Positions 1-64,000 of a DNA stretch of 64,000 bases are shown here, piece after piece. The position numbers were made by a program, and so were the translations under genes. This DNA comes from Pristiophorus japonicus. Its lineage: Eukaryota. Location: contig NC_091997.1 of NCBI RefSeq assembly GCF_044704955.1, positions 16,554,001 to 16,618,000 on the forward strand. Reading direction: 5' to 3'. Within the stretch, counting starts at the first letter, position 1, and each line of letters opens with the position of its first letter. The notes beneath the pieces were generated by a model. The model had not been told where the DNA came from, searched no databases, and worked only from the letters and a program-made list of their open reading frames with translations.

Positions 1-2543
1 TCAAGAGAATAATGGAGGCATGTGAAAAAGGAACGGCAGTAGTTATGGGGGATTTTAACCTACATATCGATTGGTCAAATCAAATCGCAGGGGGTAGCCT
101 GGAGGAGGAATTCATAGAATGCATACGGGATTGTTTCTTAGAACAGTATGTAACAGAGCCTACAAGGGAGCAAGCCATTTTGGATCTGGTCCTGTGTAAT
201 GAGACAGGAAAAATAAACGATCTCCTCGTAAAAGATCCTCTCGGAATGAGTGATCACAATATGGTTGAATTTGTAATACAGATTGAGGATGAGGAAGTTG
301 TGTCAGAAACGAGAGTACTATGCTTAAACAAAGGGGACTACAGTGGGATGAGGGCAGAGTTGGCTAAAGTAGACTGGAAACAAGGACTAAACGGTGGCAC
401 AATTGAGGAACAGTGGAGGACTTTTAAGGAGCTCTTTCATAATGCGCAACAAAAATATATTCCAGTGAAAAAGAAGGGCGGCAAGAGAAGAGATAACCAG
501 CCGTGGATAACCAAGGAAATAAAGGAAAGTATCAAATCAAAGACCAATGCGTATAAGGTGGCCAAGGTTGGTGGGAAACTAGAGGATTGGGAAGATTTTA
601 AGCAACAGCAAAGAATGACTAAAAAAGCAATAAAGAAAGGGAAGATAGATTACGAAGGTAAACTTGCGCAAAACATAAAAACAGATAGTAAAAGCTTTTA
701 CAGATATATAAAACGGAAAAGAGTGACTAAAGTAAATGTTGGTCCCTTAGAAGATGAAAAGGGGGATTTAATAATGGGAAATGTGGAAATGGCTGAGACC
801 TTAAACAATTATTTTGCTTCCGTCTTCACAGTGGAAGACATAAAAACCATGCCAAAAATTGCTGGTCATAGGAATGTGGGAAGGGAGGATCTTGAGATGA
901 TCACTATCACTAGGGAGGTAGTGCTGGACAGACTAATGGGATTGAAGGTAGACAAGTCCCCTGGTCCTGATGAAATGCATCCCAGGGTATTAAAAGAGAT
1001 GGCGGAAGTTATAGCAGATGCATTTGTTATAATCTACCAAAATTCTCTGGACTCTGGGAAGGTACCAGCGGATTGGAGAGCAGTTAATGTAACGCCTCTG
1101 TTTAAAAAAGGGGGCAGGCAAAAGGCAGGTAACTATAGGCCGGTTAGTTTAACATCTGTAGTGGGGAAAATGCTTGAAACTATCATTAAGGAAGAAATAG
1201 CGGGACATCTGGATAGGAATAGTGCAATCAAGCAGACGCAGCATGGATTCATGAAAGGGAAATCATGTTTAACTAACTTACTGGAATTCTTTGAGGATAT
1301 AACGAGCATGGTGGATAGAGGTGTACCGATGGATGTGGTGTATTTAGATTTCCAAAAGGCATTCGATAAGGTGCCACACAAAAGGTTACTGCAGAAGATA
1401 AAGGTACGCGGAGTCAGAGGAAATGTATTAGCATGGATAGAGAATTGGCTGGTGAACAGAAAGCAGAGAGTCGGGATAAATGGGTCCTTTTCCGGTTGGA
1501 AATCAGTGGTTAGTGGTGTGCCACAGGGATCAGTGCTGGGACCACAACTGTTTACAATATACATAGATGACCTAGAGGAGGGGACAGAGTGTAGTGCAAC
1601 AAAATTTGCAGATGACACTAAGATTAGTGGGAAAGCGGGTTGTGTAGAGGACTCAGAGAGGCTACAAGGAGATTTGGATAGGTTAAGCGAATGGGCTAAG
1701 GTTTGGCAGATGGAATACAATGTCGGAAAGTGTGAGGTCATCCACCTTGGGAAAAAAAACAGTAAAAGGGAATATTATTTGAATGGGGAGAAATTACAAC
1801 ATGCTGTGGTGCAGAGGGACCTGGGGGTCCTTGTGCATGAATCCCAAAAGGTTAGTTTGCAGGTGCAGCAGGTAATCAGGAAGGCAAATGGAATGTTGGC
1901 CTTCATTGCGAAAGGGATGGAGTACAAAAGCAGTGAGGTGTTGCTGCAACTGTATAAGGTATTGGTAAGGCCGCACCTGGAGTACTGCGTGCAGTTTTGG
2001 TCACCTTACTTAAGGAAGGATATACTAGCTTTGGAAGGGGTACAGAGATGATTCACTAGGCTGATTCGAGAAATGAGGGGGTTAACTTATGATGATAGAT
2101 TGAGTAGACTGGGTCTTTACTCGTTGGAGTTCAGAAGGATGAGGGATGATCTTATAGAAACATTTAAAATCATGAAAGGGATAGACAAGATAGAGGCAGA
2201 GAGGTTGTTTCCATTGGTGGGGGAGACTAGAACTAGGGGCACAGCCTCAAAATACGGAGGAGCCAATTTAAAACCGAGTTGAGAAAGAATTTCTTCTCCC
2301 AGAGGGTTGTGAATCTGTGGAATTCTCTGCCCAAGGAAGCAGTTGAGGCTGGCTCATTGAATGTTTTCAAGTCAAAGATAGATAGATTTTTAAGCAATAA
2401 GGGAATTAAGGGTTACGGGGAGAGGGCGGGTAAGTGGAGCTGAGTCCACGACCAGATCAGCCATGATCTTGTTGAATGGCAGAGCAGGCTCGAGGGGCTA
2501 GATGGCCTACTCCTGTTCCTAATTCTTATGTTCTTATGTTCTT
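1..2543 (+). mobile_element. CR1-clade LINE, long 3' portion (continues upstream of window)
   Basis: ORF 12-2051 has APE C-terminal motifs (GDFN, LDL, SDH) and RT motifs (NYRPVSLTS, YLDFQKAFDKV, GVPQGSVLGP, KFADD). The C-terminus continues after a stop and frameshifts; the 3' UTR ends in a (TTCTTATG)n tail near 2523-2543. Confidence 0.95.
12..2051 (+). pseudogene. CR1 ORF2 (endonuclease/reverse transcriptase), 679 aa open, premature TGA at 2049-2051
   Basis: Translation ends at ...LEGVQR*, where other CR1 copies in this window read ...VQRRFTRL; the remaining ORF2 appears in ORF 2073-2282. Confidence 0.9.
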
Positions 2544-3203
2544 AATGAATGCGGTTAGAAACCTTATGAGAATGTTAGATCCAGTGCATTCACGAAGCAC
2601 TTGTCAATAAATGGGAGTGAAATTGATCAATGGCGGGAACTGATAGCAAATTGGCAGCCCGTTTTACATAAAGTCAGGTGGAGTTTGGTCGACTAGCTTC
2701 ACTAATTTAACCCTTAGTAAATCACAGCCAGACCAAAAATGATGGAATAAAGCATGCATTGTTCTAACGAGCACCCAAAGTTAGATTTTCTCTTGGAAAC
2801 ATGTGCTAATTATTCTCTGATGTCAATAAATTACCCGTCCCGTGAAAATTGCACCTATTTTCCATATTCACACATCAATGCTGCAGATTGCATTCCTAAT
2901 TTGCAAAAATGGTACCTCACTATAAACACAAAATCAAACACAAAATGAATAAAAGTGTAAAAGTTATGTGAGTGTTACAGGAGCAAAGCGTTTAAGCTTC
3001 AAAAAACGGATCTGTTGACGCAGTAACAGTGAATTTGTGTGCTATCCACTGCCACTGCCCATGTGGAGAGTTGCTGATCTCAGTTAGGTTGCTGTGGGGC
3101 AGGGAGGACAGGTAAGCCACTGGTAGGAGGTCACTTTCATACCTTCTCGTATTGGATTATAAAATGGCATTGGAAGAGGCCTGATGGGGCTGACTCCCTC
3201 TTA

Positions 3204-4996
3204 TGCCGGAATCTTACCAGCCCTGCGAGTGCGGGGTCGGAGGCTGTCAAAATGGCCCTGATTGACAACGGGGCAAGCTCCTCCCTGAACCCGCCTCCGT
3301 GTTCAGTTTCTCAAGTGTCGAGTCTGCGCGTGGAACGCAGATCGGACAATAGGCGGTGGGCCAGTCAATTAGAATGCTTAACAGATACTTTAAAGGTTAT
3401 TTAAAAGGATTTTAACTCGGCTCTTACCATTTTACCAAGCTTTTGACGAGTTTGCCATCCTGTGGGGAACATGGCAGGTTAGTATGTCGGATTCTCAATG
3501 ACTCTCCTTTGTTTTGACTAGTTGACAACTGCAGAAATCATATCAAAGCTACCATTTCACAGCTGCTCACTTTCCAATGTCATAAACTGAAGCCTTCAGG
3601 AATTGGAAGACACTATTGAGCTCTATGCAGTTTGGAGTGAACTCTTTATTCACTCTCACCTCCTTGGAGCAACCTCTCTCAGCATTGACAGATCACTTCT
3701 GTCATCTCAACCTCACCTGTCATCTATTCCAGCAGCATTGGTACCCTTGAAAAAGATCTCACCTTGGCCCTCAGAATCGCACCACGATCAGCCCCAACAC
3801 CAACATCATCACCAACAACAACACCAACCTTCTCCGCAATCACCTGATGCTGCACAGGACACAGGGTATCAGCACCCGACCGCATTGCTCCCCAGGACGC
3901 CAGGGATGGCCCCACCATGGCCACATTTACTTCACTTGATGCTGTACACCCTGACTGCCACGTGATGCGCCAGGTTGGCACCACCTCACACCAGCTCCAT
4001 AAAACATCCCTGCAATGCCCAAGCCATTCCTTTCACACTCATCACCATTGTGGGGGGTACCCTTATGTCTCACCATTCACTACAACTCTCTAAAGTCAGT
4101 TCCAAAGGTGCACACAAATCTGTCCAAGAACACCAAAGTATTGAAAATAAAGATTTCAATGTTTGACAACACATCATCATAAATTTTACATGAACACTGG
4201 CTAAAACACCCAAGTGCCTACCCTTGTGTGTTGTTAGTTGGTATGATTGCACAAGGATGAGGGGTGGCTAGTGAGATGGGGATGTGGTAATGTAGATAGA
4301 GAGCGAGGGATAGGCGGATGTGCAAGGTAAGTTGGTGTGAGTAAGGACATGCAAGAGTAGGATAGGGAGTAAGTTTGTGTGAGTAAGGATGTGCAAGAGT
4401 AGGGTAGGGAAGGCAGAGTGATGGGGATGTGATGAGTGGCACAGCAGGATGAGGTTGAGTGTGGCTTTGCAGCAACACTTTGTGACCTAGTGCGATCATT
4501 GAATGGTTTGCGCCACTGCCGCCTGGTCCTCCTGACGACATCCCTGCTTTTGTTCTTCTGTACAATATGCACCCAGGCTGTGTTGTTGTCCTAGGGAGGT
4601 CTCTTCCACCCATGGGAAGGGAAGAGAACCTCCGTGTGCTGTAACTCTCTCCATAAGCATCTGGAGGGAGTGATGGGGGAGCCTGGGTGCAGCCGTGCAA
4701 CTCTGTGCAGTGATTGTCAGTGTTTGCAGCACCTCAATGCTACAGAATACTGACAGCACAACTGTCAAAATGAATGTGGGCATGGTCCCTTTAAGGAAAA
4801 CTGGCTGATGACGCCTCATCAAATGACATCATCAGTCCTGCTTCCTGTTACTTGGTCGGGAACCTCGCAGGGCGGGCTTAACACGCCCCATCAACGGAAG
4901 ATTGTTTCGAGAGGGCGGGCTGCAGAGAGGAGCGGGTTCCCCACGTGCCACCGATGCCAGCTGCACCGACTGGCCCCGGGTGGTGAAATCACGGCC
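3204..4996. mobile_element. Internally deleted PIF/Harbinger-like DNA transposon
   Basis: Imperfect TIRs (TGCCGGAATCTTACC ... GGTGAAATCACGGCC) flanked by TTA/TCA; GC-rich subterminal arms; Myb/SANT-like remnant on - strand and an H/Q-rich ORF remnant on + strand (3603-3965). Confidence 0.6.
4490..4700 (-). pseudogene. Myb/SANT-like (Harbinger ORF2-type) DNA-binding domain remnant
   Basis: Joined frames give AAPRLPHHSLQMLMERV...SRDVVRRTRRQWRKPFNDRTRS, matching the recalled trihelix pattern RAPRF..SL..L...V...RT..QCRKRFNDL. Confidence 0.65.
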
Positions 4997-5991
4997 TCAG
5001 TGTGGAAACAATGAGATGCAAATGAAAAAGTTCTTAAAAAACTTAAGGGTAGAAATTTGTCTCGGGTGGTGCACAAAACGAGCCTGTTATAGACAGCGTC
5101 TGATATTCAGTTGCATTGACTGCAGTGGAACTGCATATCAGGCGCTGCATATAACGGGCGGCTGAACCGATACCGAGATGAATAAAATACATTTTAAAAC
5201 ATTCCAACTAGAATATCTCCCAACATATTCCCTCCCACTTATTCTCATCTCCATTCTACAACTACCCTACCTGAGACTATTGCTGCAAATGTCCAAAGTC
5301 AAGATCGCTATCATTACCTTCATACACACTGCTCCTGTTACCTTTGCCAAGGTTGCTGCTATCTCTATTATGCCATTAGTGTTCTCATGGAGGCCACCAG
5401 GCCTATTCTCTACAAAGCCATCGATATTTCTGCCAAGGCCCAAACCGTGACTATGCATCTCGCTGCTGTAGCTGCTCTTGGTGACCCTGCTATGCAAATA
5501 TGATGAACAGAAAATCTAAATTCTCACTAGGCTTCCATAACTGCAGCTGACACCTCTGCAACTGAGGTATGTAATGCAATTTGAGTTTCTAAATTAAAAA
5601 AAAATTGGTCACGCTGATTTTCCACTCCCAGTGCTGTGTGAGAGCACCATTTCGGTGTTGGGCCTAATTTAAATATTGCTGGTGAATATCAGGTGCACAA
5701 AGGGGGGACTCAACTGAGCGCAGGTCAAAGGCAGGAGGAAATTCGGGTGGTTCTGGGATCTTAAAGGCAGCACAACAGAGTCTGGTGAGTTTTATCCACT
5801 TGTCAATTTAACGTTATTCAGAAAAATTTGAGATGCCCAAAAGAGAAATTGCTCTGGCAAGATGAGAAATATACAGCTCTTGCTAGTATGTTGAAGTTTC
5901 TTTTGTCCTAGTATTTTGATGTGGACACGGTTGAATTGATCATTCTGTCTTTCAAATTAGAGAATTGAAATAATTCAACGGGCATTTTAAA

Positions 5992-6617
5992 GGGTTGGAT
6001 TTTCCGCGTCTGCTTTCGCGGCAATGGCGGCTATGAGCTCTTCCAGGCAGGTGGCCAGATTCCAGCGCCTACCGCCGGGGTTTTCGGGGCTGGTTTCGGA
6101 GGGGTGTGGAGCATTACCGTCCAGAAGAGGCGAGCCGGTGTGCAACGCTCAATGGTTGTGACACCGGCTCGATTTCTGGCTCCCACCCGATCCGTAGCGC
6201 ACCCTGTTGGGACCACTTGTGAAAGCGGGCGGTCCGAGCTGTTCGGGCTGCATTGGGTTAAGTAATGCTCACCTCAGGTAAGTGTGATTGTTGGTCATTT
6301 TGTTTTTTGCCAATTTATGTTGTGGTGGTGTGAGTTATTTATTGGGAATGTTTTTGGTGTTATTTTTTCAGGGTTTTTTTTTCTTCCCAGGCCTCTCTCA
6401 GGGCGCTCTGAGGCCGGCTGTTTAGCTTGGGATTTTCGCATGCCCAGCCGGCCTAGCGCCCTAACAGAGGTGTGCACGCTTCCCTTAGCGCTCTGCCGTA
6501 CACTCAGGGCCTAGCTGCCGAATTTTGCTGGCTGAGGCGCAAACTGTTCCTAGGCACAAACTTTACCGCCCTGCCGCCATTACTGCCCCGAAATGAGCAG
6601 AATCGAAAATCCAGCCC
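5992..6617. mobile_element. Harbinger-type MITE
   Basis: TIRs GGGTTGGATTTTC / GAAAATCCAGCCC with 3-bp AAA duplication on both sides; CpG-rich arms and T-rich centre. Confidence 0.75.
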
Positions 6618-7397
6618 AAAGCACTGAAATCCATTTTTGTCAGCCAGAAGCTCAAATCTGCACCTCTCTATCCGACTCCATAATTTTAATGTGCCTGCTC
6701 CGTTAATGTTCATGCTCTTCTACCAGGCTGGAGTGGCAGCCCTTCCCTAAACAGGAATCTGGGCGCCCCAGCAATCTGCCTTGGAGGGAACTGGTCAGAG
6801 GGCAGCAGGGTTGTGCCAAGTAGCAGGAACTGGGTAAACGACAGTGGGTTTTAAAGATCGACGCTGTGGAGATCGGCAGAGGATGCTGAGTGGACTGTGA
6901 TAGTGCGGGAATCCTCTGCGGCTCTGACCGTCAGCAGAAATCCCGTTTCGCCGCTTGAAAGGGGCTTCAGCTGAAGCTCTAATTTTGAAGCTCACCCCCA
7001 GCCCCCCCCCCCCCCAGAATGGAGCATTCCCAAACTGGGAGCTATCGACGCATGGGCCTACTGGCACTTGTGGCACATCAGCCTCCATCAGGAGCTGTTA
7101 TTGGACTGCTTGGAAAAATATCAGAGCGAATTTCGTATTATATTCTTGTGTTTTCACTGTTGTGAGCTCACAAGGGAAATATAAGAAAACCATCAGGCAT
7201 TTGAAACAACAGCTACTCATGTTATTTTCTCTTCTGATTTTCTTTCCTTCCTCTCTTGATGTCCGTGACTCATCTGAATGACATCAAAAATAGATGTTTA
7301 TTTCCAATGATGGATAGTAGAAATGTAGATCGAGGGGATAAATCCACAAAAGCCTCAGCCCCGCATCTAGCTGCAAATCAAAATGGGGAGTCAAGGA

Positions 7398-7637
7398 TAT
7401 AATGTATTTGCTTCATGGGTTCTTTGCTTAAGAATTCATAGAAACACATTGCTATTAAGAACTAGTTGGTTTATTAACAAAGGTTTAACAATCACACTAC
7501 ACATTACCAGTTCATCAACTAGGCTCACAACTGCATACCTCATCGTGGATGACCTAGACCCAATTGACAGGGGCTTTATTGAGTCTTGTGAACATCACCT
7601 GACTGGCTAAGCCACTCACAATGCAACCACTCTACAA
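7398..7637 (-). mobile_element. LTR family A, copy 1 (interrupted/truncated)
   Basis: Highly similar to 42755-43018 and 52865-53160; stops at CTCTACAA, where foreign sequence begins. Confidence 0.8.
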
Positions 7638-7699
7638 CTATTTTTGATCAACTTTTAAATCGTGCCCTTTTATTAAGGGCACAATCAACATGCCTACAA

Positions 7700-7932
7700 C
7701 TATTTTAGTTGAAACCATCAATCAAATGCCCCCTTATTAGAGGGGGCACTAAAACCGACAAATAAACAAATTAAATTTTGACCATCAACTTAATTCAATT
7801 TAAAATTTGGTTGTCGGGGGTGATGATGCACTCCAGTCCCTCCGGCACCCACCTCTCGTGGAAGGCTGTGAGCGGTGGACATCTCGTGCTCCATCTCCAG
7901 GGATACCCTGGCTCGGTTGTAACCGCGGAAGT
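7700..7932 (-). mobile_element. L1/Tx1-clade retrotransposon 3' end (ORF2 C-terminus + 3' UTR)
   Basis: Minus strand reads FRGYNRARVSLEMEH.../AFHERWVPEGLECIITPDNQILN*, resembling recalled Tx1-type ORF2 C-termini. The 3' UTR has a TGCCCC...GGGGCA hairpin. A shorter related 3' stub lies at 7638-7685. Confidence 0.7.
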
Positions 7933-9415
7933 CTAACTAACGGCGGGCACAGGTTGTTGACTGATTACAGGTATTTTTGGGCCTTCGTGATATTTTTTAA
8001 GTTTGCAATTCTGGAATTGTTTGGATCTAATGATACTTTGCAACATTTTAACATTTTCCTTTTTGTTTGCTACTGGCTCAGCACGCCACTAAATTTGATG
8101 CATTTGTTTCATTATTGTTGCTTCTATCAATTTTAGTTAACATAAATTCAGACAGAAGGAGTTAAGAGCAGCCCGATAAACACTTGAAAAAAAAAATCTT
8201 ATAGATACGGGAAAAGAGCAGAAAAATGGAATTAGAGTAGATTGCTCCGACCTGCCGTGGGTGTACGTTCATCGTGAGTCGAATGCTTCCTGAGATTTTG
8301 TATGTTTCTTGTGATTATAATTTGGAACTCTTGAAGGCTGTACCAGCAGAGCATTTTATTGCTTAAACCATAACCCATTACATACACAACTGGTTCTCCT
8401 GATGATGCCTTTCAATTTCCTACAACCAAAATATTTGTAGCTTGCTTGCTGGTGATCCACTGTTTTGGACAGAAATGTTCTGTATTTATTACTCTGGCAA
8501 GCCCTTCAGAGTAAAATTCATGTTCTGAACTGGTTAATTAAGTAAGTTGTTTCAATGGAGCAATTGAAATGTTTTAAAATGTGCAATAAAATGATAGCAA
8601 TCAGTGGGATAAATGAATAGCGGGACAAAGGAAATCATGCTGGTTTGTCATTATTCCATGAACAATGCCAATGATACTATATTTGAAAATACTACAAAAA
8701 AGATGCAGAAAATGAGTAAAAATGTATCACTCATGTACTCCTTTAAGAGTTAATGTTGGGACCTTAAATGTACCTTATAACTCATGATTATGGCATAAGG
8801 TGATTTTCTCATCCAACTCGTGTCACTATGATTTAAGCGTGGAACCTCATGATTTTATGTTGCGACTGTTTATCTTTCAATAGCACAAGAATAAAAAAAG
8901 CCTCCACATAAAAAAACACAGTATGATCGGGTCCATCCATATTTTACACATTTTGTCAATATCTGCAAATTCTCTATCTTATTAAGAACCAGCAGTTGGA
9001 GCAATTGTCAGAGGATTTTTCCCTCTCCTGATTTAATCACCTTACCCTTCCTCTCCTGATGGTAACGCATGCAAATTATTCCAAAATGGGATGCAGAGAA
9101 AATAATGTGGAACTATATAACTAAATTCAGAAAGATTTTGATCTTTTAGATAGCTGGTAGTATATTGTAGAACCAGTTCTATGTGGTTAAATTTAAATTA
9201 ATCAGTATGGGAGCAAGGAACTGAGAGCGAGAGAAGGAGAGAGTAACAAGGAATTAATTGGACATTGTTAAATGGAATAGCTCAATAGCTTAGTAATCGG
9301 CAAAGAGATCTCGGGCTCTAGTGGATAAATCCATGAAACACTCAGCCCAGTGCTTATTGCAATAAAAAATATAAAATACTGAGTTGGCATAAGAATAGAA
9401 TACCAATCAAAGTAT

Positions 9416-10059
9416 TGTTACCATAAAATATGTATTTTTAATTAGTCTTGGAATGTGGGCGTATTTGAATTTGTGGTATTCAAGTCCGGTCTCAAGGTCA
9501 GCTTCCCAGTCGAAATGGCGAAGCTCTCTTTGCTCGTAGATGGTGTTTCTTCTCTCCGTCCCAGGCAGAGTGCTCAGTCCTTGTATAATGAATGACGCAA
9601 GCAGGCGTAAAAGAGAAGGAGAGAGAGAGAGGGACATGGCTGCAAACTGCCACTCTTATACCTGCAAAATGCTTCTTCTCACGGCAAAAGTTCAACTGTT
9701 CTTTCGCCTGAGGCAGTACAACTGAAAGAGCAAAATCAATGTCCTCGGCCTGTTCCTTTGTTACTGGCTGTTTCCTCGATCAGGCTCCGATGAGTCTGGG
9801 TGGTCGACGTTCCCTTTGTGTCCTGAGCACCGACCAATCTTGTTAATCTCTTACTGATTGCACGACAAAGGGTCCATCCATTAACCATTCCTGCCATTTC
9901 AGCCATTGATTCATTCCTGTCCACCTGATGTGTATTCCTGTGGAACATGTTTGGACTTGTTTCGAGTCAGGCTGCTCTGCTCCTCTGCAGTAACAGAAAA
10001 TGTGTCCAAGCAATGTCCAAAACTTAAGTCCAAAAGTATGTTTTTGCCAAATTCTTATA
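9416..10059 (-). mobile_element. Possible solo LTR (ERV-like)
   Basis: On - strand it begins TATAAGAATTTGGC (similar to the ERV LTR start TGTAAGAG...ATTTGGC), has GGTATAAGAG followed by a CT-rich tract, then AATTAAA, and ends GGTAACA. No TSD found. Confidence 0.4.
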
Positions 10060-10390
10060 TGTGTAACTTGGTGGGGAACTTGCAGATGATGGTGTTCCCA
10101 TGCGCCTTCTGCTCGTGTCTTTCTAGGTGGTAGTGGTTGCGGCTTTTGGGAGGTGCAGCCATGCATCTTATAGATGGTGCACATTGCAGCCACGGTGCGC
10201 CGGTGGTGGAGGGAGTGAATGTTGAAGGTGGTGGATGAGGTGCCAATCAAGCGGGCTGCTTGGTCCTGGATGTCTTGAGTGTTGTTGGAGCTGCACTCAT
10301 CCAGGCAAGTGGAGAGTATTCCACCACACGCCTGACTTGTGCCTTGTAGATAGCGGGAAGGCTTTGGGGAGTCAGGAGGTGAGACGCATG
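10060..10390 (-). mobile_element. LINE ORF2 C-terminal fragment (same family as 30022-30398)
   Basis: Minus frames read IYKAQVRRVVEYSPLAWMSAAPTTL and NIHSLHHRRTVAAMCTIYKMH; shares sequence with 30022-30398. Confidence 0.75.
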
Positions 10391-10532
10391 TTGCTTAGAT
10401 GTTATTTGATTTAGCATTTGCAGTTTTGTTAACCTAAGCATTAGAATAATATTATTGCACTCTAAGGGGTATAAAGGTGAACAAAGATGATGCTTCCAGC
10501 TATCAACAATTTAAGTTATCAAGAAAGATTCG

Positions 10533-11111
10533 GGGCTGGATTTTCTGGACCTTCGCTCTGGAGCGGCGTGAAATGGGGCAGTGAGGTCTCCTGCGCCGGT
10601 CGCGATCCTTGGGTTGGGTTTTGCGGCGGCGTTTAGCAGCACCGCCGGGAATAGCTGCGCGGGTGTGCAACGCCCCTTGTTGCGACACCGTCTGAGTTTT
10701 AACTCGAAACCGACACCTTTGGCTGGAATCGTGCCTCGCAATGACTGCCTGGGAGACCAGAGTGGTCCAGCCATGCCGGCGGTGGTGAGGAAGGTAATGT
10801 GCTGTAAAGGCAAATGTTAGTGTTTGTTCTTTTAATTTTTTTAGCGATTTGTGTTGTGCTGGCATGGGCAATGTTTTGGGAATGTTTTTGTGTTTTTTTA
10901 TAAAGGTTCCCCCACCCCAGGCCTCTCTCGGAGCACAAACTTTAGTTTGCGAGTTTCCCATTTTTGTGCTTCAAAAGTTGTACAACCTCTCCCTTCGTGC
11001 TGTGCACACTGGCGCAGAACCCAGATGGTGCAAATTCCTTACTAAAGTGCAACATATTCCCGTCCCGCCTCCGTTTTTGCTCCGAAAACAGAAAAGCCTA
11101 AAATCCAGCCC
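10533..11111. mobile_element. Harbinger-type MITE (related to 5992-6617)
   Basis: TIRs GGGCTGGATTTT / AAAATCCAGCCC; same internal layout as 5992-6617; TSD not intact. Confidence 0.7.
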
Positions 11112-11649
11112 TAAGGAACTTGGATATGCTTTCTTTGGAGACTCAGAGACTTTGAGGTGACCTATTTGAAGTTTTCAAGATTACAAAGCAAATTGATGAA
11201 GCTGATTCAGACACATTGATCTCTATGGTGAAGGATCAAGTTAAAAATGAGGAAGCTGGGAGTAAGAAGGGAAAAGATAGCAGGAACATTGTGAGAGAGG
11301 TTTTGAGGAAGGCCATTGAAGGACAGTGTAAATTGGTTCAAGACGAGATGGGAATAGCTTTAGAGGATAGGTTGATGATGACAGGGGATCAGTGAAATTA
11401 TTAGTTTCATTAATCTCATGGTCATTTTAATAAAACCATAGGGATAATCCACAACACACCAATCGAAGAAATTACTGTTGGTGGATAAACATTTAACATG
11501 TTTACATGACATTCCTCTGTCAGCTATTTTAACAAAAGTGCTAATCTGTTCCAATAAAGTGAACCGATCATTTGTCATTTTTGCCCACAATAAGCTCTAT
11601 CTTTTAATTTCTGGTTTGAGGGAAAGAGAGAAAGAAAGAGAAAGAAAGA

Positions 11650-12075
11650 GAGAAAAAAAGAAAGAAAGACTTGCATTTTATTGTTTTATATAATGACCAG
11701 ATAATCTGTTTTTGTTATGTTGATTGAGGGATAAATATTGGCCAGAACACTGGGGATAACTCCCCTGCTCTTCTTCAACATAGTGCCATGGGATCTTTTA
11801 CATCCACCTGAGAGAGCAGACAGGGCCTCGGTTTAACGTCTTATCCGAAAGATGGCACCTGTGACAGTGCAGCACTCCCGACCAAGGGCCGTGTTGCTCT
11901 TTGTCGGCTGGCACGGACACGATGGGCCAAAATGGCCTCCTCTGTGCTGTAGATTTCTATGCTTTCTATGGAGTGTCAGCCAAAATTTATGTACTCAATT
12001 CCTGGAGTGGGACTTGAACCCACAACCTTCTGACTCAGAGGCGAGTGTGCTACCCACTGAGCCACAGCTGACACT
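11650..12075 (-). mobile_element. tRNA-headed Deu-domain SINE, with a short CR1 3'-UTR insert at about 11880-11970
   Basis: Minus strand shows box A TGGCTCAGTGG and box B GGTTCAAGTCC, then the Deu-like core GTGCCATCTTTCGGATAAGACGTTAAACCGAGGCCC...AAAAGATCCCATGGCAC and a (TCTT)n-type tail. Confidence 0.75.
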
Positions 12076-14659
12076 AAAGAAGGGCAGTGTCATTCTCCTG
12101 GTATCCTGGTCAATATTTATCCCACAACCAATACCAATGGCTTTGCTCTGATACCTGGACAAGCACTCCTGAACCTCCAGGACTCACATAGGGAAGTTTT
12201 AAACATCCCTCAGAGGGCCTCTTCTGTCTGCAGACCAACGGCAGCTTCCTCGCTAAAGCCCGAGTTAAAATGCAACCAGTGTCTTATTGATGTAGTAGGA
12301 CCCCAATTTGCATAAATTCATGAGGCTCCCATCTGCTTTAGGTGGACACCTCATCTGCCTGCAGAACCTTACAGTTTAAAATCAGAAATCCTGGGATGGG
12401 CTGAGTTCTGAGGGGTACATAATCTGCTCGTTTTTAACAGCCCAAACCATATGCTTAAAATCGACCATTTTTCCCAGTCAATTTATGAGCAGCTTTAATC
12501 AATAGGTACAAGTGAAATATAACAATGAACAATCAAGCCAGATTTTCTGGTCCATTCCTCTTCCTAACTGATATTTCATTTCATTCTCCCTTCCCAACCA
12601 GCCCTGCCCCCACCATCCTGGTATGTTTTGACCAAGGTTGTTTGATGACACCCACAATTAGAAATTAGAAAGTGGTTTTATTTGTGGCTGGGATTCGAGC
12701 CACAATGATTTGGTTTGGAGTCTGCACTTTACCATTACAGCTACAGGATCAGAAAGGCACAACTAAAAACATATTAGAATGGTTAAATTATGGATTCAAA
12801 CAACAGGTAAGACAGCTTAAACTGATATAGTACAAAAGTTCAACCAGAAAAAAAAACAATCATCAATAAATTCCCTCTGAAAGAGGGTAAGTGAACTTAA
12901 TAATATAAGGAAATCAATTCGTTGACTATAATTTCAAAGTTATTCCTGCCTTCAAGATACTTTTGACCTACTGCTTCTAACTGTCATCAGCTGTATCAAT
13001 ATTCAGTTGGCTGGATGGCAAATAATTATGCTTTTCATTTTATAGCTGTATTCTGTGTGAATGTTTCCATTTATTGGCCAGTAGACGAAGTGTTGACTTG
13101 TCCATTAATGGTTTCCCTTTGATCAGGGTCGAGCCAAAAACCCATTACCAAGACCTCGTTTGACAGCTTGTAAATGGAATGCCAAACCACAGAGTGCAGC
13201 TGCCTCACTGCACTGACTATTGATGCACTGATTGTGATCCAAAGTATTAGGTCACAAACATCCCCAACAATTTAATTGTTTACAAATTGTGGTTGCAGAA
13301 ATAATGGCAACATTTGAAATAAAGCAGCGCGACTCGTTTAACGATGTTGCAGGAAACTAGTTTAAGAAATTTGACCAAAAATGCAATAACTGTTGAGATT
13401 GGCTTTTCCCTCTCAGAAATGGATGTAGTTGACCAATTTGCTGATGTCTATATCGTTAAGGTGATGGTTACAGTAAAATACACAGACCAGAGTGTGTTCA
13501 AAGGCAGTTATTGAGGGATTCAGATGAATTATATACCACAATATCAAAGTCCGAGTTTATCATCGGCATCTGAACCCTGTGATGTATTATTCATTGAAAT
13601 GTACTCCAGCCTACATTATACCATTCAACATATACCATTCATGAAAGGTGTGTGGTACGATTGACAGTGACGGATGGCAAACTCCCAAATTAAATTCATG
13701 ATTTAATCGGAAGCAATGTGGCACCATGCGATTTGAAGTGCAAAGGTTGTCATGTTTTATTCATGGGGAATTGAAAACTCTGTATATGTGACATATTGAT
13801 ATACAGTAGATTAGTATAGATATGCAGAGACATATTGGCATAATGCCCAGTCATTGTAAAGGGAATGGAACAGGCAAGACATATTTCCCAGAGCCTATTA
13901 GTATAGAGGTATGATATGCAAGTTTGCTGAGTAACTGCAGATGGAGGGACACTGCCACAAGATTTGTAATTGCACCACCAGGAAGTGGGCGGCCAATCAT
14001 CACCCAGCACTTTTCCTGGAATATGTAATGTGATGTAGTCCACACATACCGAGTGGTACTGTACACAAGGGGCCCAACTCTGGAGCTCTTCCATTGCACA
14101 GCATTGCCACTCGGGCAGGGCTGGAATGACTGAGCGACATCACACGCATGTGTGCCACTGCCCTGGCGGTGGTGTTAATATAAACTCCGTTTATTTATTG
14201 CTATTACTTGTGGCAGTCTGGTCAACAAGAGTTTAGGTGCAAGCATTTTTAAGTGAAAGTAGCAATGCTGTAATGATTTCTAAAGCTGCAGGATAAGTTA
14301 ATTACTAAAACCATTTTGAAAGGTTAAATAACAGCTCCAATGTTATTACACCTACTCAACACTCCATGGGTGTCTGTTCAGTAGTCAGAGTAGAAATTTT
14401 CTCCATAGTGCAGACAGATAGGAAAGAATTACTATTCCTCTCACAATGAATATACCACTGCAAAATTCCTGTACAGCGCCAGGCTGCATAAAGAGCCTAA
14501 ATAAATGCAGAGGGTGAAGTATTTTTATTGTCGTAAAAAATTTAACACCAAGACATTTTGTTGCAAAAAAAATCACTGCATTGTATAACAATCATAGTGA
14601 GCTAGAAATTATTGCAAAGTTCTAATAGCATTCACACATAAACAAGGACATACAGGTCT

Positions 14660-15055
14660 CTTTTATCTTGAAAAAAGAAGGTTGAGAGGTGACCGAATAG
14701 AGGTCTTTAAAATTATTAAAGGTTTTGATAGATATAGAGAGAATGTTTCCACGTGTGGGGAAGAGCATAACTAGAGGCCATCAATATCAGATAGTCACCA
14801 AGAAATCCACAAGGGAATTCAGAAGAAAATTATTTACCCAGAGAGTGCTAAGAATGTGGAACTCGCTACCACAGGGAGTGGTTGAAGCGAATGGTGTTTA
14901 AGGGGAGGCTAGACAAGCATATGAGGAAGAAGGGAATAGAGGATTATGCTGATAGATTTAGATGAGGAAAGACAGGAGGAGGTTCGAGAGAAGCATAAAC
15001 AGCGGTATGGACTGGTTAGGTCGAATGGTCTGTTTCTGTGCCGTATATCCTATGT
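14660..15055 (+). mobile_element. CR1 3' fragment
   Basis: Degenerate RRLRGD..EVFKI...FTQRV..MWNSLP coding end plus CR1-type 3' UTR. Confidence 0.75.
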
Positions 15056-15622
15056 AAAAATACATGGGTCAATATCACTGAGAATTTTTCTGGAAAAGTA
15101 GATCAAAAAACAAATAAAGTGAATTGGCCTGCGGCAATAGGAATTTACCTGGTCCTGTGAGCATTCTAAAGGTTACTGAATGGAATAAATATACACTCAG
15201 CATTATAAATACTGACTTAGTTAAGATGTCCCAAAGGGAACTAACCAGGTGCTTCGGTAGGGAGCTGAGAAAATTGGGTTTGAGGTAATAGCAATCAAAA
15301 TTGATCAGTTTCAGATCCTCAAAGATGATCTAAATGTTAGAGAAGGAGTATGTGAATCTGCACTAAGGTTACACACTATTCGAGTCTGCTGGAAATATTG
15401 GGGCCGAAATTGCGTATCAGGGCATTAACTTTTCTGAGGCCGGACATTCCGCGCACGGCACAGAACTCCCACCCCTGAAGCGAAATTGGACTTACTGCCC
15501 CTGACAGGAAATGGATGCAATGTTGACGCTCCATGTCCTCTCGGGGGCGCTACCCGGGCGAACGTTGGTGCACTACGCGCTCTCCACTTAGCGCTGACGC
15601 GTTTCGCAGGCCGTCCCATTCC

Positions 15623-16358
15623 GGAAAAGGGGAGGTGCAACGAGACCTGGGTGTCATGGTACATCAGTCATTGAAAGTTGGCATGCAGGTACAGCAGGCG
15701 GTGAAGAAGGTAAATGGTATGTTAGCCTTCATAGCTAGGGGATTTGAGAATAGGAGCAGGGAGGTCTTACTGCAGTTGTACAGGGCCTTGGTGAGACCCC
15801 ACCTGGAATATTGTGTTCAGTTTTGGTCTCCTAATCTGAGGAAGGGCGTTCTTGCTATTGAGGGAGTGCAGCGAAGGTTCACCAGACTGATTCTGGACTG
15901 GCTGGACTGACATATGAGGAGAGACTGGATCGACTGGGCCTTTATTCACTGGAGTTTAGAAGGATGAGAGGGGATCTCATGGAAACATATAAAATTCTGA
16001 CGGGACTGGACAGGTTAGATGCAGGTAGAATGTTCCCGATGTTGGGGAAGTCCAGAACCAGGGGACATAGTCTAAGGATAAGGGGTAAGCCATTTAGGAC
16101 TGAGAAGAGGAGAAACTTCTTCACCCAGATAGTTGTTAACCTGTGGAATTCCCTACTGCAGAGAGGTGTTGATGCCAGTTCATTGGATATATTCAAGAGG
16201 GAGTTAGATATGGCCCTTATGACTAAATGGATCAAGGGGTATGGAGAAAAAGCAGGAAAGGGGTACTGAGGTGAATGATCAGCCATGGTCTTATTGAATG
16301 GTGGTGTAGGCGCGAAGGGCTGAATGACCTACTCCTGCACCTATTTTCTATGTTTCTG
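15623..16358 (+). mobile_element. CR1 3' fragment
   Basis: ORFs 15533-15910 and 15964-16269 (QRDLGVMVH...LVRPHLEYCVQFWSP; MRGDLMETYKIL) and a TTTCTATG tail. Confidence 0.9.
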
Positions 16359-16667
16359 TGTAAAGGGGAGGGAAGCTGCGAGCTGTGCATTGCTATTGAT
16401 GGGCCTCCACTCAGCCACCGTGGATGCGGGGTGCCTTGGCTGCAGCCCGGCACCGAAATGGAGTGCCGGGCTGCACAATCGCAAAATCGGTAGAGAAAGG
16501 CCCGACCGATAAGTCAGCCAAAATTAAAGTTGCTGCGCGGTGCCGCGCACCTCCCCTTTAAGTTTCGCCCCGCGAACGGAGTGCGGCCCGGTTCACGACC
16601 CGTGAGGCTGGGGCTGACATCGCCTGCGGCAGCCTTTTGCGGCAATACCCAATTTCTGCCATGAGGC

Positions 16668-17262
16668 TGTAGAGGGGAGAACGGGAAGGCTTCTTTTCCC
16701 ACGAGCGGGCCCACTGATATAGAGGGTCGACGCTCGCCCTAGCCCACGTAGCAATTCTCGAAGTTAGCAGACAGAAACGGAAGGCAAAGTATAACGATCT
16801 TTATTACGAACGTCTGGGAACACCTCTCATCCCAGCCGCCTGTGAGTGGAAATGCTCTCCGAACAGCACAATCATACAACTTTTATACATTTCAAAAACC
16901 CCTCCGTTCCCTTCCTAGATCTCTAATTGGACTACCTTATCGGTACTACTTTGGATTGACAGGCCAAGACCCTCGTGACCACCTTAGGCCGTGACTGGAA
17001 TGACTTCATTAGGTCAGAATTTGTTGATTCTCCTTGATGCCCGTGAGTCTGCCTCAATCTCTTCGCAAGGTCTTATCAATGTCTGTTTAGGTTCTCACAT
17101 TGTATCCTGTCGGAATATTATTGAATGAATAACTTCTGGAGCCTTGGTACTGGAATATACAAGGCCAAAGAGAGGCCTTTTCCCTCCTTATGGGTCGGTG
17201 CAGGAACCAGCACTTTAACCCTTGTCCATCTGGTACCCCTAATGCCAAATTTTTCTCTTACA
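16668..17262 (-). repeat. ERV 3' LTR (595 bp)
   Basis: Direct repeat of 21340-21975; preceded on - strand by the PPT AAAAGGGGGGAAA (about 17263-17275). Confidence 0.92.
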
Positions 17263-17446
17263 TTTCCCCCCTTTTGGCCCTTGGCTATACGCCAAGCTGG
17301 CCATATTCCCCGATAATTATCTCCCTGTAGGCAAGTTCCAGATAGGTCCGTTCACCTGGGTGGCCATCTCCCAAGCTTCGGGGCCTCCTGAGACCTTTTC
17401 CGCAGAGTTATATAAAGTAAGTCCTTCCTGTAGGACTGCTTAAATT

Positions 17447-17930
17447 TTGGATCCCAAACAGCATACTTAACAATGAATAACACGTGCGAGGTACGAAGGA
17501 ATAGTCACGTATGGGTGCCAAAATTCAGCGATTGTTTCAGAATCGTGTTTGAGAGGAGTGATACTCAGCATGCATCCGTTTGTTTGGTGGAATCTGCAAT
17601 CATCATTCGACATTCGTGGTGGCGTACCTCGACATAAAATCACTTGGTTATTTTTATAGCAATCGGTTATGTCAATGCCTTTCGTACTAATTTAATTGTA
17701 ATCACCGTCTGGCAGGCTGATGGTAATGCAACCGAGTTTGGTTTCTTATCGATATTATCGATCTGGTATAAAGGGGTCTCCCTTGGTTACATCATACTGT
17801 GGTATGGACAACACAAATCCGATCATATTCACCCGCCCAGTAATACATCTGAATTTTGGCACCCATGCGTGACTATTCCTTCGTACCTCGCACGTGTTAT
17901 TCATTGTTAAGTATGCTGTTTAGGATCCAA
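17447..17930. repeat. 82-bp inverted repeat pair (17447-17528 and 17849-17930), 80/82 identical, 320-bp spacer
   Basis: Arm 1 TTGGATCCCAAACAGCATAC...GCCAAAATTCAG is the reverse complement of arm 2 CTGAATTTTGGC...GTTTAGGATCCAA, with 2 mismatches by manual comparison. Confidence 0.93.
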
Positions 17931-18333
17931 TGTCGTTCCCCATTGCGTGGATCAAATTTATTGTCTTGGCATGCTTCTGTAATGTATGGGCCACCTGTAA
18001 CAGTTCTTCTTCCGCGCCATCTCCCAACCACGCTTGTAGGGCTTGGTTATCCATGTCCCTCCCCAGTAAACCCCTCAAGATTTGCATTAAGTTGTTAACC
18101 CGGTCATCTATTGCATACAGGCCTATGGAATTCATTGTCGCAACCTCTGCCGCATAACCCGTGCCTGGTGTTTCCAGTATTCCCCTTTTTGTTCGACCTT
18201 GTCCTATTCCCTTTCTGACATTAAATCTCAGGGTAGTGGATTCCGGGCCTTCGAGGATCCGTTGTGTCAGGTTCTGGTATAGTTTCATTCCCACAGAAGT
18301 TAGGAAGAATGAGTAGTCACTGACGCACCCCAA
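17530..18333 (-). pseudogene. env: Degenerate env (class I fusion glycoprotein-like)
   Basis: RTKR|GILETPGTGYAAEVATMNSIGL (cleavage site and fusion peptide), a heptad-like segment, then across stops/frameshifts MIGFVLSIP, PLYQIDNI and GIDITDCYKNNQVILCR...DCRFHQTNGCMLSITP (Cys-rich). No transmembrane anchor seen. Confidence 0.75.
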
Positions 18334-18414
18334 ATTATATCCTTTCTTTAGATTCTTTCATTACTAGCCCCCCTTTGGCTCCAGTCTTTATGGACGGGCT
18401 TATGGGGGGACTTG

Positions 18415-19345
18415 CGTGGCTATGCTGGGAAGAGTTGTTGTCCCCAGGGTGGTTGTCGGGGCAGTGGTAGGGCTTCCTTTGGGCGTGTTTGGTGTCCCAG
18501 CCAGACCTTTATTTTCCAGAGACCTCCCTTGGTCTTCATTTTATCCCACTGACCAGTTTTCCTAAACATCCTGGGGTCCCACCCCCCTTTTTGCTCCGTT
18601 CTGTTCCCACCCTTCTGTTTCTCTTGCGGGGTGGATTTAGCTGCTTGTTTTGCAGCTGTGTCCGCCCAGGCATGAGCTTCTAGAACTGAAATTTCATCCA
18701 GTTGGATTTCTGCGCCCTTCCCCTTTTGGTCCTATGAACTTGCTCCTGTCCTCGGAATCTACTGGCGCCCATGGCATCGGCAGCCTGCTGCATTACAACC
18801 TTACTTAATACACTATATATAGCCATGCGTTAAAATAAGTTCTGTCCTTGCTCCAGCCCTTGGCTGCTGAGATGCATATTTCGTCAGTTAAATTAAACAA
18901 AGCCCCATAGTTCATGTAGTTGTGTCTTTCCTGCGTGTGCTATATCTCTCTGCAGTCCATCGGTATTATCCAGTGCTTGCGTGGGCCTTAAGGTTCCCAG
19001 TATCATGAATCTCCAGAGTCGAAGTAGCCGCTGTGGTCCCATCTCGGTGAGTGTTTTATCTGCAAATTTTAAACAGATCCTGGTCGTCACCAGGTGTTAG
19101 GTTCTGGTCTATTCATCTTTTATCCATGCATGTCGAGGTCACTCTGTGAAATCGGAGGTAAAGTTAGGTTGGGTTTGTGGACTCCACTTACCCACCATGG
19201 GGTACATTGGCTCTATTGCCATAGGTGACGGTGCTATGGCTGCGCACTGCACTATCCGTCTGGTCCCGTTTTTAAAAATCTCTTCCAGCTTATTTATCTT
19301 AGCTTTTAACTCTTGAATTTGTTTTGTTTGAGTATCTTTCTTTTA
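18415..19345 (-). pseudogene. Degenerate gag-like remnant of the ERV
   Basis: Broken frames QIQELKAKINKLEE...PMYPMVGKW, ORF 18893-19090, and EAHAWADTAAKQAAK...; assigned mainly by position between leader and env. Confidence 0.45.
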
Positions 19346-21319
19346 TTTGTATCAGGTGAGTATTATTACATAGGCTAGTTCTGATTTTATTTTTATTCTG
19401 ACTATCCCACCATTTCCTCTATCTGTCAGGTGAGTCTTTTTTAATCTATTAAGAAATCCAAATGAATAATAAAACAGTATAAAACAGCAATCAATGGAAA
19501 GGGTTAACTCCTTTACAGGTTTGTAAGAAGGCCTGATGTCATTACGTGACTTCGCGTAACCATCCGAAAAACATTTTTTTAAGTCTTTGTGCCTTCAAAA
19601 CTTGCTTAGAAATTAGGAATCCGTTAAAACAGCAGAAATCATTAGTAAAGCCATCATAATAAAAATCTTCTCATCAGGAAAGGCAGCATTTTAGATTAAA
19701 CTCCAATTTTTTCTTAACTTCTAATTCAAGTACTTGCCAAAGATTTTTTTTAAAATTGATTTAAAATGACACCACACATTTTTAATAGCTATTTTGTTTA
19801 CTGAAACCCAATTTTAAAATTCAGCAAGATTTTATAATTCCCAGTTTTTTTCTTTCTGTGCTGAGTTCGCATAGCTTAGATCTTTTCTCCTCGTTATTTT
19901 CAAAACCCTCCTGCTTGTTAAGACTGTTCAGGACTTTTCTTGATAAATAACGACCATTTTGGAAATCTTTCAAATTGCAGTGAAACTTTCTCATAACTTA
20001 AAATCATTATCAATGGAGAGTGTCTTTTACCTCTTCAAATTCCTTTTTTTTCCCAATTAAACCAATATCTTTTTCACAGCCGATATCAACTAATATTTAG
20101 TAAGTTATGTCCTTTTCCATCGCAAACACCCCTTTTTTTTCAGCACCTATTTGGTATGTTACGTCTTTTTTTTTCAGATCTCCTTTCTTCAAATTAGGTT
20201 TTGTATTTTACACGGAGGGCTCATGACTCCATAAATTTGTTAATTTAAAATCATCAGACAATCGAAGACACTTTTTCTTTCAAATTCATTCAATTTGTTT
20301 TCTTTCAAAGTTGCGTCATTATCTTTATTTCTTTTCTCCATAACTAAAACGGAGTCTAGCACGTAGGCTTTGAGGGCTGCTTTTCGTTATCTCAAATTTC
20401 TCTTTTTTTTAAAGAGATCAGATTTAATTTAATATTTTTTTTTAGTTTGAATCCATCTCAGTATTTTGCTGTGCTTTCTCTTAATATCATCCGAATAAAT
20501 CCACACCTGCGTTTCTAACTTAAAACTTCCTACTTACAGGACAACAGTACAAAGGGTTAAAAAAAAACTTGCACTCTGTCTGAAAAAGTGAATGGAACTA
20601 AAACAAACAGACAGCTCCCCATTTTTCCAAACAGGCTTTCCGACACAGGAAAAATTCATTCCGCAGTCAAAAAATCACACAAGGACTCTCACTCAACGAC
20701 AGACATTCACAATAGTCTCTTTTTATTCAACAAAGCTTATTAATTGTTTGGCAGGCTCTATTTTTTTTGGATCCATATGTCAATTAAGATAGTCACAGTC
20801 AGCTTTTTTATGGCATTACGCATTTACGCAAGTTACAATTAATGATTGGTTTTATTTGCCTTTTTAATAGCCATGTTACCCATCTTCTTCGGGGCTATGA
20901 GGTTCTTGGGCACTCCCTTTAATTCGTGTTAGGTATGCAGGACGTTATTTATATCTATATGTCTTCCCTTGGCGCCGTACACTCGTACTGCCACGCTTTG
21001 GGTCAATATGTCTCGTCCCTGCACCGTGCGCTCGTACCACTTCGGGTCAATAGACCTTCCTCTATATCTTCCCTTGCGTTGTACCCTTGCACTGCTGTGC
21101 TACCTTCACGCGCGCGTTTTAGGATGCACCTTTTGATCCCCTTCCACCCCTAGATCGTCCCTGTCCTCCGTCTCCGTCCCTCCTGGACCTGCTACAAATG
21201 GTTCTTTGTACAGATGTCCTTCCCTTGCGGTTTGCAATGCCACAGCTCTAACTTGAAGGTGGTAAATTAAAACATACTCACCCCAACAGCTGGGTCATTG
21301 TTCCGTTCGGGAAGTCCGT

Positions 21320-21337
21320 ACCCTGCTCGCAGTGCCA
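21320..21337 (-). promoter_or_regulatory. ERV primer-binding site, tRNA-Ser-like
   Basis: TGGCACTGCGAGCAGGGT lies 2 nt from the 5' LTR end; 16/18 match to TGGCGCAGCGAGCAGGGT, the recalled complement of a vertebrate tRNA-Ser 3' end. Confidence 0.75.
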
Positions 21338-21339
21338 AA

Positions 21340-21975
21340 TGTAGAGGGGAGAACGGGAAGGCTTCCTTTCCCACGAGCGGGCCCACTGATATAGAGGGTC
21401 GACGCTCGCCCCAGCCCATGTAGCAATTCTCGAAGTTAGCAGACAGAGATGGATGGCAAAGTATAACGATCTTTATTCCGAACGTCCGGGAACACCTCTC
21501 ATCACAGCCGCCTGAGAGTGGAGATGCTCTCCGAACAGCACAATCATACAACTTTTATACATTTCAAAAACCCCTCCGTTCCCTGGCAAGACCTCCCTAG
21601 ATTTCTAATTGGACTACCTTATCAGTGCTATTTCTCTAATTGGACTACCGTATCAGTACTACTTCGGATTGACAGGCCAAGACCCTCGTGACCACCTTAG
21701 CCCGTGATTAGAATGACTTCATTTGGTCAGAATTTGTTGATTCTCCTTGATGCCCATGAGTCCGCCTCGAGCCTCTTTGCAAGGTCTTATCAATGTCTGT
21801 TTAGGTTCTCACATCGTATCCTGTCGGAATATTATTGAATTAATAACTTCTGGAGCCTTGGTACTGGAATATACAAGGCCAAAGAGAGGCCTTTCTCTCC
21901 TTATGGGTTGGTGCAGGAACCAGCACTTTAACCCTTGTCACGCTGGTACCCCTAATGCCAAATTTTTCTCTTACA
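21340..21975 (-). repeat. ERV 5' LTR (636 bp)
   Basis: Direct repeat of 16668-17262, longer partly because of a ~30-bp tandem duplication (TCTAATTGGACTACC..ATCAGT) near 21600-21660. Confidence 0.92.
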
Positions 21976-22669
21976 AGGCGAAAAGGGGTCACCGTTGACG
22001 GCGATGACGTCAGTGCCGGATGCGCAGCGGCCCGGGGCACTACCATTCTCGCGCCTCCGCTAACTCCTGAAAATTTGCCGGTAACGCCCCCTTTCTCCAG
22101 GCGAAAACACCCCCTCTCCAGAGGCACTAGTGGCAGGCGCACAACACAGGAATTTGGCCCAAATTATTTCTAATATATGAGGATAACATCATTAAGCGCT
22201 GCATATCCCTCTCTTTTTTGTAAAATAAGGTTACATTTGCCGTTTATATTGATTTTTATGACCAGCTATCAAATATGGATTTTGCAAACCTTCTTAAACC
22301 GATTTTTGCGTGAGAATTTTGCTAGTGGATAGGATCCATTTTTGACTGAATGCTTATGCTGCTCATACTACATTCCTTTGTGCATCTCAAAACTGTTTTA
22401 AAAAAAAATAAGTGTACAAAGCAATTTAATATGAATGCATTCAATATTTGTGTGGGTATAGTGCTGGTCTGAATACATACCCCAGTGACATAACGGGATG
22501 CAATATCTCAGTGCACTAACAGACTTGTTTTTTTTTGTGCTACTCCTACCCAAAAATGGATTTTAAAAATGAATGAAAAGCTAAAAAAGCAACTATTTTT
22601 TTGTTCACAGATAGACATGAATTACTCATGCAGCATTGCTCGAGAGTAATAAAAAGTAAATGTACCCTG

Positions 22670-22819
22670 AGTTCCAGAATTTGGCGAAAAAACCCCGCTA
22701 TCGCCGCTTAATAAAATGTTCGGATTTCGGAACATTTTCCGGATTCCGGACGACCCCTCCACGGATCAGCGCGATGTCCGGATTTTCGAACATTCCGGAT
22801 TTGAGAGGTCGAACCTGTA
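22670..22819. mobile_element. Possible Tc1/mariner-pogo type MITE end
   Basis: Several TCCGGA/CGGATTT motifs, ending in GAGAGGTCGAACCTG followed by TA; only one end visible. Confidence 0.45.
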
Positions 22820-23366
22820 CAACAACCTGACTACTGTACCCCAATGTAACTGGCAAATAGCTCTGTATATTGTTTTTTAAGTCATTTTATGTAATTTAAC
22901 ATCGGGGTACTCCTAGATGGTGGCTTGACACTGATTAAAAATGCTTATTTTTCATGATAAATTCTTTCAGTTGTATTAATCAAACTACACCAAGTTACCA
23001 CTCTTAAATATATCAAGAAATATGTTTTTAATGTAAAATTATTTTCTAAATTACGTTTCAAAACGTTCCCTGATTGCACAAGTTCATGGCAGATTTTGCG
23101 CTCGGCGACTTACAAATGAGTTTCAGCAGAAACTCGAGGGGAAAAAAATTCTCAACAGGTGCAATTTTGCGCGCAATTTGCGGTCGGATCGATGATTGTG
23201 CCCAAAGTGGAAACTCTACCCCAAGATTTTTAAATATCACTGTCAAAAAAATTCAGCCTCAGATCATGGGTGCAGTACTATTGTCGTTCAGCAGGTGAAT
23301 GAGGAAAAGATTGGCTGAGACAGCAGAGGGCATAGGAAGCACATGACTTGTAAAACAAATGACCTT

Positions 23367-23570
23367 AGGCAGTATATCTGCTACAGCCGACTCAGCTACC
23401 TGGACGGAACAGAGGAGCAGTGCAAGAGGAAGCTCAGGTTCAGCAGGGAGGCTGTGACTCACGTGACACACAAGACTTAAAGGGACATTTAACTATCCAT
23501 ACTGCACTACTTTTATGCCATAGAGCGCTCCCTCTCACCCACATTACAGAAGTCACACTTGCATCCATTG
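23367..23570 (+). pseudogene. Harbinger (HARBI1-like) transposase N-terminal remnant
   Basis: Reads RQYICYSRLSYLDGTEEQCKRKLRFSREAV...ALPLTHITEVTLA, matching the recalled pattern R.SYLDLSEEQC.RRLRFS.E.V...ALPV..KVT.AL. Confidence 0.6.
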
Positions 23571-25418
23571 GATGCTGATGCCGTGTTTTTCCACCTATCC
23601 ACCAATGCTCATTCCAGCAGCAACTAACATTTTTCCAAATTATGGTGACTTCCAATAGATACTGAGCATCGCTGACTGCCATTTGTATGTCTACCGACAA
23701 TTCTTTGGCATACCTAAAGAGGGTGATATATTCCACCACCTTGTTAGCTGCCTGGGAAGTACCAAAACATTAGAGTTGCATGCAATTGGACGATTTTCTA
23801 TCATTTCCAATATCAAAATCATATTGCATAAAATTGCTAGTGAATAGGTGCAGGCATCCACCATTTAGATGCCAGTCAGAAATAAAATCTATGTAAAAAA
23901 ACAAACTTGACCATTTTATAGAAAAAGGGAAAATATAATCCTTCAAATTTTTTTGTCCTGTGAAGCGCCTTGTGATGTTTTACTATATTAAAGATGCTAT
24001 ATAAATACAAGTTGATGTTGATCATAATACCAGGATCTGCAGGATCTGAGATGATGTTTTTAAAAAATGTTTATTTCCCCCCTAAAATCCATTTCTCTTC
24101 TTGCTGACTCAAGGAATCTGTCCAATTCCCTTTGGAATGTTTCAATATTGAATAACACAATATTTAACACACTGGGTGAAAGTCTATTCCATATAAATAT
24201 CCTTAGAATGCCAACAGGCCCAGATAAATTCCTGTCTCTGGTACAAAGGCTTTTGTTGTTTGCACGATGACACTGAAATAGCACCAATATTACAGTAATA
24301 TAAATGCTCCAATATTTTGAGCACCATTTTTAATGTAATATTAACCCTGCATAGCTACGCTTGGGGCTGGTTTACTAACTGGCTGATTCTAGCAGGAATC
24401 GGGCACTCACAGGGAGTACTAGTTGGGCAATTGTGGACCTGCAGTCCTTGATTTTCTGTCCATTGACCAGGGCCACAACCGCTCAATTTCCTGAGCAGCA
24501 CTCACTGTGTCTCGCTCTGTGTGCCCGATGGGCGAATCAGTTTTTGTATCTAAAAGTAAAGAAAATTAAATAATTGAATTCTCTCTGTATTCAATTCTAT
24601 TTCCTGCATTCTCTCTTTCCCTTTCTCTTTTTAAAAAAAAAAGACGTTTAATTTTACGGTTTATCTACTTCAGAATTAGCAGGCCTGGCCCCTGTTCAAG
24701 ATTTATGCAACACCTATCCTTCTTTCACACTTCATCCTATTCAGTTCCACAATCATTGACACCAGCGCTTGCGTGGTCCAGCTGCTTCAAGGCCAAGGCT
24801 GCTTCACAACAAGTTGTCATGAGGATGTGTTATTTACATTTTGCCCTCTTTCTTTGTCCAGATCATCATAGGCAGTCCCTCGGTGTCGAGGATGACTTAC
24901 TTCCATGCTAGAAATGTGTTCCCAGGTGACTGAAGAGTCTTATGCGGGACCTACAGTCTCTGTCACAGATGGGGCAAACGGTGGCTGATGGAACGGGTGG
25001 GTGGGGAGCCTGGGTTGCCGTGCGCTCCTTCCGCTGTCGATGCTTGGCTTCAGCTTGCTCTCGACGAAGAGACTCGTGGTGTTCAGCCACTTCCCGGATG
25101 CTTTTCCTCCACTTTGGGCGATCTTGGGCCAGGGATTCCCAGGTGTCGGTGGGGATGTTACATTTTTTCAAGGAGGCTTTGAGGGTGTCCTTGAAGCGTT
25201 TCCTCTGCCCACCTGGGGCTCGTTTGCCGTGTCGTAGCTCCGAGTAGAGCGCTTGTTTTGGGAGTCTAGTATCGGGCATGCGGGCGATGTGGTCTGTCCA
25301 GCGGAGCTGATTGAGCATGGTCAGTACTTCGATGCTGGGGATGTTGGCCTGAGTGAGAACACTGATGTTGGTGCGCCTATCCTGCCAATGGATTTTCAGG
25401 ATTTGCAGAGGCAGCATT

Positions 25419-28400
25419 TGTTGTATATGCAAGCACTCTAATAATGACACCACAAGGTAACGGTATAGTACTTGAACTGTAGTGACCTTAGTCCTTTATT
25501 GCAGCACCTAGAGTGAGGATACCAAGAGGTGAGCTCCCTTTTATACTTGGTTACCTGCAGTGTACAGGTGACCCTTAGGTCTCCAGCAGCAGCACCCTCT
25601 GATGTATAGGTATAGTGTATACAGGGTGAAGGTACATTCAGTGGTCTAGTGTTACAGTACATACATTAACATGCATACATAACAACACTCCCCCCTAAGC
25701 CTTTCCCAAGTCCTTATTGCCATGACCTGGGGAGACGATTGGTAGTGGACGATGGGAGGTTGTGGTGAGGGTTGTGTGGGTGCCGGGTGTGATCCCTGTG
25801 TTCATGGCTGCACACATCCATTTCCCCCCCCATACATAGACCATGAGGGTGTCACTGTTGGAGGATTCCGCAGTGGTAGAGCAAGTGCATGTTGTCATGG
25901 GGTAAGGTACATACATTGTAGAATGGGTAGGTGGTGGCGTCTACTGGTGGTCAGGGCCACAGGGTGGGTGTGGCCTCTTTGTCCTCCATTGATGGTGGGA
26001 GTCTGGTCATCCCAGGTTCCATCGGGAAAGCTGGAGGTTACTGGCCTCTTGCTCCCGATGCTGGCCCTGGTGGCCAGGGGTGGGTAGGGCTGATCTTGGG
26101 ACAGGTTGCCAGTGGTGGTGGCTGTGCTGCTTATTGACCGCTGTCCCTGTAGTGGGTATGCTCCCACTGGGTGTGTGTGAACCCTTCCTGGGGCATCACA
26201 TTGGTTCCCGAAGCGCAGGCTACATGATCAGTGGAACTGGGTGTTTCCCACGGGGGGGGGGTCCCTTTGGCATTGTCTTTATACATGTAGAACCCGGTAT
26301 AATTTCTCATTCTCACATTAGCATACATGATACATTGGCTCCGATCGCAACTAGCTACTTCGACATTGTTATACTTCTTTACACTTCCACGTTTGTCACT
26401 TACAAGGGTTACATTTGACACTTTAGCATTACTGGAATCACTGTTCAACAGTGCAAACTTGTCACTTACATCATCTTTTGAAGCATTCATTACATTTCTC
26501 ATTAGCATTGCCGGCATCACCATTCAACAGTACATCTATATAACTGCATTCATTATTGACACTTTTATCTTTAATATCACCGGCATCGCTGTGCCAAGAG
26601 TGGAACCGTCCCTTTAATTCTTCTGGGTTGCCGGCCCCCTTTAAGCGGGCCTTGCAGTCTTTACCCCAATCCAGTTCGCCGCTCGGTGACACGTGTTGCT
26701 CGCTCAATGCTGCCCCTTGTGGTCAGGTCGCAGCCATCTTGAATCCAGGTGCTTCGCCTCGTGGTGTGGGCACCACCTTCTCTCTCTCCACGAGGTAGGC
26801 TGCAGTGATCTTTTTCTCCCCAGGTTCTGCCACAGACGCCGGGAGTCTACCTTCTGCGCCGATCTTCTTCCCTTGGAGTCCTGCCACCGGAGCCCGGAGG
26901 TCTGGTCGTTCAGGTTGGATCATCTCATTGAGTTATGCAGTCTGTGTCGTTGCCACGCAGTCGAGTCGGACGGTAGGATTTTCAGATGTCGATCGCCAGG
27001 GCCTGGAGGCCTTTGTCGCTTCGACAGATTTGGACTTGCATCATCCAGCTTCTTCCCAGCAGCGTTGGCCTATCACCGTCAAAGATCCACAGGGGTAGCT
27101 TGTGCATCGCGCTGCCATGGAATGCCTGGACCTCCACGCTGCCAATGACTGGGATGGTGCCTTTTGTGTAGGTGAGTAGCTTTGCTTGGACTGGGATATT
27201 TTGGGTCGTTTGGCGGGATTGTTCCAGAGTTTCTCAAAGGCCGCCTGACTCATCAATGACTGGCTCGCCCCTGTGTCGATCTCCATTCTACTTCCATTTT
27301 CCACGGGGAACTCTCGGTGGAGCAGGTATATATTCCGTACTTCTCTTCCGGGGGCTGAGCAGCTTTGTCTTCATCAGCGCTGGAGCCCAGGTGATCGGCC
27401 AAATCTTCAGCGGCTCGGTGAGTAAAACTTTTTCTTCATATTCGCTGAAGGTGACCTTTAGTGTTGCAGCCTTTGCAGGTATAGTCTTTGTATCGGCACT
27501 GGTGGGCCCTGTGGTTTCCTCCACAGCGCCAGCATGGGGCTAGCCGGTTGGCCTCATGTGGCGGACTCAGGGTTGCGGGACTCAGGACAGCAGTCTTGCC
27601 TCTGAAAGTCACCATTCTGTTCACTGTACCGTCGGGCTAGATTCCTGGGTGCGGGTCATCAACCGTTTGGAGTCGCAGACCGAAATCATGAAAGCCTGGC
27701 TCACTTTGATTGCCTTCTGCAGGGTGACCGCAGTGAGCAGTTTATGGAGGAGGCCCTTGTGGCCGATTCCAATAATGAAGATGTCCCTTAGTGCTTCGGT
27801 GAGGTGGTCGCCAAAATCCACACAGTGCAGCCAATCTTCTCAGATCTGCAGCGTATTTAGCAATTTCTTGGCCTTCGGGTGTAGAACCGGTGTCTGGCTG
27901 TGAGAATGCTCTCTTTGGGTTTGAGTTGTTCTTGTATTAAAGTTACGAGCTCCTCATGGGTCTTGGTTGTCGTCTTCACTGGGGCTAGCAGGTCCCTGAC
28001 GAGGCCATGGACATTGGGCCCACAACTGCTGAGCAGGATGGCTCTGTGCTTGTCCGCCAGCGAGATCGTTGAGTTCCCAGCCAGGTCGTTCACGATGAAA
28101 AAGTGTTCTAGCCTTTCCACAAAGGCATCCCAATCTTCCCCATCAGCGAATTGTTGGAAGTTGCTTAGGTTAGACATATTGTGCGTGGAATTCGTAACCT
28201 TATCGCCAGTTGTTGAATGTGCAAGCACTCTAATAATGACTCCACGAGGTAAGGGTATAGTTCACTTGAACTGTAGTGACCTTAGTCCTTTATTGCAGCT
28301 CCTAGAGTGAGCACACCCTTTTATACTTGGTTACCTGCAATATACAGGTGACCCTTAGGTCTCCAGCAGCAGAACCCTCTGGTGTACATGTATACTGTAT

Positions 28401-28464
28401 ACAGGGTGAAGGTACATTCAGTGGTCTAGTATTACAGTACATACATTAACATTCATACATAACA
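25419..28464 (-). mobile_element. Non-autonomous Ty3/Gypsy LTR element (gag + protease, no RT/RNase H/integrase seen)
   Basis: LTRs at 25419-25684 and 28211-28464 (TG...CA), 5-bp TSD GCATT, PBS TGGCGATAAGG (28198-28208), PPT GGGGGGAGTGT next to the 3' LTR. Confidence 0.92.
27041..28177 (-). pseudogene. Gypsy gag-protease, frameshifted
   Basis: MSNLSNFQQFADGEDWDAFVERLEHFF...; zinc knuckles CWRCGGNHRAHQC and CKGCNTKGHLQR; protease motif MEIDTGASQS. Confidence 0.85.
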
Positions 28465-30021
28465 GCATTGGTGGTACTTCTCCAGTGTTGAGGTGCCTGT
28501 TGTACATAGTCCATGTCTCTGAGCCATATAGGAGAGCGGGTATCCATGCTGTGTAGTCCATGAGCTTGGTGCCGGGTTTGAGGTCCTGGTCTTCAAACAC
28601 TTTCTTGCTTAGGCGACCGAAAGTTGCACTGGCACACTGAAGGCGGTGTTGGACCTCGTCATCAATGTCTGCCCTTGTTGACAGTAGGCTCCTGAGGTAT
28701 AGAAAATGGTCCACATTGTGTAAGGTCTCGTGGTGAATTTTGATAACCGGGGGGGGGGGGGGGGGGGGGTGGCAGTACTGTGTGGCGGGGGCAGGTTGGT
28801 AGAGGACCTTTGTCTTACAGCTGTTCAGTGTAAGGCCCATGCTCTCGTACGCCTCAGTGAAGGTGTTGACGATGGCTTGGAGTTCGGCCTCCAAGTGTGC
28901 GCAAATGCAGGCGTCGTCTGCGTACTGTAATTCGGTGATGGAGGATGGGATGACCTTGGATCTGGCCTGGAGGTGGCGGAGGTTGAACAGATTCCCGTTT
29001 TCCTGTAATTTAGTTTCCACTCCAGCGGGGAGCTTGCCGAGGGTGAGATGGAGCATTGCAGCAAGGAAGATCAAGAAGAGCGTTGGTGCGATGACACAGC
29101 CTTGCTTGACCCTGGTCCAAACATGGAATGGGTCTGAGATGGATCCATTGGTCAAGATCACGGCTTGCATGTCATCGTGAAGCAGACGGAGGATGGTGAC
29201 AAACTTTTGAGGGCAGCCGAATCTGAGGAGGACACTCCATAATACCTCACGGTTGACAGTGTCGAAGGCTTTTGTGAGGTCGAAGAAGGCCATGTGCAGG
29301 GGTTGGTGCTGTTCCTGCATTTCTTTTGTATCTGTTGTGCGGTGAAAATCATGTCCATTGCGCCCCTTAGTGGGAGGAATACGCATTGCGACTCTGGGAG
29401 GAGTTCTTCAGCCGCAGGAAGAAGGCGATTCAGGAGGATTCTTGCGATGACTTTCCCACTGGTCGACAGCAGGGAGATGCCTCTGTAGTTATCGCAGTCG
29501 GACTTGTCACTTTTCTTGAAGATGGTCACGATCTCCTGGCATGATCTCCTCCTTGCAGACAAGAGATATAAGATCATGGATCTGCGCCAGTAGTGTTTCT
29601 CCACCATGTTTTAGTGCTTTGGCGGGGATTCCATCTGCTCCTGATGACTTGTTGTTCATCAGTTGTCAGATGGCCTTTTCAACCTCGTGCCGGGCTGGGG
29701 TTGTGCTGAGATGGTGGCGGGTAGCATGCTATGGGATGGAATCGAGGGCACTCACATCGAAGACAGAGTCTCGGTTGAGGAGATCCTCAAAGTACTCCTT
29801 CCAACAGGCACTGAAAGTCTCTCTGTCCTTGATGAGCACCTCTCCGTTCTTGGCCAGTAGTGGGGTAGGTCCTTTGCTGCTGGGGCCGTAGGTCATCTTG
29901 ATTGCACTGATGAATCCTCACACGTCGTGGTTGTCGGCTAGCTGCTGGATTTCTTGAGCTTTCTCCACCCACCATTTGTTCTTTAGGTCGCGGGTTTTCT
30001 GTTGGACCTCTGCCTTCAGAC

Positions 30022-30398
30022 GTGGCTGCAATGTGTACCATCTACAAGATGCACTGCAGAAACTTGCCAAGGCTTCTTCGGCAGCACCTGCCAAACCCAC
30101 GACCTCTACCCCCTAGAAGTACAAGGGCAGCAGGCGCATGGGAACACCACCACCTCCACGTTCCCCTCAAAATTACACACCAACCTGACTTGGAAGTATA
30201 TCGCCATTCTTCATCGTCGCTGGGTCAAAATCCTGGAACTCCCTCCCTAAAAGCACTGTGGGAGCACCTTCACCACACGGACTGCAGCGATTCAAGAAGG
30301 CGGCTCACCACCAGCTTCTCAAGGGCAATTAGGGATGGCCAATAAATCCTGATCTTGCCAGCGATGCCCACATCCCGTGCCCAAATTAAAAAAAAAAG
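30022..30398 (+). mobile_element. LINE 3' end (CR1/L2-like group)
   Basis: VAAMCTIYKMHC...GSKSWNSLP coding end, followed by AATAAA and an A tail. Confidence 0.8.
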
Positions 30399-31440
30399 AC
30401 CTGAAGCCACCAAACACCTTGCCAGGGACCTGACACTCAATCTCTCTCTGCAAAGCAGCAGCAAAAATCTATCCACCCCAGGTGATTTGGAAAGTCTGAG
30501 GATAGCGCACGGGATGACTCCACAGTTCATAGGTCATGGGGCAAGAAGCAACTGACCAGAGCGTGAGGTCTCCTCCATCCGCCGTTAATGAGGCAAGCCT
30601 AGCTTTTAAAGGAAGGATTCTTTTGGAGCACAAACGATTGTTAGAAACACTGGGAAAGTGCCTTTGAGCATTCATGGTGGCTAATGTGGAGGATTCCATA
30701 AGCCTCATGTATGGCATTTAAAGGATGACTTCCAGGGACATTTGCACTGTAACTCCTCTCGTCCTCAACCTAAATCTCTCCTGAATGTTCAGCTGCAATG
30801 CCACCTTCTGCGTAGACAGGATAGTAGATCAACTTGTTCAAATGGAAGGCACAATTGACTGGTGTTTCGTTGATATCAGTGCTACAATAGCGTGTGCTCA
30901 GCCACAGATCAGCAGGCACAGAGGTCAGGAGCAGGGGCACACCAGACCTGGCGATGGATGACATTATTTCAGATGACAACATAGCCACATCAGCTCACCA
31001 TTCCACTCCATTGACTTTGCCTGTGCTTGGCTGCTCCTGTACCTGCAAAAGTGCAGCAGCATGAAGCAGGCCAATCTCAGGTCCTCCTTGATCCCCAGCG
31101 CTTCTTGGATAGTTGCCCACTACCTCGCAGGCTACTGCTGCCACTGTGAAGGAACACCAGATTAGATTATCAAACACAACACCAACATGAGTTCGAGATA
31201 GGAGTCAGTATACGAGCAGGCATTAGATTAAGAGGCGCTTCGGGTTAGAAATTGGCTTGGATCCATTATCGGCACCAAATGGGCACAGGAAGCAAGCCCT
31301 GCAGCAGAAAACGGAGGGCCAAGAATCGTGCAAAATTGGTCGGCGGGCTTCATTGCAGCAATAGTGACAAGCAGCGGGCGCCAATCGAACACCCACTTGC
31401 TGCTCACCGGCCTGGGCCTTCGCAATTTCCCCGCAGGTAG

Positions 31441-31779
31441 GTCAGTATTCAGAATAAGGGGTCAGTATTCAGATTAAGGGGTCAGTATTCAGATTAAGGG
31501 GTCACCCATTTAAAACGGAGATGAGGAGGAATATCTTCTCTGAGGGTCATGAATCTTTGGAATTCTCTACCCCAGAAAGCTGCGGAGGCTGGGGCATTGA
31601 ACATATTTCAGGTGGAGACGGACAGATTTTTGAACGATAAGGGAGTGAAGGGTTATGGGGAGCGGGCAGAAAAGTGGAGTTGAGGTCAAGATCAGATCAG
31701 CCATGATCTTATTGAATAGCGGAGCAGGCTCGAGGGGCCGAATGGCCTACTCCTGCTCGTATTTCTTATGTTCTTGTTC
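31441..31779 (+). mobile_element. CR1 3' fragment with a 3 x 20-bp tandem repeat at its 5' junction
   Basis: (GTCAGTATTCAGAWTAAGGG)x3 at 31441-31500, then the CR1 end and TTCTTATG tail. Confidence 0.85.
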
Positions 31780-32399
31780 TGAGGTGGGACGGGGGGGGGG
31801 AAGACACAGGCCGGCAGCCACATGTAGTTTCACTGTGCAAAGAGCAAACTATGTAAAAACTAAAAAAAAGTTTTTTTTTCCTGCGGCATCCAGCGATCCC
31901 TTTACGGACTACAGCTGCAGCCAGTGGCAGCGCTGGCTGCATGCAGTGATTACTGAAGGTAGCAGACAGCACGACCATTATGTGCTGCTTGCTTCCCTTG
32001 GAAATAGCATTGTGTTAAACTCAGCTGATCCAGAGGTCATTCCATTGTTATTCAAGTAAATAAGCCTGTATTATTTATCTCAGGTCCGTTAATTTTCATT
32101 TAACCAGCTGAAGGATTTTAAAATGTGCTCGTCATGCAAACCTATGCAATCTGAAGCATGCTGAAAGCAATCAGTAATGTAATTTGTTCCGCAAATATAA
32201 TTGCCATTTGATTCAGAAAATTGCACTTTGTGAAGCTGTTTTTTTTGCCAAGTATATAGTACAGCTCAGCCTCAAATCTATGAATATTTCAGCTGGGATA
32301 TCATCCACCAGGGGATTGACAGCCATACATGGGTGGAAATTACTCCATGTAACAGTGGACACTCCTCGTTAGTTCAGTTCAAAATTGTAACGCTGGGAT

Positions 32400-32650
32400 C
32401 CTTGATGGCTCATTGAATTCATCCAGTGAGTAGCCAAGCATATCAGAAAGGTCTTACATTCAATTCCCCAGTCTGTATTGAGTAAGCTGATCCCAGTTGG
32501 GCTGCCAGGAGAAGTGCTACATTTCGCATGAAGGGAAAAACATTCGACAGGGCTCTCATTCCTGATCACTACCCAATAGACTTTGGTTGGAAGGCCCACA
32601 AGTGAACATTGGTGAGGGTACCACTGACCGCGGTTGTGATGTGGTGCACT
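32400..32650 (+). mobile_element. Old SINE-like repeat (family shared with 39985 and 45530 copies)
   Basis: Shared motifs TTCAAT...TGAGT.AGCTGATC and CACTA.CCA.T.AC. Confidence 0.4.
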
Positions 32651-33620
32651 CTCGTGCCCCATGATCAAATAAAATGCCATAGTTCACCGGCAGGACCCAC
32701 ACATGAAGCAAATGAAAATGTTGTTTTATATGGAAAATATAAAATATCTATTCAATCGTCGGGCCTGTCCAACATACCAAAGTCCCAAGGGCAATACAAT
32801 AATGGGTTGTTTTGCTAAATAAATTATATCCAGCAGGCACTCCAAATGTGTCCCGTTTATTGCAGGATTGTGTTCTGGAATGGCTTCAAGTATAAATAGA
32901 TTGAGCAGAAATGACATTGTCTGACAAAGAATATAGATCTCAAAGTGCACTGGACAATGCAGCCAGTGTCCAGTGCACTGCCAGTGATGAACAGCTACCA
33001 AATTCCAGACATGAATTTTAGTGTGATAACTGAGCACAAAGGAACAATAATCTACCCCAGTTACTCATCACACTTTTTTTTTAATACGCTGAGTGCTAAA
33101 ATCACAGTTTATACACTATGTTAAAGTGATTCTTGCAGCTAAGTTCACAAAATTCTTTTTTTTAAATGAAGCATACAAAAGTATTTCCACTATGTTCACA
33201 TTGCAGTGTTTGTATTTCTGCAGTAAAATTATTGGAAAAGGCCAAGAATAAACCATTTAATAGAAACTGGGCTTTTGAATATCCATTTGAAATGTGTCGA
33301 AAGATTTTCCTTATTCTCTTTTTATCTTTGGACTGGAGATAATGCAAACTCTGGGCCTTCAAGGTTTCGGATGCAGCAGATACAGCTCTTTACCTCCAAG
33401 GATTGTTCTGTTACCTCTTATTATCTATATATATAAAAATCTTTCATAGGGCACTTCCTGTCTACAAACCTTACTTCCTGTTGTCAAGCTTTTTGGTCAC
33501 AATTCTCTGACAACATTTATCATTGTAAATTGCTATGTCAACATTTGTCATTCAATTTTGCTGTGCAGTTGCAGGCTCTGACCACCAGGTATGCCTGAAG
33601 AGCTTCTCCCAACTCGATGG

Positions 33621-33827
33621 TGTTATATATGTAAACCTGCAAATACCTTGTTTAACCACCAGAGGGCTCATCCCCTGGAGTCCCAAGGGATCCCACAATC
33701 CCTTGGGAGCACATGTATTTAAGGAGGCCTCACAGGCTGGAGAGGCACTCTGGAGACTTGTAATAAAAGACTAAGGTCTTTATTTGAGCTCGCAGTATCT
33801 GGTCAGACTCTTTATTCATACATAACA
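33621..33827 (+). mobile_element. Solo Gypsy LTR (related to the 54490 LTRs)
   Basis: TGTTAT...ATAACA termini, perfect 5-bp TSD GATGG, AATAAA, and the shared CCCAAGGGAT...ATCCCTTGGG hairpin. Confidence 0.92.
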
Positions 33828-34574
33828 GATGGCATCTTTTTTATAATAAAACTTATATTCATCAACTGACCATGGGAAATACTGCAACAGCACCTTTAGC
33901 GTAGTAAATAAAGCATAACAGATTAAAATCAGAGTATGTTCCAATAATTCACTTTGTCGATTATATTAGGCTTCTTGTGTGCAACAGGTTGTCCATGAAA
34001 TGCAGTTTTCCTATATTCACCCAGCTACGATTGAAACCTATTCTATTATAGAGAGAATGGTCTATTTCCATTCTGCCCTGCTATCAAGACTGTATTCTTC
34101 CAGCTCCTTCTTTATTCAGAACTTATCTATTTAATTTTGCAATCACTGCGATGAATTACAAGTGAGAAGTTGACCCCAAATCATGATTGACTATGCTTTC
34201 CTGATTTCTGATTTCTTTCTTGCTCCAATTCTCTACCTAGAACTTTTCGGTTTTTACCTTATAGATTCTCTTCATAATTTTAAACACTTGAATCATATCC
34301 CCACTGGTCTTCCTCTTCATAATGAAATTAAGTTAACTTCTCAGCTTCCTCTTAATGCTCAAAGCTGAACAATTACTCCAGTCACTGTTTATGCTGCTCC
34401 AAACAGCCTACAGATTTTTAAAATTTATTTTGACCAAAACTAAGCACAATACTTCAATTGTTGTCTCACTAATTTTCTCTATCACTTCAGTTTATTACTC
34501 CCTTTGTCTTATATTCAGTCTGTAGACTTTGACCACCTGTTTGTCTCAACAATTGCTGCGTTGCATTGTGAAGA

Positions 34575-34960
34575 TAGAATCATAGGAGGCCATTCAGCCT
34601 GTTGAGTCTGTGCTGGCTCGTTTGATAGTCTCACTTCCCCGCTCTTTCCTCATATCCCTGCAATTTTTTCTCCTTCAAATATTTATCCAATTCCCTTTTG
34701 AAGGCTGCTATTGTATCTTTATTAGGCAGTGCATTCTAAATTCTAATCACTCATTGCTTAAAAACGTTTTTACTCATGTCATCTCTGGTTCTTTTGCCAA
34801 TCACCTTAAATCCGTGCCCTCTGGTTATCGACCCTTCAGCCATTGGAAATGGTTTCTCTTCGTTTACTCTACCTGAGCCCTTTATGATTTTAAACACCTC
34901 TATCAAATCTCCTCTTCGTCTTCTCTACTCTAAGAAGAACAACCCCAGTCTATCCACGTA
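34575..34960 (-). mobile_element. CR1 3' fragment
   Basis: Reverse complement of LGLFFLE.RRRRGDLIEVFKII and CR1 3' UTR. Confidence 0.7.
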
Positions 34961-36324
34961 ACTGTAATCCCTCATCCCAGGAACCATTCTTTACGAGTGA
35001 CAAAGCCACAACTATTGCCTGAATCCTCAGCAGGTGTCCATCACCACCATTCAGCAGGTCAATGTGTCGCTGGGTCAGGGATGTGGGAATTCCTGGCCTT
35101 GGAAGTGCCAGCCCCTTCCTGTGTTGATAGCCTTGTATGGACCCATCCCCAACAAGTCCCACTGCAACTTTGGATCCAGTCTATTTTGTAGCTCTTCCAG
35201 AAATTACAACGGACATGCACTGGAAGGGCCATAGATTTGAAGTCTCCTTATTTTTACCGTTTATAATATTTATCAATAATAAATATCATTTACCACAAAT
35301 CTTCCTGGAACCTAAATCCCTTTAAATGATACTTTTCTCAGTGAAAAGTAGATAAGTAACAAGTGTTAAGAGGAGGTCAAAGGACAGATTTCTATGGGAC
35401 ACCACTGCAACCAGTATCCAGCTTTAAGCAATCCTAATCATGACAACTCTTTCACTTTCTTTATCTAATATTGAAACCAATTTTCCAATTCCCCCTCTCT
35501 AGAAATCCCGGTTGGAATTTTGCCAGATATATTTATAAAGCTGAGACATACCATATCAAGTAACTTTTCACTTCATCACTAACTCAGCTGTATCCTCAAA
35601 CCAATCCAATGAATTTATTGAGCATGACCTGTTTGTCATGAGCTAAAGCTGGCTCTCATTTATTTCCTTCGCTGTCAAGCGAGCAAGCCTGTAATTTCCA
35701 GATTTGTACCTTTAACCTTTCTTGAAGATTGCAGTCACATTGGCTATTTCTTGCCATGTTGTATCCAAAGCACCGCTGTCGTGAATTTTGTGTCACTGCT
35801 GGTCTCAGGAACTACAAGTACCAACTATTCAACTTGAAGCCAAAGAGTATCCATTATTTCTAATGGGAACAAGCTGTTGTACTGAAATATTTTTTTGACA
35901 CTCCAGTGATTGAAGCCAGCTTTTAACCTTTTGGCCCCATGGTCTGCTCATTAATCATCCATTTGTGACCTGTAATCAAGGGACAACAGTCTCAGATTGT
36001 AATAATAGCTAAATCATGTGCCGTTTTATTTCAAAACACATAAGGCCATTGGATTACATAATGTGTTGCATTAAAGGTCAACCACTGAATACAATTTACC
36101 TAATTTACAACTTTAAGAACTGTAAAGCATTTAAAGGATTGTTTTTATTTTATTGAAAAAGATGCTGTTATGGGGTATTTGCTGCTATACAAAACATTTT
36201 GATGGCATGTTTCTCATCAAATTCAAATGGGAACTGAATAGTTTTCTGATGAATCAATTGAATGATGCTCTAGTATTCTTCCAACTTGGGGACCAATCGG
36301 CCAGGCTGCAATTAAACCTCCTAG

Positions 36325-36983
36325 TCCTTTGTATTCATGTGGGGACCTTGGAGTGCATATCCACAGATCTCTGAAGATAGGTAGATAAGGTGGTTAAGAA
36401 GGCATTCGGGATACTTGTCTTTATTAGCCGAGGCATAGAATATAAGAGCAGGGGGGGTTATGCAGTTCCAATCACCACATTACAGGAAAGATGAGGGTAC
36501 ATAGGAGATTTACGAAGATGTTGCCTGGACTGGAGAATTTTAGCTATGTGGAAAGATTGGATAGCCTGGGGTTGTTTTCTTTGGAACAGAGGAGGCTGAG
36601 GGGAGACCTAATTGAGGTGTATAAAATTCTGAGGGGCCTAGATAGAGTGGATAGGATGGACCTATTTCCCTTAGCAGAGAAGTCAATACCCAGGGGGCAT
36701 AGATTTAAAGTAATCGGTAGAAGGTTTAGATGGGATTTGAGGAGCAACTATTTCATCCAGAGGGTGGTGAGGGTCTGGAACTCACTGCCTGAAAGGGTGA
36801 TATAGGCAGAAACCCTCATAGCATTTACAAAGGACTTGGATGTGCACTTGAATTGCTGTAACCTACAAGGCTACGGACCAAGAGCTGGAAAGTGGGATTA
36901 GGCTGGATAGCTCTTTGTAGGCTGGCACAGACACGATGGGCCAAATGGCCTCCTTCTGTGCTGTAAATTTGTATGCTTCTATG
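36325..36983 (+). mobile_element. CR1 3' fragment
   Basis: ORF 36491-36805 RVHRRFTKMLPGL...LGLFSLEQRRLRGDLIEVYKIL...VWNSLP plus 3' UTR. Confidence 0.88.
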
Positions 36984-37269
36984 ATACGTGCAGTTTATTA
37001 TGTGTTTCATAAAAGTATTACTTGCCCTTTTTCCTGCTGTAAATATTGCCTTTCTTTCCTTCATTCTCTCTCCCATCATCTTCCCTCTTCCCCTGAACAT
37101 GTTGATTTGTCTTGGGGTACAGTTCTGCAGCCGTCAGCTTCACGCCAGTATTGCCCCCAAGTTTCCATTCTGTTCGAAGCCGAGACAGTGAGTGTCGTCA
37201 GCTGGTTCCACTGTGAGGGTATCACAGCCATGTTAGGTTCTGCATTTATTAGATTGCATCCTCCTCCAA

Positions 37270-38448
37270 TGCCTCTCCACTACCATCCAGCTGGGTGAGA
37301 CTGCACTCACCTGGTTCCATTCTTATCTATCTAATCATAGCCAGAAAATCAACTACAATGGCTTCTCTTCCCGTCCCACATCGTTACCTCTGGTGTCCCC
37401 CCAAGGACCTATCCTTGGCCCCCTCCTATTTCTCATCTACATATTGCCCCTTGGCAACATTATCTGAAAACACGGGGCCAAATTCCATATGTACGCTAAC
37501 GACATCCAGCTCTACCTCGTCACCACTTCTTTCGGCCCCTCCACAGTCTCTAAATTGACAGACTGTTTGTCCGACATCCAATACTGGATGAGCAGAAATT
37601 TTCTCCAATTAAATATTGGGAAGACCAAAGCCGTTGCCTTTGGTCCCCACCACAAACTGCATTCCCCTGCCACCGACTCCATCCCTCTCCCGAGCACCTG
37701 TCTGAGGCTGAACCAGACTGCTCGCAACCTAGGTGTCATATTTGACCCTGAAGTGAGCTTCCGGCCACATATCCGCAGCAAAACAGCCTATTTCCACCTC
37801 TGTAACATCATCCGTCTCCGCCTCTGCCTCATCTCATCTGCTGCTGAAACCCTCATCCATGCCTTTGTTACCTCTAGACTTGATTACTCCAACGCACTCC
37901 TGGCTGGCCTCCCACCTTCTACCCTACTTAAACTTGAGGTCATCCACAACTCGGCAGCCCGTGTCCTAACTCGCACCAAGTCCCGCTCACCCATCACCCC
38001 TGTGCTCGCCCACCTGCATTGGCTCCCAGTTAAGCAACGTCCTGATTTCAAAAATTCTCATCCTTGTTTACCAATTCCTCCATGGCCTCGCCCCTCCCTA
38101 TCTCTGTACTCTCCTTCAGCCTCACAGCCCCCCCAAGATCTCTGTGCTCCTCAAATATTTCCCTCTTGAGCATCCCTGATTATAACTGCTCAACCATTGG
38201 TGGCCGTGCCTTCAGCTGCCTGAGCCCCAAGCTCTGGAACTCCCTCCCTGTACCTCTCTACCTCTCTACTTCTTTACCTCTCTTTCCTCGTTTAAGACAC
38301 TCCTTAAAACCTACCTCTGACCAAGCTTTAGGTCATCTGTTGTAATTTCTTCTTACGTGGCTCAGTGTCAAATTTATTTGTTTTGTCTTAAAACACTCCT
38401 GTGAAGCGCCTTGGGCCATTTTACTATATAAATACATATTGATGTTGC
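37270..38448 (+). mobile_element. L2-clade LINE 3' portion
   Basis: GVPPRTYP/PLLF region, MYANDIQLY (YADD-derived), NFLQLNIGKT, LIHAFVTSRLDYSNALL, LHWLPV; 3' end GTGAAGCGCCTTGGG...TATATAAAT. Confidence 0.9.
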
Positions 38449-39762
38449 ATAGGTGTCCTATTGGCCTTGAGCAAGTGACTAGTCACAGTCATCAATTTTT
38501 ATTTGGAGCTCTCATTGTTACTAAGTTTCAACATAAATTGCTTCTGCTCATCCTTGAGTAGCTGTTATGTCATCCCTTTCTAATAATAGCCGTCCTCCAC
38601 TTAGCTTGACAGTGCATAAAACCCTCTATACCCTTTTAACTCCATCTCTTGTCTGCCTTTTGCTTGCGGGCATGTTTCTGTGATACAATAATATCAATAT
38701 TTTTGATAGCTGCAAAGATCTCTAATGCCATTAGTTTATTCCTAATGTATTTATCCTAATAATCCTTGCTTTAGTATAACAGCATTTTAGCTGGAACGGC
38801 TTGGGTTTTTGTGGTCAGCGGCGAACGAACGGCGATCGCTGTCCGTTAAACTTGCACGTGCCCATGGACTTTCAATGGGCTTTTGCGCGGGAACTTGCGC
38901 TGATCAGATATCATTTCAGCGCTGTGCCCTCTACAGGGTAGCAACGGTGTGTCTCCTGAAACAATCAGATTGTAGAATTCTTAATGAAAACTGGGTAACA
39001 TTAGATATATTGTTTTTTTTTACTTGTTTGTTTTTGGGATGTAGGCAACACTGGCAAGACAGCATTTATTGATGAACTCGACTCCCTTGAGGGTGATACC
39101 ACATAAAAGGAAAATAAAGACTTGTATTTGTACATCGCCTTTCACAATCTCAGGCTGTCCCAAAGCGTTTTACAGCCAATGAAGTACCTTTGAAGTGTGA
39201 TTACTGTTGTAATATAGGAAACATGTTATTAGACTGGAGTTGTATGAAGGCCAGACAAGGGAGGAATGGTCGGTTCGCTTTCTTGAGTGACATTAGTGAA
39301 CCAGTTGGTTTTGTACAATAATCCAACAGTGTCCATGGACATTTTTTATGATGCCAATCCACAATCTACTGGGGTAGAAATTGCCCCCCCGCCCGAAATG
39401 GGGCGCATGCACCCTGTTTGAATGGTTTTTACTGCAGCTGCGGTTCAGGTCGCCTCTTGGGCGACATTCCGCTCTTTGTTGTTTTTTTACTTGGACACTA
39501 GTCCAGTGCCATAACCACTAAACTGCAATACCTCCCAACACTTGAACGGGAAGCAACTAATCTGTGCTTTGCAGTTCCATTTTCATTTAATTCTAGTCAT
39601 GTAGTCAGACTTATACATCTCATCATTGATGTGACATATAATTTTATATACTCCAGATTTAAAAAAATGGGTCTAGTCTAATTCCCGTGTAGATAATTTT
39701 ACACGCTCATATTATCATTAATACTGCTCTTACTGGTATTAATATATTGAATATTGCTGCAG

Positions 39763-39920
39763 ATTTTAATGAGGTGATACCAGAGACTGAAAGGCTCGAC
39801 AGCAGCTTGCAGAAAGCCCGAGCCCAGCTCTCTGTCAAGGCAAGACGACAGCGGCCATCTAGATCTCAACTACGAGATAGCATAAGCTCCACGGAGGGAG
39901 ATGACAGCCTGGAAAGAAAG
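39763..39920 (+). CDS. SAMD14: SAMD14-like coding exon (neurabin-homologous N-terminal motif)
   Basis: TGCAG acceptor, AAG|GTAAGT donor, phase 1 to 0. Encodes DFNEVIPETERLDSSLQKARAQLSVKARRQRPSRSQLRDSISSTEGDDSLERK, versus recalled human SAMD14 DLDLAVPETARLDSSLHKARAQLLAKGRRHRPSRSRLRDSASS. Confidence 0.9.
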
Positions 39921-39984
39921 GTAAGTGGTTTTGTTTTTGACGATAGGATGGAAAGTCCCCCACCTTCACCCAGCATGGATGATT

Positions 39985-40345
39985 TGGTAAAGACAGTGTG
40001 GCGTTGAGCCGTACATCCAGCAGATCCCAGGTTCAATTCTGACCTATGCTGAATGAGCTGATCGCAGTCGGTCAGTAGTAGGGGCACTTCAACTGTCCTC
40101 AGTGCCCCGGGGTTATGGATGAGCAAAATGAGGCAGTATTTTCACCCTGGCTGCTGTTCACTGAGCTCTGCTGGAAAGTGGTGTGTATGGACGTTGGGTG
40201 AGGACAGCACGGGACTTGGCCATGATGCCCTCAATGGTCAAATAGCCACATAGCACTCATTGCTTCGGCTCACAAATGAAGAATGGGCTTCTGGGTGAGG
40301 TGTTGAAGTGAGTCCAGGGAACCATATCCCAATGGAAACCAAACT
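39985..40345 (+). mobile_element. Old tRNA-derived SINE-like repeat
   Basis: Box-B-like GGTTCAATTC; body similar to 45530-45830 (GGTGAGGACA, CAC..ATG.AGA.TGG). Confidence 0.55.
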
Positions 40346-40376
40346 CTTCATGAGAGGAGGTAAAACTCTGGGGGGC

Positions 40377-40806
40377 GGGGGAAATTTGCTTTGTTTGTGC
40401 CTCCTCTTAGTGCCCCTGGGGCGCTAATGCGGCACAAACAATTTCTCGCCTGTAGGGAGGGGGGATTCTAGCGCGCCCCCCCCCCCCCCCCGTGAAATTG
40501 TGCAAGAGTTAGCGGAGGCGCAAACCGGTAGCACCCCAGTCCACTGCGCCGGCGATGATGACGTCATCGCTGTGCGCAACGACCCATTTTCACCCCGCAG
40601 CGGAAACTGGCTAGCGCCCCATGAGGCCGCCGGGGGCGATGTCAGCTCTGGCTTCATGGGTTGCGAACCGGGCCGCACTCCGCTCGCGGGGCGATAAGTA
40701 AAGGGGAGGTGTGCGCCGCCATTTTATTATCCCTACCGACTTACCGGTCCGGCCTTCGCCTTGCCTCGGTTACCACCCCCAATGGGACGATACTGAAGTT
40801 CGCCCC
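40377..40806. mobile_element. GC-rich Harbinger-type MITE
   Basis: GGGGGAAATTT ... AAGTTTCGCCCC ends; homologous to the 15401 and 54154 elements. Confidence 0.7.
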
Positions 40807-40946
40807 CTCTAGCAAAACAATAGAAAAGCAGAGATAAAAAGTTACACCAGGTACCAAGTAGAATGGGCATTTAATATTTTTACAAGTTGATTAGAATGAT
40901 TGTACTTTTCTTACAATCCGCACTGTTTTGCTATCTACAATTTTAG

Positions 40947-41283
40947 GCTACAGATAGTTACGGAAGCCCACTGCACAGCATGAGATCTCCATTACATTCC
41001 TCCCTGCGAGGCTCCTCTCCATCCTCAGAATCCGTTATCTCTTCAGCATCTCCCTCGCAGCGAGCTGCGTCCTTCTCATTCGATGTTAACATAGTGAGGA
41101 GGGCGTTTGAAGAAGGGGAGCAGACATCAATGGCGATGACACGTTACCAGACTCTGACTGATGCTTCCTCCCAGGAAGCCCTGGGCTTGACACCTACCAG
41201 TTCCCCTTCCAAATCCTGCCACAGCTCGGACACCTCTCCCGTTCACATGAGGAGGGAGAGAAGAACGGAAAAACATAGTGAAG
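40947..41283 (+). CDS. SAMD14: SAMD14-like coding exon (Ser-rich)
   Basis: TTTTAG acceptor, G|GTACGG donor, phase 0 to 1. Encodes ATDSYGSPLHSMRSPLHS...MTRYQTL.DASSQEAL...SSDTSP...RRTEKHSE, versus recalled human VTDGCGSPLHRLRSPLHS...LTRYRPLHNAASHEGL...SSDSSP...RAEPHSE. Confidence 0.9.
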
Positions 41284-41477
41284 GTACGGTTATTCATTTT
41301 TGTCATTTTTCCTATTGCGAAATCTTTTCTTCATATCTGGAGTGAAATTTGTACAATATGTTAAGCAATGAAAGAAAAGTTAATGGTGTAAGCTATACAT
41401 GTGGCACAGAATATTGGTGTACCAATATGTGGAAAATTGAAAACGTTGGATGCACATTCACATCATCGAGTTCACTA

Positions 41478-42728
41478 TGATTTATGAAGGGGAAATCATG
41501 CTTGACAAATCTTCTAGAATTTTTTGAGGATGTAACTAATAGAGTGGACAAGGGAGAACCAGTGGATGTGGTGTATTTGGACTTTCAAAAGGCTTTTGAC
41601 AAGGTCCCACACAAGAGATTAGTGTGCAAAATTAAAACACATGGTATTGGGGGTAATGTATTGACATGGATAGAGAACTGGTTGGCAGACAGGAAGCATT
41701 GCAGGCAGTGACTAGTGGGGTACCGCAAAGTTCAATGCTGGGACCCCAGCTCTTTACAATATACATCAATGATTTAGACGAAGGAATTGAATGTAATATC
41801 TCCAAGTTTTCAGATGACACTAAACTAGGTGGCAGTGTGAGCTGTGAGGAGGATGCTAACAGGCTGCAGGATGACTTGGACAGGTTAGGTGAGTGGGCAA
41901 ATGCATGGCAGATGCAGTATAAGGTAGATAAATGTGAGGTTATCCACTTTGGTGGCAAAAACAGGAAGGCAGAATATTATCTGAGTGGTGACAGATTAGG
42001 AAAAGGGGAGGTGCAACGAGACCTGGGTGTCATGGTACATCAGTCATTGAAAGTTGGCATGCAGGTACAGCAGGTGGTGAAGGTGGCAAATGGCATGTTG
42101 GCTTTCATAGCGAGAGGATTTGAGTATAGGAGCAGGGAGGTCTTACTGCAGTTGTACAGGGCCTTAGTGAGGCCACACCTTGAATATTGTGTACAGTTTT
42201 GGTCTGAGGAAGAACATTCTTGCTATTGAGGGAGTGCAGCAAAAGTTCACCAGATTGATTCACGGGATGGCAGGACTGACATATGAAGAAAGACTGGATC
42301 GACTAGGCTTATATTCACTGGAATTTAGAAGAATGAGCGGGGATCTCATAGAAACATAATAAAATTCTGATGGGATTGGACAGGTTAGATGCAGGAAAAA
42401 TGTTCCCGATGTTGGAGAAGTGCAGAACCAGGGGTCACAGTCTAAGGATAAGGAGTAAGCCATTTAGGACCAAATGAAGAGAAACTTCTTCACTCAGAAT
42501 TGTGAACCTGTGGAATTCTCTACCACAGAAAGTTGTTGAGGCCAGTTCGTTAGATATATTCAAAAGGGCGTTAAATGTGGCCCTTACGGCTAAAGGGATC
42601 AAGGGGTATGAAGAGAAAGCAGGAATGGGGTACTGAAGTTGATTGATCAGCCATGATCATATTGAATGGTGGTGCAGGCTCGAAGGACCAAATGGCCTAC
42701 TCCTGCACCTATTTTCTATGCTTCTATC
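41478..42728 (+). mobile_element. CR1 RT-to-3' fragment
   Basis: ORFs 41484-41711 and 41666-42229 (KSCLTNLLEFF, YLDFQKAFDKV, KFSDD) plus 3' UTR. Confidence 0.92.
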
Positions 42729-42754
42729 TTAGCTGTGAGAAAGTGCCTGGCAGT

Positions 42755-43018
42755 TATAATGTATTTGCTTCATGGGTTCTTTGCTTAAGAATTCATAGCA
42801 ACACATTGCTATTAAGAACTAGTTGGTTTATTAGCAAAGGTTTAACAATCACACTACGCATTACCAGTTCATCCACCAGGCTCACAACCACCAGCCTCAG
42901 TGAGGATCCCCCCAACCCAACTGGCTGGGGTTTTATTGAGTCTTGTGAACATCATGTGACTGGCTAAGCCACTCCCAACTCAAAAGCTCTACAAACCTGT
43001 GAGCATGCACACATTACA
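42755..43018 (-). mobile_element. LTR family A, copy 2 (uninterrupted solo LTR)
   Basis: Short inverted termini TATAATGT...ACATTACA; AATAAA on - strand; flanks GCAGT/ACGGT could be a decayed 5-bp TSD. Confidence 0.8.
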
Positions 43019-43183
43019 ACGGTGGCTATCCCAGACCCCAAAAATGATCCTGAGCTACTCTTACCTGCCTCCTCCTTTCAAAGTGGCCTTGACTGAAGAA
43101 ACACGGGTCATCTATCTGCCCTAACACAAGAGCCCTTTTGTAAATTCTTTGGCAAGTCTGCCCTGGGCTTAGGAGACATTCTG

Positions 43184-43353
43184 GGGGCAATTTTAACATA
43201 ACCTGCCCATCAGGAAACTGATGGGATCGGTTGCAATGCTGATTTTACTCTTCGTCGAAGTCAATGGAAAGTAATATTGGACGAGGTGCAAAACCGACGT
43301 TCCACCCGATCCCATGGGATTCCCACCCAGAGATTTAGATTAAAATGACCCCT
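43184..43353. mobile_element. Short palindromic MITE
   Basis: GGGGCAATTTTAA ... TTAAAATGACCCC with internal dyad ATGGGATCGG / CCGATCCCAT. Confidence 0.6.
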
Positions 43354-44984
43354 TTATCTCAATATGATCATCTTGATGTTTTTACATAAAGAGTGGTGTT
43401 TTAAAATCTTTTTTAAAACACAATTCTTTATGTAAAAACATATTTAATATACTTGATAGAGGCAATGCTTTTTGTTTACAAACTGCTTAAACTATGCTCA
43501 GCATTATGGTGACCATCCATCACCGAGCAGACTTATCTGGACAACTGGATACTGGTGGCAGGGAGATAAACTGGGAGCTTTTTCATTTAAATTGAGCCAT
43601 TATTTATAAATTGTATCATCTTGTGTTATGAGCAACGTTAGAAGTACTGTTCAAACTGAGTTTTCCTGCTTCTCGTTAGAACCCCTTAGTAAGTTCAGAG
43701 TGCCAGTGAGCCAGTGCTTGTTAACAAGTTGGACCTTGTTACATCTATTTTATGGCTGTTAAACAGGCACAAGGGACAATTTGGGGGATTAGTGCGGCCC
43801 AAGGACTCGTGACACGTCTGACCCAATGTTGAGTTTGGGCGTCCAGGGTGGCCACCTAAAACAGGCCCCCTGCATATGCTAATGAGGGACCTAAAGCCTA
43901 TTTTAGGACCTCTCAAGGATATCGGGTCCACAGTCGTCCCGAAGGGCCGAACCGCAATTGATCCCTTTCCCATTCTCCAATCCCTTGGGATTTACCTTTG
44001 GGCTGCTGTCAGGGAGGCAAGTCGCCCAACTTTATATGATGGCCGAGCTGCCTGTGGAGGCGCGAAGGTTGCTGGGGGCTCGCGCAAATAATGTCAATGA
44101 GGCCTGAGGCTCAATTTTGGGCCAGCCTCAGGCTTCCTGGTTGTGGTGCCCATTTCAGACACAAAATACGAGTCTAAGGGAGCTACCCCCCCCCACAGTT
44201 ACCAGGTGGTGTTATAGTCAACAACATGTCCTCAGCTCACCAGCACATCAAACCAGATGAGATTAATGGGAGAAACCTAATGCTCAGGCTGCGTTCACCA
44301 TACTAGGAAAAATAATTGGTAAATACCAAAAGCTGAACAGAGCATCACGGCCTCGGAGGCTGGGCTCAGAGTTTCTGCAAACAGCTCTGATTAGGCCGTG
44401 GGATGAGTGGGATTAGATAATTGAGCAGTGCGTTTAACAGCTGAAGTCTTCAAGCTGTGGAACACCAAGTATGAAATGTGTGGGGGTTAAGGAACTGAAA
44501 AATCAATGGGATTAAAAAAAAACTGAGTGCCTGCTTACAGCATTCGGAATTGGAAAAACAGGTATTCGTTCTATTGTAATTATAATTACAATGGAGAAAA
44601 CTGTAATGGACAAAAAAATAGCCGGGAGGCGGTGGGGGGAGAGAATCTGTCGGGAGAGAAATTTTACAGTGGATTTCGTGGCTGTGGAGTTTATCTGCCT
44701 TGGATAGCATGGGACATAAAAAAAATGGGACTAGTGTACACCCAATTTTCCCCAGAGGAAGTAGTAGAAAATAACAAATGAAAAGTAAATTTTACCTATC
44801 ACAGATATATGTCAATTATGTAAGAAGTGAATATTTGCTTTAAGCTAACAGAAATCAGGGCTCCCCTATGGTACAGCTCAATAAATCCACTATGTGCCCC
44901 AGGGACATGTGGAGGACGGCCGACCCGATATTGAGTTAAGGGTGGCCACCTAAAACCGGCGTTAGACCCCCTGCATATGCCCGA

Positions 44985-45413
44985 GAGGTTCTCGATTTCA
45001 AAATTCTCATCCTCGTTTTCAAATCCCTGCATGGCCTTGCCCTCCCTATGTCTCTAATCTCCTCCAGCCCCACAACAGCACCCCCCCCCCGCCCCCCCGA
45101 GATGTCTGCGCTCCTCTAATTCTGCCCTCTTGAGCATCCCTGATTATAATCACTCAACCATTGGTGGCCGTGCCTTCTGTTGCCTAGGCTCCAAGCTCTG
45201 GAACTCCCTGCCTAAATTTCTCCGCCTCTCTACCTCTCTTTCCTCCTTTTAAGATGCTTTTTAAAACCTACCTCTTTGGCCAAGCTTTTGGTCACCTGCC
45301 CTAATGTCTCCTTGTGTGGCTCGGTGTCAATTTTTAAAATCTTATCATACTCTGTGACGTGCCTTGGGACATTTTATTATGTTCAAGTCGCTATATAAAT
45401 ACAGGTTGTTGTT
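44985..45413 (+). mobile_element. L2 3' end inserted in a palindromic MITE
   Basis: Matches 38040-38448 and has a (GTT)n tail. Flanks CCCGATATTGAGTT..GGTGGCCACCTAA and TTAGGTGGCCA..AACTCAATATCGGG are inverted. Confidence 0.8.
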
Positions 45414-45529
45414 GTTTTTTGTCCTCAAATAGGTATTAGGCCCCTCATTAGGTGGCCATCCCAAACTCAATATCGGGTTGGACATCCTTTATGTGTGCCA
45501 CTTCCCAGGTGGTATTGAACCATGCAGAC

Positions 45530-45830
45530 TAGGAAACTCTTTTGGAACCATGCAGACTAGGAATGTCCCAGTTTCAATCTCCAGCTTGTGTGAGTTAGCT
45601 GATCTCCGCTGTGCTAGCAGTAGGATGCCACAATTGGCCTCGTTAAACAGCCAGGGTCCCTGCTCCTCGACGCTATCCAGTGACCCCCTTTTTGGAAAAT
45701 GGATGTGAGGGGATGGCGGGTGAGGACACAATCCATTGTGGCTGTGATCTCCCCAAGGTGGAATAGCCAGCTGCCATTCCTTGTTTACGCTCACACATGG
45801 AGATTGGTCACTTGGATGATGTACTGGAGG
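45530..45830 (+). mobile_element. Old SINE-like repeat
   Basis: Similar to 39985-40345. Confidence 0.5.
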
Positions 45831-46744
45831 ATGGGTGTGGCCTGCAGAACCAAACTCCGGCAAGAAGCAGTGTCACGAGGAGAAAACGCAAAACAAATCA
45901 GAGGGGAGGAGAAAATAATAGAAATCACATTCCAAACTATTTTCATTCCTCCATTAATTCATTATTTTATTACAGACTCTGTTAAATATATTTGTAAACC
46001 CAGAACACATTTTTGTTTGCCAGGCTACAGTGCAGTATACTTGGATTTCGGATAACAGACCACCTCTATATTATATTAAAACACTTACTGCTTTGCACAC
46101 CTCGTGTCAACTTTTACCATTATAAAATCCTATGTCCATGTTTATCGGAAACTGCCTCTGTAAACGTGTCACACTGTAATTACACCCTGCTGCCATTGGT
46201 AGCACTATCGTGCCCCAGAAGTCCCAGCACTTCAGCCTGCACTGTAGCCTCTGCCCCTACTTAACCTGAAGACTAACAAGGGAGATCAACGAGTATGACT
46301 ATCATTCGTTTTGCAAGTCACCAATCTACAATGGTCAGCATCAGTATATATTTCCGACATTCCCCGATCACAAACAGAAAATTGTAATAAGTCACAGAGG
46401 ATTCTGGATAATTTAATAAAATGTCATGGCAAAGAGATATTCACATATTAGGACACAGCGCTGAGAATAGCATTGTGTTCGCACTGCAAATTAAATGTAA
46501 TGAAAAAATTAATCAAATGAACTTATTTTAGATAACTGGCCTCATATAAGTGCAGGCTTTGCTATATGTTTCACACTAATTTGCATTATATAGTGTTACA
46601 ACTGTCACAATAATTATTTTGTAAGAACAGCTCATTACTAATCCTCACCTTGGTCCACTGAATTCTGACAACTTTTAAAATACTAATGTCGGGTTCTACT
46701 GGTGCTTTAATACAGTAGCAGCACAGTATATGGGAGACATGTGG

Positions 46745-47535
46745 GGGCTGAAATTCAGGGTCCGGATAAGGCCCATTTCCGCCGTTTTGCGGCGGCCATG
46801 CAGCGGAATCGAGTAGCCGCCGCGTTGCAGTCCATTGGCCGCCACGACCCAAATTCAGGTCGGGGATTTTTCGGCCTGTCCCCACTTCTGCCCCGTTGCT
46901 GCTGACTGCCGCAAGCGCATCATCAAAGCGCGCACCAACCGTTCTCCCGCACCTTCAGCACAATCCGCCCCAAATTTACCCTAAAAAATCTCTGATCCGC
47001 CACACGGTGCCCCCGACTGCTTTTTCAGTCAGTGCACCTGTTTTTTTTGCGTGTGAGCTACGACCTCGCGGCGGCCCTTCAAGGGGCGGGCACACTGCCG
47101 CAGCCGCCATGATTTTATTTTTTGCCGGCCGGCTTCCCGATCGGCCGTGCAATTATTGCCCCTGGTTCGGCCGGGCCGCCAACAGGCAGCCTGGTACCCC
47201 CCTCTTGGGCGCCAGGCCACTGGTCCGGCCGAAACCCTACCTGGTGGCCCGGCGGCCTAAAATCGGCAAATCTGCAGCGTCCCCCCTTTAAATGAGGGGA
47301 GAGACGTGGTGATGCACATGCGCAGTGATGTCACCACCACTCCGCCCAACTTCCGCCCCTCACCACAACATACCGCCGCACTTCCGCCCCCATTATGACC
47401 GACTTCCAGTCCCATGCGAAAAAAAGTTCAAAGTGTAGAAAATCGATCCGAAGGCTCGCACCTGGCGGTAAAAACAGGTAAAAAAAAAAAATCGTTGGTA
47501 CGCCAACTTTCTGCCGTGCCTGAAATTCAGCCCCC
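46745..47535. mobile_element. CpG-rich Harbinger-type MITE
   Basis: TIRs GGGCTGAAATTCA / TGAAATTCAGCCC; TGG on both flanks. Confidence 0.75.
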
Positions 47536-48671
47536 TGGTCTCCCTCCATCAGCTAGATTTCATGGTGTCGGTGCCTGGGCAACCAACAGTGTTATATAAC
47601 CAGGACATTGTGGTTCTATGAGAGTGCCATCAGATTAAAGGAGTTGCTCCCATTGAAGTAAATGTGAGGAGCCATTTCCCTTGATACAGCTACTGATTCC
47701 CCAGATTTCCCAGCAGAATCCAACGTGATTGCCCCTCGATTTTAAAATTAAAATGGAGAGAATGACGTAGAGAGGCTACTCTCTCCAGTCAGCAGAGAAA
47801 CAGCCGAGTATTGCAGACACCTTAAATTAGTGAAGGTGGGCTACCATTAAAAGTATGATTCCATTTCAGATGAAATTTAAATAGTGTTGTGGTAAATCAA
47901 ACTTTTGGGCCTTTGATGACTTGTACTTCAGCTGATTGAGAACACTGGACAATTTGGCTGAGAACTTAGCTTTACTTCAATCGCCTTCGAATACAAACTT
48001 CAAATGCTTAATTGTGGGTAATCATTCACAAATGTATTATTTTGCAGCAATATTCAAAATGCAACGGGGGACATTTTATAATAAGGTGAGTTAGAATCTT
48101 CATTCAGCTAACTGACAGTGTATTTGTTCTATAATACCCACAGCATACGCCTATTTATGATCATGGGAAATAACAAAAAGTGCTGCCTTGCAGTCTACTT
48201 CAGTGATGAAGATCACAAAGTACGCACTACAAGCGTGAATTTTATTGCTCCAGGACATTAATGGCAACATTAAAGACCAACCTTTACTCACCGTACTGCT
48301 GCTGCACAATCTCACTAACTTCTATGTTGAACAACCATCAAAGTTGACATCCATCTTCTATTATTAAGCTGTTTCGAAATGAAAGTGTACATGCCAGTAC
48401 ATGGCATATCTCTCCTTGGTCTTGAACATATCTCAGTTGATAATGTATGATGCATCTTCCCTGGGTAGTTCAGATTTGTGGTCACAACTGGGCTTCAGGA
48501 TTGATTAATATCTCTGCTCAGTTAATCTAATCAAGATTTGAACAGTAGCTCGCTAAATAAATTTATCATTTCTTTGAGCAAAAAATTTCAAAGTTGGTCG
48601 ATTGAACCGTTGCAAATATAACAGTACCATTGAAATTGGTTCTGAATTCAAAATTGAGATTCAGTGACAAA

Positions 48672-50453
48672 GGGCTCAAGTTTCAGACCCCCGCTAGAAC
48701 GCCGCACATCGGAGAGGCCCGCCTAATTTGCAGAACAAAAATTACGCCGAATACTTACCTCGCGATTCTCAGATAGCTGTCGGCCCGTTTCCAGCTCGGC
48801 GCGGCGCAGCAGGAGCTGCTGGGGGCGGAGCTACAGTCCTGCGCCAAAAACAGGGTCGGCAGCTGCGCGCGTGCGCAGTAGCTCCTGGCCCTCTCAGCGC
48901 GCCCTGTCTCCGGGCGACGACCCTATCCCTGGCCGAAGGGACGTCGCCCCTATCCCGGGCCGAGTGGCCTGACACCTCTTACCTCGTCGGCGGGGCTCGC
49001 CCGCCCGGCATCTCGCTGGGGGCGAGGCCTGCCCAAAGTGTCGGCGGCGGTCCGGCATCTTCTGCGTGCGGGCCCCACCCGAAGTCCTCGGCGGGGTCCA
49101 TTCAGCTTCCCCCCCTCTCTCTTCCCCCTCCTCTCTTTCCCCCCTTCCTCCTCTCTTTCCCCCTTCCCCCTCTCTTTCTCCCCCTTCCCCCTTTCTTTCC
49201 TCCCTTCCCCCTCTTTCTCCCCCCTTCCCCCCTCTTTCTCCCCCTTCCTCCTCTCTTTCTCCCCCCCTTCCCCCTCTCTTTCTCCCCTTTCCCCCCTTCC
49301 TCCTCTCTTTCCCCCTTCCCCCTCTCTTTCTCCCCTTTCCCCCCTTATTCCTCTCTTTCCCCTTCCCCCTCTCTTTCTCCCCCTTCTCCCTCTCTTTCTC
49401 CCCCTTCCCCCTCTCTTTCCCCCTTCCCCCCCTATCTCTTCCCCCTTCCCCCCCTCTCTCTTCCCCCTCCTCTCTCTTCCCCCTCCTCTCTTTCCCCCTT
49501 CCTCCTCTCTTTCCCCCTTCCCCCTCTCTTTCCTCCCTTCCCCCTCTCTTTCTCCCCCTCCCCCCTCTTTCTCCCCCTTCCTCCTCTCTTTCTCCCCCCC
49601 TTCCCCCTCTCTTTCTCTCCCCTTCCCCCTCTCTTTCCTCCCTTCCCCCTCTCTTTCTCCCCCTCCCCCCCTCTTTCTCCCCCTTCCTCCTCTCTTTCTC
49701 CCCCTCTCTTTCTCTCCCCTTCCCCCTCTCTTTCCCCCTTCCCCCTCTCTTTCCCCCTTCCCCCTCTCTTCCCCCTCTTTCTCCCCCTTCCCCCTCTCTT
49801 CCCCTTCTTTCCCCCCTTCCCCCTCTCTTTTTCCCCCCTTCCCCCTCTCTTCCCCTCCTCCCTCCACCCCCTCCCCTCCCCCTCCCCACCTCCCATCAGA
49901 AACACAGAGAGACACTGACAGAGACAGAATGAGAGACACTGACAGAGACAGAGACATTGGGGGGGACCTCCCAGCTTGCTGTTGGAGGGCTCCCGGTGCT
50001 GCAGTAGGTGAGTAGAAATAATTTTTTATTTATTGATTGATTTTTTAATTATTTAAAAATAATTTTTTAGACCCTCTAAATTTATGTAAATTTCTTATTT
50101 AAAAAATTATATTTCTTGTTTTAAATACTTAATTAAATACCATTTTGATTAATTTTAAATATATAATATATATTTTACGTGTACGTGTATTTTTTGGGAG
50201 TATCCCCATTCATATTTATGGGCTTTCCATACATACGGAATCCCCATAAGTATGAATGGGAATCCCCTTCTTTCATTGGTTGGGCAAGCCCACGTGATCC
50301 GCGCCGCTGGGATACATGGGCCTCTACACAGGCCTAAGCATAGAGGCCCAGGGCCGCATCTCTGAACCTCCCGGACCACCAGGTAAGGGCATAGATTCTT
50401 TGCAGGTCGGAGGCATCTGCTTGTGGAAAGCCTCCGACCGCAATTTCAGGCCC
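48672..50453. mobile_element. Composite Harbinger-type MITE containing an expanded CT tract
   Basis: Ends GGGCTCAAGTTTC and CAATTTCAGGCCC; the right portion (about 50060-50453) resembles the right portion of 62338-63026. Confidence 0.6.
49106..49894. repeat. ~790-bp homopyrimidine/homopurine minisatellite
   Basis: Degenerate ~20-bp units like CCCCCTTCCCCCTCTCTTTCT; about 4 A and no G on the + strand. Confidence 0.95.
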
Positions 50454-50700
50454 ACTGTCACATCGGATTCATTCTGGAATGACAAAGGCTTTATCGTCAT
50501 TTATGATGGGATTCACTTGAACAGAAACTTGAAAGTGATCATCAGCTCGCTAGTTTGTTTTCCTTGCTAGGTATTCAGAGCTGTGGAAGCAAGAAGCGTA
50601 TAATAATGGCATTGGCAATGGTGGGGAAGGGCATAATAACCGATAAACTCTGGATACAGCAATAGTGTCCTAATGCTTTGTTACAATTTTGTAATTGTAG

Positions 50701-50794
50701 GTTCAGAGGAGAGTAAAGAAACAAGTCCAGCAGAACCAGCAAGTCCCACAGTCGGCCTGGACAGAAAGGCAAGACGGAAATTTTTGGACCTTGG
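50701..50794 (+). CDS. SAMD14: SAMD14-like coding exon (alternative in-frame acceptor would start at 50707)
   Basis: TTGTAG acceptor (or TTCAG 6 nt later), GG|GTAGGT donor, phase 1 to 2. Encodes (GS)EESKETSPAEPASPTVGLDRKARRKFLDLG, versus recalled human DDSRDASPPEPASPTIGLDKKTRRKFLDLG. Absent from the ORF track. Confidence 0.9.
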
Positions 50795-51097
50795 GTAGGT
50801 GTTGTTGTAATTCGAATAAAGTAAACACTCAAACTTTATCCTTTTGATACAAACACACCAGAATGTAGCAGGTGAAGAGATTGTAAAAATGCTTTAGCTC
50901 TGTAATTTACAATTTCAAGTGTACGCATCAGACCACGGCAAACAAGGAAAGACAATATCCATCCTACTGAATCATCCAACAGTCATCTGTTTGGATTGTA
51001 ATACATACAGTATATTTTGCTGGTTTTTCATCTGAGTACGTTGAGGAGAAGGTGGTTTCTAATTAGGAATAACTGAAATACAACTGCAAAAATACAA

Positions 51098-51281
51098 TGG
51101 GGGTGAAACTGTTCGTGAGCGATAAAACAAAACTGGCGATTGTGAACCGGCAGCCCATTTTACACTCTGCCCGATATCCTTTTCTGACTTCAATGGAAAA
51201 GAGTATCGGGGCTGAGTGTAAAACGGGCTGCTGATTCGTTGTCGCCCGTTTAACTGTACTGCCCAAGACAAATTGTATCCC
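51098..51281. mobile_element. Short fold-back MITE
   Basis: GCAGCCCATTTTACACTC...GAGTGTAAAACGGGCTGC dyad around a GACTTCAATG centre; related stubs near 2610-2715 and 51488-51598. Confidence 0.65.
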
Positions 51282-52864
51282 AATCGATGTTTAGTTTCAA
51301 ATTTAGTTAGGTGTCCATCAAAGGTTGGTGCAGCTGTAGCCCACCACCTTGACCAGTCCATAGTCAACTCTTTAGAATCTTCCATTCTTTAACCTTCTTT
51401 CCATCAGATCTGCCAAGTGCCCACCCATCCTTTTTGGTTTAAAAATTGCTTTCCTCAGTCATATATCACACTTGAAAAGCTAGCTTTTTGGGGATAATTT
51501 TGACTTTATTGGCAACGAAAATCAGGAGAGATGTATAATCGATATGGAATCGATATTGCCCGTTTTACACTATCACCTTGAGTAAAAATTACCCCCCATA
51601 TCTTCAAATGGTTTCCGATCTATATCACTATTATGGATCGTAAGTATGTTTGCTCACATCTCTCCAGTGTAGACAGGTCTCTATCCTTTTGTCTAACTGA
51701 ACCATTAGGGCTTTGCAAAAGATACAGAGACAATTCTTAACCGTTGTTGTAAAATATTCAGCTATTCCGGACAAAATTATGTTCCAAAAGTTTGTTTGAA
51801 ATCAGTCATTTTATTATTCAATGGATGTTATACATAGATATGTCACTTTAACAGAAAACGACTGGATCTCTGCCTGTTCTGCTCTCCACCTTTAAAAACC
51901 TCCCTAAAACTAATTTCTGCAAACAAGCTTTCAGTCCCCCCTTTCCCCTCCCTCCCTCCCTCCCGCACCCCCATCCCATTATGGCTTGATGTCCAGATGT
52001 TTTTATGTTGATTTGTGAAGCACCTTTCGAAGTTTCTTTACATTAAATGTACAATATGTACAAGTTGTTGGTCTTTTGAAACAAAAAGTAGCTGCTGTCC
52101 AATTAATCAAGGTGTGCCATTGATATCACTCTTGGAGAAGTGTGCAGCCTGGGCTGTCCTGACCAGTAACACAAAACATTGCTTTATGCTAAGATTTCTT
52201 TCTCTATCGCCATTTAGAGTGTCTGCACTCCGCTGGCAAGTTGTTGACAGGTTTAAAAAAAAAGGAAGAAATTCTGTAACCCAATTAAAAACACAGGGGT
52301 AGAAATTAGTCCTCGCTTCTGTTTTCTGGATGGAAAATTGACGCAAAAGGGACCAATTTCGGGACACACGTCCCACGCCTGATCCGCACCACTGTTATGG
52401 GCACCGCCATATTGGTAAAGGCAACATTGCAGGCGTCCCAGTCGGCCACCTAAAATCGGCGGTAGGCCCCACAAATATGTAAGTGAGAGGCCTGATGCGT
52501 GTTTTAGGCTCCCCTTGCAGAAATTGACTTTGATTGAGGGGAGCAGGAGCTGGACGTGCTTCTCTTGGGATTCGTAAGCTGAAGCAGCAATTGCCACCAA
52601 AAGGTAACTTTTTCTTAAATTTGAAAAAAAGGTTTCTTGTGGAGGCAGGAGGAGCAAAGAATACTTCCCCCGACTCCGCAGTATCCAGATTGCTGCCCCC
52701 TGCCTGGGATGCCTGCAAAGTCGCCTTTACCAATATGGCGGTGCCCATAACGGATCAGGCATGGGACGTGTATCGCGAAATTGGTCCTTGTCGCTCCAGC
52801 TCTCTCTAAGGACTTGCCTTCCATGACATACACTGGCATTTCGCGCAAAAATGTTAATCAGATG

Positions 52865-53160
52865 TGTAATATTATTTGCTTCATGGGTTCTTTGCTTAAG
52901 AATTCATAGCAACACATTGCTATTAAGAACTAATTGGTTTATTAGCAAAGGTTTAACAATCACACTACACATTACCAATTCATCCACCAGGCTCACAACC
53001 ACCGGCCTCAGCGTGGATCCCCTGAACCCAACTGGCTGGGGTTTTATTGAGTCTTGTGAACATCACATGACTGGCTAAGCCACTCCCAATGCATCAGCTC
53101 TACAACTACTTTGGTTCCAACAGCTCTACAAACCTGTGAGCATACTCATAGGCGCATACA
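52865..53160 (-). mobile_element. LTR family A, copy 3 (12-bp insert with 14-bp duplication)
   Basis: Starts TGTAAT; highly similar to copy 2; contains CATCAGCTCTACAA-ctactttggttc-CAACAGCTCTACAA. Confidence 0.8.
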
Positions 53161-54732
53161 GGACCAATTTTGGGCCATCCTCAGACTTCTTGGTAGAGGC
53201 GCCACTGGTTATGGATCTGAACACAGATTATAGCTCATTTCCACCTCACAATCTCCACAGATTTTGGAGTGCGTTAGATGTTTAAAGAAAAAATTGGAAG
53301 AAATGTGAAGAATGTAGAAAATTGGATTACGCAGTTTATTCCCTTGTGTGGCAAAGTGCTGCCTCTACTTTTTCTTATAATCAAATAATCAATGCCTGAA
53401 GGAACCACTTTAGATCCTTACTCTTACTCTGTCTTTAGGAACTGCAAAAAGGCATCTTATATTGAACCATGTTTTTAGTAGTGAGAGAGCCATAAATAAT
53501 GTGTGTTATATTAGAGTGCTATTGTGAGGGGTATTGAACAGAGAGGATATTTATGAGCCATCCCAACTGATGAAGCTGTAAAAACAGCCTGATTTGCATG
53601 AAGTCGATAATGTTCGTTGACTTATCAGTTAATCATCGAAATAATCAAAGAAAAATTATGATGTGGCTGGTTTGCATGGGATTTATTTTTTGTTGATTAG
53701 TTTTTATGACATTTATCACAGTTTGACGATCTTGCAACATCTGGTGTGTACAAGGATCCAAGAATGCTCATGACTAATGTCTCTCAGATATAAAATCTCA
53801 GTTCCGTGAATAATGTTCAGAATCACTCAAGATATGTCAAGTTATTTTTGAACATGAAAGATTACTTAACAACTAAACTATGTTCTGCCATCTTGTATTT
53901 TTGTTCACAACTTGTTAGTAAACAACTATACCTCAACCAATACCACCAAAACAAATTATCTGGTCATTTATCTCGTTGCTGTTTGTGGCACTTTGCTATG
54001 TGCAAATTGGCCGCTGTGAAACTTTGAGAAAGGCACTATATAAATATAAGTTCTCTCTTTGTGAGTGGACTATTCATACATATTAGCTGTGGTCTGATCA
54101 TTCTTACTGGTCATAAATAGATCAACATATAGTAGCATAAAGTAAAAGAGTCTGGGGGAGAAATTGGGTGCCCTTGTGCCTCCCATTAGCACCCCTGGGG
54201 GGCGCTAATGGGGCCCAAATGCCTTGGCAAACAGACACGCGCTGACATTCACTCCCGCCATATTCGGAGGGAGTTTAGCAGCGACGTTACAGCGTTGTGC
54301 TCCGATCTCCTGTGCCCGGAGATTGTGACATCATCGCTGTGCGCATCGCCCCTGTAGCGTCCCGGACCCGAAATTGATTTCCGCCCTTTGCACCAGCATC
54401 GGGTGAAAGTAACGACAACTGCAGGAGGCATGCATCGGGCGGCCGGCCACTTTGGGGGCGATGATTAAAGGCGAGGTGGCCGAGGTAAGTGTTATGCATC
54501 TGTAAAACATACACTCCCATGTTCTGCCACCAGGGAGTGCATCCCCTGAAGTACCAAGGGATCCCAGCATCCCTTGGGAGCACTGTATATAAGCTGGCCC
54601 CTAAGGCCTATTCCTCACTCTGGAGTGTCTTAATAAAGACTGAGGTCACTGTCACTTTAACCTCCCTGAGTGCAGTCTCATCTGTGTTAGGAACACAATA
54701 ACTGGCGACGAGTATACGAATCCAACGCAAAG

Positions 54733-55741
54733 ATGCAGCAAACTGTGGGCATCCTGGAGAAGTTCTCGGAGGGTAAGGACTGGGAAGCCTATGTCGAATG
54801 GCTAGACCAGTACGTTGTAGCCAACAAGCTGGACGGAGAAGGAAGTGCTGCAAAAAGGAGAGCGGTCCTCCTCACGGTCTGCGGGGCACTGACCTACAGC
54901 CTTATGAAGAATCTTCTGGCTCCAGTGAAACCCACAGATAAGTCGTATGAGGAGCTGTGTACACTGGTTCGGGAGCATCTTTACCCGAGGGAGAGCGTGC
55001 TGATGGCGAGGTATCGGTTCTACACGTGCCAGCGATCTGACAGTCAGGAAGTGGCGAGCTATGTCGCCGAGCTAAGGCGACTTGCAGGACAATGTGAGTT
55101 TGATGGCTACCTGCAGCAAATGCTCAGAGACTTTTTTGTACTGCGCATTGGCCACGAGACCATCCTACAAAAACTTTTGACTGTAGAGACACTGACCCTC
55201 AGTAAGGCCATTGCGATATTTCCACCAGTGATAAAACCAGGCAAATCTCTCAGCACACAAGTGCTAGCAATGTTCATAAATTAACTGGAATTGTGTTTGC
55301 GAGCAGAAATGTATGGGGCAGAAACCATGAGTCTGCAGCTGCCAGCAGGCCTCAGGTGATCCAGATGACTCAGAATCCACAACAAAGGATGAATGCAAAG
55401 CAATTCACACCTTGTTGGCGTTGTGCAGGCTTCCATTCAGCCTATTCATGCCGCTTCCCAAGGGTATGTTTGCAAGAGCTGTGGAACAATGGGGCACCTC
55501 CAACGAGCTTGCAGACGAGCTGCAAGCTCTGCAAAACCTGCTAACCACCACGTGGCAGAAGAAGATCGGTCCATGGTGGATCAAAGCAATTTTGAGCCTC
55601 AGAGAGAGGAGACAGATGCTGAAGAACACGGGGTGCACGGTGCACACATTTTCAATGAAATGTCCACCTATAATGCTCATTGCAAAATTGAATGGCTTAC
55701 CCATAGCCATGGAACTGGACACTGGCGCTAGCCAATCATAA
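54733..55741 (+). pseudogene. Gypsy gag and start of protease (frameshifted)
   Basis: MQQTVGILEKFSEGKDWEAYVE...; knuckles CWRCAGFHSAYSC and CKSCGTMGHLQRAC; protease motif MELDTGASQS. Confidence 0.88.
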
Positions 55742-55896
55742 AAAGATATTTGAGAGACTGTGGTGCAACAAGGCACTCAGACCAGCGCTGAGCCCCATCC
55801 ACACAAAACTGAGAAAGTACACCAAAGAGCTTATCACTGTCCTGGGCAGCGCCATGGTCAAGGTCACTACAAGGGCACGGTGCACGAAATGCCACT

Positions 55897-58833
55897 TTGA
55901 TTGTCCCGGGCGATGGCCCCACACTGCTTGGAAGGAGCTGGCTGGGCAGAATCTGCTGGAACTGGGATGACATCCGAGCGCTATCAGATGTCAGTGAGGC
56001 CTCATGTACCCAGGTTCTTAACAAATTTCATTCCCTTTTTGAGCCAGGCATTGGAAACTTTTCCGGGGCGAAGGTGTGGATCCACTTGGTCCCAGAGGCA
56101 CGACCCATTCACCACAAGGCAGTACCTCACATGATGAGGGAGAGAGTGGAAATCGAGCTGGACAGGCTGCAATGCGAGGGCATCATCTCCCCAGTGGAAT
56201 TCAGCGAGTGGGCCAGCCCGATTGTTCCAGTACTCAAAAGTGATGGCACGGTCATGATTTGCGGTGACTATAAAGTAACTGCAAATCGTTTCTCGCTACA
56301 GGACCAATACCCGCTACCTAAGGCAGATGACCTATTTGGACGCTGGTAGGAGGCAAGATGTTCACCAAGCTCGACCTAACTTTGGCCTACATGACGCAGG
56401 AGCTAGAGGAGTCTTCGAAGGGCCTCACCTGCATCAACACACACAAGGGACTGTTCATCTACAAAAGTTGCCCGTTTGGAATTCGATTGGCTGCAGCGAT
56501 CTTCCAGAGAAACATGGAGAGCCTACTCAAGTCAGTACCACGCACGGTGGTTTTTCAGGACGACATATTGGTCACGGGCCGGGACACCGTCGAGCACCTA
56601 CAAAACCTGGAGGAGGTGCTCCAGCGACTGGATCGCGTAGCGCTGTGGCTGAAGAGGTCGAAATGCGTCTTCATGGCAACAGAAGTGGAGTTTTTTGGAA
56701 GAAAGATTGCGGCGGACAGCATTAGGCCCACAGACGCCAAGACAGGGGCTGTCAGGAATACGCCCAGGCCACAGAACATCACAGAGCTGCGGTCGTTCCT
56801 GGGACTCCTCAACTATTTTGGTAACTTCCTACCGGGGTTAAGCACCCTCTTAGAGCCCCAACATGTTTTATTGTGTAAAGGTGAGAACTGGGTATGGGGA
56901 AAAAACCAAGTAATTGCTTTTGAGAAAGCCAGAAACATTTTATGCTCAAACAAGCTGCTTGTATTGTATAACCCGTGTAAAAGACTTGTGCTAGCATGTG
57001 ATGTGTCATCGTACGGAGTCGGGTGTGTACTACAACAAGCTAACATTGCGGGGAAGTTGCAACCTGTTGCCTATGCCTCCAGGAGCTTGTTTAAGGTTGA
57101 GAGGGCCTACAGCATGATTCAGAAAGAGGCATTAGCGTATGTGTTCGGGGTAAAGAAAATGCATCAGTACCTGTTTGGCCTCAAATTTGAGCACGAAATT
57201 GATCACAAGCCCCTCACATCCCTGTTCCCTGAAAACAAGGGGATAAATACTAATGTCTCAGCCCGCATACAAAGGTGGGCACTCGCGCTATCAGCGTATA
57301 ATGATACCATCCACCACAGGCCAGGCACCAAGACTGTGCGGATGCTCTCAGTCGGCTACCATTGCCCACCACGGGGGTGGAAATGGTGCAGCCTGCAAAC
57401 TTGTTGATGTGGCTCAGCCCGCAGACTTGTTGATGGTCATGGAAGCATTTGAAAATGATAAATCACCTGCCACGGCCCGCCAGGTTAGGACTTGGACCAG
57501 CTAAGATCCTCTGCTGTCCCTAGTAAAAAAACTGTGTACTGCATGGGAGCTGGGCCAGCATCCCCGTTGAAATGCAAGAGCTAATCAAGCCATTCCAGCG
57601 GTGAAAGGATGAGCTGTCCATTCAGGCAGACTGCCTGTTGTGGGGTAACCACATAGTGCTACCAAAAAAGGGCAGGGAGATGTTCATCTCGGATCTCCAC
57701 AGCACACACCCGGGTATAGTAATGATGAAAGCGATAGCCAGATCCCACGTGTGGTGGCCCGGTATCGACTCTGACTTCGAGTCCTGTGTACGGCAATGCA
57801 GCGTGTGTGCTCAGTTGAGCAACGCGCCCAGAGAGGCACCACTAAGTTTGTGGTCCTGGCCCTCCAGACCATGGTCGAGGATCCATGTCGACTATGCGGG
57901 CCCGTTTCTCGGTAAAATGTTCCTGGTGGTGGTGGATGCTTTTTCAAAATGGATTGAATGTGAAATAATGTCGGGAAGCACTGCCACCGCCACCATTGAA
58001 AGCCTGAGGGCCATGTTTGCCACCCACGGCCTGCCTGACATACTGGTCAGTGACAACAGGCCATGTTTCACCAGTGCCGAATTTAAAGAATTCATGACCC
58101 GCAATGGGATCAAACATGTCACCTCGGCCCCGTTTAAACCAGCCTCCAATGGGCAGGTAGAGCGGGCAGTACAAACAATCAAACAGAACCTTAAACGAGT
58201 CACAGAAAGCTCACTCCAAACCCGCCTGTCCCGAGTACTGCTCAGCTACCGCATGAGACCCCACTCGCTCATAGGGGTGCCCCCGGCTGAGCTACTCATG
58301 AAAAGGACACTTAAAACCAGACTCTCACTGGTTCACTCCAACCTGCATGATCAGGTAGAGAACAGGCGGCAGCAAAAAATGTGAACGATGGTCGCGCCAC
58401 TCTGTCACGGGAAATTGATCTGAATGACCCTGTGTACGTGCTAAACTATGGACATGGTCCCAAGTGGATCGCGGGCACGGTGATAGCTAAAGAAGGGAGT
58501 AGGGTGTTTGTAGTCAAACTAGACAATGGACAAATTTGCAGAAAGCACCTGGACCAAACGAGGCTGTGGTTCACAGACTGCCCTGAGCAACCCACAGCAG
58601 ACACCACCTTTTCCGAGCCCACAACACACACCCAAAGGATCAACGACACCACCCCGGACCAGGAAATCGAACCCATCACGCCCAACAGCCCAGCAAGGCC
58701 AGGCTCACCCAGCAGCCCTGCAGGGCCAACAACATGCCAGCCCAGTGAGGGCACAGCCAACACACCAGAACAGACATTTGTACCGAGGCAGTCCACCAGG
58801 GAAAGAAAGGCTCCCGACCGCCTCATCTTGTAA
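55897..58833 (+). pseudogene. Gypsy pol (RT, RNase H, integrase) with stops and frameshifts
   Basis: EWASPIVPVLK, ICGDYK, FTKLDL, VVFQDDILV, LRSFLGLLNY, CDVSSYGVG, HSTHPG...CSVC, RIHVDYAGPF, VSDN, SNGQVERAV, GPKWIAG. Confidence 0.93.
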
Positions 58834-59606
58834 ATAGTTTTCACTTTGACTTTGGCGGGGGAGTGATGTTGTATATCTGTAAAGCATGCACTTCCATGTT
58901 CCGCCGCCAGGGAGCACATCCCCTGAAGTCCCAAGGGATCCCAGCATCCCTTGGGAGCACTGTATATAAGTCGGCCCCTAAGGCCTGTTCCTCACTCTGG
59001 AGTGTCTTATTAAAGACTGAGGTCACTGTTACTTTAACCACCCTGTGTGCAGTCTCATCTGTGTTGGGAACACAATAGTAAGTTTAAAAAAAAATACTTA
59101 ACTTTCTGGTTGAACTTTTTATCGTGGGTTCCTACCTGTGATCGTTCAGCCCAGCGCTCTGTTTGAATGCTGGGCTGATCGCACTAGTTCACCGCTCCCT
59201 TGGTGGCCTTTCATATTGCAGAGTCTCCCTTTAAGGGAGGGAAGGAGCCATTGAATGCGGCAGCGCTGCATGGCCCAGTGTGCACACTGCTGAGGTCTCT
59301 GCACTCTCCCTCCGCCCCACCCCCCCCCCACCTCCGGCTGTGGTCAGTGGTCTAAGAAGGAGGTGGAGTGCTTGAATTAGACAATTATTTTTTTTTAAGT
59401 TTAAAATCATTAGAGCCTGGTGCTAACTTTTCAAACTTTTAAAAATTAGCACCCCAAACGGGCAATAGTGAATTTCTGCCCTTCCTCCCCCTCCCCCCCC
59501 CTCCCCATTATTACATGATAAACCCATTACTAAGATGCAGATGCAATCAAGTCAAAAAGTATTATTGAGTTCAATGAAGGGAAAGGTTTTGAAGTGTCAC
59601 TGAAAA

Positions 59607-59880
59607 TAGGTTTAAGGTGATTGGCAAAAGTACCAAAGGCGATTTAAGAAAAAACTTTATTACGCAGCGAGTGGTTAGGATCTGGAATGCACTGCCCGAA
59701 ACAATGGTGGAGGCAGCCTCAATCTTATCTCTCAAAAGGGAGTTGGATAAGTATCTGAAGGAAAAAAAATTGCAGGGTTACGGGGAAAGGGCAGGGGAGT
59801 GGGACTAGCTGAGAGTCTGCACGAGCTCGACGGGCCAAATTGCCTTCTTCCGTGCTGTAACCATTCGGTGATTCTACGAT
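59607..59880 (+). mobile_element. CR1 3' fragment
   Basis: RKNFITQRVVRIWNALPE...ELDKYL plus 3' UTR. Confidence 0.8.
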
Positions 59881-60274
59881 ATCGGCAGAGGCTTAGAAAG
59901 AGGTAAAAAAATCCCATTCTTTTGGCTAGAAATAGGGTGTATGACACCTTCTGGGGGAAGAGCAGCAAAACAAACTAAAAGATAATTAAAACTAAACTGG
60001 TTAAGCTAAATGTTCGTTTCCTACATTGGCCGGCAGTGGTTGCTATGGATATTTCAGAAGTTGGAAGCGAGAGCTGAGGGGGCAATATTTATTTTGTGGT
60101 GGAGTCTGGAGGAAGTCCTGATCCAAATATAATGGCTGATCGTAAAACTGGCTCTGACCCAATATTATCTTTCTTATTGTAAAAAAATATTATTTTAAAC
60201 CTAGTTTATCATTTTTTTTAAATAAAAATGCTATCAGTGCAGCTGCTGCCAGAATTGTCAAAAATCAAAGAGCA

Positions 60275-61036
60275 AGTTATTTAAATGGAGAAAGATTGCA
60301 AAGTGCTGCAGTACAGCGGGACCTGGGGGTACTTGTGCATGAAGTACAAAAGGATAGTATGCAGGTACAGCAAGTGATCAGGAAGGCCAATGGTATCTTG
60401 GCCTTTATTGCAAAGGGGATGGAGTATAAAAGCAGGGAAGACTTACTACAGCTATATAAGTTATTGGTGAGGCCACACCTGGAATACTGCGTGCAGTTTT
60501 GGTTTCCATATTTACGAAAGGATATACTTGCTTTGGAGGCAGTTCAGAGAAGGTTCACTCGGTTGATTCCAGAGATGAGGGGGTTGACTTATGAGGAAAG
60601 GTTGAGTCGGTTGGGCCTCTACTCATTGGAGTTCAGAAGAATGAGAGGCGATCTTATCAAAACGTATAAGATTATGAGGGGGCTTGACAAGGTGGATGCA
60701 GAGAGGATATTTCCACTGATGGGAGAGACTAGAACTAGAGGGCATGATCTTAGAATAAGGGGCCGCCCATTTAAAACAGAGATGAGGAGAAATTTCTTCT
60801 CTCAGAGGATTGTAAATTTGTGGAATTCGCTGCCTCAGAGAGCTGTGGAAGCTGGGACATTGAATAAATTTAAGAGAGTTTCTTAAACGATAAGGGGATA
60901 AAGGGTTATGGGGTGCAGGCAGGGAAGTGGAGCTGAGTCCATGATCAGATCAGCTATGATCTTATTGAATGGCGGAGCAGGCTCGAGGGGCCATATGACC
61001 TACTCCTGGGCATTTCTTATGTTCTTACGTTCTTAT
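60275..61036 (+). mobile_element. CR1 3' fragment
   Basis: ORF 60296-60886 QRDLGVLVH...LVRPHLEYCVQFW...LWNSLPQ; TTCTTATG tail. Confidence 0.92.
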
Positions 61037-61079
61037 GCTATGCCCAGCATTCACATTTCACAGTGAATTCCAATGCCTG

Positions 61080-61735
61080 GTTGTAAAAAAGTAATGATGT
61101 TTCCCCACATCTGACCTTATGATGGAGGGAAGGTCAATAATGAAGCAACTGAAGAAGGTTGGACCTAGGACATTTCCCTGAGAAACTCCTGCAGCGCTGT
61201 CCTGGCCTCTAACCCCACAACCATCTTCCTTTGTGCTAGCTATGACTCCAGCCAGTGGAGAGTTTTCCCCCTGATGTCCATTGACTTCAGTTTTACTCGG
61301 GCTCTTTGATGCCACACTCGGTCAAATGCTGCCTTGATGTCAAGGGCAGTCACTCTCACCTCATCTCTGGAATTCAGCTCTTTTGTCCATGTTTGGACCA
61401 AGGTTGTAATTAGGTCTGGAGCTGAGTGGCCCTGGCGGAACCCAAGCTGAGCATCGGTGAGCAGGGAGTCATCAAATCAAATCATAGGCAGTCCTTCATA
61501 GGAGTAAATGCTGATTGATAACATTGTTGACGACACCTTCCATCACTTTGCTGATGATTGAGAGTAGACTAATGAGGCGGTAATTGGCCGGATTGGATTT
61601 GTCCTGCTTTTTGTGTACCGGACATACCTGGGCAGTTTTCCACACTGTCGGGATGCCAGTGTCGTAGCTGTACTGGAACACCTTGGCTTGAGGTACGGCT
61701 AGTTCTGAAGGACAAGTCAGTAGTGCTGATTTTTG
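61080..61735 (-). mobile_element. LINE RT fragment (probably the family of 10060 and 30022), internally deleted
   Basis: KKQDKSNPANYRLISLLSIISKVME and GVSQGNVLGPTFFSCFIIDLP; a tiny RTE-tail-like stub ATCATAGGCAGTCC near 61481. Confidence 0.8.
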
Positions 61736-62337
61736 AGGCTGCATGTGTAGTTTCTGGGAGATGAGTGTGGCAGGAAGTTCGTCCACTTGACTGAGTGCTG
61801 ACCAACTGGGATTTCCTGGGGTCAGTCACATTTCATAACAGTAATAAGCACCCAGTTCATATTGGGCCTGGGCTGTGCCAGCTCGTTAGAGGGGTGGGCG
61901 TGAGAAGTCGTGCGGCTGCAGTCCTTAAGCAAGTGCTGATGAAACACTTTAATGGTCATGGTCACCTAAAGGTAAGTGATCATGTTGGCCTTTCAAAAGG
62001 TTGTAAATACTTTAACCCTGTATGTGAGTCTTTCCAAAAGCAGTTGAGGTTTAACAGAAACAGTGGCTAGTTGGAGTAAATGTGAAGGCAGGAAACTTAC
62101 TCTGTGGGATTGAGATGGCATTGAGATGTGCAGGTGCTGCTTCATGAGGTGGGTGCGAGGACCAATGTTCCCCTTAAGCTGTGCCACTGGGCAGGATTCT
62201 GCAGCTCTCACACTGCCGGCTCACTGGCTTTTAAAGGGACAAACCCCCCCCCCCCCCGCGTGAAATTTTGAATGCCGGTTAAAGGGGCCATGCGGCCCAA
62301 AACAAAATGAAAGGGAACAGTTATGAGCACCCATATT

Positions 62338-63026
62338 GGGCCGAAAATTGCGACCTTGCCGGGTCCGTACGAAGTGAGCACACACCCAGCGAGGCCCCGC
62401 AAAAGCCGGTTCTCGACACGAGATTTCTCATGACAGACCCTGTGCATCCCTGCAGGAAGAAGATACGCACAGGAGAGATTGGGCTATTTGCCCAACTCTT
62501 GCCCAGCAAATGTCCTTCAAACTTTTACACCTCGTAAAAGCAGGCACATAGCTTACTTTTACCAGCGTAACACTTTTAAAACATAGAAAAATTAAATTTA
62601 ATCACTCACTTTTATGTTAAGAACCCTGTCCATGAAGGTAAGAAAAAAAAATTCTAAAAAATATATTTTTTTCTAAAACATTTAATTACATTTAATTTCA
62701 ATTAATTTAAAATATGTGAGGTGTTTTTTTATTTATTATGCTGTGTTTCAATGTTTTAGGAATTATTCCCATTGATAGTACCTGCAATGGGAACTCATAC
62801 AAACGAAGTTCCAATTATTATCATTGAGAATACTGCCTATTGATTGGTGGTCCAGGCTCACGTGATTGCAAAATAGTCGTCTGTACATGAAAGATAGATG
62901 CTGCGCAGTGAATGAAGGCCTCTGACCAGAATCGTGCGTTTCTTCAGGACCAACAGGTAGTTTCGTACATTTTTTTCAGGTTGGATGCATTCGTATGAAG
63001 GAAGCTTCCGACCGCAATTTTACCCC
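62338..63026. mobile_element. Harbinger-type MITE
   Basis: GGGCCGAAAATTGCG ... CGCAATTTTACCCC ends; AT-rich centre. Confidence 0.7.
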
Positions 63027-63068
63027 CATTGTCAATAGGAACCCAATGGTTTCTGAGCGGGAAAACCA

Positions 63069-64000
63069 CCATCATCATAGGCAGTCCCTCGAAGTTGTGG
63101 GTGACTTGCTTCCACACTAGAAATGAGTTCTCAGGTGGCTGAAGAGGTCAAATGCGGGACCTACAGTCTCTGTCACAGGTGGGGCAAAAGGTGGTTGAAG
63201 GAAAGGGTGGGTGGGGAGCCTGGGTTGCCGCGCGCTCCTTCCGCTGTCGACGTTTCGCCTTCAGCTTGCTCTCGGCGAAGAGACTCGAGGTGTTCAGCGC
63301 CTTCCCGGATGCTTTTCCTCCCCTTTGGGCGGTCTTAGGCCAGGGTTTCCCAGGTGTCGGTGGGAATGTTACATTTCTTCAAGGAAGCTTTGAGGTTGTC
63401 CTTGAAGCGTTTCCTCTGCCCAGCTGGGGCTCGCTTGCCATGCCGGAGTCTCGTGCCAGGCATGCGGGCAGTGTGGTCCGTTCAGCAGAGCTGAGCGAGC
63501 GTGGTCAGTGCTTCGATGCTGGGGATATTGGCCTGAGCGAGGACACTGACGTTGGTGCGCCTGTCCTGCCAATGGATTTGCAGGATCTTGCGGAGGCAGC
63601 ATTGGTGGTACTTCTCCAGTGTTTTGAGGTGCCTGTTGTACATAGTTCATGTCTCTGAGCTATATAGGCGGGTGGGTATCACAACTGCATTGTAGACCAT
63701 GAGCTTGGTGCCGGGTTTGAGGTCCTGGTCTTCAAACATTCTCTTCCTCAGGCGACCGAAGGCTGCACTGGCACACTGAAAGCAGTGTTGGACCTCGTCG
63801 TCAATGTCTGCCCTTGTTGACAGTAGATCCCGAGGTATGCAAAATGGTGCACGTTGTCCAAGGCCTTGTCGTGGATTTTGATAACCCGGGGGCTGTGCTG
63901 TGTGGCGGGGGCAGGTTGGTAGAGGACCTTTGTCTTACGGATGTTCAGTGTAAGGCCCATGCTTTCGTATGCCTCGGTGAAGGTGTTGACGATGGCTTGG
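63069..64000 (-). mobile_element. RTE LINE 3' portion (continues beyond window)
   Basis: Homologous to 24862-25418 plus 28470-28880, uninterrupted at the GCATT site; same (TGA)n tail. Confidence 0.92.

Follow-up and report, generated by a model that had tools for sequence, protein, structure and literature searches.

Copies of one short repeat are interrupted at the same nucleotide by inserts that differ from one another, which raises the question of whether a LINE has specialised on the long terminal repeat (LTR) of another transposon as its landing site. We addressed this question in the window, that is, the whole stretch of 64,000 nucleotides that was analyzed, and in contigs from public sequencing runs that could be placed on it. 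The host repeat, here called repeat A, is 264 bp long and is present in 3 copies in the window, which share a common part of 240 bp at 87.5% to 94% identity. Our conclusion is that several related LINE subfamilies very probably insert again and again at the repeat A site by sequence-specific target-primed reverse transcription (TPRT).

A shared breakpoint in repeat A

The coordinates of the repeat copies, the target, and the inserts are collected in Table 1. Three differing inserts (12, 48, and approximately 236 bp) start at one nucleotide and in one orientation in copies 1 and 3 of repeat A, and all 3 have the target as their 3' flank (3/3 in the window). Copy 2 is empty, with its unfilled junction between 42994 and 42995. 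The first-pass annotation of this DNA had described 3 copies of the repeat with copy 2 empty, a copy 1 broken twice in tandem at the same nucleotide, similar hairpins in both inserts of copy 1, and a third insert at the same site in copy 3. All these observations were confirmed: copy 1 is broken after 7637 by the 48-bp insert and, behind the second target (7686-7699), by the insert that begins at 7700, and the third insert is only 12 bp long.

Table 1. Features of repeat A and its inserts, in positions of the window.
Feature	Position	Strand	Remarks
Repeat A, copy 1	7398..7637	-, strand inferred	the 240 bp to one side of the target; putative solo LTR
14-bp target beside the repeat body, copy 1	7624..7637	.	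12/14 identical to 53118-53131
Insert 1	7638..7685	-	48-bp LINE 3' tail; stem-loop 7659-7685
Decayed second target between inserts 1 and 2, likely a target site duplication	7686..7699	.	10/14 identical to 7624-7637
Insert 2, 3' UTR	7700..7794	-	stem-loop related to that of insert 1
Insert 2, reading-frame end	7795..7935	-	stop 7795-7797; frameshift near 7872; 5'-truncated near 7931-7935
Repeat A, copy 2, empty	42755..43018	-	264 bp; inverted ends; two minus-strand AATAAA; target 42981-42994
Repeat A, copy 3, filled	52865..53160	-	
Target site duplication, first copy, copy 3	53092..53105	.	13/14 identical to 53118-53131
Insert 3, 12-bp stub	53106..53117	-	likely the 12 terminal bases of a related LINE tail
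Target site duplication, second copy, copy 3	53118..53131	.	remainder of repeat A then continues

The chance that 3 inserts fall on one position of a 264-bp element is approximately 1.4e-5, and it is 0.004 when only 2 repeat copies are counted as independent. The 8-mer CTCTACAA was found 5 times in the window against 2.05 expected, and 7 of 100 shuffles reached 5. Because this motif alone is little enriched, the signal lies in the common breakpoint and not in the motif. Rfam gave 0 matches in the window, and the target is thus no recognised RNA gene.

The signature of TPRT is present at the site, namely a fixed 3' end, variable 5' truncation, and a long target site duplication. For inserts 1 and 3, both sides of the duplication are complete. 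For insert 2, its far side is missing. At 2 positions between inserts 1 and 2 (7691 and 7693), the letter of the target is carried by 92% to 95% of the contig depth. Past 7935, the rest of copy 1 and the far-side duplication of insert 2 are unrecognisable (1204 and 1352 of 2920 random windows score equally). Positions 15153 and 7932-7969 were examined as candidates for the missing end of copy 1 and not accepted, the alignment of the latter being at chance level. The segment 7932-7969 follows directly on the 5' boundary of insert 2. It closes with ATTACA, as does the terminus of repeat A, and could represent a decayed remainder of the repeat.

Inserts 1 and 2 are related to each other, as their alignment score was reached by 0 of 1000 shuffles, and both carry a stem-loop near the minus-strand 3' end (z -4.87 and -4.45, respectively; 0 of 200 shuffles reach either value) in which the upper stem pairs differ on both sides (U-A versus C-G). 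On the minus strand, the inserts terminate in an A-rich tail that lacks poly(A), and the last 12-mers of the three are 9/12 identical pairwise. Since the tails are only 9/12 identical to one another, the 3 inserts represent different subfamilies. For the 12-bp insert, the match to each of the other tails (9/12) is in register, and 186 of the 127,976 12-mers of the window equal either long tail that well. The same insert also matches a spot in the empty repeat A at 9/12, the best of approximately 500 positions, and its identity as a LINE tail therefore rests on its in-register position at the junction.

Filled and empty sites in public sequencing contigs

Contigs from public runs were placed on positions 7380-8000 at a likeness of 80, which yielded 31,883 (X1), 30,480 (X3), 1,694 (X5), and 146 (X8) contigs. 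Runs X1 and X3 derive from one sample, X5 from a second study of the same organism, and X8 from another organism. The rows listed comprise 15 of the 65 joints, 12 of the 42 between-letter rows, and 24 of the 1329 loose-end rows, and none of these loose-end rows lies at 7700. Empty sites were seen in 142 contigs of X3 and 4 of X8, which break off after 7637 and then match the empty copies of the window. Filled sites were seen in 137 (X1), 134 (X3), and 8 (X5) contigs, which follow the repeat, the target, and seven common tail letters and then diverge (loose ends behind 7644). Agreement past 7644 is only 0.48 to 0.58, which indicates that many different tails are joined to the site. The 15 listed joints comprise 2 deletions within the repeat and 13 joints between repeat and insert, and 12 of these 13 leave the repeat within 7616-7644, the remaining one being off-site (7531 to 7817). 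The binomial tail for the listed joints (8e-11) is merely indicative because they are a selected subset. Among the 12 between-letter rows listed there is one off-site joint (7914 to 7578). The listed rows also contain additional tandem stacks whose 5' ends are different (7846 to 7694 in X1 and 7899 to 7694 in X3), and a 310-base contig of X5 spans 7538-7644 and 7795-7914 with 86 other letters between the 2 segments.

Relatives of insert 2 keep its sequence as far as the stop codon, and their divergence sets in to the left of 7795 (agreement 0.55 in 131 and 109 contigs), as expected for the end of a coding region followed by variable UTRs. At the other end, relatives continue past 7931 with common sequence (125, 123, and 5 contigs; agreement 0.76 to 0.79 for the 125 and the 123), and the boundary at 7931-7935 is therefore a 5' truncation. 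The LINEs at the repeat A site are thus several subfamilies that differ in their 3' UTRs and not a single family. The first-pass annotation had proposed one Tx1 family specialised on the LTR. Site-specific, repeated insertion of 5'-truncated LINEs stands, given the shared breakpoint and the varied contig tails, whereas the single family has to be given up, as tails that are 9/12 identical point to several subfamilies.

The second organism (X8) contains repeat A as well as the coding tail, besides its 4 empty-site contigs, and no filled site was seen there at low cover (146 contigs). The pair of repeat A and LINE may predate the species, or the organism of X8 may differ in targeting.

Depth over the repeat body is approximately 1e5 times that over the unique flank, and so is depth over the coding tail, values that are not copy numbers. 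When the depth at 7632-7637 is assumed to equal that at 7628, the part of the target-site depth that runs into the common tail letters is approximately 26% in X1, 25% in X3, 7% in X5, and 0% in X8 (low cover). Read from the other side and assuming flat depth over 7700-7715, the fraction of the insert-2 tail depth that continues into the target is 46% (X1), 56% (X3), and 92% (X5). These rough values concern one tail type and are not locus counts. For comparison, a LINE is called target-specific when more than 20% of the flanks of its family are one sequence type, a criterion of Kojima 2015 (PMC4494074). In X1, the depth of the coding tail (1.0-2.6 million) is about that of the repeat (1.2-2.0 million), yet only about a quarter of the target-site depth looks filled, and most related LINE ends are therefore probably located elsewhere or come from subfamilies that have other targets.

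This excess of coding tail over filled junctions bears on the strongest alternative, that the LINEs read a short motif anywhere and that repeat A is merely its commonest carrier, which is quite conceivable although we lean against it. A short motif would fit the approximately 10 bp that the endonucleases of Tx1L and TRAS1 are reported to read (PMC1919474), and the 2 off-site joints among those listed point the same way. Against it, the window contains 4 places on the plus strand and 2 on the minus strand that resemble the target (at most 3 mismatches), and no such tail is found at any of them. Motif reading of this kind would alter the word specialised and not the mechanism, and it is compatible with repeated sequence-specific insertion at the repeat A site.

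The host repeat and the possible copying of its inserts

We then considered what repeat A is. Its edge at 7400 is sharp, with 1145 (X1) and 1128 (X3) contigs that carry unrelated flanks (agreement 0.36 to 0.37). Its ends are of the TG...CA type with short inverted repeats (TA replaces TG at one end in copies 1 and 2), and copy 2 has promoter- and poly(A)-like AATAAA motifs on the minus strand only, at 42937 and 42832. These inverted ends, the length of 264 bp, and the 2 AATAAA on one strand make a solo LTR in minus-strand orientation the likely identity of repeat A. In this reading, the target likely lies 24-38 bases from the start of repeat A, upstream of the promoter-like AATAAA and oriented as the LINE is. 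That the repeat is instead a non-autonomous DNA transposon, or a dispersed repeat of some other kind with short inverted ends, appears unlikely to us. It would agree with the failure to find an internal region, a primer-binding site, or a clean flanking duplication for repeat A (tested for a duplication of 4 to 6 bp, the flanks of copy 2 match at 3/5 and copy 3 shows none), with the lack of similarity to the LTRs of the Gypsy-type element of the window, and with the frequency at which DNA transposons are targets of Tx1 families according to PMC4494074, whereas the ends, the length, and the single-strand AATAAA motifs fit a solo LTR.

The Gypsy-type LTR retrotransposon (54490-59077) has 211-bp LTRs that are 91% identical, and its gag, RT, RNase H, and integrase domains are spread across several frames. 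A related LTR fragment is located at 33616-33778. The LTRs of the 54490-59077 element bear no insert of the kind found in repeat A. A motif of repeat A gave 0 matches in metagenome contigs and 0 in viral contigs. In copy 3, an inverted repeat of 8 pairs with a 4-base loop (53133-53152) directly adjoins the target and might help target recognition. The tail of copy 2 is shorter than that of copy 3, and most of this inverted repeat is absent from it.

An LTR element copies the U3 of its 3' LTR into both daughter LTRs. In the minus-strand reading, the insertion site belongs to U3, and a few LINE insertions in the LTRs of active master elements could have been multiplied by LTR replication, short stubs being tolerated and contigs being unable to separate identical inserts at different loci. 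We regard such hitchhiking as highly improbable as the origin of the many filled sites. All 3 inserts in the window differ, the tails in the contigs are heterogeneous (agreement approximately 0.5 in 134 to 137 contigs), and the 5' ends vary (7846, 7899, approximately 7935, 48 bp, and 12 bp). Moreover, many independent insertions at one nucleotide would still require targeting. Copying by the LTR element may raise the share of filled sites, but it does not account for the many different tails found at one base.

Almost certainly wrong is the view that repeat A is the 3' UTR of the LINE itself, or that the structure goes back to one ancestral chimera or to an artefact of assembly. The repeat does come after the LINE tail on the minus strand and has a sharp end at 7398, but empty copies exist (copy 2 and the 142 contigs of X3), repeat A lies on both sides of the insert in copy 3, unrelated tails join at the same base, and this type of junction recurs in the second study (X5). 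The first-pass annotation had itself named the single ancestral chimeric LTR and the LINE's own 3' UTR as threats to its reading. The former is contradicted by the varied tails, the varied 5' ends, and the empty sites in the contigs, and the latter by the empty copies and the unrelated flanks in the contigs, and we rejected both. A third threat named there, random flanks of the LINE 3' ends genome-wide, was addressed by the rough depth values for one tail type.

The LINEs, their proposed insertion mechanism, and known systems

All 3 inserts are 5'-truncated, and the coding tail of insert 2 comprises approximately 140 bp. We take its protein tail to resemble the C-terminus of Tx1 ORF2, and from this putative resemblance, together with the Tx1-like target-specific behaviour, the LINEs at the repeat A site are likely of the Tx1 type. 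The frameshift near 7872 coincides with five extra letters in some public contigs. Pfam returned 0 families for the coding tail (one frame scanned). A word-index protein search with one unaltered frame gave 1 candidate and none that scored, and 0 candidates when the frameshift was bridged by X. With phmmer, one unaltered frame searched against 1.84 billion proteins gave 4 matches, and the 3 examined were unrelated tandem-repeat proteins. A motif of the coding tail hit 7 metagenome and 2 prokaryote loci, all 9 over only 19-30 matched bases, and these were treated as chance.

The coding tail of insert 2 has no match to the other LINE fragments in the window, which is rich in decayed LINEs. The fragments 24862-25687, 28207-28880, and 63071-64000 are mutually related (84-87% identical), and the piece 28421-29407 contains an RVT_1 domain. 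The window also holds a pyrimidine-rich low-complexity tract of approximately 1 kb (around 49000-49900) with long open frames in five of six frames, and the GC skew is -0.47 in 48001-50000.

The mechanism that we propose follows established TPRT biology. An APE-type endonuclease of the LINE would nick the plus strand of the window directly after CTCTACAA, on a strand whose sequence is unlike the TTTT/AA site of mammalian L1. The nicked 3' end would prime reverse transcription at the 3' end of an RNA that would have no poly(A) and a conserved stem-loop approximately 20-25 bases from its end. Early stops of synthesis would be common and would leave stubs of 12 to a few hundred bases, and a second nick on the other strand 14 bases away would produce the 14-bp duplication. 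Because this duplication would restore the target, later insertions could stack head to tail. What was observed is the fixed 3' junction, the single orientation, the 14-bp direct repeats, the variable 5' ends, the tail types, the stacks, and the empty sites.

A broader reading, which is somewhat unlikely as a whole, is that a radiation of LINE subfamilies whose 3' UTRs turn over freely, with one conserved stem-loop and one target, occupies the 14-bp site in roughly one fourth of the members of an LTR family with copies of the order of 100,000, the inserts in U3 also being spread by LTR replication. If so, the family would provide the largest natural data set on how a LINE endonuclease keeps one target and would show the minimum length of a TPRT product (12 bases).

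By their look, the repeats of the window suggest a cartilaginous fish. Our literature search found no case of a LINE targeting an LTR in a cartilaginous fish, and the parts of PMC3747384 and PMC5381603 that bear on this contain nothing on shark Tx1 targets. A search with the target 11-mer gave nothing on transposons by title among the 15 of 66 papers listed. Both families may already be named in Repbase or Dfam.

Tx1L of Xenopus laevis, an APE-type LINE, inserts into the transposon Tx1D, as described in PMC4494074 and PMC1919474, and the latter cites a specificity set by its endonuclease, with a reported recognition region of approximately 10 bp. The repeat A LINEs resemble Tx1L in that a LINE inserts into another transposon, and they differ from it in that the Tx1L target is a non-autonomous piggyBac DNA transposon and the target here is likely an LTR. 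The Tx1-Mar families and SINEU-3 share two hot spots in the abundant Mariner-N4_AMi. According to PMC4494074, SINEU-3 makes a 16-bp duplication, tandem copies sandwich a duplication in Mariner-N4_AMi, and hitchhiking was considered for these insertions and rejected on the basis of truncated copies. As in the repeat A case, several families use one abundant transposon with a long duplication and tandem copies, but their target is a DNA transposon with two hot spots, whereas here it is one site in a likely LTR.

Target specificity of LINEs for LTRs is already published for crocodilian Tx1 families, as Tx1-8_Crp and Tx1-4_AMi prefer LTR retrotransposons (Kojima 2015, PMC4494074), and the principle is thus known. 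The main text of that paper gives no target sequence for the LTR cases. How retrotransposons are targeted can be better understood with sequence-specific APE endonucleases whose targets are defined, and thousands of filled and empty sites would let the assembly yield the target profile directly. Compared with Tx1-8_Crp and Tx1-4_AMi, the locus described here involves another host and another, likely LTR, brings many 3' UTR types together at one 14-bp site, and contributes a further LINE-in-LTR pair, one in which the target is defined to the base, the duplication measures 14 bp, and insertions stack.
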